Source: an uncultured Bacillota bacterium (GTDB taxonomy: Bacteria > Sysuimicrobiota > Sysuimicrobiia > Sysuimicrobiales > Segetimicrobiaceae). Taken from it: DNA of 64,000 nucleotides. Of the stretch, positions 1-64,000 are shown piece by piece (position 1 is the stretch's first letter; each line of letters begins with the position of its first letter). A program made the translations under genes and the position numbers. The stretch covers positions 64,001-128,000 of the forward strand of contig CAWDRG010000011.1 in the NCBI GenBank assembly GCA_963804645.1, written 5' to 3'. Below the pieces are notes generated by a model. The model was given only the letters and a program-made list of their open reading frames with translations. It ran no database searches and was not told the origin of the DNA.

Positions 1-217
1 CGCGCCGATGCTCCAGGCGGCGCTGTGGACGCACATCGAGGCGGTGCGGGACACGGGCGTCGCGGTCGTCGTCGTCGGGCAGAACACGCGCGGCACGCTC
101 GCGCACGCGGACTGGGCCTATGTCATGGCGCTCGGACGAAATCGGCTGCAGGGGACGGGCGCAGACCTGCTCCGCAACGACGCCGTGGTCGACCTCTACG
201 TCGGGCACCTCTCATGA
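1..217 (+). CDS. ABC transporter ATP-binding protein, LivF-like (C-terminal part; begins before window)
   Basis: C-terminus ..VVVVGQNTRGTLAHADWAYVMALGRNRLQGTGADLL..LYVG resembles the LivF end; adjacent to a Liv-type binding protein. Confidence 0.8.
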   Translation, partial: APMLQAALWTHIEAVRDTGVAVVVVGQNTRGTLAHADWAYVMALGRNRLQGTGADLLRNDAVVDLYVGHLS

Positions 218-278
218 CGCGGGACGCGCGGAGCGGCGCGCCCGCCGGGCCGCGCGCGACGACGGAGACGGAGCACAG

Positions 279-1508
279 ATGATGAGACGCACACGCACCG
301 TCCTCGGCGCCGGCGTCATCGCCGCGGTCTTGGCCCTGACCCCGGGCGCGTCGGCGTTGACCGGACCGCCGATCCCCTTTGGGATGCTCGGACCGTTTAC
401 GGGGTTTGAGGCGGACCTCGGCGCCGCGATCGTGCAGGGCTCCAACGCGGCGCAGCTGGCCGTGAACGAGGGGGGCGGCGTCCTCGGCCGCGAACTGGCT
501 CTCGTTCCGTCGGACACCGAGGGCGACGTGCAGGACGCGGAGGGCGCGATCAACTTCCTGATCGGCCCCAGTCACGTCGTCGTGATCATCGGCCCCGAGA
601 CGATGGAGTACTACACGGTGCGGCCGATCTTCACCCGCGCCCAGATCCCGGATCTGATGCAGGGCGGCGATGTGGCGCTGGATCATGAAACCGACCCGTA
701 CTTCTGGCGGGACAGCCCGTCGGACTCCGCGCTCACCGTCGCCATGGCGCTGTACGCGCACCGCCAGGGGTATACGCGGGCCGGGCTCCTCATGGTGTCG
801 GAACGGTCGGCACAGACGATGAAAGTGCCGCTCGCCAGCACGTTTGCCAAGCTCGGCGGCCAGATCGTCGCGGACGTGACCGTCCAGCCGGGACAGACCT
901 CGTACCGCTCCGAAGTGCTGCGGCTGATCGACGCCAAGCCGCAGGTGATCTTCACCGAGACCGACGCGGTGACCGCGGCGGTCGTGTTCGCGAACTTCAG
1001 GCAGCTCGACAACCTCGCGATCCCGTTCATCGGCACGGACCTCACCGCGGGAGACGACTTCTTGAAGGCGATCACCTACCCGGTGGCGCACGACCACCTG
1101 ACATCCGTCTACGGCATCTCGACGTCGGGCCGGGGGACGTTCGAGCAGTACTACGGGCGGCTGTATCCCAGCCGGGAGCCGCTCGCGAACGCCAACTACG
1201 CGTACGACGCGGTCGTGAGCGCGGCGCTCGCGGTCGACCAGGCGGGCTCCACGGACGGGCCGAAGATCAACGCCGCGATGACGATGGTCACGAACCCGCC
1301 GGGCACCGAGTGCAGCGAATACGCCACGTGCCTTCGGCTGCTGCGGGCCGGCACCAAGATCAAGTACGCGGGCGCCAGCGGCAGCCTGGTCTACAATCAA
1401 TACCACAACGTGTTCGGACGGTTCGGGGCCCTGCGCGTGGACGCGCAGGGCCGGCTCCAGTGGGTCACCGTGATGAGCGAGGAAGATCTGGCGGCCGCGG
1501 CGCCGTAG
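279..1508 (+). CDS. ABC substrate-binding protein, branched-chain amino acid (LivJ/K-like) family
   Basis: Signal peptide MMRRTRTVLGAGVIAAVLAL; GPFTG, NEGGGVLGREL, YAYDAV, YAGASG motifs. Confidence 0.85.
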   Translation: MMRRTRTVLGAGVIAAVLALTPGASALTGPPIPFGMLGPFTGFEADLGAAIVQGSNAAQLAVNEGGGVLGRELALVPSDTEGDVQDAEGAINFLIGPSHVVVIIGPETMEYYTVRPIFTRAQIPDLMQGGDVALDHETDPYFWRDSPSDSALTVAMALYAHRQGYTRAGLLMVSERSAQTMKVPLASTFAKLGGQIVADVTVQPGQTSYRSEVLRLIDAKPQVIFTETDAVTAAVVFANFRQLDNLAIPFIGTDLTAGDDFLKAITYPVAHDHLTSVYGISTSGRGTFEQYYGRLYPSREPLANANYAYDAVVSAALAVDQAGSTDGPKINAAMTMVTNPPGTECSEYATCLRLLRAGTKIKYAGASGSLVYNQYHNVFGRFGALRVDAQGRLQWVTVMSEEDLAAAAP

Positions 1509-1637
1509 CGGCCGGACCGTCCGCGCGCGCAGACGGGAGCGTCTGCGCTCAGCGGCGAACCTGGGAAGATCGGCGGCACGCCGCCGCGTCCGGCCCGCGG
1601 CGCCCTGCCGCGGGTAGATCGGTCCCGGGGGAGTGGG

Positions 1638-3761
1638 GTGGCACACGCAGGCCGTGGCTCCGCGCGCGTCGCCGTGGACATCGGCGGCACGTTTACCGAC
1701 ATCGTGTGCGTGGCGCCGGACGGACGCGTGCACACGCGGAAGGTACCCTCGACCACCCGCAACTACGCCGACGCGATGCTTGGCGGCCTCGGCGATCTGC
1801 TGCGGGACGCGGGGTGCCCGGGCGACGAGATCGGCGACGTCGTGCACGGCACGACCGTCGCGTCGAACGCGATCCTCGAGCTCAAGGGCGCCCGCACCGG
1901 GTTGATCACCACGGCGGGGTTTCGCGACACCCTGGAAATCCGCCGGCTGCGGATGCCGCGGCTGTACGACCTCGGGTGGCAGAAGCCTCCGCCGCTCGTC
2001 GAGCGCCGCCTCCGCGTCGAGGTCCGCGAGCGCATCACCGGCCGGGGCGACGTCGCCGCGCCGCTCGACCGGGACGACGCGGCGCGCGCGGTGCGGCGGC
2101 TCGTGGCGGACGGGGTGGAGGCGCTCGCCGTCTGCCTGATCAACAGCTACGCGAATCCCGCCCACGAGCGCGCGGTCCGGGCCGTGGTCGAGCGCGTGGC
2201 CCCCCACCTCACGCTGTGCCTCAGCAGCGACGTGCTGCCCGAAGTCAAGGAATACGAACGCACCTCGACGACGGTCATCAACGCCTACCTCCTGCCGGTC
2301 GTCACGCGCTACCTGGAGTCGCTGATCGAGGGGCTGACCGCGATCGGCGTCCGGTCGCCGCTGCGCATCATGCAGTCGAACGGCGGTACGATGGACGCGC
2401 GCCGCGCCGCGCGCCTGCCGATCCACATCGTCGAGTCCGGACCGGCCGCGGGCGTCATCGGCGCCCAGGCCCTCGCGCGGCGGATGGCGCTGCCGGACGT
2501 GATCACCCTGGACATGGGAGGCACGACGGCCAAAGCGGCCATCGTGGAGCGCGGCGAGCTGCAGCGCGCGGCCGAGTACGAGGTGGGCGGCGGCATCATG
2601 CAGGGATCGCGGCTGCCCCGCGGGGGCGGCTACCTGCTCCGCGTGCCGTCGCTGGACCTCGCGGAGGTCGGCGCGGGCGGCGGGTCGCTGATCCGCGTCG
2701 ACAGCGGCGGGTCGATGCGGGTGGGGCCCGAGAGCGCGGGGGCCGTCCCCGGCCCGGTCTGCTACGACCTCGGCGGGATCGAACCGACGGTCACCGACGC
2801 GAACGTCCTCCTCGGCTACCTCAACCCGGACGCCCTCGTCGACGGCGCCGTGCCGCTGAACGCCGCGCGGGCCCGCGAGGCGCTCGAGCGGTGCGTCGCC
2901 CGTCCACTCTCGCTCGACGCGACCGCCGCGGCGTACGGCGCCTACCAGCTCGCCTCCGCGAGCATGATCCGCGCGATCAAGGCGGTATCGAGCGAGCGGG
3001 GGCGCGATCCGCGGGGCTTCGCGCTGTGCGCGTTCGGCGGGAACGGCCCCGTCTTCGCCGTCGCGATCGCGCGGGCGCTCGGCATCGCGCGCGTGGTCGT
3101 GCCCCCCCACCCCGGTCTCTTCTCGGCGTTCGGCCTGCTGTACGCGGACGTCGAATGTCACCTGGCCCGCACCTACCGGCGCCCGGTCGACCGGGTCGAT
3201 CCCCTCGAGCTGCGCGAGGCCTGGCGGTCCCTGGAAGAGACCGCGGTCCGCGAGCTCGCGGCGGACGGGTGGGCCCCGCGCGACATCGGCACGGCGCGCT
3301 CGGCGGATCTCCGGTACCGCGGCCAGTCCTTCGAGCTCACGGTGCCGGTGCCTTCGGGCGAGACCGGCGGGGCCGCGATCGGCTCCGTGGTCGACGCGTT
3401 CCACGCCCAGCATGAGCGGACCTACGGCCACCGCGGCGATGCCGGGGACCCGGTGGAGATCGTGATGCTGCGGGTGCACGCGCGCGTGCGGACGGACCGG
3501 CCGGGCGTCCCCGGCGGCGCACCCTCCGCAACCGCGGAGGACGGTCCGGCGCGGACCCGCCGCGCGTACTTCGGCCGCGACTCCGGCTGGTGCCTCACCC
3601 CGGTCGTGCGCCGCGGCGCGCTCACCGAACGCCGTCCGGGACCGCTGGTCGTCGAAGAGTACGACGCCACGTGCGTCGTGCCGCCGGGGGCGTCGGCGGC
3701 CCTCGATCAGTTCGGCAACATCGCGGTCGACGCGGGCGAGGGCGGCGCGCGTGTCGGCTGA
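1638..3761 (+). CDS. Hydantoinase/oxoprolinase subunit A (ATP-dependent)
   Basis: VDIGGTFTD, HGTTVASNA, ESGPAAG, DMGGTT, GAGGGS, PTVTDAN motifs. Confidence 0.93.
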   Translation: MAHAGRGSARVAVDIGGTFTDIVCVAPDGRVHTRKVPSTTRNYADAMLGGLGDLLRDAGCPGDEIGDVVHGTTVASNAILELKGARTGLITTAGFRDTLEIRRLRMPRLYDLGWQKPPPLVERRLRVEVRERITGRGDVAAPLDRDDAARAVRRLVADGVEALAVCLINSYANPAHERAVRAVVERVAPHLTLCLSSDVLPEVKEYERTSTTVINAYLLPVVTRYLESLIEGLTAIGVRSPLRIMQSNGGTMDARRAARLPIHIVESGPAAGVIGAQALARRMALPDVITLDMGGTTAKAAIVERGELQRAAEYEVGGGIMQGSRLPRGGGYLLRVPSLDLAEVGAGGGSLIRVDSGGSMRVGPESAGAVPGPVCYDLGGIEPTVTDANVLLGYLNPDALVDGAVPLNAARAREALERCVARPLSLDATAAAYGAYQLASASMIRAIKAVSSERGRDPRGFALCAFGGNGPVFAVAIARALGIARVVVPPHPGLFSAFGLLYADVECHLARTYRRPVDRVDPLELREAWRSLEETAVRELAADGWAPRDIGTARSADLRYRGQSFELTVPVPSGETGGAAIGSVVDAFHAQHERTYGHRGDAGDPVEIVMLRVHARVRTDRPGVPGGAPSATAEDGPARTRRAYFGRDSGWCLTPVVRRGALTERRPGPLVVEEYDATCVVPPGASAALDQFGNIAVDAGEGGARVG

Positions 3762-5514
3762 CCTCCGCGATCCGATCGGGCTCGAGCTCTTCCGGCACGC
3801 GCTCTCCGCGATCGCCGACGAGATGGCGCTCACGATCTACCGGACCGCCTACTCCGGCGTCCTCAAGGACGTGATGGACTACTCCACCGCCCTGTGCGAC
3901 GACGCGGGGCACGTCGTGGCGCAGGGCCTGGCGCTGCCGAGCCATCTCGGCTCGATCCCCGAGGCGGCGGCGTCCGTGCTGCGGCACTTTGGCGCCGAGA
4001 TGCGCCCCGGCGACGTCTACTGCCTCAACGACCCGTTCGACGGCGGCATGCATCTGCCCGACGTGTTCGTCCTGCAGCCGATCTTCGCCGGCGGGGAGCG
4101 CCTGGCAATCGCCGCAACGGTGTGCCACCACACCGACGTCGGGGGACGGGTCCCGGGCTCCAACGCCTCGGATTCCACGGAGGTGTACGCGGAGGGGCTC
4201 CGCATCCCGCCGATCAAGATGTACGACGCCGGCGCGCCGAACGAGACGCTGTTCGCGCTGATCGAGCGGAACGTGCGGCTGCCGGGGCACGTCCGCGGCG
4301 ACCTGCGCGCGCAGCTGGCCGCCTGCCGCATCGCGGACGATGCGGTCGCGGAGCTCGTCGCGCGCGACACCCGTGAGGGAGTCCGGCGCCGGCTGCGCGA
4401 GCTCATCGACCACGCGGCGCGGATGACGCGGGCGGCGATCGGCGCCCTCCCCGACGGGACGTACGCGTTCGAGGATTGGATCGACGACGACGGCATCGAT
4501 CTCGGACGGCCGATCCCGCTCCGCGTGGCGGTGCGCAAGCAGGGCGACCGGCTCGTCGTCGATTGGACCGGGACCGCGCCCCAGGTCCGGGGCGCGATCA
4601 ACAACACCCTCTCGTTCACGAAGGCGGCCACCTACACGTGCCTGAAGGCCGCGCTGCCGGCCGACATCCCCGCGAACGAGGGATTCTTCCGGAGCATCGA
4701 GGTGATCGCCCCGCCCGGGACGATCGCGAACGCGGTCCTGCCCGCCGCGACCGCGGCCCGGGGGCTGACGGGGTTTCGGATGGTCGACTGCCTGTTCGGC
4801 GCGCTCGCCAGGATGCTGCCGGACACGATCCCGGCGGCGTCCGAGGGCGGGAACACCGGCATCACAATCGGCGGCTACCTGCCGGACCGGACGCCGTTCG
4901 TCTACGTCGACTTTCTGTGCTCCGCGTGGGGCGGCCGGCCGTGGGCCGACGGCCTGGACGGCAACGCGCACCTGTTCGCGAACATGGCGCTGCAGTCCGC
5001 GGAAGCCTGCGAGCTGGAGCAGCCGTTCGAAATCCTTGCCTGCGAGTTCATTCAGGACGTGATGGGCCCCGGCCGGTACCGCGGGGGCGCGAGCATCCGG
5101 CGCGACTATCGCCTCCTCGCGGAGGAGGCGGTGCTGCAGGTCCGCGCCGACCGGCAGGTGTTCCGGCCCTACGGCCTGTACGGCGGGCAGCCGGGCCGGC
5201 CGTCGAGAAACATCCTGAACCCCGACACGGAACCCCGAGATCTTCCGGCCAAGTTTACGATGACGCTCAAGCGCGGCGATGTGTTCAGGCACGAGCAGCC
5301 GGGTCCCGGGGGATGGGGCGACCCGCTCGAGCGCGATCCGGCCTGCGTCCTGCGCGACGTCGAGAATGAGTTCGTCAGCGCGGGGGCCGCGAGGGAGGCC
5401 TACGGGGTCGTCCTCGACGACGCCGGGGCGGTGGACCGCGCCGAGACCGCCCGACTGCGCGCCGAACTGCGCAAGGCCCGGAACTGGCCCGCGGTCCCAT
5501 TTGTGACACGCTGA
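3751..5514 (+). CDS. Hydantoinase B/oxoprolinase family protein
   Basis: NDPFDGGMHLPD, HHTDVGG, EGLRIPP, GPGGWGDP motifs; overlaps subunit A stop. Confidence 0.93.
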   Translation: MSADLRDPIGLELFRHALSAIADEMALTIYRTAYSGVLKDVMDYSTALCDDAGHVVAQGLALPSHLGSIPEAAASVLRHFGAEMRPGDVYCLNDPFDGGMHLPDVFVLQPIFAGGERLAIAATVCHHTDVGGRVPGSNASDSTEVYAEGLRIPPIKMYDAGAPNETLFALIERNVRLPGHVRGDLRAQLAACRIADDAVAELVARDTREGVRRRLRELIDHAARMTRAAIGALPDGTYAFEDWIDDDGIDLGRPIPLRVAVRKQGDRLVVDWTGTAPQVRGAINNTLSFTKAATYTCLKAALPADIPANEGFFRSIEVIAPPGTIANAVLPAATAARGLTGFRMVDCLFGALARMLPDTIPAASEGGNTGITIGGYLPDRTPFVYVDFLCSAWGGRPWADGLDGNAHLFANMALQSAEACELEQPFEILACEFIQDVMGPGRYRGGASIRRDYRLLAEEAVLQVRADRQVFRPYGLYGGQPGRPSRNILNPDTEPRDLPAKFTMTLKRGDVFRHEQPGPGGWGDPLERDPACVLRDVENEFVSAGAAREAYGVVLDDAGAVDRAETARLRAELRKARNWPAVPFVTR

Positions 5515-5540
5515 GGCACACGACCCGCCGGGAGGCACAG

Positions 5541-7262
5541 ATGGTTGACGTGCGCGTCCACCTCGATCTCAAGGTCCCGATGCGGGACGGCATCCTGCTC
5601 TCCGCGGATCTCTACCGGCCGCCGACCGGCGAGCGGTTCCCGGCCCTGCTCTGCCGCACGATCTACGACAACCAGCGCCCGAGGGACGTCGAGTGGGCGT
5701 TCGCGTTCGCGCAGCACGGATACGCGGTCCTCATCCAGGACTGCCGGGGCCGCTACGACTCGGACGGCGTCTGGGACCCGTACGTGTGCGAAGCGGCCGA
5801 TGGCTACGACACTCAGCAGTGGACGGGCGCGCAGCCCTGGTGCGACGGGCGGATCGGGACCTTCGGCGTCTCGTACGTGGGGTTTACGCAGATTCTCCCC
5901 GCGCCGCTGCGCAGCCCGTACGTCAAGGCACTGGTCCCAATCGCCAACCAGGAGGACAACTTCGGCCACATCTACTGCGACGGGGTGCTGCAGCTTCAGA
6001 ACGCGATGAACTTCGCGTGGATCGGGAGCCGCGCGGTGCAGACCTACTACGCGGCCGCCTTCGGCGTGGCGATGTCGGCGGCGGGCGCCGCGCCGGGCGC
6101 GGGCCCCCGGCTGGTCGATCCGGAGGCGCTGTACCGGCGGCTACCGCTCATCTCCGCACTCGACGACATCGCCGACCGGCCGGCGTACCGGCGGTTCCTC
6201 AGCCACCCGACGTTCGACGACTACTGGAAGTCCTACAGCATGAAAGGCCGGTACAAGGACGTGGACACCCCCGCCCTGTTTCTCACCGGCTGGTATGATA
6301 ACCTCGTCCACGAACAGTTCAAGTGCTTCGCCGGATGGACCCGCGACGCGCGCTCGCCGGCGACCCGCGCGCGCACGAAACTCATCGTCGGACCCTGGCA
6401 GCACTCGGCGCTCGGCAGCGCCGACCGGTTCGGGGACATCGAGTTCGGCCCGGCCGCCGCGCTCGACCTCGTGGACCTCCACCTACGGTGGTACGACTGC
6501 CGGCTGCGGGACGCTCCGAACGGCATCGACGACGACCCGGCCGTCCGCATCTTCGTCATGGGCGCGAACGTCTGGCGGAACGAGCGCGAGTGGCCGCTCA
6601 TGCGCGCGGTCTCAACACCGTACTTCCTGCACAGTGGAGGACGGGCAAACTCGCTCGCCGGCGACGGCCGGCTCGATCGGACACCCCCGGAGGCCGAGAC
6701 GCCCGACGCCTTCACCTACGATCCCGACCATCCGGTCCCGACGCTCGGCGGCCAGAGCATGATGCGCGGCAACACTGGCCCGAGGGATCGGCGCGCACTG
6801 GAGGAGCGTGACGACGTGCTCGTGTACTCGACCGAGCCGCTGCCGGGCGACGTGGAAGTGACGGGCCCCGTCGGCCTCGTCCTTTACGCGGCCTCGACCG
6901 CGGTGGACACGGACTTCACGGCGACGCTGGTCGACGTCCATCCTGACGGCCGGGCGATCAACATCTGCGAGGGCATCGTCCGCGCGCGGTTCCGGGAGTC
7001 GACCGAGCGGGAGACGCTCATCGAGCCGGGCCGGACCTACGCCTACCGACTGTCACTGTGGGAGACCAGCAACGTCTTCCTGCGCGGGCACCGCATCCGC
7101 GTCGAGATCTCGAGCAGCAACTTCCCGCGCTTCAACCGGAATCTGAACACCGGCGAGGCGCTGGCGAGCGGATCGCGGTGGCAGACCGCCCGGCAGACCG
7201 TCCTGCACACCGCGGAGGCGCCGTCCCACCTCCTGCTACCGGTGATCTCCTCCCCGGGCTAG
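5541..7262 (+). CDS. CocE/NonD family serine hydrolase
   Basis: VPMRDG, DCRGRYDSDG, GVSY nucleophile, GWYD, GPWQH, SSSNFPRF. Confidence 0.92.
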   Translation: MVDVRVHLDLKVPMRDGILLSADLYRPPTGERFPALLCRTIYDNQRPRDVEWAFAFAQHGYAVLIQDCRGRYDSDGVWDPYVCEAADGYDTQQWTGAQPWCDGRIGTFGVSYVGFTQILPAPLRSPYVKALVPIANQEDNFGHIYCDGVLQLQNAMNFAWIGSRAVQTYYAAAFGVAMSAAGAAPGAGPRLVDPEALYRRLPLISALDDIADRPAYRRFLSHPTFDDYWKSYSMKGRYKDVDTPALFLTGWYDNLVHEQFKCFAGWTRDARSPATRARTKLIVGPWQHSALGSADRFGDIEFGPAAALDLVDLHLRWYDCRLRDAPNGIDDDPAVRIFVMGANVWRNEREWPLMRAVSTPYFLHSGGRANSLAGDGRLDRTPPEAETPDAFTYDPDHPVPTLGGQSMMRGNTGPRDRRALEERDDVLVYSTEPLPGDVEVTGPVGLVLYAASTAVDTDFTATLVDVHPDGRAINICEGIVRARFRESTERETLIEPGRTYAYRLSLWETSNVFLRGHRIRVEISSSNFPRFNRNLNTGEALASGSRWQTARQTVLHTAEAPSHLLLPVISSPG

Positions 7263-7296
7263 CGGCCGGGCAGTCCTCGCAGCGGACGCAGCGCGG

Positions 7297-8544
7297 TCAG
7301 CGGACGGCGTCGGGACCGAGCAGCAGCACCGGGTGCTCGAGCAGGCGCTTCGTCTCGACAAGAAACGCGGCGGCGCCCACGCCGTCCGTGACCCGGTGGT
7401 CGACGGACACCGTCAGCGTCATGATCGGGCGCGCGACGACCGCGCCGTCGCGCACGACGGCACGATCCTGGATCCGCCCGACCGCGAGGATGCCGGCCTG
7501 CGGCGCGTTGATGATCGCCGAAAAGTTCGTGATCTCGTACATCCCCAGGTTGCTGACCGAGAACGTCGCGCCCGAAAACTCCTCCTGCCGGAGGCGGCGC
7601 TGGCGCGCGCCGTCCGCCAGGCGGTGCGCCTCCCTGCTGAGGGCGAGGAGCGGCAGCCGGTCGGCATCGCGCAGCACCGGGACCACCAACCCGTCGGGCA
7701 GCGCGACCATCACGCCGAGGTGGATCCGCCGGAAGCGCCGGAGCGTCGTCGGGGACACGAGGGTGGCGTTGAGGTCAGGCCGCGCGCGCAGCGCGAGCGC
7801 CACGGCCTTGAGAATGAGGTCGTTGATCGACAGCCCGGCGGCCTCATCGCCGTATGATTCTTTGAGCTGCGTGCGCAGGTCAACCGCGCGGCGCATCTCG
7901 ACGTCGGTGCTCGCGTAAAAATGGGGAGTCGACTGCATGCTCTGCGCGACGCTCCGGGCGATCGCCTGGCGCATCCGCGACAACTCGGTATCCTCGTACT
8001 CGGGACCGCCGGCATCGGGCGCCGCACTCACGGCAGGCTGAGCGGCGGCCGCCGGCGCCGGCTGGGCGGCCGCTTCCACGTCCCGCTCAATAATCCGGCC
8101 TCCCGGCCCCGTGCCGGTCACCCGGGATAGATCCACGCCCCGCTCCGCCGCAAGCCGCCGGGCGATCGGCGAGACCTTCAGCTGCCCGTCCGACGGCGCG
8201 GAGACCGGGGCCGCGCTGGCCTGTGCGGCAGGCGCGGGCGGTACCGCCTTCGCCGCTCCCGTGGGGGCGGGCGTCGCCGCGGCGGCGGCCGCAGGGGCGC
8301 TGGGCGCGCCGCCGCCGTTGATGTGCGCGATCACGCCGCCCACCGGCGCCGGCTGGCCCGCCGGCACGACGATGTCGGTGAGCGTCCCCGCAGTCTCCGC
8401 CTCGATCTCGACGTTCACCTTGTCCGTCTCGATCTCCGCGATCACCTCGCCGCGCGCGATGCGGTCGCCGACGCGCTTGCGCCACGAGAGGATCTTCCCC
8501 TCGGTCATCGCATCGCTCATCTTCGGCATGATCACGTCAGCCAT
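7297..8544 (-). CDS. pdhC: Pyruvate dehydrogenase E2, dihydrolipoamide acetyltransferase
   Basis: Lipoyl domain ETDKVNVE; E3-binding SPIARRLA..GTGPGGRI; catalytic DHRVTDG. Confidence 0.93.
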   Translation of the reverse strand: MADVIMPKMSDAMTEGKILSWRKRVGDRIARGEVIAEIETDKVNVEIEAETAGTLTDIVVPAGQPAPVGGVIAHINGGGAPSAPAAAAAATPAPTGAAKAVPPAPAAQASAAPVSAPSDGQLKVSPIARRLAAERGVDLSRVTGTGPGGRIIERDVEAAAQPAPAAAAQPAVSAAPDAGGPEYEDTELSRMRQAIARSVAQSMQSTPHFYASTDVEMRRAVDLRTQLKESYGDEAAGLSINDLILKAVALALRARPDLNATLVSPTTLRRFRRIHLGVMVALPDGLVVPVLRDADRLPLLALSREAHRLADGARQRRLRQEEFSGATFSVSNLGMYEITNFSAIINAPQAGILAVGRIQDRAVVRDGAVVARPIMTLTVSVDHRVTDGVGAAAFLVETKRLLEHPVLLLGPDAVR

Positions 8545-8562
8545 CGCACACCTCGCCCCGCC

Positions 8563-9537
8563 CTACCCGACGGTCCGGCGGATCGCCTGCGCGATCTTCA
8601 CCTCGTTCGGCTGGGCCAGCCGCTCGAGATTGCGCGCATAGGGCATGGGCACGTCCTCGCCCGAGACGCGCACGACCGGAGCGTCCAGGCTGTCAAAACA
8701 CCGCTCGTAGATCTGCGTCACGATCTCCGCCGCGACCCCGAACAGCGCCTGCTGCTCCTCGATCACGACCGCGCGGTGGGTCCGGCGCACGCTCTCGGCG
8801 ACCGAGTCCATGTCGAGCGGGCGCAGGGAGCGCAGGTCGATCACCTCGCACTCGATCCCGTCGGAGGCGAGCTGCGCGGCCGCGGCCAGGGTCGCCGCGC
8901 GCATCCGCCCGTGCACCACGACCGTGATGTCGCGGCCCTCGCGCGCCTGGGCGGCGCTCCCGAACGGCACCAGGTAATCGCCGTCCGGGACCTCGCCGCG
9001 CGTGCCGTAGAGGGACGCGTTTTCCAGGAACATCACCGGATCGCTCCCGCGGATCGCCGAACGCAGCAGCCCGCGCGCGTCGGCGGGCGTGGCGGGGGCC
9101 ACCACGACGAGGCCCGGGAAGTGGCCGTACAGCGCCTCGAGCGCCTGCGAGTGCTGCGCGGACAGCTGCACGCCGGTTCCGTTCGGGCCGCGAATCACCA
9201 TCGGCACGCTGACCTGTCCGCCGGAGAAGTAGCGCACCTTCGCCGCGTTTTGGATGATCTGGTCCGCGCCCACGAGCGAGAAGTTCCAGGTCATGACCTC
9301 GATCACGGGATGCAGGCCGAGCATCGCCATGCCGATCCCCGTGCCGATGAAGCCGAGCTCCGCGATCGGCGTGTCCACGACGCGCTTCGAGCCGTAGCGC
9401 GCGAGCAGGCCTTCGGTCACGAGAAAGGTGCCGCCGTACACCCCGATGTCCTCCCCCATCAAGAGGACGTGGGGATCCCGGTCCATCTCCTCGATGAGGG
9501 TCGTCTTGAGCGCATCACGATAGGTTAGCTCTGGCAC
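8563..9537 (-). CDS. pdhB: Pyruvate dehydrogenase E1 beta subunit
   Basis: GEDIGVYGG, DTPIAE, AQHSQ, IDLRSLRPLD; GTG start after AGGAGG. Confidence 0.93.
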   Translation of the reverse strand: MPELTYRDALKTTLIEEMDRDPHVLLMGEDIGVYGGTFLVTEGLLARYGSKRVVDTPIAELGFIGTGIGMAMLGLHPVIEVMTWNFSLVGADQIIQNAAKVRYFSGGQVSVPMVIRGPNGTGVQLSAQHSQALEALYGHFPGLVVVAPATPADARGLLRSAIRGSDPVMFLENASLYGTRGEVPDGDYLVPFGSAAQAREGRDITVVVHGRMRAATLAAAAQLASDGIECEVIDLRSLRPLDMDSVAESVRRTHRAVVIEEQQALFGVAAEIVTQIYERCFDSLDAPVVRVSGEDVPMPYARNLERLAQPNEVKIAQAIRRTVG

Positions 9538-9574
9538 GTGGGTCCTCCTGACCTTGCCCGCGGCGCGGGGGCCG

Positions 9575-10600
9575 TCATGCCCGGTGCGCGTCCACGGGAA
9601 GCCCGGCGTAGATGTCCGTGAACAGCTCCTCGGCCGACGGCTCCGGGCTCGCGTCGGCAAAGGCCACGGCCTCTTCCACCCGCCGGTCGGCCCCCGCCTC
9701 GATCTCCTCGACCTTGGCGTCGTCGAGCACGCCCTCGGCCCGAAGGCGCTTCTCCACGGTCACGATCGGATCGCGCCGCCGCCACTCCTCGATCTCATGC
9801 TTCTCGCGATACGGCTGGCGGACATCGGCGGCGCCGTGCGCCGCGTAGCGGTAGGTCAGCGCCTCCACCGCGTGCGGCCGGCCGGTGCGGCGCACCTCGT
9901 CGATCACGCGGCGGGCGACCTCGTACACCGCCACGGGGTCCATGCCGTCGACCTGTTCGTTCGGGATCGCGTAGCTGTCGAAGCGGGACGCGAGCCGCGT
10001 CTCGGCCGAGGACCGCGGCACCGACGTCCCCATGCCGTAGAGGTTGTTCTCGACGATGAACACCACCGGACAGAGACCGTCCCGGCCCCACAGCCCGGCC
10101 ATGTTCGCGCCCTCGTGAAACGCCCCGGTGTTCATCGCGCCGTCCCCCAGGAAGCACAAACACACGCGGTCGCCGGGATCGTAGCGGAGCGCATACGCCG
10201 CGCCCACGGCGAGCGGGACGTGGCCGCCGACCACCCCGTAGCCGCCGTAGAACCCGTGGGCGACGTCGAAGATGTGCATCGAGCCGCCCTTGCCCTTGCA
10301 GACCCCGGTCGCCTTTCCATAAAGTTCGGCCATGACGGCCCCGGGGTCCGTCCCCCGGAGAATGGGATACACGTGATCCCGGTACGTCCCGAACAGGATG
10401 TCGTCGGCGCGCAGCGGGGCGATGAACCCGATCGCCACGGCCTCCTGGCCGCTGTACAGATGCAGGTATCCGCCGACCTTGCCGCGCCTGAAGCTGCGTT
10501 CCGCCTGTTCCTCGAACCGCCGAACGAATACCATCTTGCGATACCAATCGAGCAGCGTTTCGGTATCCACGGCGCGACTTTGGGTCTTCTTCATCGACAT
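9575..10600 (-). CDS. pdhA: Pyruvate dehydrogenase E1 alpha subunit
   Basis: GYLHLYSGQEA, YRDH, GKGGSMH, TPP motif GDGAMN..ENN, TYRY..H. Confidence 0.93.
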   Translation of the reverse strand: MSMKKTQSRAVDTETLLDWYRKMVFVRRFEEQAERSFRRGKVGGYLHLYSGQEAVAIGFIAPLRADDILFGTYRDHVYPILRGTDPGAVMAELYGKATGVCKGKGGSMHIFDVAHGFYGGYGVVGGHVPLAVGAAYALRYDPGDRVCLCFLGDGAMNTGAFHEGANMAGLWGRDGLCPVVFIVENNLYGMGTSVPRSSAETRLASRFDSYAIPNEQVDGMDPVAVYEVARRVIDEVRRTGRPHAVEALTYRYAAHGAADVRQPYREKHEIEEWRRRDPIVTVEKRLRAEGVLDDAKVEEIEAGADRRVEEAVAFADASPEPSAEELFTDIYAGLPVDAHRA

Positions 10601-11086
10601 CGACACCCCACCCGCACCATCGTCGGTCCATCCACGTACAACCTCATACCCTTCGGAGGTATTCCTCCGACGCCCTGCCGCCCCCTCTCGGACCTGCGAA
10701 ACCAGGACCCCGCCCCGCGTGGGCGAAGGAGAACACCGGGTTCGGCCCCATGGGGGGAGGTCGGCGCTCGGCAGCGCACGCCCTGAGACAGGCGAGGTGC
10801 GGGACCGGCGCCGAAGCGGCGTGCATGGACACGGCGGCGCCGTCCGCACGAACGGCGCAGGCGCCGAGAGCACACCCGTCGCACCCAATCGCGAGCCAAC
10901 CGACTCGCTCGGAGCACACGGCGTCGACGCGGCGCGCCGTTCGCCAGCCTCCGCGCCGGCCGACTCCACCAATACGCGACTCACCGGGGTGGTCAGGATG
11001 CACACGACGACGCGCGACCCGCGGCGGTCCCACGCGACACCCGACCGGACCGCGGCGGGAACCGCGCCGCACATGGAGCCCGGCCG

Positions 11087-11700
11087 ATGACCGAGCGCAT
11101 CACCACCCTGTTTTGCGACATCGGCGGGATCGTGCTGACGAACGGGTGGGACCGCGGGGGACGGCGGCGCGCCGCCGAGCAGTTTCATCTCGACCAGGCG
11201 GTCATAGACGAGCGGCACCACTTCCTGTTCGATACGTACGAAGAGGGCAAGACCACCCTCGACGACTACCTCCAGCACGTCATCTTCTACGAACCGCGCA
11301 CCTTCTCGCTGGCGGCGTTCAAGGCGTTCATGTTCGAGCAGTCCCAGCCGCTCCCGGGGATGCTGGAGTTTCTCCGGAAGCTCAAGGCCCGGCATCATCT
11401 CAAGGTCTTCGCGCTCAGCAACGAAGGGCGGGAACTCACGCTGCACCGCGTGCGCACCTTCCACCTGGGCACCCTGATGGACGCGTTTGTCTGCTCGTGC
11501 TTCGTCCACGTGCGCAAGCCGGACCCGGAGATCTATCGGATCGCGCTCGATCTCGCGCAGGTGCCGCCCGAAACGGTCGTCTATCTCGAGGACCGCCCCA
11601 TGTTCGCGCAGATCGGAAGCGAGCAGGGCCTGCACGCGATCCTGCACACCGACTTCGACAGTACGCGGGCGACGCTGGCCGCGCTCGGACTGACGCTGCC

Positions 11701-11704
<4 letters not shown>
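11087..11704 (+). CDS. HAD family hydrolase/phosphatase
   Basis: DIGG motif I, LSN, RKPDPEIY, LEDR. Confidence 0.85.
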
Positions 11705-13262
<1,558 letters not shown>

Positions 13263-13266
<4 letters not shown>

Positions 13267-14591
13267 GCGCGCAGGCGGCCGCGGCATCGCAGCGCCCCTG
13301 GTGGTCGTACGTGGAGCCGTGGGCCGGCGCCTACGCGCTCTTGGGGTTCACCGTATCCGGGGGCCTGCCCATGATGCTCCCGCTCGCCGTCGACCGCAGC
13401 GGCAGCGCAGCCGAGGTGGGACTCGTGATGGCATCCCTCAGCCTCGGCACCGTCATGTCACCCGTATGCGGCGCGCTTGCCGACCGGTACCGGATCCACC
13501 GCATCCTGCTCACCGCCGGGATCCTCTTGACCGGCATCGCGGTCGCCCTGCTCGCATGGACCACCGGCGCCGCCCCGAGAGCCGGGCTGGCGTTTGCCGC
13601 AGGCTGCGGGTCGGCCGCCGCCTCGACCGTCGCGTATCTGTTCGTGGTCGAAGCCCATCCACGGGGCGAATGGCCGCACCGCTTCGGCGCGCTCCAACTC
13701 ATCTATGTCGCGGCCCAGGTGCTCGGGCTCATCTTCGCCGGCTTGATCAGCCGGATCGACCTCCGTGCCGGGTTCATCGCGGACGGCGGGGTGGCGATGG
13801 CGGCGGCGCTCGTGGCCTGGCTGAGCACGAGGCGCCGCCGGTACGCCACGGGGGTCGGATTCGCGAGACCCGTTCCGGGCACGCCCAACCCGCCGATCGC
13901 CCAGCATCCCCCGGTCATGCGCGTCGAACACGCCCTGGGCGTGCACCGAGGGTGGCACCTCCCGAACGGGGCGATCCTTCGCCGCGTAGCGGCCTCGCCG
14001 TTTGCGATCTTTCTCGGGGTGTGGGTCCTCGCGTTCACGGGCAGCTCGACGTTCTTCGCGCTGTACCCGGTGTTCATGGCGCGCGTCTTCCACATCGGCC
14101 CGAGCCGCTCGTCCCTCGCGTACGCCGCGGCGGTCGGGTTGTCGCTGACGCTCTTCTCACCGGCCGCCCGGTGGGCGAATGACCTCGGCGCGGGACGGCT
14201 CGTCCGCGTGGGCATCCAGATCCGTCTCCTCGCGCTGCTCGTGATCGCAGGACTGAGCGTCCTCGGCGGGGCGACGGGCGCACTGGGAGCGGTGGTCGCA
14301 TTTGCGGCGCTCGTGCTCGCCTGGGCACTGCTGGGCGTCAGCGGCCCCCCGCTGGCGGCGCGACGCAGCCCCGTCGGTGAGGGCGAAGGCATGGGATTGT
14401 ACAACGCGGCGGGTGCGGCGGGCGGCGTGCTTGGCGGGCTCCTCTCGGGGTGGGCGGCGCAGACCTGGGGGTATGTGGCGATCCCGCTCGCCGGCGCCGC
14501 GTGCCTCGGCGCCGCGCTACTGCTGACCACCGCCGACCCGACCTGGGGACGCAAGCTCACTCCCCCGGCGGTCCCCGCCCCGAACGGATAG
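13263..14591 (+). CDS. MFS transporter
   Basis: About 12 hydrophobic segments; GALADRY motif A variant; ATGA overlap with zwf. Confidence 0.85.
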
Positions 14592-14601
14592 ACCGCGCGA
14601 G

Positions 14602-17061
14602 ATGCCGGACGACGGAGGGCCCACCGTGCTGCACACCGAGGAATACGCGCCGGGGTGGCCCGGCATCCCGGCGCGGTGGACGTCGAGCGCCAAATCCGGC
14701 GTCGGCACCGCGATGACCTACTCCAGCCGCGTGTGGTTCACGCTCAGCCACGGCATCCTGAACGAAGTGTACTGGCCCCGCGAGGACCAGGCGTGCATCC
14801 GGGACATGGGCCTTGTCGTAACCGACGGCCGGGAGTACTTCTCGCAGGAGAAGCGCCACGCGGAGCCCCGGGTCCAGTACCTCGCGCCTGGGGTGCCGGC
14901 GTTCCGGCTCATCAACACGAGCTTCGACCAGCGGTACCGGATCGAGAAAGAAATCGTGAGCGACCCGGCCCGTGACGTGGTCCTCCATCAGACGCTCTTT
15001 GTCCCGCTCCAGGGCGCACTGTCCGACTACCGACTGTACGTACTGCTCGCCCCGCATCTCGGAAATCAGGGCGCCGGCAACACCGCCTGGGCCGGCGAGT
15101 ACAAGGGCAGCCCGATGCTGTTCGCATCGCGCAATGGGCTCGCGCTCGCGCTCGCCTGCTCGGTCCCGTGGCGCGCCCGGTCGGCGGGGTTCGTCGGCGC
15201 CTCGGACGGCTGGCAGGACCTGCTCCAGCACAAACGGCTCACCCGAGCGTACCGGCGCGCCGAGAACGGCAACACGGCGCTCGTCGGGGAGATCGACCTC
15301 GCGGCCGGCGGCGGGGCGTTCCTGCTGGCGCTCGGATTCGGCGACACACCCGAGGAAGCGGCGCTGCACGCGAACGCGAGCCTGTTCGACGGCTTTGCCG
15401 TCGCGCGGGATCGGTATGTGAGCGAGTGGGACGCGTGGCAGCGTACGCTCACACAGATCCGCGACAGCGACGGCCCGCGCGCACCGGCCGCGCCCGGCGA
15501 GACCCGGACGCAGGACGTCTATCGGGTGAGCACGGCCGTCATCCACACCCACCGCTCCAAGGTGGTGCCGGGCGGCGTGCTTGCAAGCCTGTCGATTCCC
15601 TGGGGATTCGCGAGAGGCGACGGAGATCTCGGCGGCTACCATCTCGTCTGGCCGCGCGACCTTGCCGAAGCCGCCGGGGGAGGCCTCGCTATCGGCGCCG
15701 TGGCCGGATTCCACAGCCTTCTCCGCTATCTGTACGTGACGCAGGAGCCCGACGGGCACTGGCCCCAGAACATGTGGCTGGACGGCCGCGCGTACTGGAG
15801 CGGCGTGCAGCTGGACGAGACCGCGTTCCCGATCTTGCTCGTGGATCTGGCGCTCCGCACCGGCGCGCTCCACCACGACGACCTCGCCCGTCTGTGGCCG
15901 ATGGTCCGAAAAGCGGCGGCGTTTGTCGTGCAAAACGGCCCGGTGACCCAGCAGGACCGCTGGGAAGAGGACGGCGGGTACTCCCCGTTCACGCTCGCCG
16001 TCGAGATCTCGGCACTGCTCGTGGCGGCCGACCTCGCCGAGTCCAGCGGCGACCCCGCGGTGGCCCCCTACCTGCGAGAGACGGCGGACATCTGGAACGC
16101 CAACATCGAGCGGTGGACGTACGCCCAGGACACGGACCTTTCCCGCCGCCTCGGGCTTCACGGCTACTATGTGCGGATCGCCCCGCCGGAGGTCGCGGAG
16201 GCCGCGTCCCCGCTCGAAGGATTCGTGCCGATCAAGAACCGCCCGCCCGGCAGCAGCGCACTGCCGGCGTCCGAGCTGATCAGCCCGGACGCGCTGGCGC
16301 TCGTGCGATTCGGCCTGCGCGCGCCGGACGATCCTCGCATCCTCGACACGGTGCGGGCGATCGACGCGCTGCTGCGGGTCGAAACGCCGTTCGGACCCGC
16401 GTGGCACCGGTACAACGGCGACGGCTACGGGGAGCACGAGGACGGGGCGCCGTTTGACGGCACCGGCGTCGGCCGCGCGTGGCCGCTGTTGACCGGAGAA
16501 CGCGCCCACTACGAGCTGGCCGCGGGCAATCGCGACGTCGCCGAGAGCCTCCTGCGCACGATGGAGGCGTTTGCCAACGAGAGCGGCCTCTTGCCCGAAC
16601 AGATCTGGGACGCCCCGGACATTCCGGACCGCGAGCTGTTCTTCGGCCGGCCGTCGGGATCGGCGATGCCGCTCGTCTGGGCGCACGCCGAGTATCTGAA
16701 GCTGCGCCGCTCGCTCCAGGACGGCCGGGTGTTCGATGCGCCGCCGCAGGCACAGGCACGGTACGTGGGCCGCCCCGCGCCGGCCCCCGCGGTGACCGTC
16801 TGGCGGTTCAACCAGAAGTGCCGGTCCGCCGCCCTCGGCACCACGCTGCGCATCGAGACGCTCGCGGCCGCGACGGTGCACTGGACCCACGACGCGTGGC
16901 GGACCGTGACGGACACGCCGACCCGGGACACCGGGCTCAGCGTCTACGTGGCCGACCTGCCGAGCGCCGCGTTCGATCCCGGGGTCGAGATCCGGTTCAC
17001 GTTCCTCTGGACGGAGGCCGTGCGGTGGGAAGGCGTCGACTTCACCGTGACGATCGCCTAA
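14602..17061 (+). CDS. Glycoside hydrolase family 15 (glucoamylase/glucodextranase-like) with C-terminal carbohydrate-binding-like region
   Basis: GYHLVWPRDL, QDRWEE, RYNGDGYGE, LPEQIWD, PLVWAHAEY. Confidence 0.92.
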   Translation: MPDDGGPTVLHTEEYAPGWPGIPARWTSSAKSGVGTAMTYSSRVWFTLSHGILNEVYWPREDQACIRDMGLVVTDGREYFSQEKRHAEPRVQYLAPGVPAFRLINTSFDQRYRIEKEIVSDPARDVVLHQTLFVPLQGALSDYRLYVLLAPHLGNQGAGNTAWAGEYKGSPMLFASRNGLALALACSVPWRARSAGFVGASDGWQDLLQHKRLTRAYRRAENGNTALVGEIDLAAGGGAFLLALGFGDTPEEAALHANASLFDGFAVARDRYVSEWDAWQRTLTQIRDSDGPRAPAAPGETRTQDVYRVSTAVIHTHRSKVVPGGVLASLSIPWGFARGDGDLGGYHLVWPRDLAEAAGGGLAIGAVAGFHSLLRYLYVTQEPDGHWPQNMWLDGRAYWSGVQLDETAFPILLVDLALRTGALHHDDLARLWPMVRKAAAFVVQNGPVTQQDRWEEDGGYSPFTLAVEISALLVAADLAESSGDPAVAPYLRETADIWNANIERWTYAQDTDLSRRLGLHGYYVRIAPPEVAEAASPLEGFVPIKNRPPGSSALPASELISPDALALVRFGLRAPDDPRILDTVRAIDALLRVETPFGPAWHRYNGDGYGEHEDGAPFDGTGVGRAWPLLTGERAHYELAAGNRDVAESLLRTMEAFANESGLLPEQIWDAPDIPDRELFFGRPSGSAMPLVWAHAEYLKLRRSLQDGRVFDAPPQAQARYVGRPAPAPAVTVWRFNQKCRSAALGTTLRIETLAAATVHWTHDAWRTVTDTPTRDTGLSVYVADLPSAAFDPGVEIRFTFLWTEAVRWEGVDFTVTIA

Positions 17062-17087
17062 GAGCGGACCGAGGAGGAGATGCGCAG

Positions 17088-17870
17088 ATGGACATCACCT
17101 TGAAGGGCAAGCGGGCCATCGTCACCGGGGCGAACTCGGGCATCGGCGAGGCGATCGCGATGGAGTTTGGCGCCGCGGGCGCGCGGGTCGCGGTGAACTA
17201 CGTGGTCCACCCGGAGACGGCCGACCAGGTCGTCCGGCGGATCAAACAGGCGGGCGGCGACGCCCTCGCCGTCAAGGCCGACGTGTCGGACGCGGCGTCC
17301 GTCGCGGCGATGTTTGCGACGCTCGACGGCGCGTGGGGCGGCGTCGACGTGCTGGTGAACAACGCCGGGATCGACGGCCCGCGGGCAGCCGCGTGGGAGG
17401 CCGACCCGGCCGCGTGGCGCCGGGTGCTCGAAATCAACCTGATCGGCGCGTACATCTGCGCACGCGAGGCCCTGCGGCGGATGATTCCCGCCCGCGCGGG
17501 CGTGATCGTCAACCTCACGTCCGTGCACGAGCGGATCCCATGGACCGGGTACAGCGCGTACACGGCGAGCAAGGCCGGACTCAGCATGCTGACGCAAACG
17601 CTCGCTCTCGAGGCGGCGCCGTCCGGCGTCCGCGTGGTCGCGATCGCCCCGGGCGCGATCCAGACGCCGATCAGCCAGGACGTCTGGAGCAACCCGGAGA
17701 CGCTCGCGGATCTGCTGAGCAAAATCCCGATGGGACGGATGGGCCGGCCCCAGGAGATCGCGCAGATGGCGGTCGTCCTCGCCTCGGACGTCGCCGGCTA
17801 CATCACTGGGACGACGGTGTTCGTCGACGGCGGAATGATCAATTATGCGGCGTTCATGCACGGCGGCTAA
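17088..17870 (+). CDS. Glucose 1-dehydrogenase-like SDR
   Basis: TGANSGIG, NNAG, SVHERIPW, YTASK, PGAIQTPI. Confidence 0.88.
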   Translation: MDITLKGKRAIVTGANSGIGEAIAMEFGAAGARVAVNYVVHPETADQVVRRIKQAGGDALAVKADVSDAASVAAMFATLDGAWGGVDVLVNNAGIDGPRAAAWEADPAAWRRVLEINLIGAYICAREALRRMIPARAGVIVNLTSVHERIPWTGYSAYTASKAGLSMLTQTLALEAAPSGVRVVAIAPGAIQTPISQDVWSNPETLADLLSKIPMGRMGRPQEIAQMAVVLASDVAGYITGTTVFVDGGMINYAAFMHGG

Positions 17871-17887
17871 CGCCGCGGCGGGTTCGG

Positions 17888-18328
17888 TTAGCGGATATCG
17901 TGCTCCGTCACGAGACTCTCATACGGTTCGGTCATCAGTTGCGACGAGATCATAAAATCGGCGGACGCGCGGTTGCACGCCACGGGGATGTTCCAGACCA
18001 CGGCGATGCGGAGCAGCGCCTTCACGTCCGAGTCGTGCGGGTGCGACCCGAGCGGGTCCCAGAAAAAGACGAGCGCGTCGATCGTCCCCTCTGCGATTCG
18101 CGCACCGATCTGCTGATCGCCGCCGAGCGGTCCGCTCCGCAGCCGCGTCAGCTCGAGGCCCAACTCCTCCTCGAGCAGCTTCCCCGTCGACTCGGTCGCG
18201 TACAGCGCGTGGCGGGCGAGCAGCCCTCGATTGAACCGCGCCCATGCGAGCAACTCGTCCTTCCGATCGTCGTGCGCGATCAACGCGATGCGCTTTTTCA
18301 CGCCCATCGGGCGAGTGATATACGCCAT
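17888..18328 (-). CDS. mgsA: Methylglyoxal synthase
   Basis: IALIAHD..K, SGPLGGDQQIGA, FFWDP..PHDSDVKALLR. Confidence 0.95.
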   Translation of the reverse strand: MAYITRPMGVKKRIALIAHDDRKDELLAWARFNRGLLARHALYATESTGKLLEEELGLELTRLRSGPLGGDQQIGARIAEGTIDALVFFWDPLGSHPHDSDVKALLRIAVVWNIPVACNRASADFMISSQLMTEPYESLVTEHDIR

Positions 18329-18647
18329 GTCCAACTCCTGTCCGTCCGTCGTGACACCCTGAAGACCGTGTGGCAGCGCCGTCCGCGGCCGCGCTGCGTC
18401 CCCGAGGCCCCGCGGTGGGATACAAAACAAAGCGCCAACCGTGTGCGCACGGTTGGCGGCGCGGCCCACTCGCTCCCCGTCGTGTCTAGTGTCGTCTACA
18501 CCGACATTATACCATTCACCATCTTGGGGAGCAACGACACGGCCGCGGTGCGCGCCGCGGTCCGGCGCGTCTCGATCGCGCTTGGCGCCCGAACGGCCAT
18601 GCTATACTTGGCACGCACGTCACCTCGACCCGATCCGAAAGGGGGCC

Positions 18648-19040
18648 ATGCAGCGCATGGAACGGCAGAGCATCTCTCCACCGGGGCGACCCCGGCCGAC
18701 CAATCCGTACTCGTGGGGCACGCGCGTCGGCAACTTGGTGTTCACGTCCGGACACACCGGCGGCGACGCGTCCGGCAAGGTGCCGGACGACATCGGCGCG
18801 CAGACTCGCAACTGCATCGAGGGGTGCAAAGCCGTCCTCGAGGCCGCGGGCTCGGGCCTGCAGCACGTCCTCAAGGTGACGATCTTCCTGACCGACATCA
18901 AGGAGTTTGCCGCCATGAACGAGGTGTACCGCGCCTCGTTCCCCGCCGGCGACCTGCCCGCGCGCAGCACCGTCGAGGTCTCCGCCCTCGCACGTCCGGA
19001 CCTTCGCGTCGAGATTGAAATGACCGGGTGCATCCCCTAG
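18648..19040 (+). CDS. RidA/YjgF family protein
   Basis: PYS, FTSG, KVTIFL, MNEVY, PARSTVEV, VEIE. Confidence 0.92.
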   Translation: MQRMERQSISPPGRPRPTNPYSWGTRVGNLVFTSGHTGGDASGKVPDDIGAQTRNCIEGCKAVLEAAGSGLQHVLKVTIFLTDIKEFAAMNEVYRASFPAGDLPARSTVEVSALARPDLRVEIEMTGCIP

Positions 19041-19065
19041 CGGCCGCTCGGAGCGCACGCGAGCC

Positions 19066-19102
19066 GCAGGAGGGGCGCCGTCCACACGGGCGCCCCTCCT
19101 GC
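19066..19102. terminator. Hairpin between convergent ridA and M20 genes
   Basis: GCAGGAGGGGCGCC..GGCGCCCCTCCTGC inverted repeat; no clear U-tract. Confidence 0.55.
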
Positions 19103-19121
19103 GCGTCTCGCCGGATCGGGG

Positions 19122-20255
19122 CTACAACTCTGCGAGAAACCGGGTGAACCAGGCGAGGCGGGGCGCGATCGCGGACACGAGAATGTGCTCGGTGTCGGCG
19201 TGGGCGCCGTCGCCGACGGCGCCGAGGCCGTCAAGCGTGGGGATCCCCAGCGCCGCGGTGAAGTTGCCGTCGCTGCCCCCGCCGGTGCCCGTGGCCGCGA
19301 GCGCGATCCCCTCCTCGGCCGCGAGGCGCTTCGCGAGGTCGTAGAGCCGCCGCGACGCCGGCGTCTCCTCCATCGGCGGACGATTGAGCCCGCCCTCGAT
19401 CCGCACCGACGTGCCGGGCACAAACGTCGGCCGGGTCCGGATGCGCTCATCGGCCCGGCGGGCCTCGTCCATCGTGCGCACCCGCAGGTCGATCTCCGCC
19501 TCCGCCGACGCCGCGATCACGTTTTGGCGGGTGCCGCCGCGAATGACGCCGACGTTCACGGTCGTCCCCTTGGCGAGGTCGTTGACGCGGTCGAGGTCGA
19601 CGACTTGATGCGCCAACTCCAGCACGGCGCTGCGGCCTTTCTCCGGGTCGGCGCCGGCGTGCGCCGCGACGCCCCGCACCGCAAGCCGGTACATCCCGAC
19701 ACCCTTCCGCCAGACCTTGACGGCCCCCTCGGTCCCGAGCGCCGGCTCGAGCACGAGCGTGCACTCCGCCTGCGCGGCCAGCTGCTCGAGGATCGGGCGC
19801 GACGTCGGGCTGCCGACCTCCTCCTCCGTGTTCACGAAGAAGACGAACGTCTTGTCGCCGACGGCGCCGCTCTCGACGAGCGCGCGCAGCGCCCAGAGCG
19901 CCTGCACGTCTCCGTATTTCATGTCGAAGCAGCCCGGTCCGGTCAACCGGTCGCCGTCGATCCGGCACGGCATGCGTTCGAGCGTCCCGACCGGCCAGAC
20001 CGTATCGACGTGGCCGAGCAGGAGCACGCGCCGCGGACCGCGCCCCACGCGCGCCTCGAAGTGATCACCCCAGCGCGTCTGCGGATGCCAGATGATCTCG
20101 GCCCCCGCGGTCCGCGCCAACCGGTCCGCCAAGTGTTTGCCGACGCGGTCCACCGCGGCCTTGTCCGTCGTCGGCGACTCGAGCCCGACGAGCGTCTGCA
20201 CCTCCGCGAGCACCTCGTGCAGGTGGGCGTCGGCGAATGCGCGGTAGCGGGTCAC
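19122..20255 (-). CDS. M20 metallopeptidase (glutamate carboxypeptidase G2-like)
   Basis: GHVDTV, GPGCFDMK, EEEVGS, AHAG, GGGSDGN, GAHADTE. Confidence 0.9.
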   Translation of the reverse strand: MTRYRAFADAHLHEVLAEVQTLVGLESPTTDKAAVDRVGKHLADRLARTAGAEIIWHPQTRWGDHFEARVGRGPRRVLLLGHVDTVWPVGTLERMPCRIDGDRLTGPGCFDMKYGDVQALWALRALVESGAVGDKTFVFFVNTEEEVGSPTSRPILEQLAAQAECTLVLEPALGTEGAVKVWRKGVGMYRLAVRGVAAHAGADPEKGRSAVLELAHQVVDLDRVNDLAKGTTVNVGVIRGGTRQNVIAASAEAEIDLRVRTMDEARRADERIRTRPTFVPGTSVRIEGGLNRPPMEETPASRRLYDLAKRLAAEEGIALAATGTGGGSDGNFTAALGIPTLDGLGAVGDGAHADTEHILVSAIAPRLAWFTRFLAEL

Positions 20256-21313
20256 GCGGGCACCTCCGCCGGGTAGGCGGTCCGGTTGAGGCCGCGCAGG
20301 TCGTCGACGTTGCGCGGGGACATGTGGCGCCGGCCCGCCTCCAGGTCGTGGATCAGCTCGATCAGCCGCTCGTTCAGCGGCAGGCGGAGGCCGTGCCCGC
20401 GTCCGATCTCGACGACCGGGCCGAGCTGCATGTCCACCTCGGTGCGGCGGTGCCGCACCGCGAGATCGCGCCAGATGCCGCTCTTCTGCTTCAGCGACGC
20501 GCGGTTGAGCGCGACGAGCTGCGCCACGCTGCGCCGGATGCCGGCCCAATCGCGGGGGGTGGCGAAGCGCATCGCGGTGGGGTCGTACCCGTCGAAGCCC
20601 TCGCATCGCACGCCCTCGGCCTCGGCGACCTGCACGACCTCCGCGGCCAGATTGGCCATCAGGGCGACGTTGTCCGGGGCTCCGAGGACGTCGGCCATCG
20701 TCGCGTCCACGGTCGCGGTCGCGAACAGCTGGGAGGCGTAGCCGAGCTTGCCCCACAGGTACCCCCAGATGTTGTCGGTCAGCGTCGTGTTCGGCAGGAA
20801 CGCGCTGCGCAGCGCGTCGCCGAGCGCCTGCAGCCGCGGGGTGATCCGCCCGTCGAGCTCGCCGAGGTAGAGCGCCCCCGCCCCGCTGTACTCCACGCGG
20901 CCGGGCGCCTGATAGTCGGCGCCGAAGTTCACGAACGCGCCGATCGTCCGCGCGGCCCCGATCCGCGCGGCGATCACCCGCTCGTTGAGGCCGTTCTGCA
21001 TCGAGACGACGTAGCTCGCGGGCCCGAGCAGCGGCACCACCGGCTCGAGCGCGTCGGCGGTGTGCAGCGCCTTGACGGCCAGCAGCACCGCCTCGGGGGC
21101 GCGGCCGGCCAGCGCGCCCGCGAGCGCGTTGGGCGTCACCGCGGGCACCCGGACGCGGACCTCGAGCCGCCCCTCGATCACGAGCCCGTCCCGGGTCATC
21201 GCCGCGACGTGTTCGGGGACGCTGTCCACAAACAAGACCTCGTGCCCGGCACGCGCCAGGTGCGCGCCCATCGTCCCGCCGATCGCCCCCGCTCCGACGA
21301 TCACGAATCGCAT
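20252..21313 (-). CDS. Ketopantoate reductase (PanE/ApbA) family oxidoreductase
   Basis: GAGAIG, AVK, QNG, WGKL, SGIWRDL..RRTE. Confidence 0.85.
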   Translation of the reverse strand: MRFVIVGAGAIGGTMGAHLARAGHEVLFVDSVPEHVAAMTRDGLVIEGRLEVRVRVPAVTPNALAGALAGRAPEAVLLAVKALHTADALEPVVPLLGPASYVVSMQNGLNERVIAARIGAARTIGAFVNFGADYQAPGRVEYSGAGALYLGELDGRITPRLQALGDALRSAFLPNTTLTDNIWGYLWGKLGYASQLFATATVDATMADVLGAPDNVALMANLAAEVVQVAEAEGVRCEGFDGYDPTAMRFATPRDWAGIRRSVAQLVALNRASLKQKSGIWRDLAVRHRRTEVDMQLGPVVEIGRGHGLRLPLNERLIELIHDLEAGRRHMSPRNVDDLRGLNRTAYPAEVPA

Positions 21314-21322
21314 CGACGCCAC

Positions 21323-22957
21323 CTACCAGCCAATCGCGTAGCCGTTGCGCCGCGGATCGGCGGCACCGCCGATCCACCCGGTCGCGCGGTCCGAGAGGAT
21401 GCCCTGCACGCCGCCCACACGCATCGACCATGCCCCGAGCGGCTCGACGGTGTACCCGCGCGCCGCCATGGCCGCGCGCGTGACCTCCGGGAGCCGCGAC
21501 TCCATGCGAATCGCCGTGGCCGGCAGTTGATCGCCGACATCGTCGACCCACCGGAAGCGCGGCGCCGCGATCGCGTCCTGCAGGTTCAGGCCGAAATCGA
21601 TGAGGTTGACGAGCACCTGCACTGTCGTGATGAGAATGCCGTACGATCCCGGGGTCCCGACCGTGCCCCAGAACTGCCCGTCGCGGAAGAGGTGCACCGG
21701 GGCGATGGGCCACTCGTGCATCTTGCCGGGTCCGATCAGGTTCGCATGCCCCGGCGTCACGGAGAACCAGTGCGCCGCGTTGTTGAGGCAGACGCCGGTG
21801 CCGGGCACGACGACCCCGCTCCCGAACCCGCTGCCGAGGCTGTTCGTGATGTTGACTGCGAGTCCGCTCGCGTCCACGGCGGCGAAATGCGTCGTCGACG
21901 CGCTCGTGCCGCCGGATCCGCCGACGGCCACGTGCCCGCCCGCGCGCGACGTACCGAGCCGCTCGGCGACCTGGCGCCTGAGCTCCGCGATGTGCTCCGC
22001 CGACAGCACGCGGGCCGTCGTGTCGGGCACGTGGTCCGGGTCGCCCACGTACCGGTCGGTGTCCATGCGGGCGGCCCGTCCGGCTTCGGCCACGAGGCCC
22101 ACGTGCTCGGGGCCGAGGTGCTCCATCCGGCCGACCTCAAACCCGTCGAGGATGCGCAGCGTCTCGAGCACCTGCACCCCGCCGGTGGGAATCGGCGACG
22201 CGTACACCGTGACGCCGCGGTACGGCGCCTCGAGCGGGCGCGTCCATTTCAGCGTCCCGGGATACGCGCGGAGATCGGCCTCGGTGATGAGGCCCCCGCC
22301 TTCGCGCATCGTCTCGGCGATCTTGCGCCCGAGCGGCCCATCGTACAGATAGCCGGCTCCCTGCGCGCCGATCGCGCGAAACGTCGCGGCGAGATCGGGC
22401 TGCCGCAGCAGCGAGCCGACCTCGGGGACCTTCCCGTCGTGCAGGTACACCCGCGCCGCCTCTGGGTTGAGGCGCGGCACGAGCTCTTCCCACTCGGTCC
22501 GGTCGAACGGCGTGAACGGGATGCCCTGCTCGGCGTACTCAATCGCCGGCTCCAACACCTGCGCGAACGGCATCGTTCCGTGGTCGGCGAGCACGCGCGC
22601 CCAGCCGGCAAGGTTGCCGGGCACCGCGGGAGACAGGCACCCGCCGTCGGGCGGCGTCGCGCCGAACCGGTCGGGCGTGGCGGCGGCCGGCGCGCGGCCG
22701 AGGAACACGAGCGCGCGGGGCGTCTGGCCCGGCAGCGTCAGCATGAGGCTCCCGCATCCCGCGAGGCCCGACATGTACGGCTCGGCCACGCTGATCGCCG
22801 CGGCCGCGGCGACCACCGCATCGACCGCGTTCCCGCCCTGGGCGAACATGCGCACCCCGGCCAGCGACGCGAGCGGATTGGCCGTCGCCACCATGCCCCG
22901 GCGGCCGTACGCGATCGGGCGAAGACCAAACCGGGTCGCAAACGTCTCATGCGGCAT
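21323..22957 (-). CDS. Gamma-glutamyltransferase family Ntn-hydrolase
   Basis: GGNAVDA, EPYMSGLAG, TTHFAAVD nucleophile Thr, GSGFGSG..PGTG, GAADPRR. Confidence 0.9.
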   Translation of the reverse strand: MPHETFATRFGLRPIAYGRRGMVATANPLASLAGVRMFAQGGNAVDAVVAAAAAISVAEPYMSGLAGCGSLMLTLPGQTPRALVFLGRAPAAATPDRFGATPPDGGCLSPAVPGNLAGWARVLADHGTMPFAQVLEPAIEYAEQGIPFTPFDRTEWEELVPRLNPEAARVYLHDGKVPEVGSLLRQPDLAATFRAIGAQGAGYLYDGPLGRKIAETMREGGGLITEADLRAYPGTLKWTRPLEAPYRGVTVYASPIPTGGVQVLETLRILDGFEVGRMEHLGPEHVGLVAEAGRAARMDTDRYVGDPDHVPDTTARVLSAEHIAELRRQVAERLGTSRAGGHVAVGGSGGTSASTTHFAAVDASGLAVNITNSLGSGFGSGVVVPGTGVCLNNAAHWFSVTPGHANLIGPGKMHEWPIAPVHLFRDGQFWGTVGTPGSYGILITTVQVLVNLIDFGLNLQDAIAAPRFRWVDDVGDQLPATAIRMESRLPEVTRAAMAARGYTVEPLGAWSMRVGGVQGILSDRATGWIGGAADPRRNGYAIGW

Positions 22958-23080
22958 GACGACACCTCCTCGGGGCTGGGACAGCGGAACGGCAACGACA
23001 CCAGATCGGCTCCTTTGGTTTTGGACCCGCACGCGTGATCTCCTGCCGTGATCGGAGAGCGCGCGAGGCATGTGAGATGT

Positions 23081-23113
23081 GAAGAGGGACGGCCGCAGAC
23101 GCCGTCCCTCTTC
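23081..23113 (-). terminator. Hairpin downstream of the cold-shock gene
   Basis: GAAGAGGGACGGC / GCCGTCCCTCTTC 13-bp stem. Confidence 0.6.
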
Positions 23114-23137
23114 GTGTGCAACCCAACGATGGCGATG

Positions 23138-23344
23138 CTAACGCATGACGCGGACGTTCGCGGCCTGCGGACCCTTCCGTCCCTCGGACTCCTCGTACTC
23201 GACCTTGTCGCCCTCGTTCAGCGACTTGTAGCCCTCACCTTCGATCGCGCTGAAGTGCACGAACAGATCCTTCCCGCCGCTCTCCGGCGTGATAAATCCG
23301 TATCCCTTCTCCGAACTGAACCACTTCACCGTGCCGACGCCCAT
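23138..23344 (-). CDS. csp: Cold-shock protein
   Basis: [28 protein letters not shown]. Confidence 0.96.
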
Positions 23345-23449
23345 CCCCGATCCCACCTTTGTCCCGTGCTATCAACCGACTTTGCAGCCCGCTGATGCGA
23401 GCAATAATATGCCACAATCGCCCCGTGAAATCAATGGGGCCGAATCTCG

Positions 23450-24364
23450 CGATCGATCGAAACGGCGCCTGCAGCGGCGCTTCTACGGCCGCACTAAGCC
23501 GGGGACCCTGCTCAAGCACCACATCGCCATCAAGACCGAGCATTCGGGAGGTTGAGTACGCGCGGCTTCACCGAGATCGACTTGGTCTTCCACTCGGGCA
23601 ATGCCGCCGACGGCGACTTGCCGATCCAGTTCGCTCAATCTCACGGATATCCACACCGGCTGGGTCGAAACGCGGGCCGTCATGGGCAAGGGACAAACGG
23701 CCGTCCGCGCGGCCTTGGAGGAGTTGCGGCAGGCCCTGCCGTTTCCCCTGCGCGGCATCGACTCTGACAATGGCTCCGAGTTTATCAACAATCATCTCGT
23801 GCGCTACTGTGCCGATCGAAGATTCAATTCACCCGCGGCCGCCCCTACAAAAAGGACGACAATGCCCACATTGAACAAAAGAACTACACGCATGTCCGCA
23901 AGCTGATGGGCTGGGAGCGCTACGATTCGCCGCACGCCCGCGCCCGCATGAATGACCTGTATCAGCACGAAGTGCGGCTCATGATGAATCTCTATCAACC
24001 GTCCGTGAAGCTGCTCCGCAAGGAGCGCATCGGGTCCCGGCTCACGCGGCGCTATGATGCCCCCAAGACCCCGCTCGATCGCCTGGCGGCTACGCCGGGC
24101 GTCGACGCGGCCACCATCCGCGCGCTCCACCAGCTCCGTGCCCAACTCGACCCGTTCGCGTTGGCCGCCGCGATCGATCAGAAACTCAGCGTCATTCACC
24201 AGGCTGCCAATCATCGCCTCAGTCCCCGCGATGCCACCATGCCGCCCCCGGCCGTCACACCGTCCGTTCGCGCCACCCATGCTCCTCACCGCTGGGACCA
24301 CAACTGGTTCTTCCCGAAGGCGGTCGCCCAACGTCGCGGCAGCCGCACTCTGGTAAGAACTTAA
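23450..24364 (+). pseudogene. DDE (integrase-catalytic) transposase remnant; 5'-truncated, several frameshifts
   Basis: TKPGTLLKHHI, GFTEIDLV, TDIHTGW, DSDNGSEFIN, RPYKKDDNAHIEQKN, RYD spread over different frames. Confidence 0.85.
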
Positions 24365-24614
24365 ATGGCGCGATGATACCTTCCCGGGTAAGATTACGCG
24401 TTAATGGCTTGACGGGGGGCCGCATCCGGTCACCGACGATTGTGCGGCTGCCGTCCGGAGCCGCGGAGGATGATCGCGAACCTTCGGCACCCTGCGCCCG
24501 CGGCGGACGAGTCTGTCTTCGCATGATGGAGGCGCAACGCCCCACCCCGTAGCGCCATAATCGCGGGATGCGGCACGTCCATCCCCGCACGTCAACTAGC
24601 GAGGGTGTTCGAAC

Positions 24615-26165
24615 CTACTTGTTTACGTGCGATTTAATAGCCGCCTGGATCTTGGCCTTCACGGCGTCGAGGTTGAACGACGCCGGGTCTTGCATCGGCG
24701 GGTAGCTGAGGGCCGTCGCCGCCAACTTGCCGACGACTTGCTGCACGTACACGAACCGCCAGAACTCATGCCCCATGAAGTCCATGAAGTAGGACGGTGA
24801 GGACGTACCGCAGGAGCGCTCGAACGGATCAAGGCGCAGGTTGCAGAGGATCGGGAAATTGGCCTTGTTCTTCGGACCGAACCACCCCTCCGGCTGATCG
24901 ATGAACGTATATTTGACATCATCGACGCGAATGGCGCCGAGTTCCGCCTCGTCGAAGTAGAAGAACTCATGACGGGCCGACGGGCCCTTTCCCGTGAGCA
25001 TCGGCAGTTGATTGTACCCGTCGAGGTGGACCTTGTAGGTCTTGCTGCCGAGCTGCTTGCCTCCGAGCAGCTCTTGCGCGATATTGGCATCGCCGGCCGC
25101 GGCGACGAGCGTAGGAAACCAGTCCAGCGACGCCATGAGGCCGTTCTCCACCTTGCCCGCGGGGATCTTGCCCGGCCACTTGACGATACAGGGCGCGCGG
25201 AACCCGCCCTCGGTGCTCATGCCCTTCTCGCCCTTGAACGGTGTCTGCCCGCCGTCCGGCCAGCTGATGACTTCGGCACCGTTGTCCGTCGTCACGACCA
25301 CGATCGTATTATCCTCGAGCCCCTGGTCCTTGAGATGTTGCAGGACCGCGCCGATGATGTCATCGAACTGCGCCATCCCCGCCTCGTACGTGTACCAGCT
25401 GTTTTGCGGCGTCTGCATCTTGCGGTATTTCTCCGAGAGGTACGTGTACACGTGCATGCGCGTCGTGTTCAACCACGTGAAGAACGGCTTCCCGTCCTTT
25501 TTGGCGCGGTCGATGAAGTTGATCGCGTTCGCCAGGATCTCGTCGTCGACGGTCTCCATGTTGAGCTTGATGCCGGGGGTCGGGTGCGGCGGCAGCGGGC
25601 CGCAGTCCTCGATCTTCTGCTTGCCCACCTTGCCCCACCGGGGATCCACCGTCGGATCGTCAGTGTCGGTGGCCCAGCAGTGCAACACGTTGCGCGGGCC
25701 CACGGTCTTGACCAGCTCCGGCGGATACGAGTGCCAGAACGGGTCCTCCATCGCATCCAGATGGTACAGGTAGCCGTAGAATTCATCGAAGCCGTGGAGC
25801 GTCGGCAGATACTCGTTGCGGTCGCCCAGGTGATTCTTGCCAAACTGGCCGGTCGCGTAGCCCATCGCCCGTAGCGCGGTGGCGATCGTCGGGGCCTGGG
25901 CCGGCATCCCGACCGTCGCCCCAGCCTGCCCCACCGTCGTCAGTCCGGTCCGGAGCGGAATTTCTCCCGTGATAAAGGCCGCCCGTCCGGCGGTACAGCT
26001 GGCCTCCGCATAGTAGTCGGTAAGGAGCGTGCCTTCAGACGCGAGCTTGTCGATATGCGGAGTCCGGCTCGCCATGATGCCGCGATGATAGGCCCCGATG
26101 TTGAACCAGCCGATGTCGTCGCCAAAGATCACCAGAATGTTCGGTTGCTTTGCAGCTGTCGCCAT
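24615..26165 (-). CDS. Arylsulfatase (Cys-type formylglycine enzyme)
   Basis: PNILVIFGDD, SCTAGR, FGKNHLG, TDNG; no signal peptide. Confidence 0.93.
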   Translation of the reverse strand: MATAAKQPNILVIFGDDIGWFNIGAYHRGIMASRTPHIDKLASEGTLLTDYYAEASCTAGRAAFITGEIPLRTGLTTVGQAGATVGMPAQAPTIATALRAMGYATGQFGKNHLGDRNEYLPTLHGFDEFYGYLYHLDAMEDPFWHSYPPELVKTVGPRNVLHCWATDTDDPTVDPRWGKVGKQKIEDCGPLPPHPTPGIKLNMETVDDEILANAINFIDRAKKDGKPFFTWLNTTRMHVYTYLSEKYRKMQTPQNSWYTYEAGMAQFDDIIGAVLQHLKDQGLEDNTIVVVTTDNGAEVISWPDGGQTPFKGEKGMSTEGGFRAPCIVKWPGKIPAGKVENGLMASLDWFPTLVAAAGDANIAQELLGGKQLGSKTYKVHLDGYNQLPMLTGKGPSARHEFFYFDEAELGAIRVDDVKYTFIDQPEGWFGPKNKANFPILCNLRLDPFERSCGTSSPSYFMDFMGHEFWRFVYVQQVVGKLAATALSYPPMQDPASFNLDAVKAKIQAAIKSHVNK

Positions 26166-26192
26166 GTGATTCCCCCTTCTTAGAGCCTCAGC

Positions 26193-26816
26193 CTAGTGAA
26201 GCTGGTACTTCGTCAGGACGAGCGCCTTGTTCCGGACGCTGGCCGGCCACGCGGCTTCGGGACCGAACTGGATCTTCACGATGGTCTTGGCCGACGGCGC
26301 GTACCAGGCAAACCCCGTGCCGACCTGATGCTGCACCGGCGGGTTCCCGGCCGGCAGCGTCAGGACCGAGCAGAGCAACTCCACCGCGGAGAACATCCCG
26401 GCCGGCACCGTCACCGACCGCACGGGACCGACCCGCCACACGAAGTGGAACTTGGTACCCCGGTCCGTCCAGCGCTTGTTGGCGGTCAGCGGCCAATCCA
26501 GGAACAGGAAGTTGCCGACCTGCTGGCGCTGGAACATGGCGCCCCACTCCATGTTGGGCCGCACGCCGGCGCCCATGCCGGCGATCGTGTAGGACCCATC
26601 GGTCGCCGCGCTCTGTACGGTCATGGCCACGACGCCGCCCGTGGGGCCCGTCCAGGCCCACGTATCGCCGTGATACCACGTCGGTGGATTCAATGGGAGC
26701 TTCGCCATCGTCATCGGCATCGACTGGGCTGCGTTGAGTTGCAGCGGGAGCAGTCCCACCACGAGCGCAACGGCGATGAGCATCACGACGTTCGACATCC
26801 GACGCATACCGGTCAC
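26193..26816 (-). CDS. Hypothetical secreted protein
   Basis: Signal-like N-terminus; PTWYHGDTWAW, VTVPAGMF, WYAPS; co-oriented just upstream of the sulfatase; start uncertain. Confidence 0.65.
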   Translation of the reverse strand: MTGMRRMSNVVMLIAVALVVGLLPLQLNAAQSMPMTMAKLPLNPPTWYHGDTWAWTGPTGGVVAMTVQSAATDGSYTIAGMGAGVRPNMEWGAMFQRQQVGNFLFLDWPLTANKRWTDRGTKFHFVWRVGPVRSVTVPAGMFSAVELLCSVLTLPAGNPPVQHQVGTGFAWYAPSAKTIVKIQFGPEAAWPASVRNKALVLTKYQLH

Positions 26817-27145
26817 TATCGATCACCATCCCTCTCCAGAATGTGAGGGTACACGTGCCGTGCCAACCCGCTGATGACTGCTTGATCCACCTCCCTCCAA
26901 AAATGAATCTATCACCCCAACGGGTGTTCGTGGTATGCTTGCCGACCGCTCCTAGCTGTCCCCATTTTCATACTGTGTGGCGCCGCACGCGCGACATGGG
27001 GGACTCCCTTCGGTCGAGGACTCCCCCACGAAACGCCGTCGCTGGCCCGGTCACGTCGATGCGGCACCCAACGCGGCTCGATCGGGGTTCGGTGATGCCG
27101 GCCCGACGGTGTGACGATGTCGGGCGCGGCGGACGCGCGCACGCG

Positions 27146-28471
27146 TCACTGCTGAATCAGCGGCCGCCCGTGACACTGCTTGAACTTCTTGCCGCTCCCG
27201 CAGGGACAGCGGTCGTTGCGCCCGGCCTTGGCGCAGGCCCGCTGCAGGGCGGCGTCCTCCTGGGCCAGGACGCCCATCACGTCCGCGGCCGGCCGGTTCG
27301 CGCGCAGGAGCGACGCGATGATGCGCACGGGATGGTCGATGTGCGTGAAGAAGGCCTTATACCCGGCACAGAGATAGCTCAGGCCCGGCTCACCGTCGGG
27401 CGTCGTGATGAAGCGGCTCTTCGGACAGTCCCCGTGGCACGCAAACCGCACCGGGCACTCCACGCAGTACCGCGGCAGCGTCGTCAGCTTGTTCCGTCCG
27501 AACTGGAGCTGCTTGTCGGACGCGACGAGCTCGAGCATATGGGTGTCTTGGATATTGCCGAGAAGGTAGTCCGGCTCGACGAAGTGGTCGCACGAGTACA
27601 GATCGCCGTTGTGCTCGATCGCCAGCGCCGTGCCGCAGGTGGGCGAGAACACGCACATCGTCGACCCGAGCCCCATCCAGCTCCGCACCGCGCCCTCAAA
27701 CGTCTGCACAAACACCCGGCCGACGTCGTGCCGGACCCACTCGTCGAAGATCGTGATGAGAAACGTGCCGAGCTGCTGGGCGCCGACCGACCGTTCCGTG
27801 ACCGTCGTCCCCTGCTGCAGGAGCGTCCGGCCGTCGCTGTTGATCCGCTCGACCACCGGGATGAACTGCATCCAGTCGGTGCCCGCCTCGTCCCGCAAGA
27901 ACCGGTACACGTCGAGCGGCGCGCTGCCATTGCAGCTGTTCACGGTCGTCAGGATGTTGTACTCGACTTTGTGCTTCTGGAGGAGGCGCAGCCCGCGCAT
28001 CACCCGATCAAACGTGGGATGCCCGCCTTTATCCACGCGGTAGCGATCGTGCAGATGCCGCGGCCCGTCGATGCTGATGCCGACCAGAAAGTGCTCGTCG
28101 CGCAAAAACTCGCACCACGCGTCGTCCAGGAGCGTGCCGTTCGTCTGGATCGTGTTCTCGAACGTCATCCCGGGCCTGGCGTACTTGCGCTCGTACTCGA
28201 TCGCCCGTTGGAAGAACTCGAGCCCCATCAGCGTGGGCTCCCCGCCCTGCCAGGCCACCGTCACTTCCGAGCTTCGGTGCGATTCGATCAGTTGGCGGAT
28301 GTACGTCTCGAGGAGCTCGTCCCCCATGCGAAAGGCGCTCCCGGGGTAGAGCGCCTCCTTGGCGAGGAAGAAGCAGTATTCGCACCCGAGGTTGCAGATC
28401 GCTCCCCGGGGCTTGGCCATGACGTGAAACCGGGGCGGGGCGTGCCGCAGCGTCTGCGCGGTCTGACTCAT
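27146..28471 (-). CDS. Anaerobic sulfatase maturase (radical SAM/SPASM) with C-terminal SEC-C motif
   Basis: CNLGCEYC, WQGGEPTL, YSCDHFV, SPASM cysteines, GRNDRCPCGSGKKFKQCHG. Confidence 0.94.
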   Translation of the reverse strand: MSQTAQTLRHAPPRFHVMAKPRGAICNLGCEYCFFLAKEALYPGSAFRMGDELLETYIRQLIESHRSSEVTVAWQGGEPTLMGLEFFQRAIEYERKYARPGMTFENTIQTNGTLLDDAWCEFLRDEHFLVGISIDGPRHLHDRYRVDKGGHPTFDRVMRGLRLLQKHKVEYNILTTVNSCNGSAPLDVYRFLRDEAGTDWMQFIPVVERINSDGRTLLQQGTTVTERSVGAQQLGTFLITIFDEWVRHDVGRVFVQTFEGAVRSWMGLGSTMCVFSPTCGTALAIEHNGDLYSCDHFVEPDYLLGNIQDTHMLELVASDKQLQFGRNKLTTLPRYCVECPVRFACHGDCPKSRFITTPDGEPGLSYLCAGYKAFFTHIDHPVRIIASLLRANRPAADVMGVLAQEDAALQRACAKAGRNDRCPCGSGKKFKQCHGRPLIQQ

Positions 28472-28524
28472 CTCGATCCCTCCCCTTCCCGGTCACGCGG
28501 CCGCCGGACGGCGGCGCAGCCGTC

Positions 28525-29460
28525 TCAGCGCGATGCGGTCGCCAAGGCACGCTCGAGCCGCTGAATCGCCGGCACGGCACACACGACGCGTGGCGCGTCC
28601 GAGGTCGCCGCGCAGATCGCCGCCGTGAGCACGTTGGCCGTCCCGATGATCGCGCGCGCGTCGGCGGACCCCGGATCGGCGAGTTGCCCAATGATCGTGG
28701 ACTGAGACTGTCCCTGCAGCAGTCCGGGGCTATACCCGGTGCCCGAAAGCACGTACCGGTTGGCGATGTCGATAAACGGAATGCCGCCGGCGCGCGCCAT
28801 GTACGGCGGCGCGTCATACTGCTGGTAGAGCTGCGTGTCCGCGGCGCTGAGGGCGTCAAGCGGCGGATAGACCCCGTTCACCCGGACATTGCCGCTCTTC
28901 TCCACCCCGGTAAAGTCCACGTAGGTGCCCAGGTACGTCGATCCGTGAAATGTCAGCGTCGGCGTGCTCGGGAACTCGATGTCCGCCGCGGACTGCGAGT
29001 ACCGCAGGCTCTCGAAGCGGCCGAACCGGCTGAGCGCGACCACGAGCGCCCACCGCTGGGCCGCACAGAACGGACAGAAGTCGCCGCCGACGTACAGCAC
29101 ACGCGGCAGCCCCCGCTCGCCGCGGAGCGTCGGTCCCGCGACCGGCACCGGCACCGCGGTGGTCGTGCCCGCGCCGATCGCGGCGGACACGGACATCGGG
29201 ACGGCTTGCACGGCGTGCAGCAAGGCGGGCGGCACCAGCGCGGAGTCGGCGGAGGACGCCCTGGAAGGCGTGAGCACGGCCGCCGCGAGCGCGGCGCTCA
29301 CGACGAGCGCGCCCGCACTGAGAAGGAACGCACGATACGAACGCTCGCGGCGGGCGGGCCGGTGAACTCCGCCGGAGTAGCCGTGCACGCGCACGTCGGC
29401 TCGCCCAGCCGTGCCTCGATGGGACGAACCATGACCGGAGCCCTCATCGCATCTGGACAT
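28525..29460 (-). CDS. DUF929-like thioredoxin-fold exported protein
   Basis: N-terminal TM; YVGGDFCPFCAAQRWALVVALSRFG; IPFIDIAN; ANVLTAAIC; start uncertain. Confidence 0.75.
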   Translation of the reverse strand: MSRCDEGSGHGSSHRGTAGRADVRVHGYSGGVHRPARRERSYRAFLLSAGALVVSAALAAAVLTPSRASSADSALVPPALLHAVQAVPMSVSAAIGAGTTTAVPVPVAGPTLRGERGLPRVLYVGGDFCPFCAAQRWALVVALSRFGRFESLRYSQSAADIEFPSTPTLTFHGSTYLGTYVDFTGVEKSGNVRVNGVYPPLDALSAADTQLYQQYDAPPYMARAGGIPFIDIANRYVLSGTGYSPGLLQGQSQSTIIGQLADPGSADARAIIGTANVLTAAICAATSDAPRVVCAVPAIQRLERALATASR

Positions 29461-29682
29461 ACCTCACCCCCGCACCGCAGCTCACGGCGTACCATCCAGC
29501 CGTGTCATGCCGCAACCTCGGCGCCGCAACACGCACACCGGAGCTACCGCACCTGACACATCTCTTCAACAAACAGGATATCGCGCACCGAGGGGGCGCT
29601 TATATACAGCATTAACCTGATCTTGGCTGGGCCGTAGTACGGCACCGCCGCGAGATCCACAAGGGATGGTGCGCGACGCGGT

Positions 29683-31002
29683 CTAGCGGGGCAGGCTGGC
29701 TTGCGGAGGTATCTCGAACACGAGCAGGGCATCGCCGACCGGCCGCTCGTGGCCGTCGGAAGGCGAGTTCACCACCGTCGGCGCCGAGCGCCGCGGAAAC
29801 CGCACCACCATCGTCACCGACCCGCCGCTGTCGAAGGCCATGGCCTGATCGGCCCCGAGCCACTGCAGGTACGAGGCAAGTTCCGGCTGCGTCAGCCCCA
29901 CGCTCCCCCGCTGGCGCCCATCGACCCCGACGAGAAGCATCGTGTGACCGTCGCGCAGGATCCCGACACCGAGCACGGGACGCCGGATGTAGCGTTCATG
30001 CGGGGCGGGCGACCGCGGATCGTCGACCAGGCGCCCGTGCTCCACCAGCAGCGGACCCCCGCCGATCGCCAGGTGCGCCGACCTCCAGTCCGGGGTCGTC
30101 GCCAGATTGAGCAGGGCGTCGGCCCCGGCGATCACGTGGTCGCGGAGCCAGTCGGACGCCCGGCCGCGGCCGACCAGCAGCAGTTCACCCTTGGGAAACG
30201 GCGCGTAGTAGGCTTGACCCGGCCAGACCTGCTTCACGCGGTACGGCACGCCCGCGGGGGGCGACGGCTCGGTCGTCAACGAGAATCCGGAGTCGGCGGA
30301 CGCCGGCTGTGCCTGGTCGCTCGGAGCCAGCTCGACGACGGTCTGGCGCACCCCCGGGTCGGGAGGCGGGGCCCCGTAGCCGCGCACGTTCGAGAGCGCG
30401 GTAATGCCCTCCCGGACGAGCCCGGTGTTGAAGCCCGCGATCCAGTACGACGTGTGGGCGTCGGGCAGCACCAGCGATCCGTCCCAATCGTAGCGCACGA
30501 TCGCCGCGCTCCCGTCCTTCCCCACGGTCAGCGCGGCGCGGCTCGACGGACTCCGCAGCAGCTCGCCGTTCCGCACGACGATGTTCAGCGGCATGCCGGA
30601 GTCGCCGATATCGAAAAAGTCGCCGTTCACCCCGGCCACCGCCTGGGTACGCCCGACCATCGACGAGACCGTCTCGTCGCGACTGATCAGCTGCTCGTGG
30701 GCCAAGCCGAGCCCCAACCGTACGGTCGGGACGTTGAGATCGACGCGGAGCCGGTAGAGTCGGAGCGGACCGGACGACGTGAGCAGACGATACCGGCTGA
30801 GGGTCACGCCAGGGGCGATCGCCGTGGACATCCCGAACGATGCGCTGGCGGTACGCCACCACGGCGACGATGCGGCAGAGCTGGGCACGGCGAGAAGGCC
30901 AGCGAGGAGCCCGGCGCACAACAGGCCGACCAAGTAGCGAGCGCGATCACTGTGTCGATTCACGCGGCGATGATTAGTCCCGGCTCGTCTGCGACGTGGC
31001 AT
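29683..31002 (-). CDS. Phosphodiester glycosidase (NAGPA-like) family exported protein
   Basis: GVNGDFF, GGGPLLV, VDGRQ, FDSGGSVTM, NSPSDGHERPV; start uncertain. Confidence 0.85.
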   Translation of the reverse strand: MPRRRRAGTNHRRVNRHSDRARYLVGLLCAGLLAGLLAVPSSAASSPWWRTASASFGMSTAIAPGVTLSRYRLLTSSGPLRLYRLRVDLNVPTVRLGLGLAHEQLISRDETVSSMVGRTQAVAGVNGDFFDIGDSGMPLNIVVRNGELLRSPSSRAALTVGKDGSAAIVRYDWDGSLVLPDAHTSYWIAGFNTGLVREGITALSNVRGYGAPPPDPGVRQTVVELAPSDQAQPASADSGFSLTTEPSPPAGVPYRVKQVWPGQAYYAPFPKGELLLVGRGRASDWLRDHVIAGADALLNLATTPDWRSAHLAIGGGPLLVEHGRLVDDPRSPAPHERYIRRPVLGVGILRDGHTMLLVGVDGRQRGSVGLTQPELASYLQWLGADQAMAFDSGGSVTMVVRFPRRSAPTVVNSPSDGHERPVGDALLVFEIPPQASLPR

Positions 31003-31218
31003 GTCTGTTCGAGGCTCGACCGACGGCTCCTGCTGCATCCCCTGGAAAGTGGCCGTCTGTGTGCGCCTGGGCCCCTCACTGGAGAAGACGGCGCAGCGCC
31101 GCGTCTGTCTCACCGCCGGTGCGCGCCCCGCCGCATCGGGCGCCGACGCCTCGACAGGGGACGGGCTCCGGACGCGCGAAGACCCGAGAGCGACCGCACA
31201 AAGGGAGGGACACGACGC

Positions 31219-32586
31219 ATGCAGACACCAACGACGGCGACACGCACCACCCTGGATGCCCTGATGGAGGAGTACGTCGCCTGCCACCCGCGCTCGCGTG
31301 CCCTGTTCGAACGGGCGTGCCAGGCGCTGCCGGGTGGCGATACCCGCACGACCGTCTATTTTCGCCCCTTCCCGCCCTACATCGAGCGGGGCGACGGGTG
31401 CCGGATGTACGACGTGGACGGCCACGTGCTGCTCGATCTCCTCGCCAACTACACCTCGATGATCTGGGGCTACGCCCATCCCGAGATCGTGGAGGCCATC
31501 CGGCGTCAAGCCGCGCTGGGCAGCTCGTTCGCGGCGCCCACGGAGGATCAAGTGCGGCTCGCCGAGCTCCTGCGGGAACGGCTCCCCTCGCTTGCCAAGG
31601 TCCGCTTCACCAACTCCGGGACCGAGGCCGCCATGAACGCGATGCGGGCGGCGCGCGCCTTCACCGGACGCAGCAAAATCGTGAAGATCGAGGGCGGGTA
31701 CCACGGCAGTTCGGACGCCGCGGAGATCAGCGTGCGCCCGGATCCGGCCTCCGCGGGCCCGGCGGCGCGGCCCCACGCGGTCCCCGCGCGGGGCGTGCCG
31801 GCATCCGTCGCGCGCGAGGTCATTCCCGCGCCGTTCAACGACGCCGGAGCCGTCGAGGCGATCCTGCGGGCGCACCCCGGCGAGATCGCCGCCCTGATCG
31901 TGGAGCCGGTCATGGGAGCGGGCGGCGTGATCCCGCCGCGAGACGGCTTCCTCACGGCGCTGCGGCGGCTCACCGAGGCGATGGACATCGTCCTGATATT
32001 CGATGAGGTGATCAGTTTCCGCCTCGACTACCACGGCGCGCAGGCACGCTACGGCGTCCGCCCCGACCTGACCGTGCTTGGCAAGATCATCGGCGGGGGG
32101 CTGCCCGTGGGCGCGTTCGGCGGCCGCGAGGAGATCATGGCGCTGTATGACCCGCGGCACCCGAGCGGGCTCGCCCACGGGGGCACGTTCAACGCCAACG
32201 CCCTGACGGTCGCGGCCGGCGTGGCCGGGCTCGCGCTCCTCACCGCGCCCGAGATCGACCGGCTCAACGCCGAGGGCGACGAGCTGCGCGCACGCCTGCA
32301 GGCTCTCTTCGACGCCTCCCCCGTCCCCGCGCGGGTCAGCGGCGTCGGATCCCTCTTGCAGGTGCACTTCACGGGCGGCGATGTCGCCGACTACCGGGAC
32401 GGGGCGCGGGGCGACGTCGCCCTGTCGACCGCGTTCCATCTCGCGCTCTTGCTCGAGGGTGCGTTCGTCGCCCCGCGCGGCATGATGGCGCTCAGCCTGC
32501 CGATGCGGAACGCGGAACTCGACGAGGCCGTCGGCACGGCCGGACGCGCGCTCGCCCGCCTCGTGGACGCCGGCGCGCCGCGCTGA
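31219..32586 (+). CDS. Class III aminotransferase (GSA-mutase-like)
   Basis: RFTNSGTEA, GGYHG, FDEVIS, GKIIGGGLPVGA, HGGTFNAN. Confidence 0.9.
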   Translation: MQTPTTATRTTLDALMEEYVACHPRSRALFERACQALPGGDTRTTVYFRPFPPYIERGDGCRMYDVDGHVLLDLLANYTSMIWGYAHPEIVEAIRRQAALGSSFAAPTEDQVRLAELLRERLPSLAKVRFTNSGTEAAMNAMRAARAFTGRSKIVKIEGGYHGSSDAAEISVRPDPASAGPAARPHAVPARGVPASVAREVIPAPFNDAGAVEAILRAHPGEIAALIVEPVMGAGGVIPPRDGFLTALRRLTEAMDIVLIFDEVISFRLDYHGAQARYGVRPDLTVLGKIIGGGLPVGAFGGREEIMALYDPRHPSGLAHGGTFNANALTVAAGVAGLALLTAPEIDRLNAEGDELRARLQALFDASPVPARVSGVGSLLQVHFTGGDVADYRDGARGDVALSTAFHLALLLEGAFVAPRGMMALSLPMRNAELDEAVGTAGRALARLVDAGAPR

Positions 32587-32783
32587 CGACCGGCCCCGAC
32601 GCCTGCGGTCGGGCTGAGTTCTGGAAGGGTGCGGCCGCCGCGCGGCCGAACCCTTCGGGCGTTCCCGGAGACGCCGGGCTCCACCCTTCCAACACGGTAT
32701 GCCGCCGGCGTGGGGCAGTATCCCAGCGCGCACAGCACCCGCGGGCCAGCCGCTTCGGCCCGCGGGTTCGGGGAGGCGCCATC

Positions 32784-33770
32784 GTGAGCACGCCAGGGCA
32801 CCCGCTCTCGATCTTTGTCACGGCGCCCGGCGCGTCGAGCGCGTCGGGCGCGCCGGGCGCCGTCGATGAGCGCGTCGCCAAGATCCAGGCCGCGGTCCCC
32901 GGCGTTGAGTGCCGGGCATTCCGTCAGGCGGCCGAGATGGCCCCGTACATCCAGGACGCCGATGTGATCCTCGGGTTCGTCGGCGAGGAACTCCTGCCGC
33001 GGGCCACGCGACTGCGGTGGGTCCATTCGCCCGCCGCGGGCCCCGACGACCTCCTGTACCCGGACATGGTCGCGAGCGAGGTCGTCGTGACGTGCTCGAA
33101 AGGCAACGGCGCCGTCCCGCTGGCGGAATACGCCATCATGATGATGCTCATGCTCAGCCGCAGCGCGGTGCGCGCGGTGCATGCCCACGACGAGCATCGC
33201 TGGGACCGCTTCGCCCACCCCGAACTCAACGGCCAGACCTGCGGGATCATCGGCCTCGGCTACTCGGGGCTCGATCTGGCGCTCAAGGCCAAGGCGTTCC
33301 ACATGCGCGTCCTCGGCGTCCGCCGGACGGATCGGCCCGCGCCGAACGTCGACGCGCTGTTCCCGAGGGCGCGGCTGCGGGCATTCCTGAGCCAGTCGGA
33401 TTTCGTCGTCGTGACGGCGCCCCGCACCCCGGAGACGATCGGGATGCTCGGCGAGGCGGAGTTCCGCGCGATGAAGCGCTCCGCCTACTACATCTGCTTC
33501 TCCCGGGGGGGCATCGCCGACGACGCGGCGCTGCTGCGCGCCCTCACGGAGGGATGGATCGCCGGCGCCGGGCTGGACGCGCACAGCGAGGAACCGCTCC
33601 CGCCCGACAGCCCGTTTTGGACGGCCCCGAACACGCTCGTCACGCCCCACAACGGCGCGACGAGCTTCGCGACCCCGGAGCGCGGGCTGGAGATTTTCAT
33701 CGACAACCTGAGGCGCTACCTCGCCGGCCAGCCCCTCCGCAACGTCGTCGACAAGCGCGCCGGCTACTGA
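32784..33770 (+). CDS. D-2-hydroxyacid dehydrogenase family protein
   Basis: GIIGLGYSG, SRG, AGLDA..EP, TPH. Confidence 0.88.
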   Translation: MSTPGHPLSIFVTAPGASSASGAPGAVDERVAKIQAAVPGVECRAFRQAAEMAPYIQDADVILGFVGEELLPRATRLRWVHSPAAGPDDLLYPDMVASEVVVTCSKGNGAVPLAEYAIMMMLMLSRSAVRAVHAHDEHRWDRFAHPELNGQTCGIIGLGYSGLDLALKAKAFHMRVLGVRRTDRPAPNVDALFPRARLRAFLSQSDFVVVTAPRTPETIGMLGEAEFRAMKRSAYYICFSRGGIADDAALLRALTEGWIAGAGLDAHSEEPLPPDSPFWTAPNTLVTPHNGATSFATPERGLEIFIDNLRRYLAGQPLRNVVDKRAGY

Positions 33771-33795
33771 AACCCCCGGCCCGGGAGGCTCCCCG

Positions 33796-35004
33796 ATGCG
33801 GATCACTGATCTCAGGGCCACGGTCGTGAAGGTATCCCGGTCGGAGTCGCTGTTTTCGGGCGGCGCCGGCGTGCGGGGCGTGGCGCGCCGCGCCCCCGAC
33901 TCGTCGTATCAGATCATCGACCCGTATCCGACCGTGTACTCGACGATGATCGAGACGCTGCTGATCTCCGTCGAGACCGACGCCGGCGTCACCGGCATCG
34001 GCGAAGGACAGTGTCCGGTCGCCCCCGAGGCCGGAGCGGTGCTGGCGGAGCGGCTCCTCCGCCCGCTCCTACTCGGCGAGGATCCCCTCCAGCGGGAGCA
34101 TCTCTACGGGCGGCTGTACTCGTCGATGCGCTGCCGGGGCCACGGCACGGGGTTCTTCGTGGACGTGGTCGCTGCGGTCGACAACGCGCTCTGGGACCTC
34201 GCCGGCCAGGCCGCGGACCAGCCCTGCTGGCATCTGCTCGGCGGCCGCGCGCGCGACCGGATCCCGGCGTACGTCTCGGGCCTCGTCGGCGAGACCCGCG
34301 ACGCCCGGGTGCGCGAGGCGCTGGGGTACCGGGATCAGGGGTTCCACGCGCTGAAGATCTTCGGGGGACACGGCGCGGACGAGGATCTCGCGGAAGCTGC
34401 GGCGCTGCGGGAGGCGCTCGGACCCGACGTCGCTCTGTGCGTCGACCCGCAGTGGATGTACGACCCCCCGACGGCGATCCGGCTCGGCCGGGCCCTCGAG
34501 CGCCTGGGCGTGCTGTTCTTCGAGACCCCGGTCGCGCCCGAGGACGTGCGCGGCACCGCGGCGGTGGCGCGCGCGCTCGACGTGCCCGTCGCCGGGGGCG
34601 AGTGCGAGCGCACGCGCTACCAGTTTCTGCCGTGGCTGGAGGCGGACGCGCTCGATATCGTGCAGATCGACGTCGGGCGCTGCGGCACCACGGAGGCGAG
34701 GAACATCGCGCTGCTCGCGGGTGCGTACCAGCGGCCGATCACCCTGCATCTCGGGGTCGGCCTGTTCGGCTACATCGCGGCGTCGCTGCAGCTCGCGGCC
34801 TGGGCGCCGAACCTGCTGCTGGTGGAATACCAGCCGCAGATGGTCGCGCTCGCCTCCACGCTGCTCGAGGAGCCGTTCACCATCGAGGCGGGCGCGTTCG
34901 TCGTCCCGCCGAGGCCCGGCATCGGCGTGCGGGTGAACCAGGACGCGCTCGAGCCCCACATCGTCCGGCCGCGCGGAGGCCGATGGCGGGACGTGACCGA
35001 GTGA
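33796..35004 (+). CDS. Mandelate racemase/muconate lactonizing enzyme family (probable acid-sugar dehydratase)
   Basis: ETDAGVTGIGE, DNALWDL, LLGG, FETP, GGECE, PGIG. Confidence 0.88.
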   Translation: MRITDLRATVVKVSRSESLFSGGAGVRGVARRAPDSSYQIIDPYPTVYSTMIETLLISVETDAGVTGIGEGQCPVAPEAGAVLAERLLRPLLLGEDPLQREHLYGRLYSSMRCRGHGTGFFVDVVAAVDNALWDLAGQAADQPCWHLLGGRARDRIPAYVSGLVGETRDARVREALGYRDQGFHALKIFGGHGADEDLAEAAALREALGPDVALCVDPQWMYDPPTAIRLGRALERLGVLFFETPVAPEDVRGTAAVARALDVPVAGGECERTRYQFLPWLEADALDIVQIDVGRCGTTEARNIALLAGAYQRPITLHLGVGLFGYIAASLQLAAWAPNLLLVEYQPQMVALASTLLEEPFTIEAGAFVVPPRPGIGVRVNQDALEPHIVRPRGGRWRDVTE

Positions 35005-35042
35005 CCGGCGGAACAGATCCGAGCATCCGGGAGGCGAGATCG

Positions 35043-35915
35043 ATGTCGGAATCGCTGCGCGATCGCGCAGTACGAGAGTACCGCTACGACGCCCTGACGT
35101 GGCAGGAGATCAACGAAGCGGTCGAGCTCAAGAAGGTATTGATTCTCCCGATCGGCGCCACGGAACAGCACGGGCACCATCTCCCGCTGGAGACCGACAC
35201 GAAGCAGGCGACCGCGTTCGCGCTCGAAGCCGGACGCCGCTCCCCGGAAGACCTGCTCGTCCTCCCCGCGGTGGCCTACGGGTACACGCACCACGTCATG
35301 GATTTTCCGGGCACGGTGACGGTCGAACCGAGCACCTTCATCCGACTGCTCCTCGACATCGGCCGCTCGGTCGCGTACCACGGGTTCAAGCGCATCATCA
35401 TGCTCAACGGGCACGGCTCGAATCAGCCGCTGGTCGAGGCCGCGGCGCGGCAGGTCACGCTGCAGACCGACGCGGTCTGCATGTCGCTCGGGTGGTGGCA
35501 GCTCGGCGGCGCGTACTGGAACACGATCCGCACCTCCGGCATGGGCGGGAGCGCGCATGCGTGCGAGATGGAAACATCCGTGCTCTGGCACGTGGACCCG
35601 GACGCGGTGCGCACCGACCGGATCGCCGGCCAGATCCCGGGGTACATGACGCTGCCCGGGGCCGACCGGTGGCACTACCGCGATATCACGCTCGGCTCGG
35701 GTCCGGCGGGCCTGATGGACTGGACCTCGTCGTTCTCGGAAACCGGGTCCAACGGCCTACCGCAGCACGCCACGCCCGAGAAAGGACGCCTCCTGTTCGA
35801 GCACATCGTGGGCCAGCTGATCGAGCTCGTCCGGTGGTTCAGGACGCGGCCCGAGCTGACACGCGTCGACCACCACACGCGCACGCCGACGTTCGGACTG
35901 CCGTTCGACTTCTGA
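35043..35915 (+). CDS. Creatininase family amidohydrolase
   Basis: PIGATEQHGHHLPLETD, NGHGSN, HACEMETS, ATPEKG. Confidence 0.9.
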   Translation: MSESLRDRAVREYRYDALTWQEINEAVELKKVLILPIGATEQHGHHLPLETDTKQATAFALEAGRRSPEDLLVLPAVAYGYTHHVMDFPGTVTVEPSTFIRLLLDIGRSVAYHGFKRIIMLNGHGSNQPLVEAAARQVTLQTDAVCMSLGWWQLGGAYWNTIRTSGMGGSAHACEMETSVLWHVDPDAVRTDRIAGQIPGYMTLPGADRWHYRDITLGSGPAGLMDWTSSFSETGSNGLPQHATPEKGRLLFEHIVGQLIELVRWFRTRPELTRVDHHTRTPTFGLPFDF

Positions 35916-35946
35916 GCGCGCCGCGGGAGCGTCGGGCGCGCCCGCG

Positions 35947-36678
35947 TCACCGCAGCGCCGCGCCGACGCCGAGCACGCCGACGACGGCGAGAAAGCCGAG
36001 GACCAGCCGCTCGAACCCTCGGTCCGACAGGCGGTGCGCCAGGAGCAGGCCCCCGGCGAATCCGACCGCGAGCGCCGGGAGCAGGCGTGCGGCAAACCGG
36101 ACGGTGGCCCCGTCGATCGTGCCCCCGAGCGCGAGCAGCACGACGCTCGTGAGGCTGGACAGAAAGACGTACACGACCATGTTGCTTCGAAATCCGCCTT
36201 TGGTCAGTCCCCGCGCGACGAGATACAGCGCGACCGGCGGGCCGCTCAGGCTGGTGCTGGTCGCCAGCACGCCGCTGAGCGCGCCGACGACCGCGGTCTG
36301 CGCGAAGCTCGTCCCCAGGCGCGGGCGCACGTTGGCAAGCATCGCCACCGCAAACGCCGCCGTGAGCCCCGCGATCGCGGCCTTGAGGGCCTGCGGGCGT
36401 CCCCACCACAGCAGTACCAGGCCGATCGGCATCCCGCACAGGCTCGAGAGATAGAGCGGGCGGACGACGGCCCAATCGACCGTTCGGCGGACCGCCGGCT
36501 GGAGCGTGAGCAGGCCGCTCGCGCAGACGCCGAGCAGTAGCGTCAACACCACCACCCGGGGCGCCGGATACAAGAAGGTCAGCAGCGGCGCGCTCAGCAG
36601 GTTGAACCCGAATCCCGTGGACGCGGCGGCGGCCGCGGCGAGCGCGATGACCAGCGCGGGCACGGTCACGCCCGGCAC
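35947..36678 (-). CDS. Sulfite exporter TauE/SafE family membrane protein
   Basis: GFGFNL..P and SLSGPP motifs, about 8 TM segments. Confidence 0.8.
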   Translation of the reverse strand: MPGVTVPALVIALAAAAAASTGFGFNLLSAPLLTFLYPAPRVVVLTLLLGVCASGLLTLQPAVRRTVDWAVVRPLYLSSLCGMPIGLVLLWWGRPQALKAAIAGLTAAFAVAMLANVRPRLGTSFAQTAVVGALSGVLATSTSLSGPPVALYLVARGLTKGGFRSNMVVYVFLSSLTSVVLLALGGTIDGATVRFAARLLPALAVGFAGGLLLAHRLSDRGFERLVLGFLAVVGVLGVGAALR

Positions 36679-36709
36679 CCGAACGCCGCCGGGCCCGGGC
36701 GCGGCGCGG

Positions 36710-37633
36710 TCACGCGGGGGGCGGCGCGGGCAGAAGGTCCGCGGCGCCGATGAGCCGGCGAAAGGTCCGCGCCGTCTGCTCGTCCCACCCGCTCCGAATC
36801 GGCCCGCGGACGAACGGGGACCGGATCGTCCCGCGGAGCACGAGCAGCTCCTTGACCGCGCGCTGACCGCCGAGATGCGTCTCGAACGCGATGAGCGGCA
36901 GGTACCGCGCCAGGACATCCGCGGCCTCCCGCACGTCGCCCGCGCGGTAGCGGTCGAGCACGCGCACGAACACTTCCGGGAGCAGGCTGCTCGGCATCGT
37001 CCCGGCGGCCCCCTGCTCGAGCTCTTCGAGAAACACAATGCCGCCCGTCCCGCCAAAGATGCTCTGCACCGCGCCCGCGCCCAACCGCCGCATCTGACCG
37101 ATCTTGACCGGCGCCCGCATCGACTCGACCTTGAAGCAGGTGAGCCGGTCCACGGTCCGGGCGAGATCCACTAGAAACGGGGCGGGCATCGTAATCCCGC
37201 TGAGCGGATGATCCTGGAGGATCAAAGGGACGGTGGTCGCGCGCGCGAGGGCCTCACTGTGCCGGCGGATCCCCTCGAGATCCGACAGCCACTGCCCGAA
37301 GAACGGCGGGAGAAACATCACCGCGGCGGCCCCAAGATCCTCCGCCTCGCGCGCGTACCGCACCGCCCCGACGGTGCTCGGATGGTTGCACGTCGCCACC
37401 ACCGGGACGCGTCCCGCGGCATGCCTGACCACCGACGCGATGACGCGGGTGCGCTCCCCGTCGGACAGCGCGTACCCTTCGCTGGCGTTGGCCAGCACCA
37501 CCAGCCCGTGAACGCCCGCCCGAAGCAGCGCATCGATTGTGTCGAGCTGCCCCGCCTCGTCGAGCTCCCCGCGATCGTCGAAAATCGTGGGGACGATCGG
37601 GAAGATACCGTCCAGGGCGCGTGCGTTCAGCAT
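36710..37633 (-). CDS. DHDPS/NAL family protein, AraD-like (2-keto-3-deoxy-pentonate dehydratase-like)
   Basis: PIVPTIF, LANASE in place of GTTGE, LQDHP, Schiff-base FKVE. Confidence 0.8.
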   Translation of the reverse strand: MLNARALDGIFPIVPTIFDDRGELDEAGQLDTIDALLRAGVHGLVVLANASEGYALSDGERTRVIASVVRHAAGRVPVVATCNHPSTVGAVRYAREAEDLGAAAVMFLPPFFGQWLSDLEGIRRHSEALARATTVPLILQDHPLSGITMPAPFLVDLARTVDRLTCFKVESMRAPVKIGQMRRLGAGAVQSIFGGTGGIVFLEELEQGAAGTMPSSLLPEVFVRVLDRYRAGDVREAADVLARYLPLIAFETHLGGQRAVKELLVLRGTIRSPFVRGPIRSGWDEQTARTFRRLIGAADLLPAPPPA

Positions 37634-37783
37634 CGAGGTTCCATGCTTCTCCCCGCCGCCACCCTTCCCCCTGGTGCAACTTTTTCTCGCGCCGTGACGC
37701 TTAGGAGTGGCGGTCCCGGCTCAACGCGCCATCCATCGACGGCCAATCTATCGAATATTCTCTAGAACCGCCGGTAAAGGATA

Positions 37784-37801
37784 CCTTAGGAGGCCCTAAG
37801 G
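37784..37801. promoter_or_regulatory. DtxR/MntR(SirR)-like operator palindrome, copy 1
   Basis: CCTTAGG-AGGC-CCTAAGG. Confidence 0.6.
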
Positions 37802-37902
37802 CACGGCCCGCCTGGCCGTGCGCAATCAAGAATACAGTGCCGGGCTGATTGACGCGATGGGAGGATTGAATACAATTGTTGAGAAATTTGGTATACAATC
37901 GA

Positions 37903-37916
37903 TTAGGTGGCCCTAA
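37903..37916. promoter_or_regulatory. DtxR/MntR(SirR)-like operator palindrome, copy 2
   Basis: TTAGG-TGGC-CCTAA just after TACAAT (37894-37899), upstream of FTR1. Confidence 0.65.
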
Positions 37917-37972
37917 CGAAAGGCCGCCGAGACCGGGGGCCGGGGGCTCAGGCATGGCGTGGCAGCGCCTAA

Positions 37973-38920
37973 ATGCGAGGTCGGTATTTATCGCGACTGG
38001 CTTCGCTGCTGGTCGTCGGGCTCTTCGTCTGGCAGGGGCTGACGGCCCATGGGAATCCGGACCCGACGAACAAGCACCTCACCCCGCTCGCGGCCGTGGT
38101 CGATACCGGCATCTTGGTATTCCGGGAGGGCCTCGAGTCGATTCTCGTGCTGTCCGCCATCACTGCGAGCCTGTCTCGGACCGACCGGCGGTGGGGCCAG
38201 CCGGTCGCGGCGGGAGCCGGGCTGGCGTTTCTCACGACGATCGCGACGTGGTTTGTGGTCGTCGCGATCCTCGCCGATGTGAACGCCCCCGAGCTGGACC
38301 TGCAGGCCGCGACCGGCCTGCTCGCGGTCGTCGTGCTGCTCGTGATCATGAACTGGTTCTTCCATAAAGTTTACTGGAAGGGGTGGATCACCCAGCACAC
38401 CCGGACGGAACGCGCGCTGCTCGACAACCCGTCCACGCCGGGCTCGGTGATCTTCCGGGGGCTCCTGCTGCTTGGGTTCGCCTCGGTCTACCGTGAGGGG
38501 TTCGAAGTGGTGCTGTTCCTCCAAAGCCTGCGGCTCCAGGTCGGGACGCACATCGTGCTGCTCGGCAGCGTGATCGGCGTGGCGCTGACCCTGGTCGTCG
38601 CCACGGTGAACTTCGTCTACCACCACCGCCTCCCGTACCGCAAGATGCTGATTCTGACCGGCATCCTGCTCGGCGGCGTGCTGCTCGTCATGGTCGGCGA
38701 GACCGTTCAGGAGATGCAGCAGGCGGGCTGGATCGCCACCACCAAGCTCCTGCACTTCGAACTGCCGGACTGGATGAACGTCTGGTTCTCCCTGTACAAC
38801 AGCCGCGAGAGCATCACGGCGCAGCTGTTGGCGTTCCTCTTCGTCGTCGGATCGTATCTGATGGCGACCCGCACGCGGGTCGGCCGGGCCGCTCGCGAGG
38901 CCGTCGCGCGCCCCAACTAG
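37973..38920 (+). CDS. FTR1/EfeU family iron permease
   Basis: Two RExxE motifs (FREGLE, YREGFE); multiple TM segments. Confidence 0.9.
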   Translation: MRGRYLSRLASLLVVGLFVWQGLTAHGNPDPTNKHLTPLAAVVDTGILVFREGLESILVLSAITASLSRTDRRWGQPVAAGAGLAFLTTIATWFVVVAILADVNAPELDLQAATGLLAVVVLLVIMNWFFHKVYWKGWITQHTRTERALLDNPSTPGSVIFRGLLLLGFASVYREGFEVVLFLQSLRLQVGTHIVLLGSVIGVALTLVVATVNFVYHHRLPYRKMLILTGILLGGVLLVMVGETVQEMQQAGWIATTKLLHFELPDWMNVWFSLYNSRESITAQLLAFLFVVGSYLMATRTRVGRAAREAVARPN

Positions 38921-39112
38921 GCCGCAGGCGGCCGGGCTCCGGCGCGCGCAGTGCCACGTGATTAGTCACGCCCGCGTTGGCCCGTGGCCTCATCGAGTGC
39001 AGACGCTCTGCTTGGCCGCAACCACCCAGGGACAGGAACGACAGTCAAGAACGGGGAAAATGCGCGCTGCAGGGTGCCGTGCTGCCGTAGCGTCACACTC
39101 CGCGGGGGCCGA

Positions 39113-39901
39113 ATGAGCACCGTTCGAATCGCACTCGCCAACATCCGCTTCCCGTCGACTCCCGAGGAGTCGGTGGCGTTGGCCGAAGAGGCCATCGGCG
39201 ACGCGGCCAGTGAGCGTGCCGACCTGATCTGCTTTCCCGAATGCTACATTCCGGGCTACCGCGCCATGGGGAAGCAGATACCGCCACCCGATCCTGGGTT
39301 CCTCGAACGAGCCTGGTCCGCCATCGCCGCGGCCGCGGCGAAGCACTCTCTCGCCGTGGTGCTCGGCACCGAACGCGTCGTGGATCGCGCCTTGTTGATC
39401 ACTGCGCTGGTCATCGCTCGAGACGGGACCATGGTCGGGTTCCAAGATAAAGAGCAACTCGACCCCTCCGAGGAGGCCGTCTATGCGCCCGGGTCTGGGA
39501 GGCGGGTGTTCCAATCCGGTCCGCTGACATTCGGGATCGCGATCTGCCACGAGGGGTGGCGCTACCCGGAAACGGTCCGCTGGGCCGCCCGGCGCGGAGC
39601 ACACATCGTGTTCCACCCGCATTTCCACGAAGCCGAGCCCGGCGGGTACGTGCCATCGACCTTCGCCGATCCGGCGAACTCATTCCATGAAAAGGCGGTG
39701 TTGTGCCGCGCCGCCGAGAATACCTGCTACGTTGCGAGCGTGAACTGTGCAAGTGCTGGGTCGCCGACCACGTCGGCGGTGGTGCGGCCCGACGGGACGC
39801 TGCTCAGCTACCAGCCCTACGGGAAACACGGGCTGCTCATCGCCGACATCGACACCACTGCGGCCACGGGACTTCTCGCGGCCCGCTGCAAATCGGCCTA
39901 G
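39113..39901 (+). CDS. Carbon-nitrogen hydrolase (nitrilase superfamily)
   Basis: FPEC, QDK, ICHE catalytic triad; RAAEN. Confidence 0.9.
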   Translation: MSTVRIALANIRFPSTPEESVALAEEAIGDAASERADLICFPECYIPGYRAMGKQIPPPDPGFLERAWSAIAAAAAKHSLAVVLGTERVVDRALLITALVIARDGTMVGFQDKEQLDPSEEAVYAPGSGRRVFQSGPLTFGIAICHEGWRYPETVRWAARRGAHIVFHPHFHEAEPGGYVPSTFADPANSFHEKAVLCRAAENTCYVASVNCASAGSPTTSAVVRPDGTLLSYQPYGKHGLLIADIDTTAATGLLAARCKSA

Positions 39902-40083
39902 AGGCTCCCCCGCCTCCGACCCATTCGCGACGGCCGCCATCGCCGTGCCGCGGCCACCGGCAACGCCCTGCCGACCCACCCGAGTTGGAGCGACTCGGCC
40001 GGCACTGGAGCCTGGTCACCACAGTCGTCGTGATGAACCCACCGGCGACGTCCAACGTGCGCGGGCGCGAGGGCCGTCACGGC

Positions 40084-40626
40084 CTACGGCGCGTCCCAGA
40101 TGTGGTGAAACTCGCGCGCATACGCCTGGGCGACGGATGCGCTGTCAATGATCACCAGATTCTCCCAGTTCCGATCCTCGGCGCTGTACGTCCAATTGAA
40201 GCTCCCGGTGAGCACCCGGGCCTCGTCGACGACGGCAAACTTGTCGTGCAAGATCCCCGAGGCACCGCCGATACCGGCACGAATGCGCGCGTGGCTGCCG
40301 AAGATCTGCGCCATGCGGTAGCTTTGACTCCCCCGATCGTGCGATACACTCTGATCCATCAGCAACCACACGTCAACGTGGCGCTGCGAGGCGGCGACGA
40401 GGGCGTCCGCGATCTGCGTCTCCGTAAACTCGTAGATGGCAACGAGGATCTCGCGCCGCGCCGACGTAAACGCCCGCACGACGGCGTCCCCGGGCCGATC
40501 CTGAGGACTGAAGTACACCGTGATGGAGCCCGTCGCCGTGGACGACTGCCCGAGCGCCGGCGGCACGCCCGCCAGCATCAGCAGCACGAACACGATCGTG
40601 CACCCGCGGCAGGCGGTGCGCATCAC
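40084..40626 (-). CDS. Secreted single-HKD phospholipase D/Nuc-like nuclease
   Basis: Signal peptide, YFSP, HDKFAVVD, TGSFNWT, NWEN. Confidence 0.88.
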   Translation of the reverse strand: MMRTACRGCTIVFVLLMLAGVPPALGQSSTATGSITVYFSPQDRPGDAVVRAFTSARREILVAIYEFTETQIADALVAASQRHVDVWLLMDQSVSHDRGSQSYRMAQIFGSHARIRAGIGGASGILHDKFAVVDEARVLTGSFNWTYSAEDRNWENLVIIDSASVAQAYAREFHHIWDAP

Positions 40627-40952
40627 GTGATCACTCCCTCATGCGCACGGCATCGGTGCGCGGACGGATGGTTCGGTTGAGATCGGCGAACCGGGCAGGG
40701 GCACAGATGAGGCACCCCGGCTGAGCCTGCGCAGGGTTACGCGCCTGACGGGCGGCACCCCTGCTTTCCGGGACGCACGGACCGGGCTCCCCATGCGCAC
40801 GCGACGGAGGAGACCGCGTGACGCGCATCGCAATCCACTACAGACAACTGGCGGCAGCACGGGTGGGAGGGCGTGATGGCGAAGACACGTGGTCACAAGG
40901 GTCCACGATTCGGTGTTGACGCGGACGGGAGCACGTCCCGCGGAGCGGCACG

Positions 40953-41726
40953 ATGACCACCAACCAGGCCAAGGCGAAACTCCGCGACGGCGGGACCGCG
41001 CTCGGGACGATGGTCTCGGAGATGCGCGATGAAGAAGTGGCGTATGTGCTGGCGGCCGCGGGCTTCGACTTCTTCGTGATCGACACCGAACACGGATCGG
41101 CCAACATGGAGACGGTCCAGCGGCTCTCCCGCGCGGCGCGCAGCGCCGGCATCGCGCCGCTCGTTCGCGTGACGGAGATCGGCTACTCGTTTATCGCGAG
41201 GACGTTGGATGCCGGCGCGATGGGCCTCATGGTCCCGCATGTCGAAACGGCCGACGACGCCCGAACGATCGTGCGGTACGCGAAGTTCCCGCCGGTTGGC
41301 GAGCGGGGGTTCGGGTTGAGAAGCGCCGTGACCGACTACTCGGGCGCGTCGGTCCCGGACGCGATCGCCTGGTCCAACGCGGAAACGATGGTGATGGCGC
41401 AAGTGGAAAGCCAGCGCTGCCTCGACAATTTGGAGGAGATCGCGGCGGTGCCGGGCATTGACGTTCTCCTCATCGGCCCGACCGATCTCAGCATCGCGCT
41501 CGGCGTGCCGGGGCAGCTGCTGCACCCGAAGATGGAGGACGCCTACCGGCGCGTGGCCGATGTCGCGACTCGCCACCACATCGCCGGAGGGGTCCATCCC
41601 GCCGACATCAAGGTCGTGCAGCGCGGCCGGGACCTCGGGCTGCGGTGTCTCATGTACTCCGCCGACATCCGTCTCTTATGGGTGGCCGCGCGGGATGCGG
41701 TGCAAGCTCTGCGTCCGCGATCGTGA
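40953..41726 (+). CDS. HpcH/HpaI aldolase family protein
   Basis: DTEHG, LDAGAMG, PPVGERG, QVES, IGPTDLS. Confidence 0.9.
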   Translation: MTTNQAKAKLRDGGTALGTMVSEMRDEEVAYVLAAAGFDFFVIDTEHGSANMETVQRLSRAARSAGIAPLVRVTEIGYSFIARTLDAGAMGLMVPHVETADDARTIVRYAKFPPVGERGFGLRSAVTDYSGASVPDAIAWSNAETMVMAQVESQRCLDNLEEIAAVPGIDVLLIGPTDLSIALGVPGQLLHPKMEDAYRRVADVATRHHIAGGVHPADIKVVQRGRDLGLRCLMYSADIRLLWVAARDAVQALRPRS

Positions 41727-41776
41727 CGAGTGGGGCGGAGGCACAACCGTAGCGCGCGGGTCCCGCTCCCCGCGAG

Positions 41777-42535
41777 TCAGCCCATGTAGCTTCCGCCGTT
41801 GACGTCGATCGTCACACCGGTCAGGTACGAGGAGTCGGGACCGGCCAAAAACCCGACGACGCGCGCCACGTCCTCGGCCGTGCCAAACCGTCCCAGGGGG
41901 ATGCGCGCGATAAAGCTCTGACGAAGCTCGGCGGACCAGTGGCGGGTCATCTCCGTCGCGATCGGCCCCGGCGCGACCGCGTTGACCCTGATCCCGCTGG
42001 GGCCGTAGTGCCTGGCCAGGGTCCGGGTCACCCCGACGATCCCGGCCTTACTCGCGGCGTAGTCGACGCCGGTGGCGATCCCCCCGACTCTCGCGGCGAT
42101 CGACGAGATGTTCACGATCGCCCCGTGCCCGCGGCGCACCATCCCCGGCAGGACGGCCTGCGTCACAAAGACGACGGTCTTCAAGTTGATGCCGACGGTG
42201 CGGTCCCACTGCTCCTCCGTCAGTTCCGGCGTCGGGACCTCGCTGATCACCCCGGCATTATTCACGAGAATGTCGAGCTGGCCGAACGCCGCGATCGCGG
42301 CCTCGACCATCGGCCCGACATTCCGAAGCTCCGAGAGATCGACCGCAAGGGCGACGGCCCTCCCGCCGGCGGCCTGCACAGCCCGTGCCGCGGCCTCCGC
42401 TTCCTGCGCGAGGCGATCCGCGATCACCACCGCGGCGCCGGCGCCGCTCAACAGATCCGCACACGCGCGCCCGATCCCGCGGGCCCCCCCGGTCACCAGC
42501 GCGACCTGCCCCGTCAACGCGCCGTCTGGAGCCAC
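41777..42535 (-). CDS. SDR family oxidoreductase (FabG-like)
   Basis: TGGARGIG, NNAG, YAASK, NAVAPG, DVNGG. Confidence 0.9.
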   Translation of the reverse strand: MAPDGALTGQVALVTGGARGIGRACADLLSGAGAAVVIADRLAQEAEAAARAVQAAGGRAVALAVDLSELRNVGPMVEAAIAAFGQLDILVNNAGVISEVPTPELTEEQWDRTVGINLKTVVFVTQAVLPGMVRRGHGAIVNISSIAARVGGIATGVDYAASKAGIVGVTRTLARHYGPSGIRVNAVAPGPIATEMTRHWSAELRQSFIARIPLGRFGTAEDVARVVGFLAGPDSSYLTGVTIDVNGGSYMG

Positions 42536-42703
42536 GCGGTCCCTCCCCTCGCCGTCCTGTCCCGCACGCACACGCCCGGTGCTCGACCGGAGCCGATCCA
42601 TTCGACCCCACGTCGGGACACCGGAGGATCGCTTCGCCGGCGCCACGAAACGTCCTGGAGCAGAGCCGCCGTCAAGGCCGCTCCGTCGTGAAGGGGGCGC
42701 GCC

Positions 42704-43744
42704 ATTTCCCGTCTTGAGTTTGGATTCTGCGTGCCGCTGTTTGCCAATCCCGGGGCGGCATTTTTCCGCACCCCGGCGTGGACTGCGCTCGACCCGGTCG
42801 CGGCGGTCGACGCCGCCGTCGCGGCGGAGCGTCTCGGGTACGACTCGGTGTGGGTCGCCGACCATTTGATGCACGGTCACGACGGCGGCATCCTGGAAGG
42901 CTGGACGACGCTGTCGGTCATCGCCGGTCGCACGAGCCGCGTGAAGCTCGGCCCGATTCACCTGGCCCAGCCGTTTCGCGCCCCCGCCCTCGCCGCCAAG
43001 ATGGCCGCCACGCTCGACGCGCTCTCCGGCGGCCGGCTCATCTTCTTCTACGACTGCGGCTGGCAGGAACCGGAGGTGCGCGCGTACGGCCTGCCGTGGC
43101 CGTCCGAGGAGGAGCGCATCGACCGGATGGAGGAAGGCCTTCGGCTGATCGATGCGCTCTGGCGCGCCGACGAGCCGCTCAACTTTGCCGGCACGTACTT
43201 TTCGACCGCGGGCGCGATCTGCCGCCCCCACCCGCTCCAGCAACCGCGGCCGCCGGTCTGGCTCGGCGAAGCCCGAACCGACCGCTGGCTCGACGCCATC
43301 TGCCGCCACGCCGACGGCTGGAACAGCACGCCGGCAAGCCTCCCCCGGCTCGAGGACAAGCTCGGCAAACTCCGGGCCGCCTGCGGCCGTGCCGGCCGGG
43401 ACCCCGCCGCACTCACGATCTCGCTCGAAACGCAGGTGCTGATCGCCCCCACCGAAGCGGACCTGCGGGCGCAGGCACGGGCGATCGCCGCGCTCCCGCC
43501 ATCGCCGCGCGGGGCCGTCCGCACCGACCTCGTGACGGCGCTGCACGGGAACGACCCGCGCCCGATGACCGAGCTCATGGACGGCTGGGTCGCCGGGACG
43601 CCCGAGCAGGTCGTCCAGCGGCTGCGCGCCTACGCCGGTCTCGGCGTGTCGCACTTCATGCTGTGGTTCTTGGACTTCCCGTCCCGCGCGGGGATGCAGC
43701 TGTTCGCCGAGCAGGTGATGCCGGCGCTGCGGACCGGCGCATGA
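42704..43744 (+). CDS. LLM class flavin-dependent oxidoreductase (start either ATT 42704 or GTG 42731)
   Basis: AERLGYDSVWVADH, AATLDALSGGR, PPVWLG, ADGWN, GTPEQV. Confidence 0.85.
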   Translation: MSRLEFGFCVPLFANPGAAFFRTPAWTALDPVAAVDAAVAAERLGYDSVWVADHLMHGHDGGILEGWTTLSVIAGRTSRVKLGPIHLAQPFRAPALAAKMAATLDALSGGRLIFFYDCGWQEPEVRAYGLPWPSEEERIDRMEEGLRLIDALWRADEPLNFAGTYFSTAGAICRPHPLQQPRPPVWLGEARTDRWLDAICRHADGWNSTPASLPRLEDKLGKLRAACGRAGRDPAALTISLETQVLIAPTEADLRAQARAIAALPPSPRGAVRTDLVTALHGNDPRPMTELMDGWVAGTPEQVVQRLRAYAGLGVSHFMLWFLDFPSRAGMQLFAEQVMPALRTGA

Positions 43745-44826
43745 GCGGGCGTCCGCGGGTCGTCTTGTGCTGCAATGCGACCGTGCGGGAGGAGTATGCC
43801 ACCGGCGAGGGCGTGGCCCGGCTCGAGGCCCTCGCCGACTGGGACTGGATCCGCTCCGAGGGCGTGTGCACGCGGCCGGGTGTCTGGGGGGGACCGTCCG
43901 AGGACCCGGCGGACGCGCAGCGGCTCAAGGAGCGCATCGGGGAGTGCGACGCCCTGATCGTGTGCCACGGGTCGCCGATGATCGACGCCGCGATGCTCGA
44001 CGCGGCGCCCCGGCTGCGGTTCATCGGCGAGCTCGAGGGCGACCGCTTCGCAAACCGGATCGATGTCGAGGCGGCCGCCGCGCGCGGCGTGCGCGTCGTG
44101 GACACCACCCACGGCTCGTCGCTGCCGGTTGCCGAATGGGCCCTCGGGCTGATGCTGCTCGGCCTGCGCAACGCGGCCGAGCACTACCGCCGTCTCATCG
44201 GGGGCGAGGAGTACCGCCGCGCGCGCACCGACTCGGGCTTTCGCAAGGGGGAGCTGACCGGCAGCACGGTCGGCCTCATCGGGCTCGGGCACATCGGGCG
44301 CCGCCTGCTCGAGCTGCTCGCGCCGTTCCGCTGCCGCGTGCTGGTGCACGATCCGTACGTGCCGAAAGAGCTCGCGCTCGCCGTCGGGGCCCAGCTCACC
44401 TCACTCGATCATGTGATGGCCGACGCCGAGGTCGTCGTCTGCTGCGCGCCGCTCACACCCGGGACCCGGCGCATGATCGGCGCCCGCGAGCTCGACCTGC
44501 TCCGGCCGGACGCCGTCTTCGTCAACGTCTCGCGCGGTCCGATCGTCGACCCCGACGCCCTCATCGCCCGGGCGCGGCTCGGGGACATCCGGGTCGCCCT
44601 CGACGTCTTCGATCCGGAGCCGATTCCAGCGGGGAGCGCGATCCGGACGCTGCCGAACGTCTTCCTCAGCCCGCACATCGCCGGCGTGACGGCGGAGTGC
44701 CGGCCGCGCTTCTTCAGCTTTATGGTGGACGAACTGGAGCGCTTCTTCGCCGGCCACGAAACGATGTTCGATCTCACGCCGCGCGTGCTCGCGAACCGCC
44801 GCGGCGGCCCGTCCCCGTCGTCGTAG
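43741..44826 (+). CDS. D-isomer 2-hydroxyacid dehydrogenase family protein
   Basis: GLIGLGHIG, NVSRG, ALDVFDPEP, SPHIAG. Confidence 0.88.
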   Translation: MSGRPRVVLCCNATVREEYATGEGVARLEALADWDWIRSEGVCTRPGVWGGPSEDPADAQRLKERIGECDALIVCHGSPMIDAAMLDAAPRLRFIGELEGDRFANRIDVEAAAARGVRVVDTTHGSSLPVAEWALGLMLLGLRNAAEHYRRLIGGEEYRRARTDSGFRKGELTGSTVGLIGLGHIGRRLLELLAPFRCRVLVHDPYVPKELALAVGAQLTSLDHVMADAEVVVCCAPLTPGTRRMIGARELDLLRPDAVFVNVSRGPIVDPDALIARARLGDIRVALDVFDPEPIPAGSAIRTLPNVFLSPHIAGVTAECRPRFFSFMVDELERFFAGHETMFDLTPRVLANRRGGPSPSS

Positions 44827-44862
44827 CGGGCCGGGTCCGCGCCGCTCCCTCCTCGACCCGCG

Positions 44863-45693
44863 TCAGCCCTTCAGTCCGGTCATCGTCACGCCTTCCACGA
44901 AGAACCGCTGCCCGAACGCGTACAGGAGAAAGATCGGCAGCAGGGACAGCGCGACCGCGGCCATGAGGATGTGCAGCTCCGAGTTCATCTGTCCGGAGAG
45001 CTCGGCAATCACGAGGGTCACGGGCCGGAGCTCCTGCGACTGGATGACGATCAGCGGCCACAGGTACATGTTCCAGGCGGTCAGCGCGGTGATCACGCTG
45101 TACGCCGTCAGCGCCGGCTTGGACAGCGGCAGGTAGAGCTGCCAGTACACCCGGAACGGGCTCGCGCCGTCGACCGTCGCGGCGTCGGCGAGGTCCTCCG
45201 GAATCGTCAAGAAGAACTGGCGGAACAGGAACGTCCCGAACGCGCCGTTCGCGAGGATCGGTACGATCAGCCCCGGATAGGTGTCCTGCCAGTGGAGCCG
45301 CACCACGATCAGGAACGTCGGGATCATCGTGACGACGAAGGGGATCATCATCGTCCCGAGATATGTGAGAAACAGCAGGTCGCGGCCGGGGAACCGCAGC
45401 CGGGCGAACGCGAACCCCCCCATCGTAGTCACGAGGCCTTGGCCGACCACCACGGTCCCCGCGAAGATGGCCGAGTTCAGAAACGACCGCAGCGTCAGCC
45501 GGTCCAGCGCGTCGGGATAGTTGGACCACATGATCGGGTTGGGAATCCAGCGCGGCGGGTACAGGAACACCTGTGAGGCGGGTTTCAGCGACATCGACAG
45601 CATGTACAGGAGCGGGACGACCATGAGAAACGCACCGGCCACCAGCACCGCGTACAAGAGGCCCCTGCCCCCGCGCGCCCGCAGTGCTTCCAT
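44863..45693 (-). CDS. Carbohydrate ABC transporter permease (MalG-like)
   Basis: FLFRQFF..IPEDL.DAA.VDGA EAA loop; WNMYLWPL. Confidence 0.92.
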   Translation of the reverse strand: MEALRARGGRGLLYAVLVAGAFLMVVPLLYMLSMSLKPASQVFLYPPRWIPNPIMWSNYPDALDRLTLRSFLNSAIFAGTVVVGQGLVTTMGGFAFARLRFPGRDLLFLTYLGTMMIPFVVTMIPTFLIVVRLHWQDTYPGLIVPILANGAFGTFLFRQFFLTIPEDLADAATVDGASPFRVYWQLYLPLSKPALTAYSVITALTAWNMYLWPLIVIQSQELRPVTLVIAELSGQMNSELHILMAAVALSLLPIFLLYAFGQRFFVEGVTMTGLKG

Positions 45694-46613
45694 CAGTAGT
45701 GCACCCAATAGCGCTGCAGCGCCCACAGCCCGGCCGTGAAGCTCAGCACCACGACGAACAGCACGTAGGCCATCGCGGACGCGTACCCCATCTGGAAGTA
45801 CACAAACGCGGTGCGCCAGATATTGTACACCATGACGTTGGAACTCTCGAGCGGGCCGCCTTGGGTCATCACGCTCACCATGTCGAACGTCCCCAAGAGC
45901 AGGTTGATCGCGGTCACGATGAGGACGAAGAACGTCGTCGGCGTCACGAGCGGCCACACGATGTGCCGGAACACGGCCCAGGCACCGGCCCCGTCGATCC
46001 GCGCCGCCTCGTACAGCGTCCGGGGGACGCTTTGGAGCGCGGCCAGATAGAAGATCGTGTTGAGCGGCACGCGGTTCCAGATCGCGGTCAGGATCAGGGA
46101 CGGCATCACGAGCCGCTGATTGAACAGCCAATCCTGCGGCGACACCCCGAAGAGGCCGACCACCTCGTTGAACGCGCCGAACTGCTTCGCGAACGCCCAC
46201 TTGAAAATCGTCGCGGTCACCACCGCCGAGGTCACGAGCGGCAGGAAGTAGAGGCTCCGGAACCATCCCATCCCGCGCAGCGGCGCGTTCAGCAGCACGG
46301 CCAGCCCCAGCGGCAGCAGGACGGTGACCGGCAGCGTCCCGGCGACAAAATACGCCGAGTTACCCACCACTTTGGGCGTCAGGGGGTCGGTGAACAGAAA
46401 ATGCGAGTAGTTCCCGAGGCCGATGAACTTCGGCGGCTCGATCATGTTCCAGTTGAAGAAGCTGGCCCCCAACCCGAACAGGACGGGGAAAAACATGAAG
46501 CCCAGGCACAGCAGGAGGTTCGGCCCGAGGAACACCAGCGCCCACAGCCACTCGCGCCGCCGCCGCCCGGACGCGGGCCGTGCCCGTACCCGGACGACGG
46601 TTGCCTCTACCAT
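45693..46613 (-). CDS. Carbohydrate ABC transporter permease (MalF-like)
   Basis: FIGLGNY, YEAARIDGA EAA motif, GYASA. Confidence 0.92.
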   Translation of the reverse strand: MVEATVVRVRARPASGRRRREWLWALVFLGPNLLLCLGFMFFPVLFGLGASFFNWNMIEPPKFIGLGNYSHFLFTDPLTPKVVGNSAYFVAGTLPVTVLLPLGLAVLLNAPLRGMGWFRSLYFLPLVTSAVVTATIFKWAFAKQFGAFNEVVGLFGVSPQDWLFNQRLVMPSLILTAIWNRVPLNTIFYLAALQSVPRTLYEAARIDGAGAWAVFRHIVWPLVTPTTFFVLIVTAINLLLGTFDMVSVMTQGGPLESSNVMVYNIWRTAFVYFQMGYASAMAYVLFVVVLSFTAGLWALQRYWVHY

Positions 46614-46648
46614 GTCAGCCGCTCTCGTGGCCCGCGACCCTGCGATGG

Positions 46649-48061
46649 CTAGCTTGGTTTCAGGGTCTTCAGGACGTTGTTCAGCGCGGTGTTGATGCTT
46701 CCGGCCACCTGTTCCGGCGTCGCCTGGTTGAGCGTGATCGCCGTCAGCCCGTTGGTCACCGCCTCGCGGAACTCGCCGGTCGAATAGAACGGCAGCCGCG
46801 GCGGCGTGATCCCGTACTTGAACGAATCGACGAACACGGCGTTGTCGTACGGAGGACCCGGAAGATCCCGCCAGAACGGGCTGTTGTAATAGCGCTTCTC
46901 CGCCGGGACGGTGCCGTAGGACGCGGTCATGATCCGCATCCCCTGGTCGCCGTACATGAACTCCAAGAACGCCCACGCGGCGTCTGGGTTCTTGGCCTTG
47001 GTCGTGAGCGCGTAGCCGACGGTGCCCTCGCCGGTCACCCGGCGCACCCGCCCCTTCGGGAAGTGCATGACGTCGAAGTCGTCCTTGAGGTCGGCCCGCA
47101 GCGTCGTGCACCAGAGCCGCTGGAGGGGACAGATCGCCGCCCGGCCCGCCGCAAACACGGTGCCCGAGTTTGACATCGTCTGGAGGACCGTCAGCGGCGC
47201 CCACCACCCGGCCTTGATCGGATCGGTGAGCTTCCGGATCGCCTCGATCCCCTCGGGGGTGTCGATCTCGGAGTGGGACAGATCGCGCGACACGATGTTG
47301 CCGCCCTCGGAGACGATCATCGGCACGTACGTGTACCATTGGTCGACGGACATGGCGGCCCCATACACCGCGACGTTGTCCTTGTCGAACCCGGCCTCAT
47401 CGCCACGCCGGCCCTTGGTGTCGACGGTGAGACGTCGGCACATCGCCAGATACTCGTCCCACGTCCACTTGTTGGGCTCCTTCGAGGGATCGAAATGCGG
47501 CACCGTCACGCCGCCTTCTTTCGCCATCCGCAAGTTCACGTACGGGACGATGATGTCGCCTTCTTTCGGGAGCATGTGCAGCTGGCCGTCCACCATGCCG
47601 AGATTGAGGAAGGTGGGATCGAAGTCCAGGTACGGGAACCCCGTCTTCTTGGCGAACGGGATCATGTCGCGCGTGATGCCGGCCCGCTTGAACGGCGCCG
47701 CAAAGTTGTCGTTGGTCTGGACGATGTCCGGCAGCGTCCCGGCGACCAGGTAGGTCAGCAGCTTCTGGTCGTACGCCACGTTCGATTCGGCGGTGATCTT
47801 CACGGTGATGTTGGGATTGGACTCGGTAAACCGCGACCCCAGTGCCTGGTAAATCTTGACGTCGGCTGGGTTGGTTTGGGTCGTCAGGAACGTCACCTCG
47901 TACTTTTGACCCGCGGGCACCGGCGAACTGGACGCGGCGGCCAGCTTGGTCTGACCGCTGGCGGACCTCCTCGGCCACGTCGACAGCACGGCTCCTGCGG
48001 CACCCGCAAGACCGGCCTTCAGCACCTTTCTACGGCTCAACACGGAGCGCGATCGGCGCAT
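46649..48061 (-). CDS. Sugar ABC substrate-binding protein with Tat signal
   Basis: SRRKVLK twin-arginine signal; LPDIV, WTWDE, KNPDAAWAFL. Confidence 0.88.
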   Translation of the reverse strand: MRRSRSVLSRRKVLKAGLAGAAGAVLSTWPRRSASGQTKLAAASSSPVPAGQKYEVTFLTTQTNPADVKIYQALGSRFTESNPNITVKITAESNVAYDQKLLTYLVAGTLPDIVQTNDNFAAPFKRAGITRDMIPFAKKTGFPYLDFDPTFLNLGMVDGQLHMLPKEGDIIVPYVNLRMAKEGGVTVPHFDPSKEPNKWTWDEYLAMCRRLTVDTKGRRGDEAGFDKDNVAVYGAAMSVDQWYTYVPMIVSEGGNIVSRDLSHSEIDTPEGIEAIRKLTDPIKAGWWAPLTVLQTMSNSGTVFAAGRAAICPLQRLWCTTLRADLKDDFDVMHFPKGRVRRVTGEGTVGYALTTKAKNPDAAWAFLEFMYGDQGMRIMTASYGTVPAEKRYYNSPFWRDLPGPPYDNAVFVDSFKYGITPPRLPFYSTGEFREAVTNGLTAITLNQATPEQVAGSINTALNNVLKTLKPS

Positions 48062-48238
48062 ACCAGCCCTCCCATGGCGCGTCTAGGCACAGGGCGGCGG
48101 ATTCTTCAGTTCGGAAGGAACCTCCTGCACGCCCAACTGGGCACCCCTCCGGGCGGGGCCGCGGCGAGAGGTGCTGGAGGAGTGCGCAACGAGGGCAACG
48201 CATTCTCAGGTAGCCGTTCCACGACGCGGAGGAACCGG

Positions 48239-49543
48239 ATGGAGCAGATCGATCTGGCGATCGTCGGCTGCGGAGGCATGGGCACGCGGCACCTCTACGG
48301 GGTCACGGAGCACGGGGCGACCGCGGGCGCGCTGCGCAGCATCCCGGCGTTCCGGATCGCGGCGCTGTGCGACCCCAACGAGCGCAACGCGAACCTCTTG
48401 GCCGAAACCGCCGCGGCTGAACTGGGCACGCGGCCGCGCGTGTACCCGACCCTCGATGCACTGCTTGAGGGATCCCCGGAGGTGGCGGCCGTCGACATCA
48501 CGACCGAGCCGCACCTCCACCATCCGCTCGTCTGTCGGGCGCTCGACGCCGGCAAGCACGTCCTGGTCGAAAAGCCCCTCGCGCTCACCGTCACCGGCTG
48601 CAATCAGATGATCGACGCCGCCGCCCGCGCAGGACGCGTGCTGGCGGTGGCAGAGAACTACCGGCGCGACCCGCTGGTCCGGCTGACACGCGCCCTGCTC
48701 GACGCCGGTGCCGTCGGCGATCCGTGGATGCTGGTCGATGCCAGCGTCGGGAACGGGGGCCAGATCGTGATCACCCCGTGGAGACACCGCCGGGCCCGGG
48801 GCTGCACGCTGCTGGACGTGGGCGTCCACAACGTCGACCTGATGCTGTACTACTTTGGCCCGATCCAGCGCGTGTACGCGGAACTGGCCCAGTTCGACCG
48901 GGTGCGCCGCCGCGACACGGGCTCCGGGGGCGGCGACGGTGGCGACCGGGGCAGCATCCGCGCGATCTACGCCGCCACCAGCCCGGACATGCCGGCCGAG
49001 GTCACCCCGGACGTCGAGGACAGCGCCGTCGCCTCGCTGCGCTTCCACAACGGCGCCGTGGGAGACTGGATGCTCAGCCACGCCGGCCACGGGCAGAGCT
49101 GGCGCAAGAAGGCGCTGTACGGGAGCCGCGGGTCGATTGAGCCCGCGCCGCCGCGCAGCGGGCGCGGACCGAAGGTGTTCGTGGACGGCCGCCGCGAGGC
49201 GCTGCCGGACGAGGAGCTCCTCGCGATTGCGAAGGGGTTCGCGGTCGACGAGGGCACGGCCCACCTCTTCGGCGGCACCCGCCTGACCCAGTACACGTTC
49301 GAGTACGCCGCGATCGATCGCAAGATCACCGCGACGGTCCTCGGCGACTTCGCCCGCGCGATCGCCGCCGGGACCCCGCCGGAGGTGGGCGGCGCGGAAG
49401 CCCGCCACGGCGTCGCCGTGGTCAACGCGTTGTTTGAGTCGGCCGCGCTCCGCCGACCGGTCCTGGTGGCCGACGTCGAGCGCGGCGACCCCGCGGTGTC
49501 GTCGTGGCAGCGCGATCTGGATCGCGAACTGGGCCGGGCGTAG
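48239..49543 (+). CDS. Gfo/Idh/MocA family oxidoreductase
   Basis: VGCGGMG, HVLVEKPLA, AENYR, DVGVH. Confidence 0.9.
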   Translation: MEQIDLAIVGCGGMGTRHLYGVTEHGATAGALRSIPAFRIAALCDPNERNANLLAETAAAELGTRPRVYPTLDALLEGSPEVAAVDITTEPHLHHPLVCRALDAGKHVLVEKPLALTVTGCNQMIDAAARAGRVLAVAENYRRDPLVRLTRALLDAGAVGDPWMLVDASVGNGGQIVITPWRHRRARGCTLLDVGVHNVDLMLYYFGPIQRVYAELAQFDRVRRRDTGSGGGDGGDRGSIRAIYAATSPDMPAEVTPDVEDSAVASLRFHNGAVGDWMLSHAGHGQSWRKKALYGSRGSIEPAPPRSGRGPKVFVDGRREALPDEELLAIAKGFAVDEGTAHLFGGTRLTQYTFEYAAIDRKITATVLGDFARAIAAGTPPEVGGAEARHGVAVVNALFESAALRRPVLVADVERGDPAVSSWQRDLDRELGRA

Positions 49544-49546
49544 GCG

Positions 49547-50419
49547 ATGACCCCGCCGGTGATGCGTCTCGGCTTCAGCGCCTGGGCGATGCAGGAGCGG
49601 CCCGTGGCCGAGCAGATCGAGATCGTCCGGACGACGGGGTACGCGAGCATCACGCTCGTCTCGGGTGCCGACCTGGGGCTCGACGCACTGACCGCGAATG
49701 CGGGGGAGCGGCGCCGCATCCGCGAGCGCCTCGACCGCGCGGCGCTCGAACTGTCGGCGATTACCGGCCACGCGGACCCGCTCGCGGCGGAGCCGGCACG
49801 CCGGGAGGCCAGCCGGACACGCATCCGCGCGACGATCGATCTCGCCGCGGACCTCGCCGGCCCTGGCGGCCCGCCCTGCGTCGTCACCATGGGGCGCGGC
49901 ACACCGGAGCAGTACGCGCAGGAGCGGGGCGCCCTGGCGGACGCGTTCGGGGAGCTGGCGGCCCACGCGCGCACCCGCGGCGTGGTGGTCGCGCTCGAGC
50001 CGCACGTCGGGCAGATGATCGACCGGCCCGAGCGGGTCGCCTGGCTCGTGGAGGCGGTCAGCTCCCCGCATTTTCGCTTGAACTTCGACAACAGTCACTT
50101 CGAAGTGATGGGATACGACCTGGCCGACTATCTCCCGCAGCTCCTGCCCTACGCCGTGCACACGGAACTGAAGGACCAGCGCGGCCGCTTTCCGGCACAC
50201 GAGTTTCTCGTCCCGGGCGAGGGCGAATTTGACTACGCCCGGTACCTCGGCGCGATGGAGCGCGCGGGCTATCGGGGCTGCATCACGGTGGAGATCAGCA
50301 AGATGGTCCAGCGCCGGCCGGGCTACGACCCGCGCGAGGTGGCGGCGCGCTCGTTCCGGACGCTGACCGACGCCGCGGCCCGCGCCGGAGTCTCCCTGAT
50401 CACAGGCCAGGCGGCGTGA
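49547..50419 (+). CDS. Sugar phosphate isomerase/epimerase (xylose isomerase-like TIM barrel)
   Basis: ALEPH, FDNSH, HTELKD, PGEG, GYRGCITVE. Confidence 0.88.
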   Translation: MTPPVMRLGFSAWAMQERPVAEQIEIVRTTGYASITLVSGADLGLDALTANAGERRRIRERLDRAALELSAITGHADPLAAEPARREASRTRIRATIDLAADLAGPGGPPCVVTMGRGTPEQYAQERGALADAFGELAAHARTRGVVVALEPHVGQMIDRPERVAWLVEAVSSPHFRLNFDNSHFEVMGYDLADYLPQLLPYAVHTELKDQRGRFPAHEFLVPGEGEFDYARYLGAMERAGYRGCITVEISKMVQRRPGYDPREVAARSFRTLTDAAARAGVSLITGQAA

Positions 50420-50482
50420 GCCGCGCCGCCCCGCCCGGCACCGACGGCGTCGCGCCCGGTCTGCAGTGCGCCCGCGGCCGAG

Positions 50483-51328
50483 CTAGGTGACCACGCCCGA
50501 CCGCGCGCGCGGATCGAGCACCTCCCGCGCCCCGTCCCCGACAAGATTTGCCGCCAGCACCGTCAGCATGATCGCCAGGCCGGGAAACGTCGCGAGCCAC
50601 CACGCGGTCGCGAGGTAGTCGCGTCCCTCGCTCAGCATCCCGCCCCAACTGGGCGCCGGGGGCTGCACGCCGAGCCCGAGAAAGCTCAGCGCCGCCTCGA
50701 AGATGATCATCAGCCCAACCTCCAGCGTGGCCACGACGATGATCGGGGAGAGCACGTTCGGCAGGAGATGCCGGACGAGGATCCGGCCGTCGCTCGCGCC
50801 GAGCGCGCGCTCAGCGTGGACGAACTCCTGCTCCCGCACCGCGAGCGTCTGCGCGTACGTCACGCGGGCGTAGCGCGGCCACCGGGTGCACCCGAGGACC
50901 AAGATCAAGTTGGTGAAGCTCGGGCCGAGGACAGCGACGGTCGCGATCGCCAGCAGCAGAAACGGCACCGACAGGATCACGTCGGCGAGACGCATCAGCA
51001 CCGCATCCACCACGCCCCGATAGTACGCGCTCAGCACGCCGGCGAGCACGCCGGTGAGCCCGGCCATCCCGACGGCGACGAACGCGACCGTGAGCGACAC
51101 GCGCGCCCCGTAGATGATGCGGGAGAGTACGTCGCGGCCGAGCGAGTCCGTGCCGAGCAGAAAGGTGGCGCCGTGGGCGGCGGTCCCCGGCGGCATCAAA
51201 CGCCGCAGCAGGTCCTGGTGGAGGGGATCGTGCGGCGCAAGGAGCGGCGCGGCGATCGCGCTCAGGCCGACCGCCGCCAACAGGAGGGCCCCGCCGAGGC
51301 CCTGGACGCGCAGCGGACGCCGCGGCAT
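50483..51328 (-). CDS. Peptide/nickel ABC permease (DppC-like)
   Basis: LGTDSLGRD, GARVSL, EAALSFLGLG, PSWGGML. Confidence 0.92.
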   Translation of the reverse strand: MPRRPLRVQGLGGALLLAAVGLSAIAAPLLAPHDPLHQDLLRRLMPPGTAAHGATFLLGTDSLGRDVLSRIIYGARVSLTVAFVAVGMAGLTGVLAGVLSAYYRGVVDAVLMRLADVILSVPFLLLAIATVAVLGPSFTNLILVLGCTRWPRYARVTYAQTLAVREQEFVHAERALGASDGRILVRHLLPNVLSPIIVVATLEVGLMIIFEAALSFLGLGVQPPAPSWGGMLSEGRDYLATAWWLATFPGLAIMLTVLAANLVGDGAREVLDPRARSGVVT

Positions 51329-51335
51329 CGGCCCC

Positions 51336-52253
51336 TTACCCCAACTGGATCCGGGGATCGGCGACACTGTACAGTACGTCCGCGAGAAGGCTCGCGAGGA
51401 CGAACACGACGGAACCGACCAGGACCGCGGCCTGGACGAGCGTGTAGTCGCGTGCCGCGATCGCGTCGAGCAGGAGCCGCCCGAGCCCCGGCCACGCGAA
51501 GACGCTCTCCGTGATCACCGCCCCGCCGAGCAGGTTGGCCACCTCGATGGCGACCACCGTGATCACGGGGATCGCGGCGTTGCGGAGGAGGTGCCGCACG
51601 GTGACCCGGCCGCGCGAGGCGCCCTTCGCGCGCGCGGTGCGCACGTAGTCCTTCGTCGTTTCCTCGAGCACCGCCGCCCGGACCATGCGCGCAAACGTGG
51701 CGGCCGGCAGCGCCGCGAGCGTCACCGCCGGCAGCACGAGGTGCGACCAGCCGCCGGTGCCCGAGGGGGGCAGCCAGCGGAACTGGACCGCGAACAGCAT
51801 GATGAGGAGGAGCCCGAGCCAGAAGGCCGGCATCGCCTGGCCGAGCAGGGTCATCGCCAGCACGGCCCGGTCGAAACCGCCGCCGCGCGCGAGCGCCGCC
51901 GGAATCCCAATGCCGAGCCCGACCGCCAGCGCGACCACGAGCGCGGTGCCCGCGAGTTCGGCCGTCGCGGGGAACCGCTGCGCGATGACCGTCATCGCGG
52001 GCTCATCCTGCCAGAGCGAGTCTCCGAGATCCCCGTGCGCCAGGTGCCACACGAACGCGCCGTACTGGACCGGCAGCGGGCGGTCGAACCCGAGCTGGTG
52101 GCGGAGGCGCACGATCGCGGACAGGGGCGCGCCCTGGGGCACCATCAGCAGCGTGGGATCCCCGGACAGATGCAGCACCACGAACACCAGGCTCGCGACG
52201 CCCCACACCACGAGCACCGCCTGCGCGAGGCGCAGCAGCAGAAAACGCAGCAT
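51336..52253 (-). CDS. Peptide/nickel ABC permease (DppB-like)
   Basis: GDLGDS, DYVRTARAKG, HLLRNA, ESVFAWPGLG. Confidence 0.92.
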   Translation of the reverse strand: MLRFLLLRLAQAVLVVWGVASLVFVVLHLSGDPTLLMVPQGAPLSAIVRLRHQLGFDRPLPVQYGAFVWHLAHGDLGDSLWQDEPAMTVIAQRFPATAELAGTALVVALAVGLGIGIPAALARGGGFDRAVLAMTLLGQAMPAFWLGLLLIMLFAVQFRWLPPSGTGGWSHLVLPAVTLAALPAATFARMVRAAVLEETTKDYVRTARAKGASRGRVTVRHLLRNAAIPVITVVAIEVANLLGGAVITESVFAWPGLGRLLLDAIAARDYTLVQAAVLVGSVVFVLASLLADVLYSVADPRIQLG

Positions 52254-52275
52254 GGACCCCGCTACGCGGGCCGGG

Positions 52276-53802
52276 TCACTTGGCCAGATGCATGTCGAAG
52301 ATGAACATCTGCTCGTCCGGCGTCGGCTTCCACACGAGATCCTTGCGCGCCCCGTAGAGGTCGTACACCTGCCACAGGGCGACCGCCGGCACGTCGGTCT
52401 GAACGATCATCTGCGCCTCGGCGTACAGCTTCGTGCGCGCCTTCGCATCGAGCGTGACCCGCGCGTCGTCCACCGCCGTGTCGAACGCCGGGTTCGAGTA
52501 GCTGGCCCAGATCGACCCGGTGTGGAACAGCGGATACAGCACCCCGTCGGCGTCGAGGCAGGCGCACGACCACTGCCCGAAGCGGATGTCGCCCCAGTCG
52601 TGCTGCGGTCCCTGGATCCGGCGCAGGTAGGTGGCGAAGTCGTAACTCTGGAGCTTGGCGTTGATCCCCGACTCGGACAGCTCGCCCTGGATCGCCTGGA
52701 CGATGCGCTGGTCGTACTGCGGCGACGTCGTGAACGTCAGCGTGACACCCGAGGGGTAACCCGCCTCGGCGAGCAGCGCCTTCGCTTTGGCGGGATCGTA
52801 CGCGAATCCGGGAAGGTTCGGATCGTAGCCGAGGTGCTGCGGGGTCAGCAGGCCGTTCAGCTTCCGCGCCTGGCCGGCCAGCAGGGCCGTGATCAACTCG
52901 CGATCGTTGAGCGCATACGCGATCGCCTGCCGGACCTCCCGCTTCTGCGTCGGGCCGCCGCCGAGCGCGTTGAACGCGAGGTAGGCGACCCGCTCGGTCG
53001 GGCCGCTCAGCACCGCGAGCGCCGCGTTGCTTTTGATCTGCGCCACGCTGTCCGGGGTCAGTCCGACGATGAGGTCGGAGGTCCCCGCCTCGAGATCTGC
53101 GATCCGGGTCGCGGGCTCAGGGACCGAGTGGAACCGGACCGTGTCGAAGAACGGCTTGCCCCGCCAGTACGACGGATTCGCACGCAGCGTGATGAGGTCG
53201 CCCTTGGCCCAACTCACGAAGACGTACGGCCCGCTACCGAGGGGCTGGAGGTTGAACGCCGCGTTTCCCTTCTCCTTCACATAGGTCGCCGGCACGATGC
53301 TCAGGTTGACGAGCTGCGCGAGCAGCGCCGGGTAGGGTTTCGCGGTGATGATCTGGACAGTCAGCGGCGCGGTCGCCCGGACCTCCTGGATCGCGCTGTA
53401 GTTCCCGTACTGCGGACTCTTGAAGTTCTGGTCGAGGATGCGGTCGAGGCTCGCCTTCACGTCCGCCGACGTCAGCGGGTCGCCGTTCTGGAACTTGATC
53501 CCCGGCTGCACCGTGAACTCCCACGTCGTCGGCGTGATCGCTCTCCAGCTCTTCGCCACGCGCCCCGTAATCTGGCCGGTGGCCGGGTCGCGGGACAGCA
53601 GCGTGTCGAAGATGTTCCGGTACACATCGTAGCTGTTCGGGTCATACTGCAGTCCCGGATCGAGCGTCGCGGCGTCGTTCCCCTGGTCGATCGTGATCTG
53701 ACCGGGGACCGCACCCACCGCGGATCCGCCCGAGACGACGAGCCCGCCGAGCAGCGCGGCGAGCGCGACTGCCGAAGCGGCGTGCGCTGTGAGCGAACGC
53801 AT
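52276..53802 (-). CDS. Family 5 ABC substrate-binding protein (DppA-like)
   Basis: Signal peptide; TLDP, KFQNG..DV, GSGPY, VRQAIAYA, AKALLAEAGY. Confidence 0.92.
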   Translation of the reverse strand: MRSLTAHAASAVALAALLGGLVVSGGSAVGAVPGQITIDQGNDAATLDPGLQYDPNSYDVYRNIFDTLLSRDPATGQITGRVAKSWRAITPTTWEFTVQPGIKFQNGDPLTSADVKASLDRILDQNFKSPQYGNYSAIQEVRATAPLTVQIITAKPYPALLAQLVNLSIVPATYVKEKGNAAFNLQPLGSGPYVFVSWAKGDLITLRANPSYWRGKPFFDTVRFHSVPEPATRIADLEAGTSDLIVGLTPDSVAQIKSNAALAVLSGPTERVAYLAFNALGGGPTQKREVRQAIAYALNDRELITALLAGQARKLNGLLTPQHLGYDPNLPGFAYDPAKAKALLAEAGYPSGVTLTFTTSPQYDQRIVQAIQGELSESGINAKLQSYDFATYLRRIQGPQHDWGDIRFGQWSCACLDADGVLYPLFHTGSIWASYSNPAFDTAVDDARVTLDAKARTKLYAEAQMIVQTDVPAVALWQVYDLYGARKDLVWKPTPDEQMFIFDMHLAK

Positions 53803-53951
53803 TCATTCCCTCCAGGGTCTGGCATGGTCGCCTGCGAGACGCGTGACGCGGCCTCAACAGCCGCCGCGACCGGTGGCGGAGTATTTGTCGCCACCGTCGC
53901 GAAACTCCTGTCCGCCAGCGCGAGCGCACCAGGGACGCCGGCACGGCGCCA

Positions 53952-54908
53952 TCACCTCGAGGACGAGCGGCGGGCGCGGTCGATCTGCTCATGATCCGGA
54001 GGATCGGCACCGGCACGGGTGCACGTGAGGGTCGCCGCGGTGATCGCAAACTCCAGGGCATCTCGGATCGCCTGCGCCGGCGCCCCGACGAGCGCTGATC
54101 GAGATGTGCATCCCAGTTCCGACAGCCGCAGGAGCAGTCCCGACGCGAACGCATCCCCGGCGCCGACCGTGTCCACCACGGTGACGGGCGGCGCCGGCAG
54201 GTGAAACTCCGCGGCGGCGGTTCGCGCGTAGCACCCGCCCCCGCCGAGAGTCACCACCGTCAGCGCGGGACCCTCGGCCACGAACCGGGCGGCGGCCTGC
54301 TGCACCGATCCGCCGGGCTTCCACCACGCCAGATCGTCCGCGCTCAATTTCAGGACGTCGGTGATCGCCAGCGCCCGCGCCAGCACGGCACGGTAGGACT
54401 CGGGCTCCCGCACCAACGTGGGACGGATGTTGGGATCGAAGGAAAGCAGACAGCGGCCGCGCAGGCGGTCCGCTAGCGACATCACCGTCTCGGAGGTCGG
54501 CGGGGTCAGCAGACTGATCGACCCGAAGTGCAGGACCTCCGCGTCGTTGATCGCCGACGGCAGCTCGTCAAGCTCAAGCAGCGTATGCGCCGGATCGGTG
54601 CCGTAGAACGCGTACGTCGGCGGGGTACGTTCGGGCATGACGAACGCGAGCGCGCTCGGGGCCGCGGAACGGACGAGAAAGCGCGTCCCCACCCCCTCCC
54701 GCTCGAGCGCGCGGGCGAGAAACCGCCCGAAATAGTCGGTCGAGATCTTCCCGGCGAACTCCGTGCGTGCGCCGCAGCGAGACAGCCCGATCGCGACGTT
54801 GCAGGGAGATCCTCCCAGGTGCATGCGAAAGCCGGCAGGGCCCCCCGGCCCGTCGCACGGCGTGAAGTCGACCAAGATCTCCCCGATGGTCGTGAACAGT
54901 GTGCTCAT
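53952..54908 (-). CDS. PfkB family carbohydrate kinase (fructokinase-like)
   Basis: GEILVD, GGSPCNVA, FDPNIRP, DTVGAGDAF. Confidence 0.92.
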   Translation of the reverse strand: MSTLFTTIGEILVDFTPCDGPGGPAGFRMHLGGSPCNVAIGLSRCGARTEFAGKISTDYFGRFLARALEREGVGTRFLVRSAAPSALAFVMPERTPPTYAFYGTDPAHTLLELDELPSAINDAEVLHFGSISLLTPPTSETVMSLADRLRGRCLLSFDPNIRPTLVREPESYRAVLARALAITDVLKLSADDLAWWKPGGSVQQAAARFVAEGPALTVVTLGGGGCYARTAAAEFHLPAPPVTVVDTVGAGDAFASGLLLRLSELGCTSRSALVGAPAQAIRDALEFAITAATLTCTRAGADPPDHEQIDRARRSSSR

Positions 54909-55065
54909 CCCGCGAAGCGCCGCCGGCGGTACAGTATCGTGCCCCGCACGCCGGTTCGGCCCGCTGCATCGTTCACCCGCGGAGCTCGATCGTCCCGGCG
55001 GCGCGGCCGGGCATCCAATCGGTCACGCACGCGTCGGATCCGCGAGGCAACCGGGGATTCGTCTT

Positions 55066-56541
55066 CTACGGCATGCCTTTCGACGTCGCAGTGGGTGGCG
55101 CGGCGCCTCCTGTCTTGCCGGTCGGGCCAACTGACGGTTGAACGACTGGAGTCGCGGGGCCTGTCTTACCCGACCCGCCTCGAGCGGTCGAGGATCCCGA
55201 AGAGCCGCCGCTCAACCACCAGCCCGTATAATTGCTTCCGTTCCCCGGCTGAGCGTTGGCGTCCCCACCTTTGTCGCCGATCGGTGTGCCTTGCACGGTG
55301 CAGACAGGAGCGATTGGTGTCGCCCCGTCCTGGCCGCGATCGCCCCCGGTGGCTGTCGCGTTGCCCCCATTCTTCCCGCCACCCGGACCGCCAACACCTC
55401 CCAACGCCTTCGCGGCGCCGCCAGTGCCGCCCACGCCGGCCACGACATTCGCGGGTGTATTGGGATCACACTGGGCGTTTGTGAATATCACGGTTCCACC
55501 GGTGCCTCCCACGCCACCTTTCGCGGTCCCGTTGCCTCCAACCCACGAGCCCGACAACCCACCTGATGGACCCGGCCCGCCCGCCGCGTCCGCGCCGCCC
55601 GCCGCATCCGTTGGCGCGGCGACTGCGCTGCCATTCCCGCCTCGCAACTCGCCTGGACCTATCAGCGTGATCGGGGTGCCACTCAGGCCGTTTACGTAGA
55701 CGTCGCCAGCCGCGTTTCCAGGCTCACCCTCGGCATACCCGTCGGCCCCGTTGGCGGCTGTCGCGTCAGCCCTTCCGTTCAGCCCGCTGTCACCACCGGC
55801 GATCGATCCGGTGACGATAACGTTCTCAGCGCAGCACAGCACCACGTCACCGCCCCAGCCCGCTTGTCCGCCAACGGCGGTCGCGCAGCCACCGAACAGT
55901 CCGGTCGCGTCGCTCGTGGCAGTCGCCGATCCGCCATTTCCTCCCTGCTGCCCCTGCACCATACCAGCAATCGTGATTCCACTCGCTGCCGTCAGAGCGA
56001 CCGTCCCGCCGGGCTGCCCGGCACCGCCCTGTGCCCGAACGTACTTGCCTGTCGGTTCAACATCGGATTGACCGTATGCGGCCTGGGCGGCGTAACCGGA
56101 CCCAGCCCCGACCACGCCGTGAACGACGATCGTGCCCCCGGACACAAGCGTAATCCCGGGAGACGGGTCGGTGCCGTTCCACTCGTTCGTCGAGGCGTCC
56201 GGCATTAAGAGGTCCCCGTCGATCTGGATAAGCGCATTGGCGACCAAGGTCAGTTGATCGTTCTGCTTCAACTGGAGCGTCACGCCCGCGTCAAGATAGA
56301 TCATGTCGTATGCGTAGGTCGTATCGGTCGGGTCGGTGGGCAGGAGGTGGTAGGATCCGGATCCGGACGGTGCCGACTGGGGGGGCGGGCACCTCGGCGC
56401 AGTCTTCTGCCCAGGTGAATTCGGTGAGACCGGCGCACAATTCGCCTTCTTCCCCGTAATCACCGAGTAAGCGGCGGCGGCGAGGGCGACAAGAGCCAGA
56501 ACGACCACGAGCTTTACGACCCACGCCAATGTTGTCCCCAT
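55066..56541 (-). CDS. Glycine-rich membrane-anchored/secreted hypothetical protein
   Basis: N-terminal hydrophobic helix; repeated GGxGG-x-V/I units; 491-aa ORF; start uncertain. Confidence 0.7.
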   Translation of the reverse strand: MGTTLAWVVKLVVVLALVALAAAAYSVITGKKANCAPVSPNSPGQKTAPRCPPPQSAPSGSGSYHLLPTDPTDTTYAYDMIYLDAGVTLQLKQNDQLTLVANALIQIDGDLLMPDASTNEWNGTDPSPGITLVSGGTIVVHGVVGAGSGYAAQAAYGQSDVEPTGKYVRAQGGAGQPGGTVALTAASGITIAGMVQGQQGGNGGSATATSDATGLFGGCATAVGGQAGWGGDVVLCCAENVIVTGSIAGGDSGLNGRADATAANGADGYAEGEPGNAAGDVYVNGLSGTPITLIGPGELRGGNGSAVAAPTDAAGGADAAGGPGPSGGLSGSWVGGNGTAKGGVGGTGGTVIFTNAQCDPNTPANVVAGVGGTGGAAKALGGVGGPGGGKNGGNATATGGDRGQDGATPIAPVCTVQGTPIGDKGGDANAQPGNGSNYTGWWLSGGSSGSSTARGGSGKTGPATPVVQPSVGPTGKTGGAAPPTATSKGMP

Positions 56542-56851
56542 CACGAGCGGAACACTCACGCTCACACCAACACCCCCCGGGGGCCACCGTGTCACGGTGC
56601 TTATTGCTCCGTGCGGAGATGCGTGAGACACGTTCAGCGGTGCCGGCGACTCTCCCTTCGTTCCGCACTTCGGTTCGATGACGTCATGTTCGCCCCAAGG
56701 TAGGGGTAAGACGTTGCGCGTACGTGGCCCCGACCTGAGGTGACCCGACACTGCAAGAGCTGGCCGCAAGGCGCCATCACTCGGCCGATATTCGAGAGTG
56801 AGAGCGGCTACGTGCTGTCCCGAACCCAGCACGATCGCCACACGTGGGTCC

Positions 56852-57259
56852 CTAAGAGCGAGATGGCCCTAGGGTTCTTACAAAATCAGCGGGCCGAACG
56901 ATAGGAATGCCGGCGTATTGCTTCAACCGCAGCAAATGTCGGTCTCCCGACACGATGAGATCCGCTCGCCCCAACTCCGCACACTCCAGTACCTGGTTGT
57001 CCGCATCGTCGCGGAGTAGGCGGACCGCCCGATTCGGCCGCACAATTTCTCCAATTCGGCCATTCTGCCGAACGTACGCAAGGATCTCTGCTTCCGGAGT
57101 GTGAAACTTTGCGCGAAGCGTCGTGGCGAGCTCCGCGAGGATGATCGGAGATACGATGAGCACGCACCGCCGCTCCAGAACCGTCTGGTACGCCTCCTCG
57201 GGAAACCCTCCGAAAAGCGCCGAGATGAACACGTTGGTATCGAAGACGGTCCGGAGCAC
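56852..57259 (-). CDS. PIN-domain putative toxin (VapC-like)
   Basis: VFDTNVFISA, AEL, RDDADNQVLECA, IVSGDRHLL; acidic residues intact. Confidence 0.9.
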   Translation of the reverse strand: MLRTVFDTNVFISALFGGFPEEAYQTVLERRCVLIVSPIILAELATTLRAKFHTPEAEILAYVRQNGRIGEIVRPNRAVRLLRDDADNQVLECAELGRADLIVSGDRHLLRLKQYAGIPIVRPADFVRTLGPSRS

Positions 57260-57262
57260 CGA

Positions 57263-57511
57263 TCACCGCCCGTGCAGAATCCGATCCACGTCATCCTCGG
57301 TGCGAATGACAAGGCCTGCTTCCCGGGCAGCTCGATTAGCCGACCGACTAATTCGGGAGAATTCGGCTTTCTCCCGACTAATAAGATACGCTTCCCACAT
57401 AGCTCTGAGCAACTCACTCTTAGTCTTTTGTTCCTTCCTCGCCGTCTGCTCGATCTGTCGTGCAATCCCCGGGGGAACAGAAAAGGCGAGGATCTTGGTC
57501 GATCGTCCCAT
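57263..57511 (-). CDS. Ribbon-helix-helix (CopG-like) antitoxin
   Basis: ILAFSVPP..IEQTARKE..TKSELLR; 3 bp upstream of the PIN gene. Confidence 0.8.
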   Translation of the reverse strand: MGRSTKILAFSVPPGIARQIEQTARKEQKTKSELLRAMWEAYLISREKAEFSRISRSANRAAREAGLVIRTEDDVDRILHGR

Positions 57512-57541
57512 AGGACACCGCCTCTAACAATTGATTGAGTC

Positions 57542-57577
57542 ATACTTAGTATAACTTGCTGTTGGAGTGGGCGTCAA
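57542..57577 (-). promoter_or_regulatory. Sigma70-type promoter of the RHH-PIN operon with overlapping palindrome
   Basis: TTGACG (57577-57572), 18 bp, TATACT (57553-57548); ATACT-T-AGTAT palindrome at 57542-57552. Confidence 0.7.
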
Positions 57578-57844
57578 ACAAAGACAGACGGGAGACCGCA
57601 CTCGACGTTGACCTAGGGAGTTCACTCTGTGGCCAACCTCGGGAACTCCTGAAACGGATCAGTACTTGGTAGCTGGTTTGCGAGGCCCCGGAGGCCGGGT
57701 GGACACATCGTCGCAAACCTTACCGGCCACGTTCGCGAAAACATCATCGCCCCACGCGGAACGCCCGGCAGATGTCGGCAAAGCAGGCATTGCAGGACAA
57801 TCGTCACGATACGACCTGACGGCTCTCAAAACCCAAGCATTATG

Positions 57845-57895
57845 TGGCGCGCCCGGAGGGATTCGAACCCCCGACTCGCTGCTTACAAAGGTAGG
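57845..57895 (-). other. tRNA 3'-end remnant (Arg-like acceptor end), probable att site
   Basis: Minus strand GGGGG-TTCGAAT-CCCTC T-arm, then CGGGCGC-G-CCA; degenerate anticodon arm; no D-arm or 5' acceptor strand. Confidence 0.75.
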
Positions 57896-58205
57896 TCCTC
57901 GGCGACGGCGGCCGCCGACCAGCCACGACCCGGGCAGATTCTGCGAGGGTTCTTGCGAGCTGCAACCGACTCCACCAGACCCCCGGCACCTCCCGGTGGG
58001 AACCGCGCATTTGCGAGGCATTTGCAGACCTGGAGACCTCGCTGTAGCGCCACTCACCCAGACGCGGGCACCTGAGATGACGTGAACCCGCACGGTGAGC
58101 GGGTCCAGATGACCGACTCCACGGCCGAGCCAGGCAGGAGGCAGCGCCCGATCAACTCAACGAATCTGCTCACAAGCTTGCCGGTTTTGCCTCTCGCTGC
58201 GGTGT

Positions 58206-58640
58206 CTATTCTCCGAACGCGGCGAACCAAGCCCGCGCTTCTTGCATGAGCGTCCGCGATCGCAGGATTCGGACGCCCTCCCCCGGCCGGTAGTGACGGA
58301 TGTTGTGGGTGATGAGAAGGCCCGCTCCGCCGCCGATCGCCGCCGCCAGGATGGGGATGTCCTTCACATCAGCGAGACCGCGCGCGCGTTCGATGTCATG
58401 CGCGGTCGGACGATAGATTCGGACGGCGACAGTACGCGGAAACTCGTCGAAAAATGGTACGCGCCGAGCAATTTGAGAGACAGGGTTCGTCGAACCTCCC
58501 CGACGGCGGCTTCCGGCAATATGCGATTGAGGAGGCCGATCTCGCCGAGGACCAGAATCGCGTGGCTCGCCCGCGGCGCGAGAAGAGGTCCGCGATCAGG
58601 ACGTCGGCATCAAGACAGACCGAAACAGGCTCAGTCTTCG
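58206..58640 (-). pseudogene. PIN-domain toxin pseudogene (multiple frameshifts)
   Basis: VCLDADVLIA / ASHAILVLGE..E / ADVKDIPILAAA..LITHNIRHY pieces in different frames. Confidence 0.8.
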
Positions 58641-58870
58641 CGGTCAGGACCACCCAACTCTTTCAGCGAGAGCTCTCGCCCCCGGCGCAGCCGCTCCATC
58701 TCGGCGGCCAAGCGCGGCACGAGAAGCAATCGCTGGCTGAGGAGCACCGCCCCATCGAGATCGACGACAGTCAACGGATCTCCCTCGTCGAGGCGATACT
58801 TCTTGCGAAGAGCGGCCGGAAGCGTTAGGGTCCCGCGGCCACGGATTTGTATGGTTGTAGTCCGGATCAT
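58631..58870 (-). CDS. AbrB/MazE-family antitoxin
   Basis: IRGRGTLTLPAALRKKYRLDEGD; promoter TTGGCA-18-TATACT at 58910-58881. Confidence 0.85.
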   Translation of the reverse strand: MIRTTTIQIRGRGTLTLPAALRKKYRLDEGDPLTVVDLDGAVLLSQRLLLVPRLAAEMERLRRGRELSLKELGGPDRED

Positions 58871-58951
58871 CCTGAAAGTCAGTATAGTAGAATTTCCGAG
58901 ATCTTGCCAACCAACAAAAGCGGGCTTGCCGCGGGTCGCGCGTTAGGCCGC

Positions 58952-58980
58952 TTGTCAACGAAAGTGCCTCCTGGTAACAT
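58952..58980 (+). promoter_or_regulatory. Sigma70-type promoter of the T-box-aspS unit
   Basis: TTGTCA, 17 bp, TAACAT with extended -10 TG. Confidence 0.65.
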
Positions 58981-58985
58981 CATCG

Positions 58986-59232
58986 CAAAGTGATGACGGA
59001 GACGAGTCGCGTGAACGTGCCGGAGTCAAGAGAGCTGCCGACGGTGTGAGGGCAGTCTCCGGGGCGCGAAGACACTCCATCAGCTGCGGGGAAGAACGGC
59101 GCCACTGCTCAGTAGGCCCCGACGGTACTCCGCCGTTAGCAGAGTCGAGGTCGCTGCGAGCAATGTGACGGAGCGACGAAGTTCGGTGGCACCACGATGA
59201 CCCCCCGTCCGAATGCGCGGGGGACTTTCGTT
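58986..59232 (+). promoter_or_regulatory. T-box riboswitch, Asp (GAC) specifier
   Basis: Stem I GTGATGACGGAGACGAGT..AGAGAG..GGTGTGA..GAA-GAC-ACTCC; antiterminator TTCGG-TGGCACC-ACG..CGT-CCGAA; terminator CCCCCCG..CGGGGGA-CTTTCGTT. Confidence 0.88.
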
Positions 59233-59246
59233 GTCGGGGTGCCACC

Positions 59247-60549
59247 GTGAACGCGTGTTTGGACAACGCAAATCGATCAACACATCGGCCGTCGCATTCG
59301 CCTCGCCGGCTGGCTTCACCAATGGCGACGGCTTGCCCACGTCGGGTTTCTGATCCTTCGGGATGGCAAGGGTCTAGCCCAGATAGTGGTCGAGGACGCC
59401 GAGCTTTCGGACCGGCTTGATAGGTGCCACCGCGAGTCGGTGCTTCGGATCGAGGGTGTCGCACGGGGAAACCCCCAGGCACCCGGCGGCATCGAGGTCA
59501 GCGAGCCGTCTGTGGAGATCATGGCAGCGACCGCGAGCGCGCCTCCACTCGACCTCAGTCGACCGACCGTCAAGGCCGCGTTGCCTTCCATCCTTGACCA
59601 TGCCGCCGTTGCCCTGCGGCATCCCCGACTTCGCGCCCCGTTCGACATCGCGGCCGCGTCGATGGCAGGGTTCCGGGCGGTTCTGCGTGCCGCAGATTTT
59701 GTTGAGATACAGACCCCGAAGATCGTCGGATCGGCTACCGAGAGCGGTGCGAGCGTGTTCGCGGTCGAGTACTTCGGCGGTCGGGCGTTCCTAGCGCAGA
59801 GTCCGCAACTGTACAAGCAGGTCATGGTTGGTGTGTTCGAGCGTGTCTTCGAGATCGGTCCGGTCTTCCGCGCGGAGGCTCACGACACCCCGCGCCATCT
59901 CAATGAGTATGTCTCGATGGACATGGAGATGGGCTTCATAGACGATCACACCACGGTCATGAGCATGCTCACGCGGGTCATCGCTGGGATGGTCCGTGCC
60001 ATCCGCGAGCAGGCGCCTGACTCGTTGGCCCGACTCGATGTCACTCTCCCGGATGTCCCACAGACGATCCCGACGCTGCACTTCACCGAGGCCCTCGCGT
60101 TAGTCGAGCGGGATAGTGGAGCGCCTCCGGAAAGCGACGTCGACCTCACGCCGCAACACGAGCGCTGGCTCGGGCGATGGGCGCGGGAGACGCACGCGTC
60201 TGACTATCTCTTCGTTGTGGGCTACCCAATGGCCAAGCGTCCCTTCTACACGCATCCCGACCACTCCCGCCCAGGGTACGCCAACGGCTTCGACCTCCTG
60301 TTCCGAGGGACTGAGCTCGTGACGGGCGGTCAACGTCTCCACCGCTATGACGACTATATGCTCGCGCTAAGCGAGCGTGGTCTGTCGCCCGAGCCGCTGA
60401 CAGGGTATCTTGAGGCGTTCAAGCACGGGATGCCGCCCCATGGTGGCTTCGCGATCGGGCTCGAGCGATGGGTCGCGGGCGTGGTCGGCGCATCAAACAT
60501 TCGTGAGGTGACGCTGTTTCCACGCGACCAGCGTCGAGTCACGCCCTGA
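59247..60549 (+). CDS. aspS: Aspartate--tRNA(Asp/Asn) ligase, non-discriminating archaeal-type; 1-nt frame offset right after GTG start
   Basis: LAGWLH..FLILRD..QIV OB fold, APGG loop, LAQSPQLYKQ, FRAE, GMPPHGGFAIGLER, LFPRD. Confidence 0.9.
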
Positions 60550-60570
60550 GAGACGGATAATTATTGCGCG

Positions 60571-60843
60571 TCACTGTATCCGCAACCGCTCTATCGCCCC
60601 TACCCGACGGTGCGCCCGACGAAGGTCTGCGCCCACGAGGCTGCTATACCGCAGGGTAGTGCTCAGACTCTCATGCCCGAGGAGTCGGCGCACCTCGTCA
60701 AGACCGGCACCGCCGCGCAGCCAACTCGTCGCGGCGAAGTGGCGCAGGGCGTGCGGGTGCAAACGTCTATTCAGGGGCAAACCAGCCTTGGCGCTCAGCC
60801 GGTGTAGAACCTGGACAAAGTGCCGATACTTGAGCGGCCGGCC
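60571..60843 (-). pseudogene. Tyrosine recombinase C-terminal fragment
   Basis: HPHALRHFAATSWLRGGA..LLGHESLSTTLRY; homology stops at 60843. Confidence 0.88.
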
Positions 60844-61575
60844 AGTAACTGGGGGTTTCCTCCCCGCAGAACGTTCTCGGCAGTAAATGTGCCAGAAAAT
60901 AGCATAGGTGTTCCGCGGAGGAGCACAGCCCTTCGCCTCAGTGGTGACCGTCAGGAGCTACGCGGTTGCCTCCTCGACCTCGACGATCTCACACCTAGTC
61001 ACGGACACACCGCGCCGAGAAGGCTACGGCGCGGGACGCCAACCGGCACCGTCATTGCGGATTTCTTCTGGCCCTTCTTGGCGCGTCCTCGTCGCGTCCG
61101 GAATCGAAACCCCAGCATCCCGGTCATCGCGGTTCCCAGCAGCACGAGACTCGAAGGTTCGGGTGCGGGGACAATCGTGCTGTCGAAAGTCAGGCCGCTC
61201 GTAAAGCTTTGGCCTCCGAAGCTCCCGGTAATTGGCCCATTCTTCGACTGCGCGTAGAACGTGTAATCGAGGTTGTTACCGCCGGCGGCAATAGGACCGA
61301 GGTTACTCACGTTGGTGAACAGAAAGGAGTTGCCGAAACTGAATCCGGTCTTCGTACCGCCATCACAACCCGCCCCCGCCGTATCCGCGCAATCGTCCAC
61401 ACCCGCCGAGGTGAAGTTTCCGTTGGTGAGAACACCAAAATTGAGTGTGGGATCAAAGGTGTCGAAATTATTGATGCCGTTGAAATAACTCACGTTAAGA
61501 GCGGCGGTCTGCGCACTGTTTGGAAGCAGTGTGAAGTCATACAGATACGTATAGATACCGTTGTTGAGAAAGGCC

Positions 61576-62944
61576 GAGCTAAAGTCGAGAGGTGTGGAAA
61601 TTCAAGTGGCGTACCCTTTCCGAGATCCACCCACATCGGAACCTCCCTTGCCGGGGAGGGGAAAGGAGTACGCCAGTGTCAGCATATCAGCCACAACGGG
61701 GGTTGGACAAGGAGGAAGTCCGCTCGACTTTGGACGTGCTCGCGCGTGAAGGCGCGCAGCGCATGCTGATTGGCGCCTTGGAGCAAGAAGTCGAGGAGTT
61801 CCTCGGCCGGGCTCGCTATGAGCGTGGCGGGGCTCGACGGCGTGGGTACCGGAACGGCGCGGGGAAGCCGCGCAAGATCGCGGTCGGCTGCGGGACGCTC
61901 GAGGTCCGCCCACCGCGGGTACGGGACACTGAGGAGGGGTTTCAGTCCCAGCTGCTGCCGCGGTATCAGCGGTCGAGCAATGCGGTCCGGGCGTTGCTGC
62001 CGGAGCTCTACCTGCAAGGCTTGGCCACTGGCGACTTTGAGCCGGCCCTCCGCACCTTGCTCGGGGAGGCCGCGCCCCTGAGTCAGACGTCGATCGTCCG
62101 CTTGAAGGCGAGCTGGCAGGCCGAATACGACACCTGGGCCCACCGCCGGCTGGCCGCCCGCTACGTCTATTGTTGGGCCGACGGCCTCTACTTAAAGGCG
62201 GGGCCCGCCGATGAGAAGACGGCCGTGCTGATCATCATCGGGGTGACGGAAGACGGCCACAAAGAGCTTCTCACGATGATCGAAGGCTACCGTGAATCCC
62301 GTGAGAGCTGGCGGGATGTATTGCGGGACCTGCGCCGGCGTGGCCTCAAAGACGTCCGGGTGTTCACCGGGGACGGCGGTCTCGGGCTCTGGGCCGCGGT
62401 TGGCGAAGTCTATCCAGAGGCGCGGCAGCAGCTGTGCTGGTGCCACAAGATGCTCAACGTGTTGGACAAGCTGCCGCAGCGCCTCCAGCCGGAGGCGCGG
62501 ACCTTGATGCGCGACGTTTACACCGCGCCCACGCGCGAGGAGGCCGACGCCCGGATCAAGAAATTCGCGCTGCGGTTCGAGCGGGACTATCCGCGCGCGG
62601 TGGCATCCCTCACCGATCACCAGGCCGAGTTGCTTACGTACTACGATTTCCCGCGGGAGCACTGGAAGAGTCTCCGGACGTCCAACCCGATCGAATCGGT
62701 CTTTGATCCGGTGCGCCTGCGAACGCGCGCGACACGCCGGATGCGCAGAGCACAAACTGGACTGCATCTGGTCTTCCAATTAATCCGTCGGGCAGAGCAG
62801 CGATGGCGTCGAATCGACGCACCGCACTTGGTCGCCAAGGTGCTTGAGGGTGTTCAGTTCGTCGATGGTGTGGAAGTGCTTGCGTCAGCGAAGAAAAGGA
62901 AGGGCGCCGCTTGATGCAATTTCCACACCTCTTGACTTTAGCTC
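61576..62944 (+). mobile_element. IS256-family insertion sequence (1369 bp)
   Basis: 27-bp terminal IRs (26/27 match, GAGCTAAAGTC[G/A]AGAGGTGTGGAAATT); 8-bp direct repeat GAAAGGCC at 61568-61575 and 62945-62952. Confidence 0.95.
61592..62914 (+). CDS. IS256 (Mutator-type) transposase
   Basis: YRNG, PRVR, WADG, ESRESW, GDG, QLCWCHK, RTSNPIES; true start may be further downstream. Confidence 0.93.
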   Translation: MWKFKWRTLSEIHPHRNLPCRGGERSTPVSAYQPQRGLDKEEVRSTLDVLAREGAQRMLIGALEQEVEEFLGRARYERGGARRRGYRNGAGKPRKIAVGCGTLEVRPPRVRDTEEGFQSQLLPRYQRSSNAVRALLPELYLQGLATGDFEPALRTLLGEAAPLSQTSIVRLKASWQAEYDTWAHRRLAARYVYCWADGLYLKAGPADEKTAVLIIIGVTEDGHKELLTMIEGYRESRESWRDVLRDLRRRGLKDVRVFTGDGGLGLWAAVGEVYPEARQQLCWCHKMLNVLDKLPQRLQPEARTLMRDVYTAPTREEADARIKKFALRFERDYPRAVASLTDHQAELLTYYDFPREHWKSLRTSNPIESVFDPVRLRTRATRRMRRAQTGLHLVFQLIRRAEQRWRRIDAPHLVAKVLEGVQFVDGVEVLASAKKRKGAA

Positions 62945-63589
62945 GAAAGGCCGCAGCTGTGAGACTTCCACTCCAATCGGTTCCGGTGATCGCTGTGGTT
63001 AACGGCGCTCCGGCCGCTGCGCCGAACCCGCAGCCCGCTGCGGTCGCAGCGGCGCAGTCGACGTCGCCCGCGAAGGCCGGTACGGGCCCCATCGCAAGCA
63101 AACAAAGCGACACACACGCAATACCGATGTAGATCGCCGGGATGTGGCCCAGGTGTGCGAACATAGACCTCAAGGCGACAGCGAACCTTCCCGCCTCATG
63201 ACTATTGCGGTACATGCGCCCGGACATGACGACCTCCTTCGCGGCCCTCGCCGAATCGCAGGGAGTTCCACTCCCGGGCGAGTGGCTGCATGTGCGATAG
63301 CCGCACGAGTACGGCATCAACCGTGGTCGAGTTCACGTGACATGTCAACCCTCGCTAACCTTGCACGCAGGTGATGCCGTCCAACGCGTTGGTGGGCGTT
63401 ACCCGCGATGCGCTACCGCACCACAAGCCATGGTCGCAGACACCCCAAGATCGCCCCTTTGTGCGGCCTCGCGTTTCGTTTTTCACCTCGACTATTTAGC
63501 TCTTTTGCGCCAGCTCCTTCGTTCATGCGAAGGCTTTACGCGGCTCAGTAGGTATGGCGAACAGCAGGTCGCTCATATTCTTCCGTTGA

Positions 63590-64000
63590 TCTGACCAATA
63601 TTCCAGCCGCAGCCGTTCAGTCGCTCCGGCTCGGCGGTGTGCCCGCCGAAGGTCGGCGCCCACGAGACTGCTATACCGGAGCGTGGTCGTGAGGCTCTCG
63701 TGGCCAAGGAGCCGCCGTACCTCGTCGAGACCGGCGCCGCTCCGCAGCCAGCTCGTCGCGGCGAAGTGGCGCAAGGCGTGCGGGTGAGGCGCCTATTCGC
63801 CGGCAGACCGGCCTTGGTGCTCAGCCGATGGAGCACCTGGACGAGGTGACGATACTTCAGCGGCCGGCCCGCGCGGTCGCAGAATAGGAACGCCTCGGAC
63901 GACGGCGCCGGGTGACGTGCGAGCCACGCCTTGAGGGCCCGCGCCGTTGTGGGGCCGACGAACGCCACCCGATCCTTCCGGCCCTTACCGGCACGCACGA
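63590..64000 (-). pseudogene. Tyrosine recombinase/integrase, C-terminal part (continues past window), 1-nt frameshift near 63787
   Basis: GKGRKDRV..LF..; HALRHFAATSWL..LLGHESLTTTLRY in a shifted frame. Confidence 0.85.

Follow-up and report, generated by a model that had tools for sequence, protein, structure and literature searches.

An Asp T-box leader and the second, archaeal-type AspRS gene that follows it in an uncultured Segetimicrobiaceae bacterium

A 'two-codon T-box' in Clostridium acetobutylicum is said, in work of Saad et al. from 2012 (JBC) and 2013 (PNAS), to sit on the asparagine operon encoding ND-AspRS and GatCAB. Its specifier is reportedly that of Asn (AAC, overlapping GAA), and the amidotransferase is reportedly encoded within the operon. 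The unit described here consists of a T-box leader and aspS2, the gene of a second AspRS (AspRS2). It resembles the clostridial case in that a T-box precedes an extra AspRS of the archaeal or non-discriminating kind and the direct route is also present in the genome. It differs in that the specifier is GAC, the gene stands alone, gatCAB lies elsewhere (C17), and the predicted OFF fold extends over the SD. One of the three aspS genes of C. acetobutylicum is T-box regulated, as stated in a section of Wels 2008 (PMC2494555).

AspRS2 of Thermus thermophilus (1N9W; transamidosome 3KFU) is similar to our enzyme in its length, in having no GAD domain, in the His of the G-[WF]-L-H motif and in the Pro of APGG. 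In Thermus and Deinococcus, as here, the second AspRS is found beside a bacterial-type one, together with AsnRS and GatCAB. A passage of PMC4206432 states that Thermus and Deinococcus have no Asn synthetases, so AspRS2 is the only route to Asn there. Unlike them, the aspS2 genome has two AsnB-like genes. At the Deinococcus locus of our sample (L078), no T-box motif was found upstream, and its row fell outside the T-box-bearing clade of our tree.

Translational ileS T-boxes are described for actinobacteria in sections of PMC7583486 and PMC12647780. Uncharged tRNA stabilizes an antisequestrator in them; otherwise a far more stable helix masks the SD. According to the same sections, their Stem I is mostly short and lacks the elbow-binding motif, and they specify Ile. 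The proposed antisequestrator of the modeled aspS2 leader, set against a long SD-masking helix, is similar. Different are its full-length Stem I (AGAGA, GGUGNGA), its terminator-like hairpin and its Asp specifier. In Bacillus subtilis, thrZ and tyrZ are T-box-controlled spare synthetase genes, silent until the cognate tRNA is uncharged, and are paralogs of the same bacterial type. Like them, aspS2 encodes a second synthetase for one amino acid. Unlike them, it is of archaeal type, probably has a wider tRNA range and appears to have been acquired horizontally.

Asp T-boxes and archaeal-type second AspRS genes are both already known; the aspS2 unit is an ordinary one, and soil bacteria commonly carry the module. 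A part of PMC4206432 calls it rare for bacteria to have a second AspRS. In the accessible full-text literature, T-box control of an archaeal-type second AspRS was found only for Clostridium. Archaeal-type AspRS genes preceded by an Asp T-box are much more widespread than this literature suggests.

The T-box leader and its tRNA partners

The window analyzed is a stretch of 64,000 nt (GCA_963804645.1, contig CAWDRG010000011.1, positions 64,001-128,000, forward strand) from an uncultured Bacillota bacterium (GTDB Sysuimicrobiota, Segetimicrobiaceae). The leader and the gene comprise the following features.

58952..58980, plus strand: promoter-like site, TTGTCA, 17-nt spacer and TAACAT, with TG before the -10 (pattern scan, 9/12 matches)
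58984..59215, plus strand: T-box leader with Stem I and its specifier loop, Stem II, IIA/B, Stem III and antiterminator (RF00230)
59071..59073, plus strand: specifier codon GAC (Asp), GAA before and A after (specifier columns of the cmscan alignment)
59187..59193, plus strand: T-box bulge UGGCACC, its UGGC complementary to the GCCA 3' end of a G73 tRNA (sequence and RF00230 alignment)
59202..59233, plus strand: terminator-like hairpin of 7 pairs (6 G-C) at 59202-59223, then U-poor tail ACUUUCGUUG (pattern scan)
59230..59252, plus strand: 3' strand of the long OFF helix, with SD-like GGGG (59236-59239) and the GTG start (59247-59249) (MFE fold)
59247..60549, plus strand: aspS2, archaeal-type AspRS, GTG start at 59247 and AspRS frame 59251-60549 (432 aa) (protein models, 1N9W, orthologs)

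When Rfam was searched with an E-value threshold, RF00230 matched the window at 58984-59215 (69.8 bits, E 4.2e-15) over its full length (model 1-219 of 219). A scan of the whole window at gathering scores gave zero matches, because the cut-off is high (93 for RF00230) and not because a T-box is absent. All six RF00230 matches of the genome were below the gathering score. They included the leaders of thrS and valS, and the leader before aspS2 was the top scorer. Only two of the five ringing control genomes exceeded the gathering score. The shortfall is a property of the lineage and not of the aspS2 leader. For annotation, this means that the raised cut-off conceals every T-box of the genome. 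A first-pass annotation, made from the sequence alone, had proposed a complete Asp T-box at this place; the full-length match bore this out, although 69.8 bits lie under the gathering score.

AGAGAG was located at 59029-59034, GGTGTGA at 59043-59049, and GAA plus GAC at 59068-59073. In the cmscan alignment, UGAUGA, AGAGAG, GGUGUGA and GAA-GAC-A fall on columns of the RF00230 model. Stem I has the GA/K-turn motif, the specifier loop (GAA, codon, purine), the AG bulge and the distal loop. The antiterminator helices are formed by TTCGG (59182-59186) with CCGAA (59209-59213) and by ACG (59194-59196) with CGT (59206-59208), and all their base pairs are standard. Every Stem I, specifier, bulge and antiterminator motif named in the first-pass annotation was therefore present where it had been placed. 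The four orthologs in the genus all have a leader upstream (55-78 bits), with GAC and GGTGGCACCACG as invariants. The GAC specifier is unchanged in all five genus copies, as is GGUGGCACCACG of the T-box core, and TTGAC and CCTGGTA of the promoter-like site are likewise retained (5/5). The leader before aspS2 is a genuine, complete Asp T-box, and its sequence predicts binding of tRNA.

The specifier columns were controlled internally. In each of the genome's other five T-boxes, identical columns gave the correct amino acid, namely CUC before ilvB, CCC/CCA before proC, UGG before DAHP synthase, ACC before thrS and GUC before valS. Among the six T-boxes, the UGGC bulge was found only in the aspS2 leader. 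GAC matches the anticodon of tRNA-Asp(GUC), UGGC matches its G73-CCA, and the downstream gene encodes AspRS. The tRNA-Asp and tRNA-Asn of the genome both have G73 and an encoded CCA, so the bulge cannot tell Asp from Asn and the codon alone discriminates. Codon and bulge had been regarded as two independent features agreeing with the gene. Both fit tRNA-Asp, but the bulge is less independent than was supposed. With a GAC specifier, aspS2 expression would track tRNA-Asp charging. By specifier logic, GAC suits a back-up AspRS more than a pathway dedicated to Asn.

AspRS2, its reading frame and the pathway genes

AspRS2 (432 aa) contains only the OB-fold (PF01336) and class II core (PF00152) domains. 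The GAD domain (PF02938) was found in relatives of the housekeeping AspRS copy; a section of PMC4206432 gives the short form without the GAD insertion as a criterion for archaeal-type AspRS. AspRS2 passed the NCBI models for aspartate--tRNA(Asn) ligase, NF003483 with 535.1 against a cut-off of 353 and TIGR00458 with 375.4 against 368.4 (barely over), and scored far under the cut-offs of the AsnRS models. Its best PDB match was 1N9W (E 6.5e-115, end-to-end alignment)/3KFU. In the alignment, H23 and P78 occupy the positions of the 1N9W His and Pro, where the Thermococcus enzyme (1B8A/3NEL) has Trp and Lys. Among 30 relatives, the His was found in 29 and the Pro in 26. We take the His after G-W-L and the Pro in the L1 loop of the anticodon domain to be the residues tied to acceptance of U36. 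A role of the L1-loop Pro in tolerating U36 is described in part of one preprint, and a literature search for W26H and K85P returned no relevant paper. Models, domains and H23/P78 agreed with the initial description of a short, archaeal-type AspRS with an APGG loop, similar to Thermus AspRS2. Together with the gatCAB genes of the genome and the U1-A72 pair of its tRNA-Asn, this makes it probable that AspRS2 can also make Asp-tRNA(Asn), and it is predicted to be non-discriminating.

The genome also encodes a bacterial-type AspRS, an AsnRS (539 bits, cut-off 414), gatB, gatA and gatC, and two AsnB-like genes scored over the cut-off. No GlnRS above cut-off was detected. The question raised at the outset, whether the genome holds another aspS, asnS and gatCAB, was thus answered, as all were found. 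Nor is aspS2 a sole, vertically inherited aspS in conserved synteny: the bacterial-type AspRS is present, and congeners share only the leader and the gene. With AsnRS and two AsnB-like genes, this genome does not need the Asp-tRNA(Asn) route.

The ORF had been described as an archaeal-type AspRS. This description stood, but the ORF of the window is frameshifted right after the start codon. One extra A at 59250/59251, just past GTG, shifts the frame and leaves the GTG at 59247 off by one base. Upstream of 59386, the AspRS frame (59251-60549) contains neither ATG nor GTG nor TTG. A canonical start at 59386 was rejected, as it would cost 45 residues of the OB fold. The four orthologs in the genus all start in frame with GTG or ATG. 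A Logan contig (518 nt, depth 3.65) lacks the extra A and has no mismatches over 58949-59375 (427 bases). It is the one contig by which short reads cover 59250; runs X2, X3 and X4 do not reach this position. The 432-codon frame is otherwise open and retains all columns invariant in 30 relatives. Another frameshift, in a C6 run, breaks gatA, a gene that the genome needs for lack of a GlnRS; this break at a homopolymer indicates consensus errors in the assembly. The extra A is probably an assembly error. This probable one-base error explains why aspS2 is miscalled in the public annotation as a fragment of only 295 aa (P0015). A rare ACG start at 59251 is possible, but is not needed given the contig lacking the extra A.

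Spread of the unit and its genomic neighborhood

The leader and aspS2 are present in four of six congeners and were not found in G006, a congener with 97% completeness. None of the flanking ORFs of the window locus was found beside aspS2 in the four congeners; the shared part is the leader and the gene only. In G002 and G005, the unit lies inside a backbone which in the genome of the window (G000) is C9:289-304k. In G001 and G003, it lies about 3 kb from homologs (56-67% identical) of the G000 genes at 50.5-53.9k of the window, inverted. No tRNA genes were found within about 9 kb of the four congener loci.

We sampled 80 related loci from Chloroflexota, Actinomycetota, Bacillota and Dormibacterota, and 49 had the T-box core motif upstream. 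Of 16 further leaders that were read, 14 had GAC; a pattern located 13 of these at the expected position, and one was spotted by eye. Those of the clostridial relatives L082 and L084 read GAAGAACA, which is AAC. In all five complete actinomycete and Chloroflexota chromosomes checked, the extra AspRS was found beside a ~600-aa class IIb gene. An AspRS phylogeny, proposed as a check together with the initial description, was built without L086 (partial, 244 aa) and L021 (contig end). The five genus copies formed a clade (SH-aLRT 99) and grouped with two Chloroflexota rows in a set of seven (support 95). This set was nested in a largely T-box-bearing clade of 52 rows (T-box motif in 42), and archaeal-type AspRS from other families of the same order fell outside that clade. 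The sensor and the enzyme appear to move between phyla as one unit. The tree points to entry of the unit into the genus from a Chloroflexota-like source, with most congeners having kept it. The module is a tidy example of a self-regulating translation part functioning after transfer, which would work because the tRNA that it senses is universal.

The neighborhood of the unit in the window contains the following features.

56852..57511, minus strand: PIN-domain toxin (56852-57259; PF13470, 56.5 bits) and a small upstream ORF (57263-57511) with a weak RHH match (PF01402, E 0.0013, below cut-off)
57845..57890, no strand assigned: tRNA-Arg 3'-half fragment, an att-like remnant (repeat to tRNA-Arg genes)
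58631..58870, minus strand: MazE/AbrB-type antitoxin-like ORF, divergent from the T-box promoter (PF04014, 27.1 bits)
60571..60780, minus strand: C-terminal tyrosine integrase remnant, convergent with aspS2 (PF00589, 41.1 bits, profile 125-166 of 172)
61575..62945, plus strand: IS256-family element with a Mutator-type transposase (61592-62914; PF00872, 236 bits) and 28-nt inverted repeats (96% complementary)
63523..64000, minus strand: tyrosine integrase split in two frames (63523-63774 and 63573-64430), extending past the window end (PF00589 in both pieces)

In this genome, the aspS2 unit sits in a decayed island that is possibly associated with tRNA-Arg. There are two integrase remnants, GC is 0.59-0.65 over about 14 kb around aspS2 versus 0.69 for the genome, and the flanking ORFs are absent beside aspS2 of relatives. 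The tRNA-Arg fragment is oriented like the complete tRNA-Arg(TCG) gene that lies 10 kb to its right (L010:13915-13990), and 57845-57884 of the window forms a 40-nt repeat, 90% identical, with the 3' end of that gene (L010:13915-13954). The two are a candidate attL/attR pair, but the fragment is closer to tRNA-Arg(TCT) on C19 (95% over 44 nt) than to the neighboring tRNA-Arg(TCG) (84% over 56 nt). A 180-nt direct repeat, 82% identical, connects the integrase remnant with the second integrase at 63607-63786. The split of the latter may be an assembly indel, as in gatA. On the side of the MazE/AbrB-like ORF, the pattern scan also found a minus-strand promoter-like site at 58910-58881. The unit had been described as mobile-island cargo. 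It does lie in low-GC DNA, surrounded by TA genes, IS elements and remnants of integrases, but it is no recent one-off, as the four congeners keep it in ordinary, non-mobile neighborhoods.

The predicted OFF fold, the proposed mechanism and other readings

A promoter and a competing terminator had also been proposed, and the pattern scan found promoter-like and terminator-like sites where they had been placed. Shuffled sequence would give 0.1 promoter-like sites for this region, which has two. One terminator-like hairpin was found (59202-59223, tail ACTTTCGTTG), which folded alone at -14.3 kcal/mol. With 5 T in 8, its tail is a poor one, and termination may fail to occur. Deletions have removed the tail from the copies of G001 and G003, in which a GGAGG SD still lies inside the OFF helix. 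The MFE of the leader was -61.8 kcal/mol (z -3.9). In this fold, 59230-59252 pairs with the T-box core at 59181-59203 (17/19 paired), and the OFF fold had -43.3 kcal/mol versus -3.7 for the bare antiterminator. The GGCACC:GGUGCC pairing beside the SD was in the MFE fold of all five genus copies, and outside the genus only 7 of 49 related leaders had an exact GGUGCC complement beside the SD. Because the T-box core pairs with the SD and the start codon, control looks translational as well as terminator-like. The modeled OFF fold covers SD and GTG; it would sequester the SD and may favor termination. This genus-specific platform, with its terminator-like hairpin nested in an SD-covering helix, could affect transcription as well as translation.

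We propose that a tRNA-Asp-specific T-box riboswitch controls the second, archaeal-type AspRS2 as an inducible auxiliary enzyme, a reading to which we give a probability of about 0.75. The sigma-70-like promoter would drive transcription of the leader, and the GAC specifier of Stem I would read the anticodon of tRNA-Asp. By analogy with the known mechanism of the family, the GCCA end of an uncharged tRNA would pair with the UGGC bulge and hold the antiterminator/antisequestrator. When uncharged tRNA is missing, the far more stable long hairpin would form. Its inner part resembles a weak intrinsic terminator, and its outer part would pair the T-box core with GGGG and GTG. This OFF state would block translation initiation and may also stop transcription. 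When charging of tRNA-Asp falls, AspRS2 would rise beside the housekeeping bacterial-type AspRS.

Control by transcription termination alone, as in the five other T-boxes of the genome, with incidental SD pairing, seems somewhat unlikely. The terminator-like hairpin has a U-containing tail (59202-59233), the other five leaders each have a hairpin followed by a U-rich run, and the leader has a long Stem I that includes the AG bulge and the distal loop. Such a Stem I is associated with transcriptional T-boxes in a part of PMC7583486. Against this reading, G001 and G003 have lost the already poor tail and keep the helix over the SD, the pairing of the core with SD and start is much stronger than the inner hairpin (-43.3 vs -14.3 kcal/mol), and most actinomycete relatives have no U-rich run (≤4 T per 8-nt window). 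We consider it unlikely that the main job is the indirect asparagine pathway, in which AspRS2 would supply Asp-tRNA(Asn) to GatCAB and aspartylation of tRNA-Asp would be secondary. The ligase models passed, the 1N9W-like His and Pro, the presence of gatCAB and the AAC leaders of the two clostridial relatives would suit it, as would U1-A72 of the tRNA-Asn of the genome, which is named as a GatCAB determinant in a section of PMC9976931. However, the specifier is GAC and not AAC in the five genus copies and in 14 of the 16 other leaders read, and the genome, having AsnRS and two AsnB-like genes, does not rely on the AspRS2 route for Asn-tRNA or for Asn. GatCAB is required anyway for Gln-tRNA, and the unit was not detected in the nearly complete G006.

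That aspS2 is dead in this strain, with a real extra A and the cassette as decaying cargo of a decaying island, seems to us rather improbable. The lack of an in-frame start before 59386, the database call of 295 aa and the broken neighbors (split integrase, integrase remnant, IS insertions) are consistent with a dead gene, and it is a single contig of depth 3.65 that contradicts the assembly. This contig is otherwise identical over 427 bases, however, and restores the frame of the four orthologs; the 432 codons are open with every invariant column kept, and gatA is broken at a homopolymer too. T-box-controlled second synthetases that confer resistance are known for other amino acids. AspRS2 as an inhibitor-resistant spare, switched on while the housekeeping enzyme is blocked by a natural AspRS inhibitor, would agree with the T-box logic of induction by uncharged tRNA-Asp, with the extra copy beside a ~600-aa class IIb gene in the five chromosomes and with the spread of the gene across phyla. 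We regard it as very unlikely; no biosynthetic cluster or resistance marker was seen next to the gene at any of the five genus loci.

The auxiliary enzyme under tRNA-Asp control remains our preferred reading. A speculative extension of it, to which we give little credence, is a two-tRNA sensor for a two-tRNA enzyme, in which depletion of charged tRNA-Asp or tRNA-Asn would switch AspRS2 on. The idea comes from the pairing rules and from the retention of GAC, not AAC, in most leaders read. By these rules, GAC would be the one specifier to which both tRNA substrates of a non-discriminating AspRS can pair: it forms three Watson-Crick pairs with tRNA-Asp (GUC) and, with tRNA-Asn (GUU), a G-U pair at the first codon position.

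The T-box leader and its specifier

The first-pass annotation had placed a complete Asp T-box and the gene of a non-discriminating, archaeal-type AspRS (aspS2; product AspRS2) at 58952-60549. Its observation was confirmed and its interpretation was largely right. All leader motifs it named were present, base for base.

Features of the aspS2 leader
58952-58980 (+): promoter-like site, from a pattern scan
59029-59034 (+): AGAGAG, Stem I motif, from the sequence
59043-59049 (+): GGTGTGA, Stem I motif, from the sequence
59068-59073 (+): GAA then GAC, specifier region, from the sequence
59182-59186 with 59209-59213 (+): antiterminator TTCGG/CCGAA, sequence pairing around the bulge
59187-59193 (+): bulge TGGCACC, from the sequence
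59194-59196 with 59206-59208 (+): antiterminator ACG/CGT, sequence pairing
59202-59223 (+): terminator-like hairpin with tail ACTTTCGTTG, the one found by pattern scan

A second promoter-like site, 58881-58910 (-), lies back to back with that at 58952-58980 and faces a MazE-like ORF.

Rfam at curated thresholds gave no match anywhere in the 64-kb window. With an E-value threshold, the T-box model RF00230 matched 58984-59215 over all 219 model positions (69.8 bits, E 4.2e-15), under its gathering score of 93 bits in the Rfam release used. All six T-box matches in the window's own genome (G000) were under this score, 58984-59215 being the best, and only 2 of 5 control genomes with T-box matches surpassed it. 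The absence of a gathering-level hit is thus a calibration matter of high-GC lineages and does not refute the T-box.

The five other T-boxes of G000 served as an internal control for reading the specifier from the same cmscan alignment columns. These columns were CUC before acetolactate synthase, CCC or CCA before proC, UGG before DAHP synthase, ACC before thrS and GUC before valS, a sensible amino acid in 5/5 cases. In the aspS2 leader they were GAC, upstream of an AspRS gene, in line with the Asp specifier proposed earlier. In the single tRNA-Asp of G000 the anticodon is GUC and the discriminator G73, followed by a CCA that the gene encodes. The UGGC bulge fits this G73-CCA and is unique among the six leaders. 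It had been counted as further evidence for Asp, but tRNA-Asn(GUU) also carries G73-CCA, so the bulge cannot tell Asp from Asn and the codon alone can.

The predicted switch and the start codon

A single long hairpin is predicted for the leader's 3' part (-61.8 kcal/mol, z -3.9). Folded by itself, the inner stem (CCCCCCGU with GCGGGGG) has -14.3 kcal/mol; together with tail ACUUUCGUUG it is the competing terminator of the first-pass annotation. In the outer stem, the T-box core (59181-59203) is paired with 59230-59252 (17/19 positions, counted from the predicted fold); this stem covers the SD-like GGGG and extends into GTG. The bare antiterminator has -3.7 kcal/mol versus -43.3 for this OFF fold, an imbalance usual in T-boxes. 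In the minimum-energy folds of all five genus copies, GGCACC pairs with GGUGCC beside the SD. The leaders of congeners G001 and G003 have lost the U-rich tail and have GGAGG as SD, so control by termination is hardly possible there. The five other T-boxes of G000 have plain terminators with U runs. We read the predicted platform as an SD sequestrator, with a weak terminator still inside in G000 and congeners G002 and G005. Long sequestrator helices, as predicted for the aspS2 leader, are described for actinobacterial ileS T-boxes in PMC7583486 and PMC12647780. Most of those T-boxes are without a full-length Stem I, whereas the aspS2 leader retains it.

The aspS2 frame (59251-60549) is open over 432 residues and has no ATG, GTG or TTG before 59386. 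The GTG at 59247, seven bases after the SD-like GGGG, misses this frame by one base. In the alignment, 4/4 genus orthologs start with an in-frame GTG or ATG, and the start region reads GTGAACG in the window versus GTGACG in G002. Among four peat-metagenome runs with parts of this stretch, site 59250 was covered by only one contig (run X1; 518 nt, depth 3.65), which had one letter fewer at 59250 and was otherwise identical over 58949-59375. We consider the extra A most probably an error of the consensus, or a minor variant, and aspS2 most likely intact in the population. In the window as assembled, the ORF is shifted out of frame after GTG, which explains why the gene is publicly called at only 295 aa (P0015). 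Past 59375, the X1 contig departs from the window sequence for 92 unlike letters, and a contig from run X3 spans 59375 unchanged; the break reflects either strain variation or a misjoin at low coverage.

Outside the window, a six-C run in gatA of G000 (C17:467740-467800) divides this gene between two frames. No GlnRS above cut-off was found in G000, so this genome needs GatCAB, and such a break suggests that the assembly contains indel errors at homopolymers. Artefacts of this type may hence lie behind other "broken" genes in the window, perhaps including some of the "integrase fragments".

AspRS2 and its possible role

AspRS2 joins a class II core to an anticodon domain of the OB-fold type. 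It passed both NCBI equivalog models for aspartate--tRNA(Asn) ligase, NF003483 (535 bits; cut-off 353) and TIGR00458 (375.4; cut-off 368.4). As the resemblance noted earlier would have it, its alignment with AspRS2 of Thermus thermophilus (1N9W/3KFU, E 6.5e-115) spans the full length. H23 (GWLH) and P78 (QAPGG) correspond to a His and a Pro in that enzyme; the AspRS of Thermococcus (1B8A, 3NEL) carries Trp and Lys instead. Exchanges at these positions render archaeal AspRS non-discriminating. A preprint backs a role of the L1-loop Pro in tolerating U36.

A bacterial-type AspRS (598 aa) and AsnRS, neither with an upstream T-box motif, were found on contig C19 of G000, gatC-gatA-gatB on C17, and two AsnB-like genes above cut-off. 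The tRNA-Asn has U1-A72, the GatCAB determinant according to PMC9976931. Both routes to Asn-tRNA are thus possible, neither relying on AspRS2. The GAC specifier would couple aspS2 expression to tRNA-Asp charging, so an inducible second AspRS is the simplest role. T-box-controlled spare synthetases are comparable cases in Bacillus. Of the two functions suggested earlier, back-up of AspRS fits GAC. Supply of Asp-tRNA(Asn) for transamidation is likely only as a side activity, judged from the signature, gatCAB and the U1-A72 tRNA-Asn, and would be dispensable in G000 because AsnRS and AsnB-like genes are present. A leader that also senses tRNA-Asn would share the G73-CCA match but have to read GAC through a G-U pair, which we consider improbable. 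It is similarly improbable that AspRS2 is an inhibitor-resistant spare.

Genomic setting and spread

In G000, aspS2 lies in ~14 kb of GC 0.59-0.65 versus 0.69 for the genome, amid toxin-antitoxin modules and integrase pieces as first described.

Features around aspS2 (L010 runs beyond the window's end)
around aspS2: PIN toxin with small partner ORF
around aspS2: MazE-like ORF
22 bases past the aspS2 stop: integrase C-terminal remnant
around aspS2: IS256-type element, 28-nt inverted repeats
around aspS2: second integrase, in two frames
L010:13915-13990: tRNA-Arg(TCG) gene, after two further IS elements
57845-57884: 40-nt copy of a tRNA-Arg 3' end, same orientation as tRNA-Arg(TCG)

The 57845-57884 copy resembles the distal end of an element that targets tRNA genes; its sequence is nearer to tRNA-Arg(TCT), which lies on a different contig, than to the neighbouring tRNA-Arg(TCG). 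Another tRNA-Arg 3'-half fragment, 93% identical to it, lies at C4:142044-142089 of G000, where ARAGORN called no tRNA gene, and may likewise be an att remnant, left by a related element. An open frame of 591 codons, without any Pfam match, occupies 55066-56841 (-) at the left margin of the low-GC DNA; it could be a genuine orphan gene, or a frame that is open by chance in GC-rich DNA. Past the window's end, an IS481/IS3-like element (L010:11368-12373, window 65368-66373) has 38-nt imperfect inverted repeats and a transposase in two overlapping frames, perhaps through programmed frameshifting or one more indel of the assembly.

Among 60 related genomes, orthologs of AspRS2 (68-79% identity) occurred in 4/6 other genomes of the genus. 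None was found in G006 (97% complete), G004 (65% complete) or 16 searched genomes of the family's other genera, where the best matches were AsnRS-like (30-33%). The T-box leader (55-78 bits) preceded 4/4 genus orthologs at equal distance and 0/7 loci that carry 39-48% homologs in the order's other families; one of the seven (L016) is from an unpublished genome, G034, and G049 of the same genus backs the same statement. Leader and gene were the sole part in common with congeners, whose flanks were ordinary genes (VIT1/rubrerythrin, MFS transporter, hydrolase, SDR, Fpg, ligase) with one rve transposase at the G005 locus and no tRNA gene near aspS2. The idea of mobile-island cargo therefore fits the IS, integrase and tRNA-Arg fragment surroundings in G000 but not the congener loci. 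With a second AspRS present and flanks differing, aspS2 is neither the sole aspS nor in conserved synteny. In four genomes of sister family f2, a 6S RNA gene (L018:2869-3051, L019:2963-3146, L020:1271-1450, L022:1136-1327; 3/4 above the Rfam gathering score) lies directly downstream of a T-box-less archaeal-type aspS.

Scanning one genome per species gave 80 archaeal-type AspRS loci, 49 with GGTGGNACCNCG within 500 nt upstream. RF00230 matched 16 of 18 leaders picked from the 49 (E <= 0.01), six above the gathering score. Among the leaders read, the specifier was GAC at the expected place in 13, GAC after AUA in one more (by eye) and GAAGAACA in two from Clostridia. In a quick maximum-likelihood tree (91 rows), the five genus copies formed a clade (SH-aLRT 99) and, with two Chloroflexota rows, a set of seven (SH-aLRT 95), nested in a clade of 52 Chloroflexota and Actinomycetota rows, 42 with the motif; sister-family AspRS fell outside it. 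AspRS2 had many relatives at 64-69% identity named Chloroflexota or Armatimonadota; the housekeeping AspRS had no named relative above 62%. All five complete module-bearing chromosomes that were checked also have a class IIb gene of ~600 aa with a bacterial-type AspRS score profile, by size and score probably bacterial-type AspRS.

In our reading, the sensor was spread jointly with its enzyme through Terrabacteria; the two entered the genus once and later moved within it. The T-box-AspRS2 pair is a further member of a known, common module, of which no description outside Clostridium was found in the searchable literature; its interest lies in the module's breadth, its transfer as one unit and the lessons for annotation. 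One Clostridium locus (L082) has two tandem T-box matches (667-926 and 956-1095) before an archaeal-type aspS. The first (115 bits) has the specifier GAAGAACA, a pattern we take to be that of the C. acetobutylicum two-codon T-box.
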